Part shown: in pieces, positions 1 to 17,358 of the stretch
Numbering within the stretch: the stretch's first letter is position 1
How the letters are laid out: the number at the start of each line of letters is the position of its first letter
Virus record (IMG/VR): IMGVR_UViG_3300045988_025728
Location: 1-17,358 of that record
Source: a virus
Reading direction: 5' to 3' (one strand)
Length of the DNA stretch: 17,358 nt
Made by a program: the position numbers and the translations under genes
The notes under the pieces: generated by a model
Database searches by the model: none
Told to the model about the DNA's origin: nothing
The model's input: only the letters and a program-made list of their open reading frames with translations

Positions 1-119
1 AGTTGGTTGAACTTGGGGAGGAGCACTGACATGTGGTATTTCATCATCACTAATGAAACTTTTCAGGTGTTTGAGATTTTGCCTGACTGTGTGAAGCCTA
101 GTGGCATGTTTCATGCAAC
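1..119. repeat. Left inverted terminal repeat (ITR), 119 bp
   Basis: Nt 1-119 are the exact reverse complement of 17240-17358. Identity breaks at nt 120 (g, versus t in the mirrored right end). Terminal ITRs together with a protein-primed family-B polymerase are typical of phi29/Cp-1-type genomes, so this is the likely replication origin. Confidence 0.97.
26..54 (+). promoter_or_regulatory. Candidate inward-facing ITR promoter (CTGACA-17 nt-ACTAAT); mirrored at 17305-17333 on the minus strand
   Basis: CTGACA (26-31), a 17-nt spacer, then ACTAAT (49-54). The match to consensus is weak (5/6 and 4/6). It is proposed only because the terminal operons need a promoter and little sequence lies upstream. 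Confidence 0.25.
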
Positions 120-261
120 GTCGCTTAAGGCCGCATTAGACGGCGTTCTGTCTCATATTCGTGCCGCCTATGAGGGCATGGATGTGAGCGTTGATATTGA
201 TAATGCCACGTTTGACCTTGATAGTACTATGGTTGGAATGGTTAAGGTGGTGTTGGTATAA
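31..261 (+). CDS. ITR-initiated early protein, left copy (76 aa), unknown function
   Basis: ATG at 31 lies 7 nt after the strong SD GGGGAGGAG (15-23). The first 30 aa (MWYFIITNETFQVFEILPDCVKPSGMFHAT) are encoded in the ITR and are identical to the right-end ORF. The stop overlaps the next start (TAATG). An alternative start at ATG 106 (51 aa) applies if transcription begins inside the ITR. Confidence 0.55.
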   Translation: MWYFIITNETFQVFEILPDCVKPSGMFHATSLKAALDGVLSHIRAAYEGMDVSVDIDNATFDLDSTMVGMVKVVLV

Positions 262-262
262 T
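254..262 (+). promoter_or_regulatory. Candidate extended -10 promoter (TGGTATAAT)
   Basis: TG-n-TATAAT at 254-262, overlapping the stop/start junction. An ATG at 270 lies 7-8 nt downstream, so a leaderless start of the small membrane protein is possible. It matches the motif class seen at 2402, 4920, 5116 and 14783. Confidence 0.3.
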
Positions 263-428
263 GATTGGCATGATTGTTGCTGTCTGTATTCTTTCCGCGT
301 TGTTCCTTACAATGGCTGTTACAGTGTTTTGCGAGTTGCCGCGTACTGCTTGTGACGTGTTCTGCTTTTTGGCTATGCTTGTCGTAGCTGTGGCTATTGT
401 ATTGGTTTTTGTGGTGAAAGGTTTCTGA
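261..428 (+). CDS. Small hydrophobic protein, 55 aa, two predicted TM helices (below the ORF-track cut-off)
   Basis: My translation is MIGMIVAVCILSALFLTMAVTVFCELPRTACDVFCFLAMLVVAVAIVLVFVVKGF. It exactly fills the gap between flanking ORFs, with a TAATG overlap upstream and the next ATG 3 nt after its TGA. There are two hydrophobic stretches of about 20 aa. Confidence 0.55.
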   Translation: MIGMIVAVCILSALFLTMAVTVFCELPRTACDVFCFLAMLVVAVAIVLVFVVKGF

Positions 429-430
429 AA

Positions 431-679
431 ATGGTTAAGACTGATATGAAAGTCGCTACGTTTGACTCCCCGTTTGTGGGTGGAAGGGTTGAATTGTGGT
501 TTTGTCCTCATGGTGAACGGTACGAGCTGAGGTATGCCGTCCAGTTTTGTACACCGTGTGGCGGTGTATGTGGCGGGTCGGCCTTGTGTGCGTATGATGC
601 TGGGGACGGCTCACAAGTGGTTGATTTGATGCTGGATGCTATCGACATTGCCAATACCCCTCTCTTGGATAGGGGTTGA
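431..679 (+). CDS. Early hypothetical protein, 82 aa, Cys-rich (CPH...CTPC)
   Basis: ORF-track ORF with an ATG start directly after the preceding stop, consistent with operon packing. A zinc-binding C-x-H...C-x-x-C arrangement is possible. No family was recognised. Confidence 0.5.
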   Translation: MVKTDMKVATFDSPFVGGRVELWFCPHGERYELRYAVQFCTPCGGVCGGSALCAYDAGDGSQVVDLMLDAIDIANTPLLDRG

Positions 680-681
680 TT

Positions 682-885
682 ATGTATTTCCGTGGTTGGA
701 TCCATTCATGGACTTGTAGGAATTGTCCTTATGCTGACACGTATTGGCGCTTACGTGCGTTTTGGGTGGGAGCGAAACGTAGGGGTGACGCTTTCGCACC
801 GCCGAAACGGTACCCGAGTACGGACTTGTGGTTTGACATGTGGTGGCTCGGTGCCGAGTCCGGTGAGGGAGATTTGGAGTTTTGA
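682..885 (+). CDS. Early hypothetical protein, 67 aa, Trp-rich
   Basis: ATG 682 follows the SD-like AGGGG (672-676). The stop TGA (883-885) lies 2 nt before the next ATG. A competing + strand ORF in another frame (692-895, GTG start, no SD) makes this call uncertain. Confidence 0.4.
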   Translation: MYFRGWIHSWTCRNCPYADTYWRLRAFWVGAKRRGDAFAPPKRYPSTDLWFDMWWLGAESGEGDLEF

Positions 886-887
886 TC

Positions 888-1064
888 ATGTATGAGACTT
901 TTGTTGCACTGGCGTATTTGAGGCATGGCGATAACCCTCCTATCGAAGTGGGGTGTGCCACGTCATACGATAAGGCCGCTGAGCTTGTGCGTAAGTGGGC
1001 TGCGGTGCCCTCGCATACGAGGAATATCGCATATTTCCGGGTGGAAAGGCGCTATTATGTTTAA
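888..1064 (+). CDS. Early hypothetical protein, 58 aa
   Basis: ATG 888 is preceded by GGAG (875-878). Its end overlaps the next gene's ATG (1057). No family was recognised. Confidence 0.45.
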   Translation: MYETFVALAYLRHGDNPPIEVGCATSYDKAAELVRKWAAVPSHTRNIAYFRVERRYYV

Positions 1065-1575
1065 CCGTGGCAATGATAGGACGCCGATCTATCGCATGCG
1101 CCGGTTTGATGATGCGATCATGGAGTCGCCCCGTATTGTCAAGGCTACTCGGGGTCATGCCCGTGAGTTGAATCTCAGACGCTATGATATGGGTTATGGT
1201 GATTTTGAGACGTGTTGCCGTGCGGTCAATATGCTGTGCGAACTGTGGCGGGAAGCGCCTAGTGAATGGTTTACGCAAGCGGTGATTACTGTCTCACAGA
1301 TTTGCGGGAGCATGTGCATTGGCGATGGGCTCGCCGCCGCATTATCCCGTACGTATGACGTGGAATATCTGGACGGCACGGTGAACCCGCCTAACCTTAT
1401 TGCATGGTGTGCGGTCTGTGCTGTCAAGGGGGCTACGTCGTACGACTGTTGTACGGTTTTCGATAATCCGCAAGCTCAAAACCTGATTATTGCCGTGTTT
1501 AAAAATTTTGACAGACTCGACACGACTCGCTATAATGACAGTGAATTAGAAAAAATCTTACTGCAAGGGAGGTAA
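1057..1575 (+). CDS. Early hypothetical protein, 172 aa, Cys-rich
   Basis: This is the ORF-track frame 925-1575 trimmed to ATG 1057, which is preceded by GGAAAGG (1043-1049). The longer version would overlap the previous gene by 140 nt. No family was recognised. Confidence 0.55.
   Translation: MFNRGNDRTPIYRMRRFDDAIMESPRIVKATRGHARELNLRRYDMGYGDFETCCRAVNMLCELWREAPSEWFTQAVITVSQICGSMCIGDGLAAALSRTYDVEYLDGTVNPPNLIAWCAVCAVKGATSYDCCTVFDNPQAQNLIIAVFKNFDRLDTTRYNDSELEKILLQGR
1508..1536 (+). promoter_or_regulatory. Consensus sigma70/SigA-type promoter TTGACA-17 nt-TATAAT
   Basis: TTGACA (1508-1513), exactly 17 nt, then TATAAT (1531-1536). It is embedded in the 3' end of CDS 1057-1575 and sits about 40 nt upstream of the SD and TTG start of the next gene. 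Confidence 0.75.
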
Positions 1576-1578
1576 AAA

Positions 1579-1896
1579 TTGGCTAGAACCAAGGTTGACA
1601 TTTTCCGAACAAGAGTGTATGCCGTTCTTAAGGGCATGGAGCTTGTTGACGGTGATTTTATGGAAGCCGAGCATGTTATCGACGGGCGTTTGAAGGATGC
1701 TCGTGCGTATTCGATTCGTGCGAAAAAACTGTTTCCTAATTTCATTCCACGGTCTATTAATATTTTTTCGCAAAAGGTTTCCATGAATGAGGAAACTTTT
1801 TACAAGTATGCGACTTTTGAGGAACCGCAAGAGTGGAACCCCAACGAACATACAAACAAACGACACGCCGAAATTGAAAATAATGACGGCATGTGA
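1579..1896 (+). CDS. Hypothetical protein, 105 aa; by position a possible p6-like dsDNA-binding/replication accessory protein
   Basis: TTG start 6 nt after the strong SD GGGAGG (1568-1573). It lies upstream of the SSB-like, terminal protein and polymerase genes, as phi29 gene 6 (about 104 aa) does. The function is guessed from synteny only. Confidence 0.5.
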   Translation: MARTKVDIFRTRVYAVLKGMELVDGDFMEAEHVIDGRLKDARAYSIRAKKLFPNFIPRSINIFSQKVSMNEETFYKYATFEEPQEWNPNEHTNKRHAEIENNDGM

Positions 1897-1902
1897 TATA
1901 AA
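1894..1902 (+). promoter_or_regulatory. Candidate extended -10 promoter (TGATATAAA)
   Basis: TGTGATATAAA (1892-1902) overlaps the stop codon of the upstream gene. It is nearly identical to TGTGATATAAT at 14781-14791. Confidence 0.4.
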
Positions 1903-1905
1903 AGA

Positions 1906-1925
1906 TTTTAGGCATAAGCCTAAAA
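1906..1925 (+). other. Stem-loop TTTTAGGC-ATAA-GCCTAAAA
   Basis: Perfect 8-bp stem with a 4-nt loop, lying between the candidate -10 and the RBS of the SSB-like gene. No downstream T-tract on the + strand. Confidence 0.6.
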
Positions 1926-1960
1926 ACAAAAAACAATAACCATAAGGGAAGGTAAATATC

Positions 1961-2398
1961 ATGGAAAACACCAACACCGCACTTGTCGCATTCAATACCG
2001 AATCCACCGAACTTGGTACCGTCCAGCATTTTATCGACACTTCCACCCGCGAAGGCAAGATCAAGCTCTACTCGGCATTGCAGAACGCCGAAAAGCTCGA
2101 CGAACACCTCAACGAATCGTTGAACATGGTGAACGCAGTCGCACAGGCCGTACAGGTCACGGATGATCAGACGGGCGAAATCTCCAACACCGTGCGTGTC
2201 ATCATCGTGACCGATGATAACAAGGCGTACGCGGCCACCTCCCCCACTCTCGCCGCTGGACTGAACACCATGTTCGGTATCTTCGGCACCCCGAACACTT
2301 GGGAAGCGCCATTGGCTATCAAGGTAGTGGAACGCCGTTCTCGTCGTGGCTTCAAGTTTTTCAGCATTGAGCCGGTGGACGGTCAGGAAACCAAGTGA
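1961..2398 (+). CDS. Putative phage single-stranded DNA-binding protein (145 aa)
   Basis: SD AAGGGAAGG (1943-1951) precedes the ATG. The sequence pattern (..TREGKIKLYSA.., ..TGEISNTVRVIIVTDDNKAYAATS.., ..FGIFG..) resembles the lactococcal/streptococcal phage SSB family as I recall it. The position matches phi29 gene 5. Confidence 0.4.
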   Translation: MENTNTALVAFNTESTELGTVQHFIDTSTREGKIKLYSALQNAEKLDEHLNESLNMVNAVAQAVQVTDDQTGEISNTVRVIIVTDDNKAYAATSPTLAAGLNTMFGIFGTPNTWEAPLAIKVVERRSRRGFKFFSIEPVDGQETK

Positions 2399-2401
2399 AC
2401 T

Positions 2402-2410
2402 TGCTATAAT
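2402..2410 (+). promoter_or_regulatory. Candidate extended -10 promoter (TGCTATAAT)
   Basis: TG-n-TATAAT lies 4 nt after the stop of the SSB-like gene. The 9-mer is identical to the one at 4920-4928. Confidence 0.45.
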
Positions 2411-2432
2411 AACTGAGTAGCGTTCGTTCATA

Positions 2433-2457
2433 GAGAGCACCCACTTTGGGTGCTCTC
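2433..2457 (+). other. Stem-loop GAGAGCACCC-ACTTT-GGGTGCTCTC (attenuator/terminator or 5'-UTR hairpin)
   Basis: Perfect 10-bp GC-rich stem with no T-tract. It lies between the SSB-like gene and the putative terminal protein gene and covers the GTG at 2450, which argues against that start. Confidence 0.6.
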
Positions 2458-2479
2458 GCCATCTAAAAGGGTGCGCACT

Positions 2480-3448
2480 ATGTCCCGAAGCCGTAAGCAG
2501 AAGCATATTAAGGCACGTCAGGCCGCGCAAGCCCGTGTCGCACGTAACATCAAACAGCTTGGCGCTTACTCCCACTCGAATCTCGCCAAAACTGCAGACC
2601 AGCAATTAGTCAATATCGCCAAAACCTTAGGCAGGGAATGGGAGCGGCAGAAGAAACAGGCCATAGCGGAAGCGAAGGCAACCCCTTATCACGCTACTGC
2701 CGTGGAAAAGCCGACGAAAAAAGATTACATGTTTGCCCAGCGCACGCCCATCACCAATGCGCAAATCGACGCGGAACCGGTGGCAAAACGGCGCAAACTC
2801 TTAAGGCAACAGCAACGGAAAATCAACGCGGCACGACGGAAGATCAACGAATGGAACAAGGCGCAAGCCATGCCCCAGCGAAGCGTGTTTGATCAGCGCG
2901 TGGCAGAACTTGAAGGCAGTACGGGCGAGGGTTTCGGACGTAATCAGATCATCTCGTCAAAGCTTACGGACTTTTTGCAAATGACCAATGTGTTGAGCGA
3001 TGAAGCGTTCGTGCGCAGCCAATTGGAGAGCGGACACCGAAACGAATTGCGTGAGCAGATGCATGATGTGGCCGAAATATTGGGACTGCGTACCGAGCAA
3101 AAACGTAAACCGTCTAAAAAGCCGAGAACTGGCAAACAGACTGAAGACTTGTATGGCGATCATGATTGGCCGTCCTATATGAGTCGCGGACGTTACGAAG
3201 TGTTCGAGAAGATACTGGCCACTACGCTTGGCTCGAAACGGTTGAAACGGTTCCGTCAACTGTCGGCCGCGCAAAAACGTGCGTTCATCGAACAGACTGA
3301 CGCCCCCCGTATCGTGTTCGATTGGACGGTATATGACCCCGTCCGCCACGGTCTCACGTCGGTGTTCCGGGACAACAGCGAGGGATATCAGCGCTCACGG
3401 CGGCAGTTCGACCGGTGGCTGGCGGAAGCGGGCGCACTGGAAAAGTAG
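2480..3448 (+). CDS. Putative terminal protein (322 aa)
   Basis: It lies immediately upstream of the protein-primed polymerase, as in phi29 and Cp-1. The N-terminus is very basic (MSRSRKQKHIKARQAAQARVARNIKQ) and there is an internal KRRKLLRQQQRKINAARRK stretch. ATG 2480 was chosen over GTG 2450, which sits inside the hairpin. No direct sequence recognition. Confidence 0.5.
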   Translation: MSRSRKQKHIKARQAAQARVARNIKQLGAYSHSNLAKTADQQLVNIAKTLGREWERQKKQAIAEAKATPYHATAVEKPTKKDYMFAQRTPITNAQIDAEPVAKRRKLLRQQQRKINAARRKINEWNKAQAMPQRSVFDQRVAELEGSTGEGFGRNQIISSKLTDFLQMTNVLSDEAFVRSQLESGHRNELREQMHDVAEILGLRTEQKRKPSKKPRTGKQTEDLYGDHDWPSYMSRGRYEVFEKILATTLGSKRLKRFRQLSAAQKRAFIEQTDAPRIVFDWTVYDPVRHGLTSVFRDNSEGYQRSRRQFDRWLAEAGALEK

Positions 3449-3475
3449 CGGTCGGCAATCAAGGGAAGTTATACT

Positions 3476-4927
3476 ATGGTAGTGCAGGATAATAGGGTGG
3501 GATTATGGTGTGCGGATAACGTCATACGATTCACGGGCGGAACCGCATTGCGTGATGTTGTCCAACCTAATCGCCTTTTGGCGTCCATCATGACAGGCGG
3601 CAAACTCACCGTCTACGTGACTAATCCAGATTTGCTCGACCCCTTTATAGCGCACGTCGTACACGCATTGCCCCACAACGAACACAACGCTAACCTGAGC
3701 TGGGATGCCATAGTGTCCAAAAAGGGAAAATTTTTCAGCTTCACGGTGCGTATCGACCGTAACAATTCCGCACGATTTTTCGACATTTCCAATCTCTTGC
3801 GGGAAAACTGCCGTCTCACCATGCCCGATGCCCAGCTACTCAATATTCTGCGCGAGTACGATAATCGCAACTTGTGCAAGATCACGGCAGGCGGCGCGAG
3901 CATGGAGGCTTTTGCGGCTGGTGAGTGGAAGTGGTATTACGACAAATTCCCCCAACTTGAGGAAGAGACTAAAAAGTCACTGCATGACGCCTATGTCGGC
4001 GGATTTATGATCGCAAAAGAAGGCATGTACGGTAAGGCTATCGACGTTGACTGCAACTCCATGTATCCGAGCATTCTACGGGATGAATGGCTTCCGTGGG
4101 GTGAACCCGAACCATACGAAGGAAAATACGAAGAAGATAGTAACATGCCATTGCATTGTGATGAACTCACGTTTCGCGCGGACCTCAAACCAAACGGATA
4201 CCCCTTTTTATTGGACAATCGCAGTGTCTACGGACTTAATAGGCTCACTTCCACCCGTGGCTACATCACCCGCGTATTGACTGACATAGATCAACAGCTT
4301 TTATACGAGAATTATGAAGTGAGCGTCTACAAGCATGTGCGAGGGTGGAAATTCCGCCGCTCCAAAGGCTTTTTCCGCTCGTTCGTGGACGAATGGGGAG
4401 GGTTAAAACAGAAGGCGACGGGCGAGAAACGGCAAATGGCGAAACTGATCATGAACGCTCTCGTGGGCAAAATGGCGAGTCTGCCCAAAGGTTCCGTCAT
4501 GCTCCCCACCTCAAAAGACGGCATTACCCTCGACTGGGATATTGCGCAACGTGAGGAATCGAATTTGAAAACCGATTTTCTCCCCGTGCCCGTATGGGTG
4601 AATGCTTACGCGAGAAAAAAGCTTATGACCGTCTGCCGTGCAAACTCAGATCGGCTACTATATGCCAATACGGACGGGTGCATATTGTCAGGTTGGGGGC
4701 CGGTGGAATCATGTGACATTCACCCGACTGAATTGGGTAAGTGGAAGATCGCCGCCCGATACGAAAAACTGACTATTCTCGGTATGAACCGGTATCAAGG
4801 ATGGAGAGCAGACGGGGAGGTTGACGTATGCATGGCCGGAAACATGTTCTCACAACCCATACCTTACGAAGATTTTCGACATGGGGTGCAGGTCATGGAT
4901 GATTACGGGACAATGGTCATGCTATAA
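3476..4927 (+). CDS. Protein-primed family-B DNA polymerase (483 aa, compact)
   Basis: Motif A is DVDCNSMYPS, pre-motif A is AYVGGF, motif B is KLIMNALVGK and motif C is LYANTDG. LPWGEPEPYEGKY parallels phi29 LPYGEPIVFEGKY, and ITAGGASMEAF parallels phi29 MTAGSDSLKGF. SD AAGGGAAG lies 7 nt upstream of the ATG. Confidence 0.9.
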   Translation: MVVQDNRVGLWCADNVIRFTGGTALRDVVQPNRLLASIMTGGKLTVYVTNPDLLDPFIAHVVHALPHNEHNANLSWDAIVSKKGKFFSFTVRIDRNNSARFFDISNLLRENCRLTMPDAQLLNILREYDNRNLCKITAGGASMEAFAAGEWKWYYDKFPQLEEETKKSLHDAYVGGFMIAKEGMYGKAIDVDCNSMYPSILRDEWLPWGEPEPYEGKYEEDSNMPLHCDELTFRADLKPNGYPFLLDNRSVYGLNRLTSTRGYITRVLTDIDQQLLYENYEVSVYKHVRGWKFRRSKGFFRSFVDEWGGLKQKATGEKRQMAKLIMNALVGKMASLPKGSVMLPTSKDGITLDWDIAQREESNLKTDFLPVPVWVNAYARKKLMTVCRANSDRLLYANTDGCILSGWGPVESCDIHPTELGKWKIAARYEKLTILGMNRYQGWRADGEVDVCMAGNMFSQPIPYEDFRHGVQVMDDYGTMVML

Positions 4928-4928
4928 T
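4920..4928 (+). promoter_or_regulatory. Candidate extended -10 promoter (TGCTATAAT) for the non-coding RNA
   Basis: TG-n-TATAAT overlaps the polymerase stop codon (TAA 4925-4927). The predicted start at about 4934-4936 coincides with the first base pairs of the RNA's closing helix. Confidence 0.5.
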
Positions 4929-4932
4929 GCCT

Positions 4933-5104
4933 ATTGTCTTCCTGAGCGTCGATTTTCGACTGGGAATAACACGGGTCGGACTGCCACGGCTGAGAATGCC
5001 GCCGACCGTGAAAATCACTATCGTGGCGGTAGTGCCCTACGATTTTCAACTCGCGCTCACATAAGACAGTTTCGACCCCGCGTGATTGCGGGGTCATTTA
5101 TTTT
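4933..5104 (+). ncRNA. Candidate structured non-coding RNA (about 170 nt), pRNA-like architecture
   Basis: No SD-preceded ORF lies inside. The closing helix pairs 4933-4940 with 5063-5070 and 4943-4950 with 5052-5059. Hairpin H2 pairs 4970-4979 with 5002-5010 and carries the bulge ACUGCCA. Hairpin H3 pairs 5011-5016 with 5041-5046 and has the apical loop GUGGC. Loop UGGC (5024-5027) is complementary to bulge GCCA (4983-4986). The unit ends in an intrinsic terminator. Folded by hand only. Confidence 0.5.
5074..5104 (+). terminator. Rho-independent terminator
   Basis: GACCCCGC (5074-5081), loop GTGATT, GCGGGGTC (5088-5095), then ATTTATTTT. Confidence 0.85.
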
Positions 5105-5115
5105 CTCCCGCCGCA

Positions 5116-5124
5116 TGATATAAT
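5116..5124 (+). promoter_or_regulatory. Candidate extended -10 late promoter (TGATATAAT)
   Basis: TG-n-TATAAT lies just after the terminator and about 40 nt upstream of the scaffold gene (SD GAAGGGAG, ATG 5163). Confidence 0.55.
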
Positions 5125-5162
5125 TTTGATGGAAACATTACCAATATGAAGGGAGCTTTTGT

Positions 5163-5447
5163 ATGGCAGACCCGAATAATGACGGCGAGGAAAACACTAC
5201 CCCACCGCCAACCGAAGAGGAACGGCAGACCCAGACCGTAGATGATGAGGTCAAGCCGAAAGAACCGGAACCGGAACCGAAGCAGGAACCGGACGTTTCC
5301 GCGCGACTTGACAGCATCGAAAAGGAATTGGCTACATTGAAGGCCATGATGGACACGCTCGGCTACAATGACCCCGCACCATCCGACAATGATAACGACG
5401 GCGACGGCGACGGCGACGGCGATTCCATCGAAGATTTGTTCAGCTAA
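5163..5447 (+). CDS. Putative scaffolding protein (94 aa, highly acidic)
   Basis: It lies directly upstream of the major capsid gene, as phi29 gp7 (about 98 aa) does. It has an acidic, Pro/Glu-rich N-terminus, a central helical segment (ARLDSIEKELATLKAMMDTL) and a DNDNDGDGDGDGD tail. Confidence 0.6.
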   Translation: MADPNNDGEENTTPPPTEEERQTQTVDDEVKPKEPEPEPKQEPDVSARLDSIEKELATLKAMMDTLGYNDPAPSDNDNDGDGDGDGDSIEDLFS

Positions 5448-5465
5448 ACAAGAAAGGTATAAGTA

Positions 5466-7187
5466 ATGTCCAATATTCGACCATTGGCCGGTAAGGGTGA
5501 TGTTGAGATCTTCAACGCAGTCCGAAACGCAACCAGCCCCCAGTTTCAGACCCGTATTCCGAGCGCAACGCAGGGCAATATTCGCAACGCGGTAGACACT
5601 ATGCGCAATTTTCCGTATCTTCGCGACGAGTTTACGGGCGTGCTGATTCAGCGTCTTATCGGCCTGTACATTCAGCACGCTGATTGGGATGACCCGTTGA
5701 AGCTGATCGGCTCCCCACGCACACTCAAGCGCTACGGCTCCACTTATGAGCAGGCCGCAGTCGGCCTTGTCAAGGCACGCACCCGCAATTTCAACAAGGA
5801 ATACTTGGGCGATGACGTGTACGGCCGATACTCACTGCCAACCGCGTCGGTATTCCACCCGCTTACTTTTGACCATTATTATCCCGTCACTATTCCGGAA
5901 GACGCGCTGTTGACCGCTTTTGACGGCGAGTCCGGCATGAGCGACTACATTTCCGAGATCATGAACGCGCCTATCCTGAGTGATAGGAATGACATGTACT
6001 TGATGAAGACTCAGTGTTTCGCGGAGTATGCACGTAAGGGCGGCTTCTATCGAGTCCATACCCCCGACGTTGGCAAGGCGGATTCCACGGAAGTGGACGC
6101 AAAGGGATTGCTGCGCCTTATTCAACAGGTGGCGAACGAATTGAAGGCGTCCCCAATGTCGGCCATGCCGCGATATAACGCCATGAGCTGGGTGACACCG
6201 TGGCGCGATAGTGAAGCCATTCTGTTCGCTACCCCGCAGGTTATCGCCGCGTTGAACGTGGAAGCTCTCGCCGCCGCGTTTAACATCGATAAGGTCAATG
6301 TCCCATATCGTATTATCCCGGTCCCGGAAGACATGTTTGGTATTGGTGGACGGGGCGGTAAGGTGCAGGCCGTATTGACCACCGAAGACTTCTTCTTCTG
6401 CTGGGACGAGATGTTGGAAACTACTACTTCCCCCGTGAATCCGATTGACGGCACCCGCAATATCTTCTACAAGCATCGCGGTTCGATTACCCCTAATCCG
6501 TTCGCCAATGCCGTGCTGTTTTGGACGGGCGAAGGTTCCAGCGAGTCCGTGACATTGCCGGATACGCCCACCACCTCGAAGCCGGAATTTACCCTGCGCG
6601 TTATGAAGTACGGTCAACCTTCCATTACCCCCCAAAACGTGTCCCGTGGCGACTTGGTGCAGGTGAAGTCTGAAATTACGAGCGCAAATAAAGCCGAAGC
6701 ATCCTTCCAACCGGTCGGCATCACCTACGAGCTTGAGGGCGCAACCTCCCAGTTTACGACTATCGACAATGACGGTATTTTGCGTTGCGGACTGGATGAA
6801 ACCGCCGAAACCCTCAAGGTTACCGCTCAAGCAACCTATATCAACCCAGCCCACCCCGAGATCGACCAGACGGTTTCCGCCGCACTGTCCGTGCCGGTTG
6901 TCGGTGAATGGCTCGGCGGATGGAAGGTCGGAGCCATTGAATCCCTTGAAATCCAAGGCGAAAAGACGGTTAAGAATGGCGGGCATATCGCACTTAAGGC
7001 TATTGCCACCAAGACTGACGGCAACACGGCGGACGTGACCAATCTCGCCATGTGGTCGGTAGACCAGCACGCGACTATCACCCCTAACGGTGTATTGTCC
7101 GGAACCGGCGCAGGAGCAGCCAATGTTACTGCAAAATTTGCGGGAGCACAGGGAACGGCACAGATCACCGTCACCGTCACCGCCTAG
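5466..7187 (+). CDS. Major capsid protein, phi29 gp8-like, with C-terminal Ig-like (Big_2-type) domains (573 aa)
   Basis: Blocks match phi29 gp8 as recalled: EIFNAVRN/DIVNAIRN, DALLTAF/DSLKTAF, LAAAFNI/LAKAFNM, FANAVLFWTG/FANAVAFVSG. The C-terminus (..IALKAIATKTDGNTADVTNLAMWSVDQHATITPNGVLSGTGAGAANVTAKFAGAQGTAQITVTV) is a typical Big_2 repeat, and a second Ig-like segment lies upstream of it. Confidence 0.9.
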   Translation: MSNIRPLAGKGDVEIFNAVRNATSPQFQTRIPSATQGNIRNAVDTMRNFPYLRDEFTGVLIQRLIGLYIQHADWDDPLKLIGSPRTLKRYGSTYEQAAVGLVKARTRNFNKEYLGDDVYGRYSLPTASVFHPLTFDHYYPVTIPEDALLTAFDGESGMSDYISEIMNAPILSDRNDMYLMKTQCFAEYARKGGFYRVHTPDVGKADSTEVDAKGLLRLIQQVANELKASPMSAMPRYNAMSWVTPWRDSEAILFATPQVIAALNVEALAAAFNIDKVNVPYRIIPVPEDMFGIGGRGGKVQAVLTTEDFFFCWDEMLETTTSPVNPIDGTRNIFYKHRGSITPNPFANAVLFWTGEGSSESVTLPDTPTTSKPEFTLRVMKYGQPSITPQNVSRGDLVQVKSEITSANKAEASFQPVGITYELEGATSQFTTIDNDGILRCGLDETAETLKVTAQATYINPAHPEIDQTVSAALSVPVVGEWLGGWKVGAIESLEIQGEKTVKNGGHIALKAIATKTDGNTADVTNLAMWSVDQHATITPNGVLSGTGAGAANVTAKFAGAQGTAQITVTVTA

Positions 7188-7207
7188 TAATGGACGTTGA
7201 CTAGTAG

Positions 7208-7246
7208 AATAGGTGCGAGAAGATAATTCTCGCACCTATTATTTTT
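7208..7246 (+). terminator. Rho-independent terminator fused to the next gene's RBS
   Basis: Perfect 14-bp stem AATAGGTGCGAGAA/TTCTCGCACCTATT with loop GATAA and a T5 run (7242-7246). The run leads directly into AGGAGG (7247-7252) and ATG 7258. Confidence 0.85.
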
Positions 7247-7257
7247 AGGAGGACTTT

Positions 7258-9492
7258 ATGAGCGCAAACGATCTGCCCATCAATTTCAGTTACGCGAAAT
7301 GGACGCCAAACACACGTTTCAAGCTCTGCAATGTTCCGTGGGACATGGGCTATAGGGATATTGTCAAATGGGATAAAAACGCTCAGCAAGAGTATTTCAA
7401 CCGGCTGGACGGTATCGAATTTACGAATTGCACCATGTCAAAATATGGGTTGCCGGTGCGGTTGCCCATCCCGTTTGCTCAAGCGTGCCAATACAATTAT
7501 CTGATCGCTACGAACGACTATGATTTCGATACCCCCCGTAGTTGGTATTATTTCATTCAGACATGCGATTATGTTAACGCCAACACCACACAGTTGAATA
7601 TTCAGTTGGACGTGTGGCAGAGCTTCCAACATGATATTCAGCTTGGCAACGCCTACGTAGAAAGGGGACATGTGGGGGTTGCGAACGAAAACGCTTGGAA
7701 GGACTGGGGTAAAACCTATTTGGATCTGCCTGAAGGACTCGACACCGGCAAATGCACCGTGCTCACGAATGAGTCATGGCACCCATTAATGGGGGCTAAA
7801 TCAAACTCGGAATATTCCTACGGCATTATCATTGCCACCACCGTGAAGCTAGAAGCCGACGCCGGGAGTAAAGATAACCCTACTATTCAGAGCGCTACCG
7901 GAAGTACGTTTGAAAACCAGATGAACGGTACGGAACTGTACTATTTGGACAATACGTCCGATATTTTTAGATTTTTCGGGGCAGGGTCTACGAAACCGTG
8001 GGCTACACAAGGCATATGCGGGATTTACATGGTGCCGACCATTCCAACGAAAATGCTTGAAAATCATGCCGCCAAAAATCCGAAACTGTTCGGACAGGAT
8101 GTGCAATGGTCGGGGTCATGCTGGCTTTTGACGGGTAACGTTGCAAATTCTTCCGATAGGTATGAAGATATTATCGATATTAAGAATTTTCGTGACGCAT
8201 TCCAGATCCCCGCACGGTACAGGTATTTGAAGAAGTTCCTTACCGCCCCCTATGCTTATATCGAATGTTCATGCCTTAACGGGACCGTGATCACGTATGA
8301 GCCTGAGCAGATCCCCTCCGCTGATCTGATTATCCGCGAGTCATGGAATTACGCGCCACCATCCCCCCGCCTGAACTTCTACGCACGCGGCTACCATGCC
8401 GGAAACTTGGGCGAACGTCAGCCATTGCCGAATGGACTCGGTTTGCCTATCGATACGGGCGAAATGCTCAACGCATCCTTTGGTATCACCAATTTCCCTA
8501 CATTCATGGCCGTGAATAACGGTAGTGCCCTCGCTCTCGCCAACAGCGCGTACACGCGCCAATACGCCCAGCAAAGCGCTGACTGGGGGTATCAGAAAAC
8601 CCAAATGGGCATCAACAACGCTTACGCGCAGGCCCAGCTCGGCACCCAATACGCAAGTGCGCAAAACCGGCTCGGCACGTCCAACCGGAACGCCATGAAC
8701 GCGATCAGCAACCAGTCTGCGCAGATGGGTACCGACCTGACCTTGAAGAATCTTGGATTCAACAATCAAATGGCACAGCTTAATACGGTCGGAAGTGGTG
8801 TGGCGAACGCGGTCGGTTCAGCCGTCACCGGCAATATCGGAGGTGTGGCCGGTGCCATAGCGGGCACCGCGATAGGCGCATGGACGAACCAGCAAACCTA
8901 CAATAATAACGTGGGTACGGCCAATCAGCAGCTTGCGAACACGCAGACCACCAACAACGCCAGCACCTCACAGGCCAACGCCTACAGTCTCGCGCAAACC
9001 AATCTGTCCAACCAGCAGACCATGCAGTTTGCCGATATGAACAAACAGCTTGCGCAGGCGACGGCACAGGGGGATTACGAGAACACGATCGCCGGTATCA
9101 ACGCGCAGGTGCAGCAGACCCAGACCGTACCGCCCACCACGTCCGGCGCCTTGGGCGGTGACGCTTTCAACCTTGCAAACGGATTGATCGGTGTCATGGT
9201 CCGTTTCCGCCAGATTCCACCGGCCGCCATGCAAACCATCGGGGAAGTATGGCTAAGGTACGGCTACTATGTGCAACGGTTCATGAAACTTCCTGAAAAT
9301 CTTATGGCAATGAGCAATTTTACCTATTGGAAACTGCATGAATTGTATGTGCGTAGTTCGACGTGCCCAGAAGAATACCGTCTGACCGTCAAGGGCATTT
9401 TTGAAAGTGGCGTGACCGTGTGGACTGACCCCGACAAGATCGGCGTCACCGATTACGCGGACAATACGCCACTAGCCGGTATCGCATACTAA
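7258..9492 (+). CDS. Tail knob / distal tube protein, phi29 gp9-like (744 aa)
   Basis: N-terminal WYYFIQTCDYVNANTTQLNIQLDVWQSFQHDIQLGNAYVERGHV matches phi29 gp9 [45 protein letters not shown]. C-terminal LRYGYYVQR...GVTVWTDPDKIG matches HKYGYKINR...GITLWHTDNIG. An internal Gly/Ala hydrophobic segment (VGSGVANAVGSAVTGNIGGVAGAIAGTAIGAW) matches the gp9 membrane-active loop. Confidence 0.9.
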   Translation: MSANDLPINFSYAKWTPNTRFKLCNVPWDMGYRDIVKWDKNAQQEYFNRLDGIEFTNCTMSKYGLPVRLPIPFAQACQYNYLIATNDYDFDTPRSWYYFIQTCDYVNANTTQLNIQLDVWQSFQHDIQLGNAYVERGHVGVANENAWKDWGKTYLDLPEGLDTGKCTVLTNESWHPLMGAKSNSEYSYGIIIATTVKLEADAGSKDNPTIQSATGSTFENQMNGTELYYLDNTSDIFRFFGAGSTKPWATQGICGIYMVPTIPTKMLENHAAKNPKLFGQDVQWSGSCWLLTGNVANSSDRYEDIIDIKNFRDAFQIPARYRYLKKFLTAPYAYIECSCLNGTVITYEPEQIPSADLIIRESWNYAPPSPRLNFYARGYHAGNLGERQPLPNGLGLPIDTGEMLNASFGITNFPTFMAVNNGSALALANSAYTRQYAQQSADWGYQKTQMGINNAYAQAQLGTQYASAQNRLGTSNRNAMNAISNQSAQMGTDLTLKNLGFNNQMAQLNTVGSGVANAVGSAVTGNIGGVAGAIAGTAIGAWTNQQTYNNNVGTANQQLANTQTTNNASTSQANAYSLAQTNLSNQQTMQFADMNKQLAQATAQGDYENTIAGINAQVQQTQTVPPTTSGALGGDAFNLANGLIGVMVRFRQIPPAAMQTIGEVWLRYGYYVQRFMKLPENLMAMSNFTYWKLHELYVRSSTCPEEYRLTVKGIFESGVTVWTDPDKIGVTDYADNTPLAGIAY

Positions 9493-9499
9493 AGGGTAT

Positions 9500-9537
9500 A
9501 ATGGAGAGAGCATATTAAACTCTCTCCATTATTTTTT
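9500..9537 (+). terminator. Rho-independent terminator fused to the next gene's RBS
   Basis: Perfect 11-bp stem AATGGAGAGAG/CTCTCTCCATT with a 9-nt loop and a T6 run (9532-9537), followed by AGGA and the portal start. Confidence 0.85.
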
Positions 9538-9549
9538 AGGACGGTGACC

Positions 9550-10488
9550 ATGGGTAAACGCAACAACGCGCGCAAGGCCGCACACTGGGACAATCAGAGC
9601 ATTTTAGGCTCAATGTGGGGCAATCTTAATCTGCCTGAAATGCGGCAGAGTCTCCGAATCAACCAGTATATGAAATTGATCGAAATGTTGGCGGTAAGTC
9701 GCTTTAAATGGATTAATCTACCCCCATATATTGATGAACGTTATCTAGAATTGACGCTTTTTGAAAACGGCCTAGCTCTCTTTTTCCCCGACAAACGCAA
9801 GGGCGTGAACCGTTTTATGGTCACGTCCGGCAATATCGGCGGCGTCAACAATTACAACAATCCGACCAGCTTTCAACCCGTCGCAACCGGCTACTCGCAC
9901 CCGCAGATCGGAAGCAAGGAATGCGTACCCATTTGGGACAATCAGCTTCGTTGCACAATGATTGACGTTATGTGGAATTACGCCACGCGATTGGCTATCG
10001 CAGACCGCGCGTTGGACGTGAATTTGGACAACATTAGCGTTCCACTGATTATCGCCACGTCCGAAACCAACAAATTGACCGCGCAAAATTTGATGAAGGC
10101 TCGTGAGGACGGCGATCCCTATATTTACGCCTACGATTCGGCGGACATTACAGGCATGTTCCAAACATTCCCCAACGTCACCCCTTTTCTTGCTGACAAG
10201 ATCATCACCACGAAAACCCAGATATGGAACGAACTCGTAAACTACTTGGGTATCGACAACAGCGCCACCGAGAAGAAGGAGCGGTTGCTTGAATCGGAAG
10301 TGACGGCAGGAAACTCGCGTACAAACGTGTTCCGCCTGAGCTACCTGAAATCACGTCAACAGGCGTGCGATACGATCAACCGACTGTGGCCGCAAATGGC
10401 CGACTCGGGATATCCCATCGGCATCGAATGGAACGACACCACGTCCGGTGGTCTATTGGATGTGGAAGGCAACAGGGAGGAAGAATAA
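9550..10488 (+). CDS. Portal / upper collar connector protein, phi29 gp10-like (312 aa)
   Basis: FKWINLPPYIDERYLE matches phi29 FEWENLPPTINPSFLE, KKERLLESEV matches KKERMVTDEV, and LKSRQQACDTINRLW matches LKSREEACEKINELY. ATG 9550 was preferred over GTG 9544 on SD spacing. Confidence 0.92.
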   Translation: MGKRNNARKAAHWDNQSILGSMWGNLNLPEMRQSLRINQYMKLIEMLAVSRFKWINLPPYIDERYLELTLFENGLALFFPDKRKGVNRFMVTSGNIGGVNNYNNPTSFQPVATGYSHPQIGSKECVPIWDNQLRCTMIDVMWNYATRLAIADRALDVNLDNISVPLIIATSETNKLTAQNLMKAREDGDPYIYAYDSADITGMFQTFPNVTPFLADKIITTKTQIWNELVNYLGIDNSATEKKERLLESEVTAGNSRTNVFRLSYLKSRQQACDTINRLWPQMADSGYPIGIEWNDTTSGGLLDVEGNREEE

Positions 10489-11300
10489 TGGTGCAAGACT
10501 TGAGCATGTATGCCATCAAAGACAGCATGGCCGACTACACTTTGACGCTCGGCAATCTGATAGACCGTGGCTTCGATACGGACGAAAAATTGCATTTATC
10601 CTCGCAATATTATCCGATTTTCGACGAAAACTATAGGGCGAAATTGAACGATAAAATCGTAGCACACTACGCACTAAGGGAAATCGGTTCGGAAACGCCG
10701 CAAATGTTCATATTTTATTTGGGGCGTACCATGCGCGAGCAGATGGACTATTACAATCAGCTCTATTTGTCTGCGCAACGCAAGTTCGACCCGTTCATAA
10801 CATCCGACATCCGACAGGAAATGGACTCAACCAGCACGAATGAATCTTCGGGAAAATCTTCGGGCACGCAGTCGAACGAATCCACGGCAACCAGTGCGTC
10901 CGACACTACCGCCGACAATTCGTCCATGACGTTCAACAGCGAGTTTCCGCAGACCCGTATAGAAGATTTCAAGCAGTTCGCCACCAGCGCATCACAGACG
11001 GATTCATTGGGCAACACACATACGGCAACCCAGCAGGACAGTACGGCCACCGCAACCAGCACCAGCAACACGGATTACGCACACTCCTCGGACAGGGGAA
11101 ACAGCACGTCGCACACGCTCGGCACCAGCGGTTCACAATCCCAACTGTTGCTGGACTGGCGTAGTACCATGCTTAACATTGACATGATGGTAATCAACTC
11201 TTTGGAAGACTTGTTTATGGGCATGTGGGGCAGTGGGGATAATATGACCAACGTCCCACAATTGTATTCCACGTCTCTCGCCTATAATTTGGGCCATTAG
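10488..11300 (+). CDS. Lower collar protein, phi29 gp11-like (270 aa)
   Basis: ATG overlaps the portal stop (TAATG) and is preceded by AGGGAGGAAG. The N-terminal motif YPIFDENYRAKLNDKIVAHYALREIGSETPQMF is characteristic of picovirus lower collar proteins. The position follows the portal as in phi29. The central region is Ser/Thr-rich and low in complexity. Confidence 0.8.
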   Translation: MVQDLSMYAIKDSMADYTLTLGNLIDRGFDTDEKLHLSSQYYPIFDENYRAKLNDKIVAHYALREIGSETPQMFIFYLGRTMREQMDYYNQLYLSAQRKFDPFITSDIRQEMDSTSTNESSGKSSGTQSNESTATSASDTTADNSSMTFNSEFPQTRIEDFKQFATSASQTDSLGNTHTATQQDSTATATSTSNTDYAHSSDRGNSTSHTLGTSGSQSQLLLDWRSTMLNIDMMVINSLEDLFMGMWGSGDNMTNVPQLYSTSLAYNLGH

Positions 11301-11334
11301 AGTATACTTGACTTGAGACAGATTGGAGGATTTT

Positions 11335-11862
11335 ATGGACGGAATCAACATGTGCGCCGCGCCATTGGATATCGACCCGCGACAGCGGTATTTCACGACG
11401 GTTCAGCCGTTTTCGTACCGCGATACCTTGACAGTGCTCGGATACGTGCAGGAGGTGGCCGAACATCTCGACCAGCTCAGGGAACAGCTTGACAATCTCG
11501 CCAAAGACGAAAACGCCGACATCGAGGCAATCAACAAAGTCCTCTCCGAGATCGCAGTATGGCAAACCTCAATCGATGCGGCACTGGATGATCTCGCAAA
11601 AAAGGTGGACCAGTATCAGTCTTCAGCGCTCACCTATAATCCGACCACCGGACGCTACGAGGACTCGAAAAACACTAATCGTGACATGTACCGCGAACTA
11701 GCCGTATTCGGTGCGCGAGTTAGCCAGATGGCAACCATGACCACAGCACAGGCCGCGCAACACGATTGCATCACATGGGCCGTATTAGGCAATCGAGAGA
11801 TTTTCGGCAATACGGATCCGCGAGTCACCCCACGAGAAAGAGCGAACAACAATGTACAATGA
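11335..11862 (+). CDS. Hypothetical structural protein (175 aa), coiled-coil; possible neck/appendage component
   Basis: ATG 11335 follows GGAGGA (11325-11330). A central heptad-like segment (VQEVAEHLDQLREQLDNLAKDENADIEAINKVLSEI...LDDLAKKVDQY) is present. It lies between the collar and appendage genes. No family was recognised. Confidence 0.6.
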   Translation: MDGINMCAAPLDIDPRQRYFTTVQPFSYRDTLTVLGYVQEVAEHLDQLREQLDNLAKDENADIEAINKVLSEIAVWQTSIDAALDDLAKKVDQYQSSALTYNPTTGRYEDSKNTNRDMYRELAVFGARVSQMATMTTAQAAQHDCITWAVLGNREIFGNTDPRVTPRERANNNVQ

Positions 11863-12019
11863 CGCATACAAGAGGACACGACACCTCGCACTACCCCTTT
11901 ATACGGACGGTACGCCCATGGACCTGCGAGACGGATACAATGAGGCCATGAGGGCGCTAGACCAAAAAATCCACCAACTGGAAACCCTCATCCGAGAGAC
12001 CAAAGGAGCCAACCAATGA
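11852..12019 (+). CDS. Hidden 55-aa ORF carrying an appendage N-terminal anchor-like motif
   Basis: My translation is MYNDAYKRTRHLALPLYTDGTPMDLRDGYNEAMRALDQKIHQLETLIRETKGANQ. The start overlaps the upstream gene's end, and the stop overlaps the next start (ATGA at 12016-12019). It shares L-x-LY-x-D-x-x-P-x-DLRDGYN-x-x-M-x-x-(L/I)D with the N-terminus of the 500-aa protein. It is below the ORF-track size cut-off and has a weak SD. Confidence 0.45.
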   Translation: MYNDAYKRTRHLALPLYTDGTPMDLRDGYNEAMRALDQKIHQLETLIRETKGANQ

Positions 12020-13518
12020 GCACCATCTACGACAAAACAGACAACTACGCATTAAATCTCTATGGCGACAATGATCCCGCCGACCTGCGTGACGGCTATA
12101 ACGGCTCCATGCACACCATTGACTCCACACTCGGAACGCACCTGAATCGCATCGAGGGCGTGGAAGCGCGTGAAACCCACGATGAAGAGGTCATGAAGGC
12201 ACTGCTTGTGGACAACACGGTGGATAACGCCACCGCAAGTAAAGCTAAGTGGGATAAAGCCGGTACTGACGCCACCACCGCCACTGCTACAGCTTCCACC
12301 GCCGCAAGCAAGGCCGACAATAACAGTGCCATTCTCGCCGCGCTCGGAGCAGATTCCACCGGTAACGCCACCGCCAACAAGACGAAATGGGATAAAGCGG
12401 GGACGAACGCTATCGAAGCACTGGCAGACGCCGCCACCGCCACTGAAAAAGCCAATTCCAACACGGCGATTCTCACCGCGCTAGGCGCGGACACCACCGG
12501 CCATGCCACCGCCAACAAGACCAAGTGGGATAAAGCAAGTACGGATGCTGTCAGCGCTAACGACGCTATCGCCCGAATCCTCAAGTCGCTCTCACAGACC
12601 AACGGCCACTTGGTCACTTTTGGAGACTCGTACGGCACGAATACGGATAAGACACGAGAGTGGCCGACCGTACTCAATATCCGACTGGGCGAAAATAGCG
12701 TACTGCACAATTACTGTATCGCAGGAGCTGGCTACACCGCACCAAACGCCACCTTTCAAAGCGAACTCAACAACGCAAAAGCGGACACCAGCTACAATCA
12801 TAACGAGGTTGGCTTAGTGGTGATCGCAGGAAGCCGCAACACCAACGACGGATATTCGGGCGCGTTGCATACCGCCGCCGTAAGCCTGTACGAGGGAGTG
12901 AAACGCGAGTTCCCAAACGCTCGAATCATTGTAGTACCCATGCTATGGGACTGGGAGCCAGTATCAAATTATTGGCGGTACAATTCCGCATCCTGTATTT
13001 CCGCTGCCCGAGAGGTCGGCGTGGAAGCGGTGCCATGGGCCTGGACATGGAACTTAGGCAATAACACGTATTTCCCGACCGGTGATATTCATCCGAACGA
13101 GGACGGAACCAACGTAATCGTAAGCTACATGCTTGATTACATCAACCACAATTACACGGGGCGTACCGAATCGTATTCATGGAGGGACTCAACCAATACG
13201 CTCGCACTGTTCACCGTCAACGCTTCGGGCGGACTCATCACGTTCGGCTGGCATCTCGCCAGCAACGTCACCGCCGCTAATTTCATAGACATTAAAAACG
13301 CATTGCCGAAATGGGCCGAACGCGACAAAGATTCCACCAACGAGCCGGACGCATGGGCGCTCATGGCATCCAACGGCGCGAACGACGCCACCCTGTTTAA
13401 GGTGTTGGGGTCTGAAGATCACGTGAGTGGCACGTTCGGCATCCAACCATACACCACAACCGGTGCCCATGGTTCCCCCAATGGTCTGATGGGTGGCGGT
13501 TTTACCGTAGCGTGGTAA
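12016..13518 (+). CDS. Tail appendage / receptor-binding protein with C-terminal SGNH (GDSL-type) esterase domain (500 aa)
   Basis: SD AAGGAG lies 8 nt upstream. There is an N-terminal anchor motif, then 46-aa tandem repeats. SGNH blocks follow: LVTFGDSYGT (block I, Ser), VVIAGSRNTND (blocks II/III) and GDIHPNEDG (block V, D-x-x-H). It occupies the phi29 gp12 appendage position. Confidence 0.75.
   Translation: MSTIYDKTDNYALNLYGDNDPADLRDGYNGSMHTIDSTLGTHLNRIEGVEARETHDEEVMKALLVDNTVDNATASKAKWDKAGTDATTATATASTAASKADNNSAILAALGADSTGNATANKTKWDKAGTNAIEALADAATATEKANSNTAILTALGADTTGHATANKTKWDKASTDAVSANDAIARILKSLSQTNGHLVTFGDSYGTNTDKTREWPTVLNIRLGENSVLHNYCIAGAGYTAPNATFQSELNNAKADTSYNHNEVGLVVIAGSRNTNDGYSGALHTAAVSLYEGVKREFPNARIIVVPMLWDWEPVSNYWRYNSASCISAAREVGVEAVPWAWTWNLGNNTYFPTGDIHPNEDGTNVIVSYMLDYINHNYTGRTESYSWRDSTNTLALFTVNASGGLITFGWHLASNVTAANFIDIKNALPKWAERDKDSTNEPDAWALMASNGANDATLFKVLGSEDHVSGTFGIQPYTTTGAHGSPNGLMGGGFTVAW
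12226..12585 (+). repeat. In-frame tandem repeat, period 138 nt (46 aa), about 2.6 copies
   Basis: NATASKAKWDKAGTDATTATATASTAASKADNNSAILAALGADSTG / NATANKTKWDKAGTNAIEALADAATATEKANSNTAILTALGADTTG / HATANKTKWDKASTDAVSANDAIARILKSL. The copy boundaries are at 12226, 12364 and 12502. Confidence 0.9.
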
Positions 13519-13539
13519 TAATCCTAATGCCTTAAAATG

Positions 13540-13573
13540 ATAGCCATATCGCCTATAATGGTGATATGGCTAT
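13540..13573 (+). other. Stem-loop enclosing a TATAAT box and sequestering the start codon of the tail lysin gene
   Basis: Perfect 11-bp stem ATAGCCATATC (13540-13550) / GATATGGCTAT (13563-13573). The loop GCCTATAATGGT contains TATAAT (13554-13559). ATG 13566 lies in the 3' arm, exactly 6 nt after the TATAAT. Confidence 0.7.
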
Positions 13574-14777
13574 TACTTTTGCGCAATGGATTGACCAGAC
13601 GAAAAACCGTTTTTGGGACATGGACGGGGCGTATGGCGCGCAATGCTGGGACTTATGGGCAAAATACAGCATGGACATGTACGGCATGTCCATTCAGGAT
13701 TGCATCACCCCTACCGGCTATGCGGGAGGCTTGTACACGTCATACCCGGTATCCGCACGGTGCGAGCAGGTGTACGAACGAATTCCCGCAAGCGGATATC
13801 AGCCGGTGGCCGGTGACGTGGCAATATGGGGGTACGGCACGCACACTCCATACACGCATGTTGCCATAGTCGCGGGGGATGCGGTAAAAGACGGCAGAGT
13901 CTACGTGATTACGCAAAATCCTGACGCAAGCGCGCTCAAATGGTTTCCGATCGACGGACTGTTAGGCTACTTACATCCCCGTACCATGCCTAAGCCGGAC
14001 GTGGATAATCCCACCGGTGACAACAATCAGGGGACCCCAGGCACGAAACGGGGCGGGGCATGGATCCATTGGCAGGGCGACAACCTGTATCTGCATGAGA
14101 CTGATAACAGCGGAGCACGAACCCGTATCTTTTACAAGACCACCGCCAATAATTTTTCGGAAAAAGCGACACAGTCGCAACCGTCCGGCTCGCAAGGACA
14201 AGGGCACCCGTCAAGCTCGACATCACCAGAAAACTCGTACGCCTTATACGTGATTGGCACAGTCGAAGCCAATTTGCGCTGGGATGCAGTAGAAGCGGCC
14301 AACTTGCAGGGTATCGGCATTGCGCAATGGAGCTTCGGCAGACGGTTGCAAGTGTTGAACGCCATGAAAGCGGCAGACCCAACCGGCTATGCGGCATTCA
14401 AAACCGCCGCGCCGCAGATCGCCGCATTAATGGAGAGCGGAGGGGATTTTACAAGAAACCTCACGCAAGCGGAAGCTAGCGCATTCCAGTCATGGGCGGC
14501 ACGCGGTGAATCCCATGAAGGGCAGCGCAAGCAGTTTGCAGAAGATTACGCCGGATATCCACAGGAATACGATGATGATAAAATGCAAATACTGTGGGTC
14601 ACTGCATACCACCAGTCCCCCGCGAACGCGCTCAAGGTGCCGAAGGCGTCAAGCCTCGCCCAGCTCAAGGCCAATATTCTCGCCACGTACCCATTCCAGC
14701 CGTACACGAATCGCTACAATCAGGCGTACTCTCTACTTAGCGTGTGGGATGGAAAATCGAATCCGCCCGCATTCTAA
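13566..14777 (+). CDS. Tail-associated peptidoglycan hydrolase (phi29 gp13 analogue): N-terminal CHAP domain plus C-terminal possible lysozyme/transglycosylase-like domain (403 aa)
   Basis: The CHAP signature is DMDGAYGAQCWDLW (Cys27) ... YTHVAIV (His98) ... ITQNP. The C-terminal segment TVEANLRWDAVEAANLQGIGIAQWS resembles the Glu ... G-(L/I)-x-Q pattern of SLT/lysozyme-like folds (weak). It lies after the appendage gene, as in phi29. The start is supported by alignment to the paralogous endolysin N-terminus. There is no SD. Confidence 0.75.
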   Translation: MAITFAQWIDQTKNRFWDMDGAYGAQCWDLWAKYSMDMYGMSIQDCITPTGYAGGLYTSYPVSARCEQVYERIPASGYQPVAGDVAIWGYGTHTPYTHVAIVAGDAVKDGRVYVITQNPDASALKWFPIDGLLGYLHPRTMPKPDVDNPTGDNNQGTPGTKRGGAWIHWQGDNLYLHETDNSGARTRIFYKTTANNFSEKATQSQPSGSQGQGHPSSSTSPENSYALYVIGTVEANLRWDAVEAANLQGIGIAQWSFGRRLQVLNAMKAADPTGYAAFKTAAPQIAALMESGGDFTRNLTQAEASAFQSWAARGESHEGQRKQFAEDYAGYPQEYDDDKMQILWVTAYHQSPANALKVPKASSLAQLKANILATYPFQPYTNRYNQAYSLLSVWDGKSNPPAF

Positions 14778-14782
14778 ACGTG

Positions 14783-14791
14783 TGATATAAT
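14783..14791 (+). promoter_or_regulatory. Candidate extended -10 promoter (TGATATAAT)
   Basis: TGTGATATAAT (14781-14791) lies 4 nt after the tail lysin stop and about 120 nt upstream of the ATPase gene. Confidence 0.5.
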
Positions 14792-14843
14792 AAGAAATGT
14801 CGGCATGTGATGACTTCCCTTGAGCCGACTAGTACCACAGATA

Positions 14844-14885
14844 AATGGGGAGTATGACGGTGGTCATGACGTCATACTCCCCATT
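14844..14885 (+). other. Long perfect stem-loop (16 bp) in the ATPase leader
   Basis: AATGGGGAGTATGACG (14844-14859), loop GTGGTCATGA, CGTCATACTCCCCATT (14870-14885). It is followed by ATTCATAATGGAGGTGA (the RBS) and ATG 14909. The downstream T-tract is poor. Confidence 0.75.
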
Positions 14886-14908
14886 ATTCATAATGGAGGT
14901 GAGCATAT

Positions 14909-15976
14909 ATGGCATTGCGGACATTAGCCGAAGATGATTACTATGATCTGCATAATCTGCTCACCCGAAACGCCCCATGGAATTTCATTATCGGCGCACG
15001 AGGACTCGGCAAAACGTTCGCCGCCAAACGATACGGCATCAAAGAATACATCAAGCACGGTCACGAGTTCATTTATCTTAGGCGTACGGACGTGGAACAA
15101 CGCCGCAAGGAAACCTTCTTCAAAGACATTCAAGAGTTCTTCCCCTCGTACGAATTTCGTGTGAATGGTGAAAAAGGACAAGTACATAAGGCGTCATGGG
15201 ATGAAAAGGACTGGCGCACATGCTGTTATTTCGTCGCATTGTCACAGGCGGGCGGGCTGAAATCAGTGGCCTACCCTAAAGTGCACTTGATTATCTTCGA
15301 CGAAATTTTCCCCGATAACCTACGTTTTTTAAGCAATGAGGTAAATTCATTCTCGGAATTTTACAACACGGTTGACCGTTGGCAGGATAGAACAAAAGTG
15401 CTATTTTTATCTAACGCGGTGCAAAAAGCTAATCCATATTTTACGAAATACCGGCTTGATATTGGCGCACAGCAATCCAATCAACAGCAATACAAACTCT
15501 ACTGCGGTGGATTCGTATGTCTCGAATTGGCCGACTATGGCGGATTCTCAGCCAAAGTCGCACAATCAAAGTTCGGCAGATTCCTTGAACAGTATGACGG
15601 CGACTATGCGGATTATGCGATCAGAAACAAGTTCCGAGATGAATCGGACACGTTGCTAGCTCCCATACCGAGTGACGGCGAGCTCTCATATATTTTGGAC
15701 ACTACCGATTACGCTCGATTTGGTATATGGGTAAGTGTGTCCGAACGTGATGGACATGTTTCACAATATGTTTCACGACGTATCCCTAAAGACAATACTA
15801 GACCCGTCTACACGTTAGACCCCAATCATGTTGACGAAAAAACATGGTATGTCAAAAAATCAGATGATATCATAAGACGACTCACCACCGGCTACCGACT
15901 AGGTAAAATAAGGTTTGATGACTCACAGGTCAAGGCCGATTTTGGACTGATCATAGGTGAACTGTTAGGAAAATAA
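14909..15976 (+). CDS. DNA packaging (encapsidation) ATPase, phi29 gp16-like (355 aa)
   Basis: NFIIGARGLGKTFAAKRYGIKEYIKHGHEFIYLRR matches phi29 gp16 NFVIGARGIGKSYAMKVYPINRFIKYGEQFIYVRR (Walker A). Walker B is HLIIFDEIF. SD GGAGGTGA lies upstream. Confidence 0.93.
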   Translation: MALRTLAEDDYYDLHNLLTRNAPWNFIIGARGLGKTFAAKRYGIKEYIKHGHEFIYLRRTDVEQRRKETFFKDIQEFFPSYEFRVNGEKGQVHKASWDEKDWRTCCYFVALSQAGGLKSVAYPKVHLIIFDEIFPDNLRFLSNEVNSFSEFYNTVDRWQDRTKVLFLSNAVQKANPYFTKYRLDIGAQQSNQQQYKLYCGGFVCLELADYGGFSAKVAQSKFGRFLEQYDGDYADYAIRNKFRDESDTLLAPIPSDGELSYILDTTDYARFGIWVSVSERDGHVSQYVSRRIPKDNTRPVYTLDPNHVDEKTWYVKKSDDIIRRLTTGYRLGKIRFDDSQVKADFGLIIGELLGK

Positions 15977-15988
15977 GGAGAATAATAT

Positions 15989-16360
15989 ATGACAATGACA
16001 GCAACCGACGTATGGTGTGTGTTCGCGGTAGTCTTTTTTATCATTGTGGACTACGTGACCGGCATTGCAAAAGCCATTTTAAATGATACGCTCAGCTCCC
16101 AGAAAATGCGACAAGGATTATGGCATAAGTTCGCCTACCTTATGCTCACCCTAGTCGCCTATTTTATGGACATGATCAACCTACACGTAGATCTCGGATT
16201 GCCGGTCAGCGTATTCATATGCACCGTAGGCGGCATTAGCCTAATCGAACTCACCTCGATCCTTGAAAACATTACCGCCATCAACCCCGAACTAGCGGAC
16301 GCACCATTCATGAGCGTGTTCGCACAAACCAATACCCCCAAACACAAGAAGGAAAGCTAA
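15989..16360 (+). CDS. Holin (phage_holin_4_1 / TcdE-like family), 123 aa, three TM segments
   Basis: The family-typical motifs are IIVDYVTGIAKAI...S..MRQGLWHK and GISLIELTSILEN. There are three hydrophobic helices. It lies immediately upstream of the endolysin. SD AAGGAG. Confidence 0.85.
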   Translation: MTMTATDVWCVFAVVFFIIVDYVTGIAKAILNDTLSSQKMRQGLWHKFAYLMLTLVAYFMDMINLHVDLGLPVSVFICTVGGISLIELTSILENITAINPELADAPFMSVFAQTNTPKHKKES

Positions 16361-16361
16361 C

Positions 16362-17045
16362 ATGAACATCTCTGAATGGATGAACAACGTAAACGGAAAA
16401 ATCATCGACATGGACGGAGCATACGGCGGGCAATGCTGGGACCTATGGAGTTCATACGCGCGAAACGTATACGGCATTCCAGCAGCCGACACCAACACCG
16501 TAGACGGATACGCCGCAAGCGTCTACACCGCACGATATGACCGCTCCCGCGCATTGCAAAACACGTTCAATCGAGAGGGTGCCGACTATACGCCGGTTTA
16601 CGGTGACGTGGCATTTTGGAACGGCGCAGGCATGAACCATGTCGCAATTGTCGTTCGAGACAACGGCAACGGTACACTGGAAACCATGTCACAAAACCCG
16701 AACAAGGCCGAATACGTGACAATCAGCAAAAACGGCATTATCGGCTACTTCCACCCGCACTCAGCGAGCGCACCAGCGCCAGCACCAGCACCGGCAAACA
16801 ATAACGTGACCATCGTTCCACGCACCTACAAAGTCAACGTTGACACACTCAACGTACGCTCTGCACCCTCAGTCAATGCAGAAGTAGTAGCCCAGTATCA
16901 CTACGGACAGACAGTCAACCTATCCGAAGGCGGTGTGATCGCAGACGGATACATTTGGGCACACTACACAGGCGGCTCAGGCGCAACACGATACGTAGCA
17001 CTCGCACCCGCCGACAAATCAATGTGGTATCTCGTATTTGCCTGA
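16362..17045 (+). CDS. Endolysin: N-terminal CHAP amidase/endopeptidase, (AP)n linker, C-terminal SH3b cell-wall-binding domain (227 aa)
   Basis: The CHAP signature is DMDGAYGGQCWDLW (Cys25) ... NHVAIVV (His93) ... SQNP. The linker is SASAPAPAPAPA. The SH3b-like segment is YKVNVDTLNVRSAPSVNAEVVAQYHYGQTVNL..DGYIWAHYTGGSGATRYVA. The start lies 2 nt after the holin stop. Confidence 0.9.
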   Translation: MNISEWMNNVNGKIIDMDGAYGGQCWDLWSSYARNVYGIPAADTNTVDGYAASVYTARYDRSRALQNTFNREGADYTPVYGDVAFWNGAGMNHVAIVVRDNGNGTLETMSQNPNKAEYVTISKNGIIGYFHPHSASAPAPAPAPANNNVTIVPRTYKVNVDTLNVRSAPSVNAEVVAQYHYGQTVNLSEGGVIADGYIWAHYTGGSGATRYVALAPADKSMWYLVFA

Positions 17046-17058
17046 TTAGCGGTATAAG

Positions 17059-17088
17059 AAAGCCCCTAGGTTAGAACCTAGGGGCTTT
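17059..17088. terminator. Bidirectional intrinsic terminator between convergent genes
   Basis: Perfect 12-bp stem AAAGCCCCTAGG/CCTAGGGGCTTT with loop TTAGAA and A/T-rich flanks on both sides. It lies between the endolysin (+) and the right-end ORF (-). Confidence 0.85.
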
Positions 17089-17097
17089 AATTATTTA

Positions 17098-17328
17098 TCA
17101 GTCGCCATCATCAATCGAAACAGTATATTTACGGCACGGGCGACCTTTCTTGGAATAACCTTTAGCAACCATGTTGATATCATAATCGTTACTCAATAAA
17201 ACCTCCACAATAGTCTCAAGCGCTCTACGGAACGAAAGAGTTGCATGAAACATGCCACTAGGCTTCACACAGTCAGGCAAAATCTCAAACACCTGAAAAG
17301 TTTCATTAGTGATGATGAAATACCACAT
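17098..17328 (-). CDS. ITR-initiated early protein, right copy (76 aa), unknown function
   Basis: It has the same SD and ATG and the same first 30 aa as the left copy, all ITR-encoded. The C-terminus diverges (LSFRRALETIVEVLLSNDYDINMVAKGYSKKGRPCRKYTVSIDDGD). The total length is identical to the left paralogue. An alternative start lies at 17253. Confidence 0.55.
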   Translation of the reverse strand: MWYFIITNETFQVFEILPDCVKPSGMFHATLSFRRALETIVEVLLSNDYDINMVAKGYSKKGRPCRKYTVSIDDGD

Positions 17329-17358
17329 GTCAGTGCTCCTCCCCAAGTTCAACCAACT
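17240..17358. repeat. Right inverted terminal repeat (ITR), 119 bp
   Basis: Perfect reverse complement of nt 1-119. Confidence 0.97.

Follow-up and report, generated by a model that had tools for sequence, protein, structure and literature searches.

An apparently assembly-truncated inverted terminal repeat and a putative hybrid gene at the right end of a phi29-like Bifidobacterium phage contig

The 17,358-nt viral contig analysed here (hereafter the window, meaning this whole stretch of DNA) most probably stops inside its inverted terminal repeats (ITRs) and not at the ends of the phage genome. We put at roughly 85% the probability that a longer ITR was cut by the assembler, that the early promoter lies in the lost end, and that the open reading frame (ORF) at the right end is a hybrid of two genes; the truncation, the start of the left gene and the chimeric composition of the right ORF are documented by comparison with related contigs. 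The original prediction had taken the edges of the window for physical ends, each with an inward-facing gene that leaves no room for a promoter, and this puzzle dissolves because the outer end sequence was dropped in assembly. The main value of the analysis is accordingly a correction: a promoterless gene at the tip of a capped linear DNA stems from short-read assembly, not from biology. What is left as real is a long and plastic ITR that reaches into coding sequence and thereby makes a hybrid ORF.

The window belongs to a phi29-like podophage of gut Bifidobacterium with protein-primed replication. Its DNA identity to phage BP1 is 81.5% across 87% of its length, and to the Bifidobacterium phages BD811P1-3 ∼75% across 34% of its length (a range of 75-82%); its gene order is that of all four phages. 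It encodes a protein-primed family B DNA polymerase (DNA_pol_B_2, PF03175, E = 1.4e-29; 3476-4927) together with the phi29-type single-stranded DNA-binding protein (SSB, PF17427), major capsid protein (PF25622), gp9 tail knob (PF20934), gp10 connector (PF05352) and gp16 packaging ATPase (PF05894), these last five all matching above the curated Pfam cut-offs, and a CHAP endolysin assigned by Pfam (16362-17045, +). The ORF directly upstream of the polymerase (2450-3448) has no Pfam match, and its position suggests a putative terminal protein. Every large gene lies on the plus strand, and only the last small ORF points inward from the right end; between this ORF (-) and the endolysin gene (+) sits a hairpin terminator with a 13-bp stem (17059-17088), which can be used from both directions. 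Rfam returned no match to a packaging pRNA in the window or in five full-length relatives, and such RNAs diverge fast. Elsewhere in the window, a perfect consensus promoter (TTGACA-17-TATAAT; 1508-1536, +) lies inside ORF 925-1575, followed downstream by AAGGGAGG and then by the TTG start of ORF 1579-1896; the site is present in 74 of 87 loci (TTGACA in 73, TATAAT in 57) and probably acts as an internal promoter in front of the replication genes. The starts of ORFs 13537 and 13566 fall within an inverted repeat of 20 nt (13534-13579; 85% complementary, 6-nt gap).

At the two edges, positions 1-119 (+) and 17240-17358 (-) form a perfect inverted repeat, 100% complementary, which would represent the innermost 119 nt of the ITR, its outer edge being the contig edge. 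Identity falls to random directly past the arms, to 26.8% when the two ends are compared in register over 120-261 (142 nt). The sequence facts of the original prediction are correct (a perfect 119-nt ITR, GGGGAGGAG 7 nt before the ATG at nt 31, and two 76-aa ORFs with common first 30 residues), but its reading of the window edges as physical ends does not survive the k-mer length of the repeat, the cut gene at nt 3-29, the continuation of the sequence in a relative, and the missing terminus and promoter cassette.

The cut gene is evident at the very edge. Window nt 3-29 (+; TTG GTT GAA CTT GGG GAG GAG CAC TGA, in a frame open to nt 1) hold the last 8 codons and the stop codon (LVELGEEH*) of an early gene upstream, a member of the MNI(I)GVDV family, and a mirror copy of this gene end lies at 17330-17356 (-). 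The counterpart in contig L009 is a 118-aa first gene (147-503) ending YELVELSEEH*, with the gene homologous to the left ORF of the window starting 1 nt on (alignments A2 and A5). In the Logan contig L088, window 1-119 recurs with 100% identity and the sequence runs 189 nt farther upstream through the same gene, the ORF of L088 ending YELVELGEEH* (...GDRYELVELGEEH*) and being itself also cut by the contig edge. Over window 1-248 the two are 92.7% identical, with divergence beginning after nt 119, and L088 is a relative of the window phage with a different genome. No significant match to the upstream 118-aa protein was found in Pfam or PHROGs. Since nt 3-29 match the gene end of L009 and L088, the Shine-Dalgarno sequence (SD) GGGGAGGAG (15-23, +), 7 nt before ATG31 (nt 31-33), sits in the 3' end of the upstream cistron, whose stop codon (TGA, 27-29) ends 1 nt before ATG31; homologous junctions are found in L009 and L088. 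In this layout, the SD and ATG31 form an ordinary operon junction. Among the explanations put forward in the original prediction, incomplete deposited ends is thus the one borne out by the continuation in L088 past nt 1. An alignment (A1) that paired window nt 1 with nt 21 of the leader in BD811P2, and would have left only ∼20 nt missing, was dropped, as L009 and L088 show nt 1-29 to be coding. Pattern scans for the window ITR matched only L009 and did not recover the missing outer ITR, and exact look-ups of three window proteins returned no other assembly of the same phage.

The length of the repeat points in the same direction. With the tail protein as bait, we fetched 80 related IMG/VR contigs whole and, with a minimum of 50 nt for a perfect terminal inverted repeat, obtained a set of 45 repeat-bearing sequences (the window, BD811P2 and 43 fetched contigs). 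Their ITRs measure 119 nt in 13 contigs, 99 in five, 141 in three, 77 in two and 55 in one (BD811P2), which together make 24 of the 45. We take 99, 119 and 141 to be MEGAHIT k-mer sizes and 55 and 77 to be SPAdes k-mer sizes, the 55 nt of BD811P2 being presumably a typical SPAdes value; a related ENA contig bears the name k141_.... In length, these 24 fall short of the remaining 21 by a mean of 756 nt (p = 1e-4), and the terminus motif conserved among relatives is found in none of them, as against 15 of the 21 contigs with other ITR lengths, where it lies 11-28 nt from the contig end. The comparison of ITR lengths in related genomes that the original prediction had proposed therefore returns, in 119, an assembler k-mer size common to 13 of the 45 sequences and not a biological length. 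We read window nt 1 and nt 17358, from these sequence comparisons, as contig ends of a de Bruijn-graph assembly and not as genome ends.

A related effect is documented in the CheckV paper, where direct terminal repeats pile up at the k-mer lengths 55/77/99 (PMC8116208, Extended Data) and just 33% of the contigs with ITRs are >90% complete (PMC8116208). As with those direct repeats, the length of the window repeat equals an assembler k and would be a by-product of contig cutting, no measure of the biological repeat. Unlike them, the window repeat is inverted: a unique body flanked by a longer true ITR gives a truncated contig, not a circular one, and the 119 nt are genuine though incomplete ITR sequence. 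The signature affects 24 of the 45 repeat-bearing related contigs, including the GenBank record of the isolate BD811P2 (L002, OP172659), with its ITR of 55 nt, and contigs of this kind are likely to be mistaken for complete genomes because an ITR is present. The records of the other isolates differ at their ends as well: BD811P1 and BD811P3 (OP172658, OP172660; L003, L004) start about 60 nt farther in and have no ITR, and BP1 (L001, PQ571273) has no ITR and carries the family terminus motif internally, at nt 311. The GenBank records of all four phages look incomplete or misjoined at the ends. Remnants of the Nextera transposase adapter (AGATGTGTATAAGAGACAG) were seen at the ends of three public viral contigs (L079 left, L046 both, L033 right).

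What the lost ends would contain can be gauged from the relatives, ∼20 of which start within a few bases of one conserved terminus (..GGGAGGGGTGTGGGTTTGTGTGAAGATTTTCCC..; GGGAGGGGTGTGGG...). This terminus is followed by a T-rich non-coding stretch and then by a promoter-leader cassette (TTTTCGGGCGTGTCG..GTTTGTTTGTGtTATaGTGTAgTTATCAACTTCAAGGGAAAGGAAAaATAAAATG) with an extended -10 element (TGtTATAGT) and a strong SD. The cassette is found once per end in ∼50 relatives, 50-410 nt from the contig end, with the leader lying ∼325-340 nt from the end in full-length relatives, and promoter and leader are conserved in 62 distinct ends. In the window, the cassette has 0 matches on either strand at up to 3-4 mismatches, and the conserved terminus motif is likewise absent from both strands. 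ITRs in relatives range from about 180 to >520 nt and hold the promoter, the leader, the SD and often the ATG. In L050, a nearly complete ITR of 522 nt holds a promoter, an entire gene (66 aa), a terminator and another promoter, stopping precisely at the next ATG; ITRs of the group can thus be long and bear genes. The claim that both ends launch inward transcription of paralogous proteins is supported in its first half: with an identical cassette at each end in relatives, one and the same expression signal appears to drive different inward genes throughout the group, from a promoter in ordinary upstream DNA. Its second half, the paralogy, is not supported by the profile and pairwise comparisons given below.

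The left ORF (31-261, +) encodes a 76-aa small early protein that we name the MWYF family after its first residues. About 50 full-length homologues in related contigs begin MWYF or MWHF, and the protein database holds 614 homologues, of which, among the matches listed, 119 of 120 are 76 aa long and the nine read all start with MWYF; identity to 26 sampled homologues is 79-93% (alignment A6). AlphaFold predicts a β-β-β-α-β-β fold with a pLDDT of 91.5, with strands at residues 2-6, 10-17 and 20-28, a helix at 32-46 and further strands at 52-61 and 67-75. Because of the position of the first three strands, residues 1-25 belong to the predicted fold. Many homologues have K, V, L or R in place of Met26, which ATG106 encodes. 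Since MWYF is conserved in the ∼50 full-length homologues and ATG106 is not, ATG31 is the true start. Searches of Pfam and PHROGs gave nothing significant for this protein, and a Foldseek search of its model against the PDB gave no match below E = 0.3; a HicB-like fold, considered from the strand-strand-strand-helix pattern, was supported by no search. Tightly packed behind the MWYF gene follow two more genes of the left early operon (261-428 and 431-679, +), in an order that is the same in L087 and L088.

The right-end ORF (17098-17328, -), also of 76 aa, reads as an in-frame chimera present in one contig only. The ITR copy of the MWYF N-terminus supplies its residues 1-30, so that both terminal ORFs share the first 30 residues MWYFIITNETFQVFEILPDCVKPSGMFHAT, and its residues 31-76 (LSFRRALETIVEVLLSNDYDINMVAKGYSKKGRPCRKYTVSIDDGD; LSFRRAL...SIDDGD) are the C-terminal 46 residues of a different family. 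The right-end gene of relatives codes for a protein of 85 aa (MLNLTAYVIEFEEYNRYKVIIDGVWRGFVSDNGLEDDST-LSFRRALETIVEVLLSNDYDINMVAKGYSKKGRPCRKYTVSIDDGD), whose own 39-residue N-terminus (MLNLTAYVIEFEEYNRYKVIIDGVWRGFVSDNGLEDDST; MLNLTAYV...) is replaced in the window by the 30 MWYF residues. At the DNA level, the last 46 codons of the window ORF match the right ends of L020, L017 and L027 with 94-98% identity, and only 'AC' is common to both parts at the junction. Comparing terminal ORFs across related genomes, as had been suggested, thus yields an 85-aa right-end gene with a different N-terminus, of which the window ORF is a hybrid. No second chimera is found among the protein database matches listed, scans for the junction matched no viral contig and, among metagenome contigs, two unrelated sequences by chance, and neither the chimera nor the 85-aa family has a significant match in Pfam or PHROGs.

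The two terminal proteins are not detectably paralogous at the sequence level. Profile-profile comparison of the MWYF and right-end families with hhalign gives a probability of 7.6%, and the Smith-Waterman score of the two proteins past the ITR is 18 against a shuffle mean of 19.6, with 1291 of 2000 shuffles scoring as high. The weak similarity beyond the repeat boundary noted in the original prediction is therefore at chance level, and the older, longer terminal duplication that it was held to reflect is not upheld, as the C-terminus of the right ORF belongs to an unrelated 85-aa family. In the suggested structural comparison, the only hint of a resemblance between the right-end family and MWYF is the order of secondary-structure elements, with the junction preceding helix 1 in each; the model of the right-end family is of low quality (pLDDT 50, as against 91.5 for MWYF). 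Because the last 46 codons are 94-98% identical to those of an 85-aa gene family with a different N-terminus, the shared 30 codons most plausibly reflect an ITR that recently expanded inward, into an unrelated gene, and not an old duplication in decay; the boundary would have shifted by illegitimate recombination or end repair between the two termini. It is conceivable, if doubtful, that the chimera is a functional domain swap and not debris, with the ITR acting as a movable expression cassette of terminus, promoter, leader, SD and ATG, whose inner edge would occasionally jump inward and duplicate early genes at both ends; such a swap would combine the three-strand N-terminal module of MWYF with the helix-strand C-terminal module of the right-end protein, joined at what is apparently the same loop between strand 3 and helix 1, a detail we offer as speculation.

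An event akin to that in the window, one gene farther in, is seen in L025, where an ITR of k length (119) has its boundary in codon 29 of the homologue of window 431-679 and leaves a 34-aa stub at the right end, with no in-frame fusion. At the right end of L032, the 85-aa right-end gene carries an internal deletion. Across the 45 sequences, the inner ITR boundary falls 0-4 nt past the first ATG in 16, or 17 with BD811P2, whose variant leader was missed by the boundary scan and whose ITR ends 2 nt past its ATG; in 18 of the 45 it lies within the preceding 60 nt of promoter or leader, and in about 10 of the 45 it reaches into or beyond genes, the ITR of several relatives spanning the whole first gene. 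The 17 genomes with a boundary 0-4 nt past the ATG at both ends (L007, L008, L015, L021, L022, L024, L026, L036, L057, L060, L066, L068, L077, L078, L083, L085 and BD811P2, L002) carry different genes at their two ends. The first genes at the ends fall into at least eight unrelated families of small genes. The block of promoter, leader and ATG behaves as if it were a recombination joint. In most relatives the ITR thus stops only a few bases from a start codon; that its inner edge is pinned there as the end of a movable cassette, ahead of interchangeable small early genes, is a tentative generalization that we hold with little confidence.

The non-coding outer ITR of relatives shows further elements. 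On the minus strand of L010 (120-148), a perfect TTGACA-17-TATAAT promoter faces outward to the terminus, and the site is found in 21 other contigs as well (38 ends); it is not present in the window. In contigs that reach the conserved terminus, its -10 element ends 103-120 nt from the contig end, and the hexamers are nearly invariant (TATAAT, with TACAAT in two genomes), the spacer being variable. From its position, the product of this promoter would be a run-off RNA of about 100-125 nt, A/C-rich and unstructured, that extends to the DNA end. A pRNA in this region of the relatives was considered and finds no support, with no Rfam match and with an outward transcript that is A/C-rich and unstructured (-4 kcal/mol, z = -0.8). 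Two conserved palindromes, TTGACACTGTGTCAA and GTTACGGTAACGTAACCGTAGC, lie at about 180-250 in L010, with equivalents in L021, L009, L048 and L063, and are possible protein-binding sites.

Taken together, we propose the following course of events. With a true ITR longer than k (119), the assembler would output the unique body plus exactly k repeat bases on each side, the outer repeat being lost. The missing part amounts to at least 189 nt per end, for which L088 gives direct support, and is probably nearer to 0.6-0.75 kb per end, since the leader lies ∼325-340 nt from the end in full-length relatives and the upstream gene adds ∼360 nt; the true ITR would then be ∼0.8 kb and the genome ∼18.7 kb long. 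The missing part most likely holds the conserved terminus, the early promoter (extended -10, TGtTATAGT) with leader and SD, and a first early gene, the end of which is what remains at window nt 3-29. As the 62 conserved ends suggest, host RNA polymerase would start at the extended -10 promoter in the outer ITR at both ends and read inward. The left transcript would comprise the upstream gene, the MWYF gene as a downstream cistron with its own SD and a 1-nt stop-start spacing, and the rest of the early operon, and the right transcript would run through the second copy of the upstream gene and through the chimera, as far as the hairpin (17059-17088). In the history of the window phage, the ITR would have spread inward through the first gene and 30 codons of the second, overwriting the outer part of the right end, so that its inner boundary now lies in codon 30 of the MWYF gene and the right copy is fused in frame to codons 40-85 of the right-end gene.

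The main challenge to this scenario is that the right-end repeat could itself be an assembly chimera, which we consider unlikely. The real right end would then carry the ordinary 85-aa gene, the 119 nt of MWYF sequence having been joined on via chimeric reads or mixed strains, and the hybrid ORF would be found in no virion. The hybrid is indeed seen in the window contig alone, the relatives with 94-98% identical 3' parts of the right gene all retain the MLNLTAYV N-terminus, and L088 shows the 119 nt as an identical block in another phage, which makes mixed populations plausible. A graph contig, however, needs k-mer support across the junction, and a high-coverage true competing path would end the contig at the junction, not 119 nt past it; a stop exactly k bases into sequence common to the other end is what a genuine repeat produces. 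Boundaries of the ITR that lie inside or past genes are, moreover, also found in L025, L012, L034, L055, L056, L040 and L050.

Two further readings, both contained in the original prediction, seem to us very improbable. If the window ends were true termini, expression would have to be unusual, with transcription starting at the very tip of the terminal-protein-capped DNA or running across joined ends. The perfect inverted repeat at the contig ends and the SD-ATG pair 31 nt from the edge are all that speaks for this, whereas an ORF with a known homologue is cut off at the edge, identical sequence goes on upstream in L088, the repeat length is an assembler k-mer size in 13 contigs, and the family terminus and promoter cassette are missing from the window; once the ends are recognized as incomplete, an unusual mechanism becomes unnecessary. 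We give as little credence to a real start at ATG106, driven by an in-ITR promoter (CTGACA-17-ACTAAT), with a fortuitous SD/ATG31 match. Its -35-like hexamer is a perfect TTGACA in L011, L019 and L020, but CTGACA-17-ACTAAT fails the consensus scan, and the hexamers are missing in L010, L021 and L046, where the gene comes first in the operon. Codons 1-25, like the MWYF start itself, are conserved in the ∼50 homologues and in the sampled database matches, against a variable Met26, and residues 2-28 form three confident β-strands of the predicted fold. We therefore retain the truncated ITR with a hybrid right-end gene as the best explanation of the window.

Long ITRs that carry origins and early promoters are known from the pneumococcal phage Cp-1, the tectivirus PRD1, adenovirus, poxviruses and Streptomyces linear replicons, and their inner boundaries shift by recombination or end repair, which can duplicate, truncate or fuse genes; we know of no case among these in which the boundary lies a few bases from a start codon, as it does in most members of the window group. 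Like the phages BD811P1-3 and BP1 (GenBank OP172658-60, PQ571273; PMC12694917), the window has inward-facing small genes at both ends, and the chimera of MWYF and right-end gene is found in the window and in none of these four. With the Bacillus phage phi29 and its relatives, the window phage shares the set of replication and structural genes, and its group the linear genome, the inverted terminal repeats and the early promoters near the ends; as in phi29, a small early unit at the right end is transcribed inward, with a terminator at its end that faces the late genes (PMC11476376). The phi29 ITR, in contrast, is 6 bp long (PMC11476376, PMC4974454) and without promoters or genes, whereas that of the window group carries promoter, leader, SD and often the ATG. 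ITRs in this group are thus long, bring an early promoter and a translation start to two different genes, often end a few bases from the ATG, and are plastic enough to swallow whole genes and to make hybrids.

Follow-up and report, generated by a model that had tools for sequence, protein, structure and literature searches.

Packaging RNA (pRNA, or prohead RNA), demonstrated to date only in phi29-type Bacillus phages, is to our knowledge the sole RNA built into a viral DNA-packaging motor as a structural component, and has become a widely used building block in RNA nanotechnology. Relatives of the phi29 molecule occur in the Bacillus phages M2/Nf, B103, SF5 and GA-1. Reviews from 2016 (PMC5066667) and 2024 (PMC11476376) call pRNA unique to phi29 and related Bacillus phages, which agrees with the statement of an earlier note on the DNA analyzed here that it was known only from that group, with the caveat of an annotation in Actinomyces phage Av-1 that is considered below. 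A survey from 2025 added 12 further pRNAs, and the phage names quoted in its accessible text are all Bacillus or Cytobacillus (PMC12670572). A literature search, in which subscription journals were thinly covered and absence does not amount to proof, found no report of a pRNA in phages of Bifidobacterium, Arthrobacter, Curtobacterium or Microbacterium. The time at which pRNA arose and the way in which the nuclease-less ATPase docks in other phi29-like phages are questions raised in PMC7672431.

The window analyzed here is the whole 17,358-bp stretch of DNA from a phi29-like phage whose host is an actinobacterium (Bifidobacterium), in contrast to the Bacillus host of phi29. Between its polymerase gene and its late genes lies a segment that, in our judgment, probably encodes the pRNA of this phage.

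Genome context and transcription signals

The gene order in the window is SSB, a 332-aa ORF, polymerase, promoter and RNA, the RNA gene (4936-5104) being located at the boundary between early and late genes, just upstream of the late promoter. A phi29-type capsid protein, a tail knob, the SSB and a type-B polymerase are encoded, and the homologues of the gp10 connector and the gp16 ATPase that the earlier note had recognized were verified by their matches to PF05352 and PF05894, respectively (Table 1). [quoted passage not shown] The question of a packaging RNA can be tested directly, since BD811P1-3 (grown on Bifidobacterium dentium) and BP1 (grown on B. pseudocatenulatum) are available as cultured isolates.

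A separate transcription unit had been proposed at 4920-5104, in which a structured RNA lies between an extended -10 promoter and an intrinsic terminator, and all three components were confirmed at these positions. The extended -10 sequence, TGCTATAAT, covers the stop codon of the polymerase gene (TAA, 4925-4927), an overlap that had also been pointed out. The window contains five exact TGNTATAAT sites, this one among them, and all are on the + strand; 0.53 would be expected, and none of 200 shuffled sequences reached five. The promoter belongs to the standard type of the phage. Among 76 relatives this promoter is nearly invariant and the adjoining bases vary. Transcription probably starts at the conserved G4936, which would leave residues 4933-4935, originally drawn as part of the closing helix, upstream of the RNA. 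At the other end, the hairpin at 5074-5095 has 9 bp, seven of them G-C, and is followed by ATTTATTTT, as described previously for the terminator; its loop region, GUGAUUG (5082-5088), is invariant among the relatives, and its stem covaries (CG 55/UA 18; GC 56/CG 19). On the basis of these signals, the RNA gene would produce a discrete transcript of about 169 nt.

The region 4928-5162 had been regarded as the only long non-coding stretch of the genome. It is the longest internal gap, but the right end (17046-17358), which includes a 119-bp terminal repeat, is also poor in ORFs, and this part of the description does not hold. The absence of an ORF within the element does: coding potential was rejected, with stops in all six frames in 39 of the 76 relatives, and the element varies in length from 187 to 195 nt among them, with single-base indels.

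Table 1. Positions of the RNA gene, its structural elements, the neighboring promoter and the presumed protein partners in the window.
Feature	Position	Strand	Basis or detail
RNA-gene promoter, extended -10 TGCTATAAT	4920-4928	+	exact TGNTATAAT site
Domain I, 132 nt	4936-5067	+	probable start G4936 to end of closing helix
A (closing) helix, 5' strand	4936-4964	+	RNAalifold and covariation
A helix, 3' strand	5035-5067	+	5-nt bulge CAACU at 5047-5051
C/E arm	4970-5010	+	C helix, CE bulge, E helix, E loop
CE-bulge partner GCCA	4983-4986	+	complementary to D-loop UGGC 5024-5027
D arm	5016-5034	+	helix 5016-5022/5028-5034 (7 bp), loop GUGGC 5023-5027
Domain II / intrinsic terminator	5074-5104	+	stem 5074-5082/5087-5095, U-rich tail to ~5104
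Late (structural) operon promoter, second extended -10 TGATATAAT	5116-5124	+	directly 3' of terminator
Presumed partner, gp10-type connector	9550-10488	+	PF05352, E = 7.6e-40
Presumed partner, gp16-type packaging ATPase	14909-15976	+	PF05894, E = 3.2e-44, residues 11-342

Covariation and secondary structure of the RNA

The structured RNA claimed for this locus is borne out by its stability, its conservation and its covariation. RNAfold returned -68.2 kcal/mol for 4928-5104 (z = -3.9), with none of 200 shuffles folding as well, the element was present in all 85 of the related phage loci fetched, and compensatory changes were found in every helix and in the bulge-loop pair. The main alignment, made with MAFFT, comprised 76 distinct sequences; 95.6% of its cells pair, and two-sided changes occur in 24 pairs. 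In a wider set of 88 distinct sequences, including metagenomic and divergent members, 95.0% of the cells pair and 28 pairs are changed on both sides. None of 500 shuffled controls reached the observed level of pairing and covariation, and slid controls paired at 34-48% overall and at 35-45% in the 76-sequence alignment. The same helices were predicted independently by RNAalifold. A covariance model built in this work (R1) has one match in the window, at 153.8 bits, and the element occurs once per genome. At the paired positions there are 303 G·U cells versus 92 A·C cells, and 95.0% of the cells pair on the + strand versus 89.5% on the - strand. The more than threefold excess of G·U favors a + strand read as RNA; the - strand also folds well (z = -3.7).

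The closing helix drawn in the earlier note is supported by covariation, with a count of 15 rather than 16 bp because C4950 faces C5052 in its second segment. A better register for that segment leaves U4949 bulged and pairs 4950-4951 with 5052-5053, so that the outer part of the A helix consists of 4936-4940/5063-5067, 4943-4948/5054-5059 and these two pairs. Further inward follow A4952-U5046, 4956-4958/5040-5042 and GGG/CCC (4962-4964/5035-5037). The alternative register A4952-U5051 was dropped for A4952-U5046 with a 5-nt 3' bulge, because divergent members favor the latter. A mismatch block UUU/UUU (4953-4955/5043-5045) interrupts the helix and is replaced by Watson-Crick pairs in the divergent members L143, L231 and L238, for example GGCUGUUG/CAUUAGCC. 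As for the internal loops, ACU/UA (4959-4961/5038-5039) is highly conserved and CC/CAU (4941-4942/5060-5062) is variable.

The second hairpin originally proposed (4970-4979/5002-5010, a 7-nt bulge ACUGCCA and an inner CGGC/GCCG stem) is backed by covariation and forms the C/E arm. Its C helix (5 + 4 bp) pairs 4970-4974 with 5006-5010 and, beyond the bulged G4975, 4976-4979 with 5002-5005, and seven of these nine pairs have changes on both sides. The CE bulge lies on the 5' side (4980-4986), and the 4-bp E helix (4987-4990/4998-5001) and its loop UGAGAAU (4991-4997) are nearly invariant. Of the third hairpin, the inner stem and the loop GUGGC are supported by covariation, but the outer helix 5011-5016/5041-5046 was rejected, as just 83% of its cells pair and many are gaps; instead, residues 5035-5046 pair with 4952-4964 and extend the closing helix. 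With C5016-G5034 included, the remaining D helix comprises 7 bp; all seven pairs have changes on both sides, and 100% of the cells pair.

The complementarity between GCCA in the bulge and UGGC in the hairpin loop, a central claim of the earlier note, is present and covaries. Its outer pair, G4983-C5027, is GC in 69, GU in 11 and AU in 8 of the 88 sequences, never A·C and never unpaired, and a neighbor-joining tree requires at least six changes on one side and at least seven on the other. The terminal A-U pair of this 4-bp interaction is mismatched in 8 of the 88.

Comparison with phi29 pRNA and with other actinobacterial phages

The covariation-supported fold nearly superimposes, helix by helix, on the consensus structure that Rfam gives for phi29 pRNA. 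In both RNAs an A helix formed from the 5' and 3' ends closes a three-way junction, and the D helix is joined to it by a zero-nucleotide linker. Domain I measures about 120 nt in phi29-type pRNA and 132 nt in the window. The C helix is built alike, with 5 bp, a 1-nt 5' bulge and 4 bp; the CE bulge is confined to the 5' side, with a continuous 3' strand, and measures 9 nt in phi29 and 7 nt in the window RNA; and the E helix has 4 bp in both, capped by a U/purine-rich loop of 6 nt (UUGAGU) in phi29 and 7 nt (UGAGAAU) here. The D helix has 6 bp in phi29 versus 7 bp, and its loop has 5 nt in both, of which the last four are Watson-Crick complements of the 3' bases of the CE bulge, a complementarity that covaries as in phi29-type pRNA. 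Both junction linkers measure 5 nt in the window RNA and are longer than those of phi29, which have 1 and 3 nt, the latter being the C-to-D linker. Total lengths are similar, 174 nt for phi29 and about 169 nt predicted for the window, with a dispensable-type 3' domain, and a promoter and terminator of its own are common to both genes, in the window as sequence signals. On the other hand, the kissing sequence is GCCA/UGGC in place of the AACC/GGUU of phi29, and the A helix contains the UUU/UUU block and the conserved ACU/UA loop in place of the CCA bulge. This bulge, an essential site at which gp16 docks in phi29, is absent from the equivalent position, and the CC/CAU and ACU/UA loops are candidate counterparts located elsewhere in the helix.

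Read in the direction of early transcription, the phi29 order is SSB (gene 5), TP (gene 3), polymerase (gene 2), gene 1, promoter A1 and pRNA, and the RNA gene comes after the polymerase gene in both phages. The phi29 gene occupies the left genome end. In the window, early and late genes share one direction, which places the RNA gene mid-genome. Nothing pRNA-like was found by Rfam or R1 at the genome ends of the window.

As the earlier note had anticipated, the Rfam pRNA model (RF00044) has no match in the window at its gathering score (100 bits), nor in 4850-5200 even at E <= 10; as a positive control, it finds phi29 pRNA at 145.4 bits. Conversely, R1 gave no significant match in phi29, Av-1 or BadAztec, and a misregistered, non-significant match of 7.6 bits inside phi29 pRNA, obtained with filters off, is not counted as evidence. 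Homology thus rests on architecture and context and not on sequence. Other Rfam matches, to CRISPR-DR10 (E = 0.13), anti-hemB and Leu leader, fell on the terminator hairpin at chance level. A hand-written descriptor of the pRNA layout found phi29 pRNA and the window RNA, but it also gave seven spurious hits elsewhere in the window, and in five other phage genomes all of its hits fell in coding regions; it was discarded as too unspecific, as was a scan for hairpins resembling the E loop.

Arthrobacter-type phi29-like phages (Mendel, Anjali, Swim, Tillums and soil contigs) carry a structured RNA upstream of the late operon, positioned as in the window, just before the scaffold gene and followed by a terminator. 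The topology is the same: the A helix is long, the C helix carries a 5' bulge of 6 nt, the E helix has 4 bp and the loop UUGAAU, and the D-hairpin loop AGC(U) complements the bulge (A)GCU. This complementarity is mostly of 3 bp and almost invariant in a sample of only 12 sequences. R1 matches these RNAs weakly, on the module of bulge and E hairpin. Unlike the window RNA, they have an interrupted D helix and an RHH gene between the polymerase gene and the RNA, and no clear promoter of their own was seen. The Arthrobacter-type RNA appears to be a looser relative of the window RNA.

The Av-1 genome (NC_009643) includes a misc_RNA feature at 16295-16402 labeled 'packaging RNA' by unverified annotation. 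Av-1 is likewise an actinobacterial phi29-like phage, but the feature occupies a different genome position, overlapping ORFs B and C near the right end, and has no similarity to the window RNA. The annotated region folds weakly (-21.4 kcal/mol for 161 nt) and matches neither Rfam nor R1. The gap after the Av-1 polymerase gene was also considered and set aside, as it holds a real-looking RHH ORF and a unit of about 70 nt with a terminator, too short for a pRNA-like fold. In the gap considered in BadAztec1 and BadAargau2, two closing helices are backed by compensatory changes, and the comparison of these two sequences yielded no definite inner fold; one apparent covariation needs a 2-nt register slip.

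A proposed packaging role and its alternatives

If the segment encodes a pRNA, host RNA polymerase would start near G4936 from the promoter at 4920-4928 and stop at the terminator, giving an RNA of about 169 nt made up of domain I and the terminator hairpin as domain II. Domain I would fold into a three-way junction bearing the C/E and D arms, its 5' and 3' ends being joined in a long, irregular A helix. By analogy with phi29, the RNA would bind the prohead and act in DNA packaging, which would require it: the CE-bulge GCCA of one molecule would pair with the D-loop UGGC of the next, and the RNAs would close into a prohead ring around the basic N-termini of the gp10-type connector. Their outward A helices would dock the gp16-type ATPase, which by itself would be unable to attach to the connector. 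The RNA would serve during packaging only and be absent from the virion. The intermolecular pairing on which such an oligomeric ring depends is likewise put forward by analogy, since evidence from sequence does not distinguish it from an intramolecular pseudoknot.

That last point is common ground with the strongest alternative, a structured small RNA with another job, such as control of the early-to-late switch or regulation of a host target, in which the bulge and the loop would pair within one molecule as a pseudoknot stabilizing a compact fold; the sequence fits both kinds of pairing alike. Such a role would suit a gene that marks the very boundary of early and late genes and directly precedes the late operon, and an RNA with no sequence similarity to pRNA. 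We nevertheless consider it unlikely, as the full helix-by-helix layout of phi29 pRNA would need to have arisen by chance in a phage that has both types of pRNA-binding protein, and at the syntenic place after the polymerase gene. Moreover, no extended single-stranded seed region is conserved, and the unpaired bases that are most conserved are found in small loops and bulges of the kind that usually makes protein or tertiary contacts.

The element could also be a structured 3' UTR and insulator of the early operon, shielding the polymerase mRNA from 3' exonucleases and blocking run-on into the late genes. A strong terminator does come after it, and read-through transcripts carry it because the polymerase stop codon lies inside the promoter. 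However, the terminator hairpin alone would suffice for this purpose, and a promoter of its own, a covarying three-way junction of 132 nt and a covarying tertiary pair would all be left unexplained, which makes the proposal distinctly improbable.

We give even less weight to an antitermination RNA that would act in cis, in the manner of put from phage HK022, and would modify RNA polymerase started at 4920 to pass the terminator at 5074-5104 and continue into the late genes. The order of promoter, structured RNA, terminator and late genes matches the put layout, and both are phage-encoded structured RNAs between a promoter and a terminator. The put RNA, however, consists of two plain stem-loops that act in cis on RNA polymerase, with neither a three-way junction nor a loop-bulge pair, it has no link to packaging proteins, and genes downstream of a put-type element lack a separate promoter; the window RNA folds into a three-way junction with a tertiary pair, matches no Rfam family, and is followed, right after the terminator, by a separate conserved promoter of the same type. 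A DNA-level element (a cruciform, a single-strand DNA structure or a protein-binding site) could draw on the folding of the - strand but is scarcely credible given the excess of G·U over A·C, the shared orientation of promoter and terminator, and the 119-bp terminal repeats of a genome in which protein-primed replication, starting at the ends, needs no internal origin.

Returning to the packaging RNA, we raise the further possibility, at slightly less than even odds, that pRNA is no peculiarity of Bacillus phages but an ancestral component of the packaging motor in phi29-like podophages (protein-primed, gp16-type) that has diverged past sequence recognition, and that RNA-dependent docking of the ATPase is general among them. 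In actinobacterial lineages the pRNA gene would then close the early operon and directly precede the late genes, and these lineages would comprise the human-gut Bifidobacterium phages, probably the BadAztec-type phages of honeybee Bifidobacterium, and the Arthrobacter-type soil phages.

A pRNA-shaped RNA in a Bifidobacterium phage suggests a wider occurrence of RNA-dependent DNA packaging than has been assumed. If this is true, the RNA-bridged motor would be old and widespread, reaching into a distant actinobacterial lineage, its essential features would be those common to two families without sequence similarity, and these phages would offer a new natural set of self-assembling RNA scaffolds.

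Genome context and transcription signals

The window is bounded by perfect inverted terminal repeats of 119 bp (1-119 and 17240-17358), and is thus a complete, linear, protein-primed-type genome; all of its genes lie on the + strand. Its nearest deposited relatives, Bifidobacterium phages BP1 and BD811P1-3 and one human faecal contig, show 74-83% DNA identity, and their records leave the interval from the polymerase gene to its downstream neighbour without annotation. For this interval an earlier note had proposed a non-coding, self-contained transcription unit. The promoter TGCTATAAT is present as described, at 4920-4928, overlapping the polymerase stop codon, and the G+C-rich hairpin at 5074-5095 has 9 bp and is followed by ATTTATTTT. 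The non-coding nature of the region is borne out by stops in all six frames in 39 of 76 relatives, with single-base indels giving lengths of 187-195 nt.

Exact TGNTATAAT extended -10 sites occur five times in the genome (254, 2402, 4920, 5116 and 14783, each on the + strand), where 0.53 would be expected, a count reached by none of 200 shuffles; this is therefore the promoter type of the phage, and the RNA has its own copy. A second such promoter directly after the terminator (5116-5124) serves the late genes. The sites are located at the early-gene start, in the gap before a 332-aa ORF, at the RNA gene, at the late operon and in the gap before gp16, and probably represent the full promoter set of the phage.

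The loop region of the terminator hairpin (domain II of the RNA), GUGAUUG (5082-5088), does not vary among 76 relatives, in which the stem covaries, so that this hairpin may do more than end transcription. A CRISPR-DR10 match from Rfam over the hairpin (5069-5107, - strand; 18.5 bits, E = 0.13) was weak and single-copy, and was judged to be due to chance.

Structure and covariation of the RNA

RNAfold assigned -68.2 kcal/mol to 4928-5104, compared to -51.4 ± 4.3 in shuffled sequences (z = -3.9; 0/200). A capsid-protein search of IMG/VR provided 80 loci (84-98% identity), and the element was found in 85 of 85 related loci. RNAalifold was applied to a MAFFT alignment (A2) of 76 distinct sequences, which was then scored for both our model (see table) and that of the earlier note. 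With our model, 95.6% of 4026 cells were standard pairs, and changes on both sides were seen in 24 of 53 pairs (136 cells), none of these measures being reached in 500 shuffles; moving the 3' partners by 1-3 columns left pairing at only 35-45%. Searches of IMG/VR and metagenomes with R1, a covariance model of domain I (4936-5067), brought in further members, including the divergent loci L143, L231, L238 and L218 at 78-98 bits. The alignment of 88 distinct sequences (A5), fitted to the model and thus ranked as supplementary to A2, which is unbiased, was 95.0% paired, with both-side changes in 28 of 44 pairs (0/500 shuffles). G·U cells outnumber A·C cells (303 vs 92), identifying the + strand read as RNA as the better-paired strand (95.0% vs 89.5% for the - strand). 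We regard it as practically certain that the element is a structured RNA.

Features of the genome and of the RNA
Feature	Position	Strand	Remarks
phi29-type SSB	1961-2398	+	Pfam
Type-B polymerase	3476-4927	+	Pfam
phi29-like major capsid protein	5466-7187	+	Pfam
Tail knob	7258-9492	+	Pfam
gp10 connector	9544-10488	+	Pfam, E = 7.6e-40
gp16 encapsidation ATPase	14909-15976	+	Pfam, E = 3.2e-44
A helix, outer	4936-4940/5063-5067	+	then internal loop CC/CAU
A helix, second segment	4943-4948/5054-5059; 4950-4951/5052-5053	+	U4949 bulged
A helix, 3' bulge CAACU	5047-5051	+	then pair A4952-U5046
A helix, three U·U oppositions	4953-4955/5043-5045	+	
A helix, inner	4956-4958/5040-5042; 4962-4964/5035-5037	+	second part GGG/CCC
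A helix, internal loop ACU/UA	4959-4961/5038-5039	+	highly conserved; three bp below junction
Linker AAUAA	4965-4969	+	
C helix	4970-4974/5006-5010; 4976-4979/5002-5005	+	G4975 bulged
CE bulge ACUGCCA	4980-4986	+	
E helix	4987-4990/4998-5001	+	loop UGAGAAU, 4991-4997
C-to-D linker	5011-5015	+	
D helix	5016-5022/5028-5034	+	loop GUGGC, 5023-5027
D-to-A junction	G5034/C5035	+	directly abutting, 0 nt between
Linker	5068-5073	+	then terminator hairpin, U tract

One helix of the earlier model did not hold: the outer part of the D arm, drawn as 5011-5016/5041-5046, was paired in just 83% of cells, with many gaps, and is superseded by a continuation of the A helix, where compensatory changes from U-A to C-G and from G-C to A-U are seen in L058. 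The UUU/UUU block, a tandem of U·U oppositions conserved in most members, gives way to Watson-Crick pairing in the divergent L143, L231 and L238 (GGCUGUUG/CAUUAGCC; GCCGCUG/CAUCGGC), implying that the A helix is one continuous irregular helix. In phi29, gp16 is docked by a CCA bulge, for which the ACU/UA internal loop of the A helix is a candidate equivalent. Within the E loop, the unpaired positions 4994/4997 were G..U in 59 sequences, A..C in 23, G..C in 4 and never A..U (UGAGAAU vs UGAAAAC); being only two bases apart they are not a hairpin pair, and the pattern may reflect common descent or a constraint that is tertiary or mediated by protein.

The complementarity between GCCA in the bulge (4983-4986) and UGGC in the D loop (5024-5027) stands as the earlier note proposed it. 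Tallied over 88 sequences, the bulge/loop combinations were the standard GCCA/UGGC (58), the compensatory ACCA/UGGU (7), GCCA/UGGU (10) and GCUA/UGGC (4), both with G·U, and ACCG/UGGUU (1), with mismatches confined to the terminal A-U pair (GCCU with UGGC or UGGU, 6; GCCA/CGGC, 2). The outer pair was GC in 69, GU in 11, AU in 8 and never A·C, with at least 6 independent changes of the bulge base and at least 7 of the loop base on a neighbour-joining tree from which these columns had been left out. These patterns are good evidence that bulge and D loop base-pair, and would fit pairing inside one molecule or between molecules alike.

Comparison with phi29 pRNA

RF00044, the Rfam family of phi29 pRNA, detected phi29 pRNA at the left end of its genome (145.4 bits), which served as positive control, and gave no match in the window; the consensus structure strings of the two RNAs almost coincide. 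The C helix layout is identical (5 bp, 1-nt 5' bulge, 4 bp), the E helix has 4 bp in both, the D loop 5 nt (U-GGUU in phi29, G-UGGC here), and no nucleotide separates D from A. The RNAs differ in the length of the CE bulge, which in both lies on the 5' side only (9 nt in phi29, 7 nt here), and in the E loop (UUGAGU, 6 nt; UGAGAAU, 7 nt), the C-to-D linker (3 and 5 nt) and the D helix (6 and 7 bp). In both, the 3' part of the CE bulge supplies the pairing partner for the final four D-loop bases, and the RNA is about 170 nt long with a 3' domain past the A helix.

Gene order along early transcription also agrees (6, 5 [SSB], 4, 3 [TP], 2 [pol], 1, promoter A1 and pRNA in phi29; SSB, 332-aa ORF, pol, promoter and RNA here), the mid-genome rather than left-end location being explained by inversion of the phi29 early module relative to the late genes. 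RKR residues at the N-terminus of the phi29 connector are required for pRNA binding, and the connector N-terminus of the window (9550-9580) is similarly basic (MGKRNNARK, compared to MARKRSNTYR). Basic N-termini also occur in BadAztec1 (MSRRNAKR) and Curtobacterium phage Reje (MSNKRTRK), and were not seen in Mendel, Voltaire or Av-1.

The earlier statement that pRNA is known only from Bacillus phages agrees with reviews from 2016 (PMC5066667) and 2024 (PMC11476376), which, on present knowledge, restrict it to phi29 and related Bacillus phages, and with the quoted part of a 2025 Infernal-based survey that added 12 pRNAs, where all phage names are of Bacillus or Cytobacillus phages (PMC12670572). 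One exception stands in the GenBank record of Actinomyces phage Av-1 (L088:16295-16402), where a feature overlapping ORFs B and C is labelled, unverified, as 'packaging RNA'; its weak fold and lack of a match to Rfam or R1 make this annotation look doubtful. Literature searches covering phages of Bifidobacterium, Arthrobacter, Curtobacterium and Microbacterium yielded no pRNA report, and neither Rfam 15 nor the searched literature contains the window RNA.

Interpretation and possible relatives in other phages

The most economical reading makes the RNA this phage lineage's pRNA, and as far as sequence analysis reaches the pRNA-like interpretation is supported; we consider a packaging function fairly probable. 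It would be either a phi29 pRNA homologue too diverged to be recognised by its sequence or an analogue very close in function. A regulatory small RNA, whose internal pseudoknot would be formed by bulge-loop pairing inside one molecule, is unlikely, and a structured 3' UTR or insulator is distinctly improbable. Antitermination of the put type is highly improbable, and a DNA-level element is scarcely credible. All four leave unexplained why the RNA should match pRNA in such detail in a phage with both pRNA partners.

BadAztec-type phages, which infect Bifidobacterium asteroides (gp16 43-44% identical), have a gap of 178 nt in the corresponding position, between polymerase and scaffold genes (BadAztec1, L087:12680-12870, - strand; L090). 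It contains a TGCTATAGT promoter, a terminator, a closing helix GUGAGCG/CGCUCAC that resembles UGAGCG/CGCUCA of the window, and CGUA-UUAAGU-UACG as an E-like hairpin. Two helices show compensatory changes between the two available genomes, and the element is probably a relative of the window RNA. In Arthrobacter-type phages (Mendel, L331:4934-5075; Anjali, Swim, Tillums) and in soil contigs, a roughly 100-nt RNA with a terminator behind it lies immediately ahead of the scaffold gene (L331, L333-L335, L339-L354). Folding 12 sequences with RNAalifold showed covariation in the outer A helix and the C helix, a 6-nt 5' bulge, a hairpin CCCC-UUGAAU-GGGG (UUGAGU in the phi29 E loop) and a D-hairpin loop AGC(U) complementary to (A)GCU of the bulge; with filters off, R1 gave weak matches (6-7 bits, E ~0.5-1) on the bulge/E-hairpin module in three of these loci. 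This would be a second, looser pRNA-like family. Together, and on thinner evidence than that for the window family, these elements suggest that pRNA-like RNAs are more widely spread among actinobacterial phi29-like phages, and existing phage isolates allow the window RNA to be tested directly.
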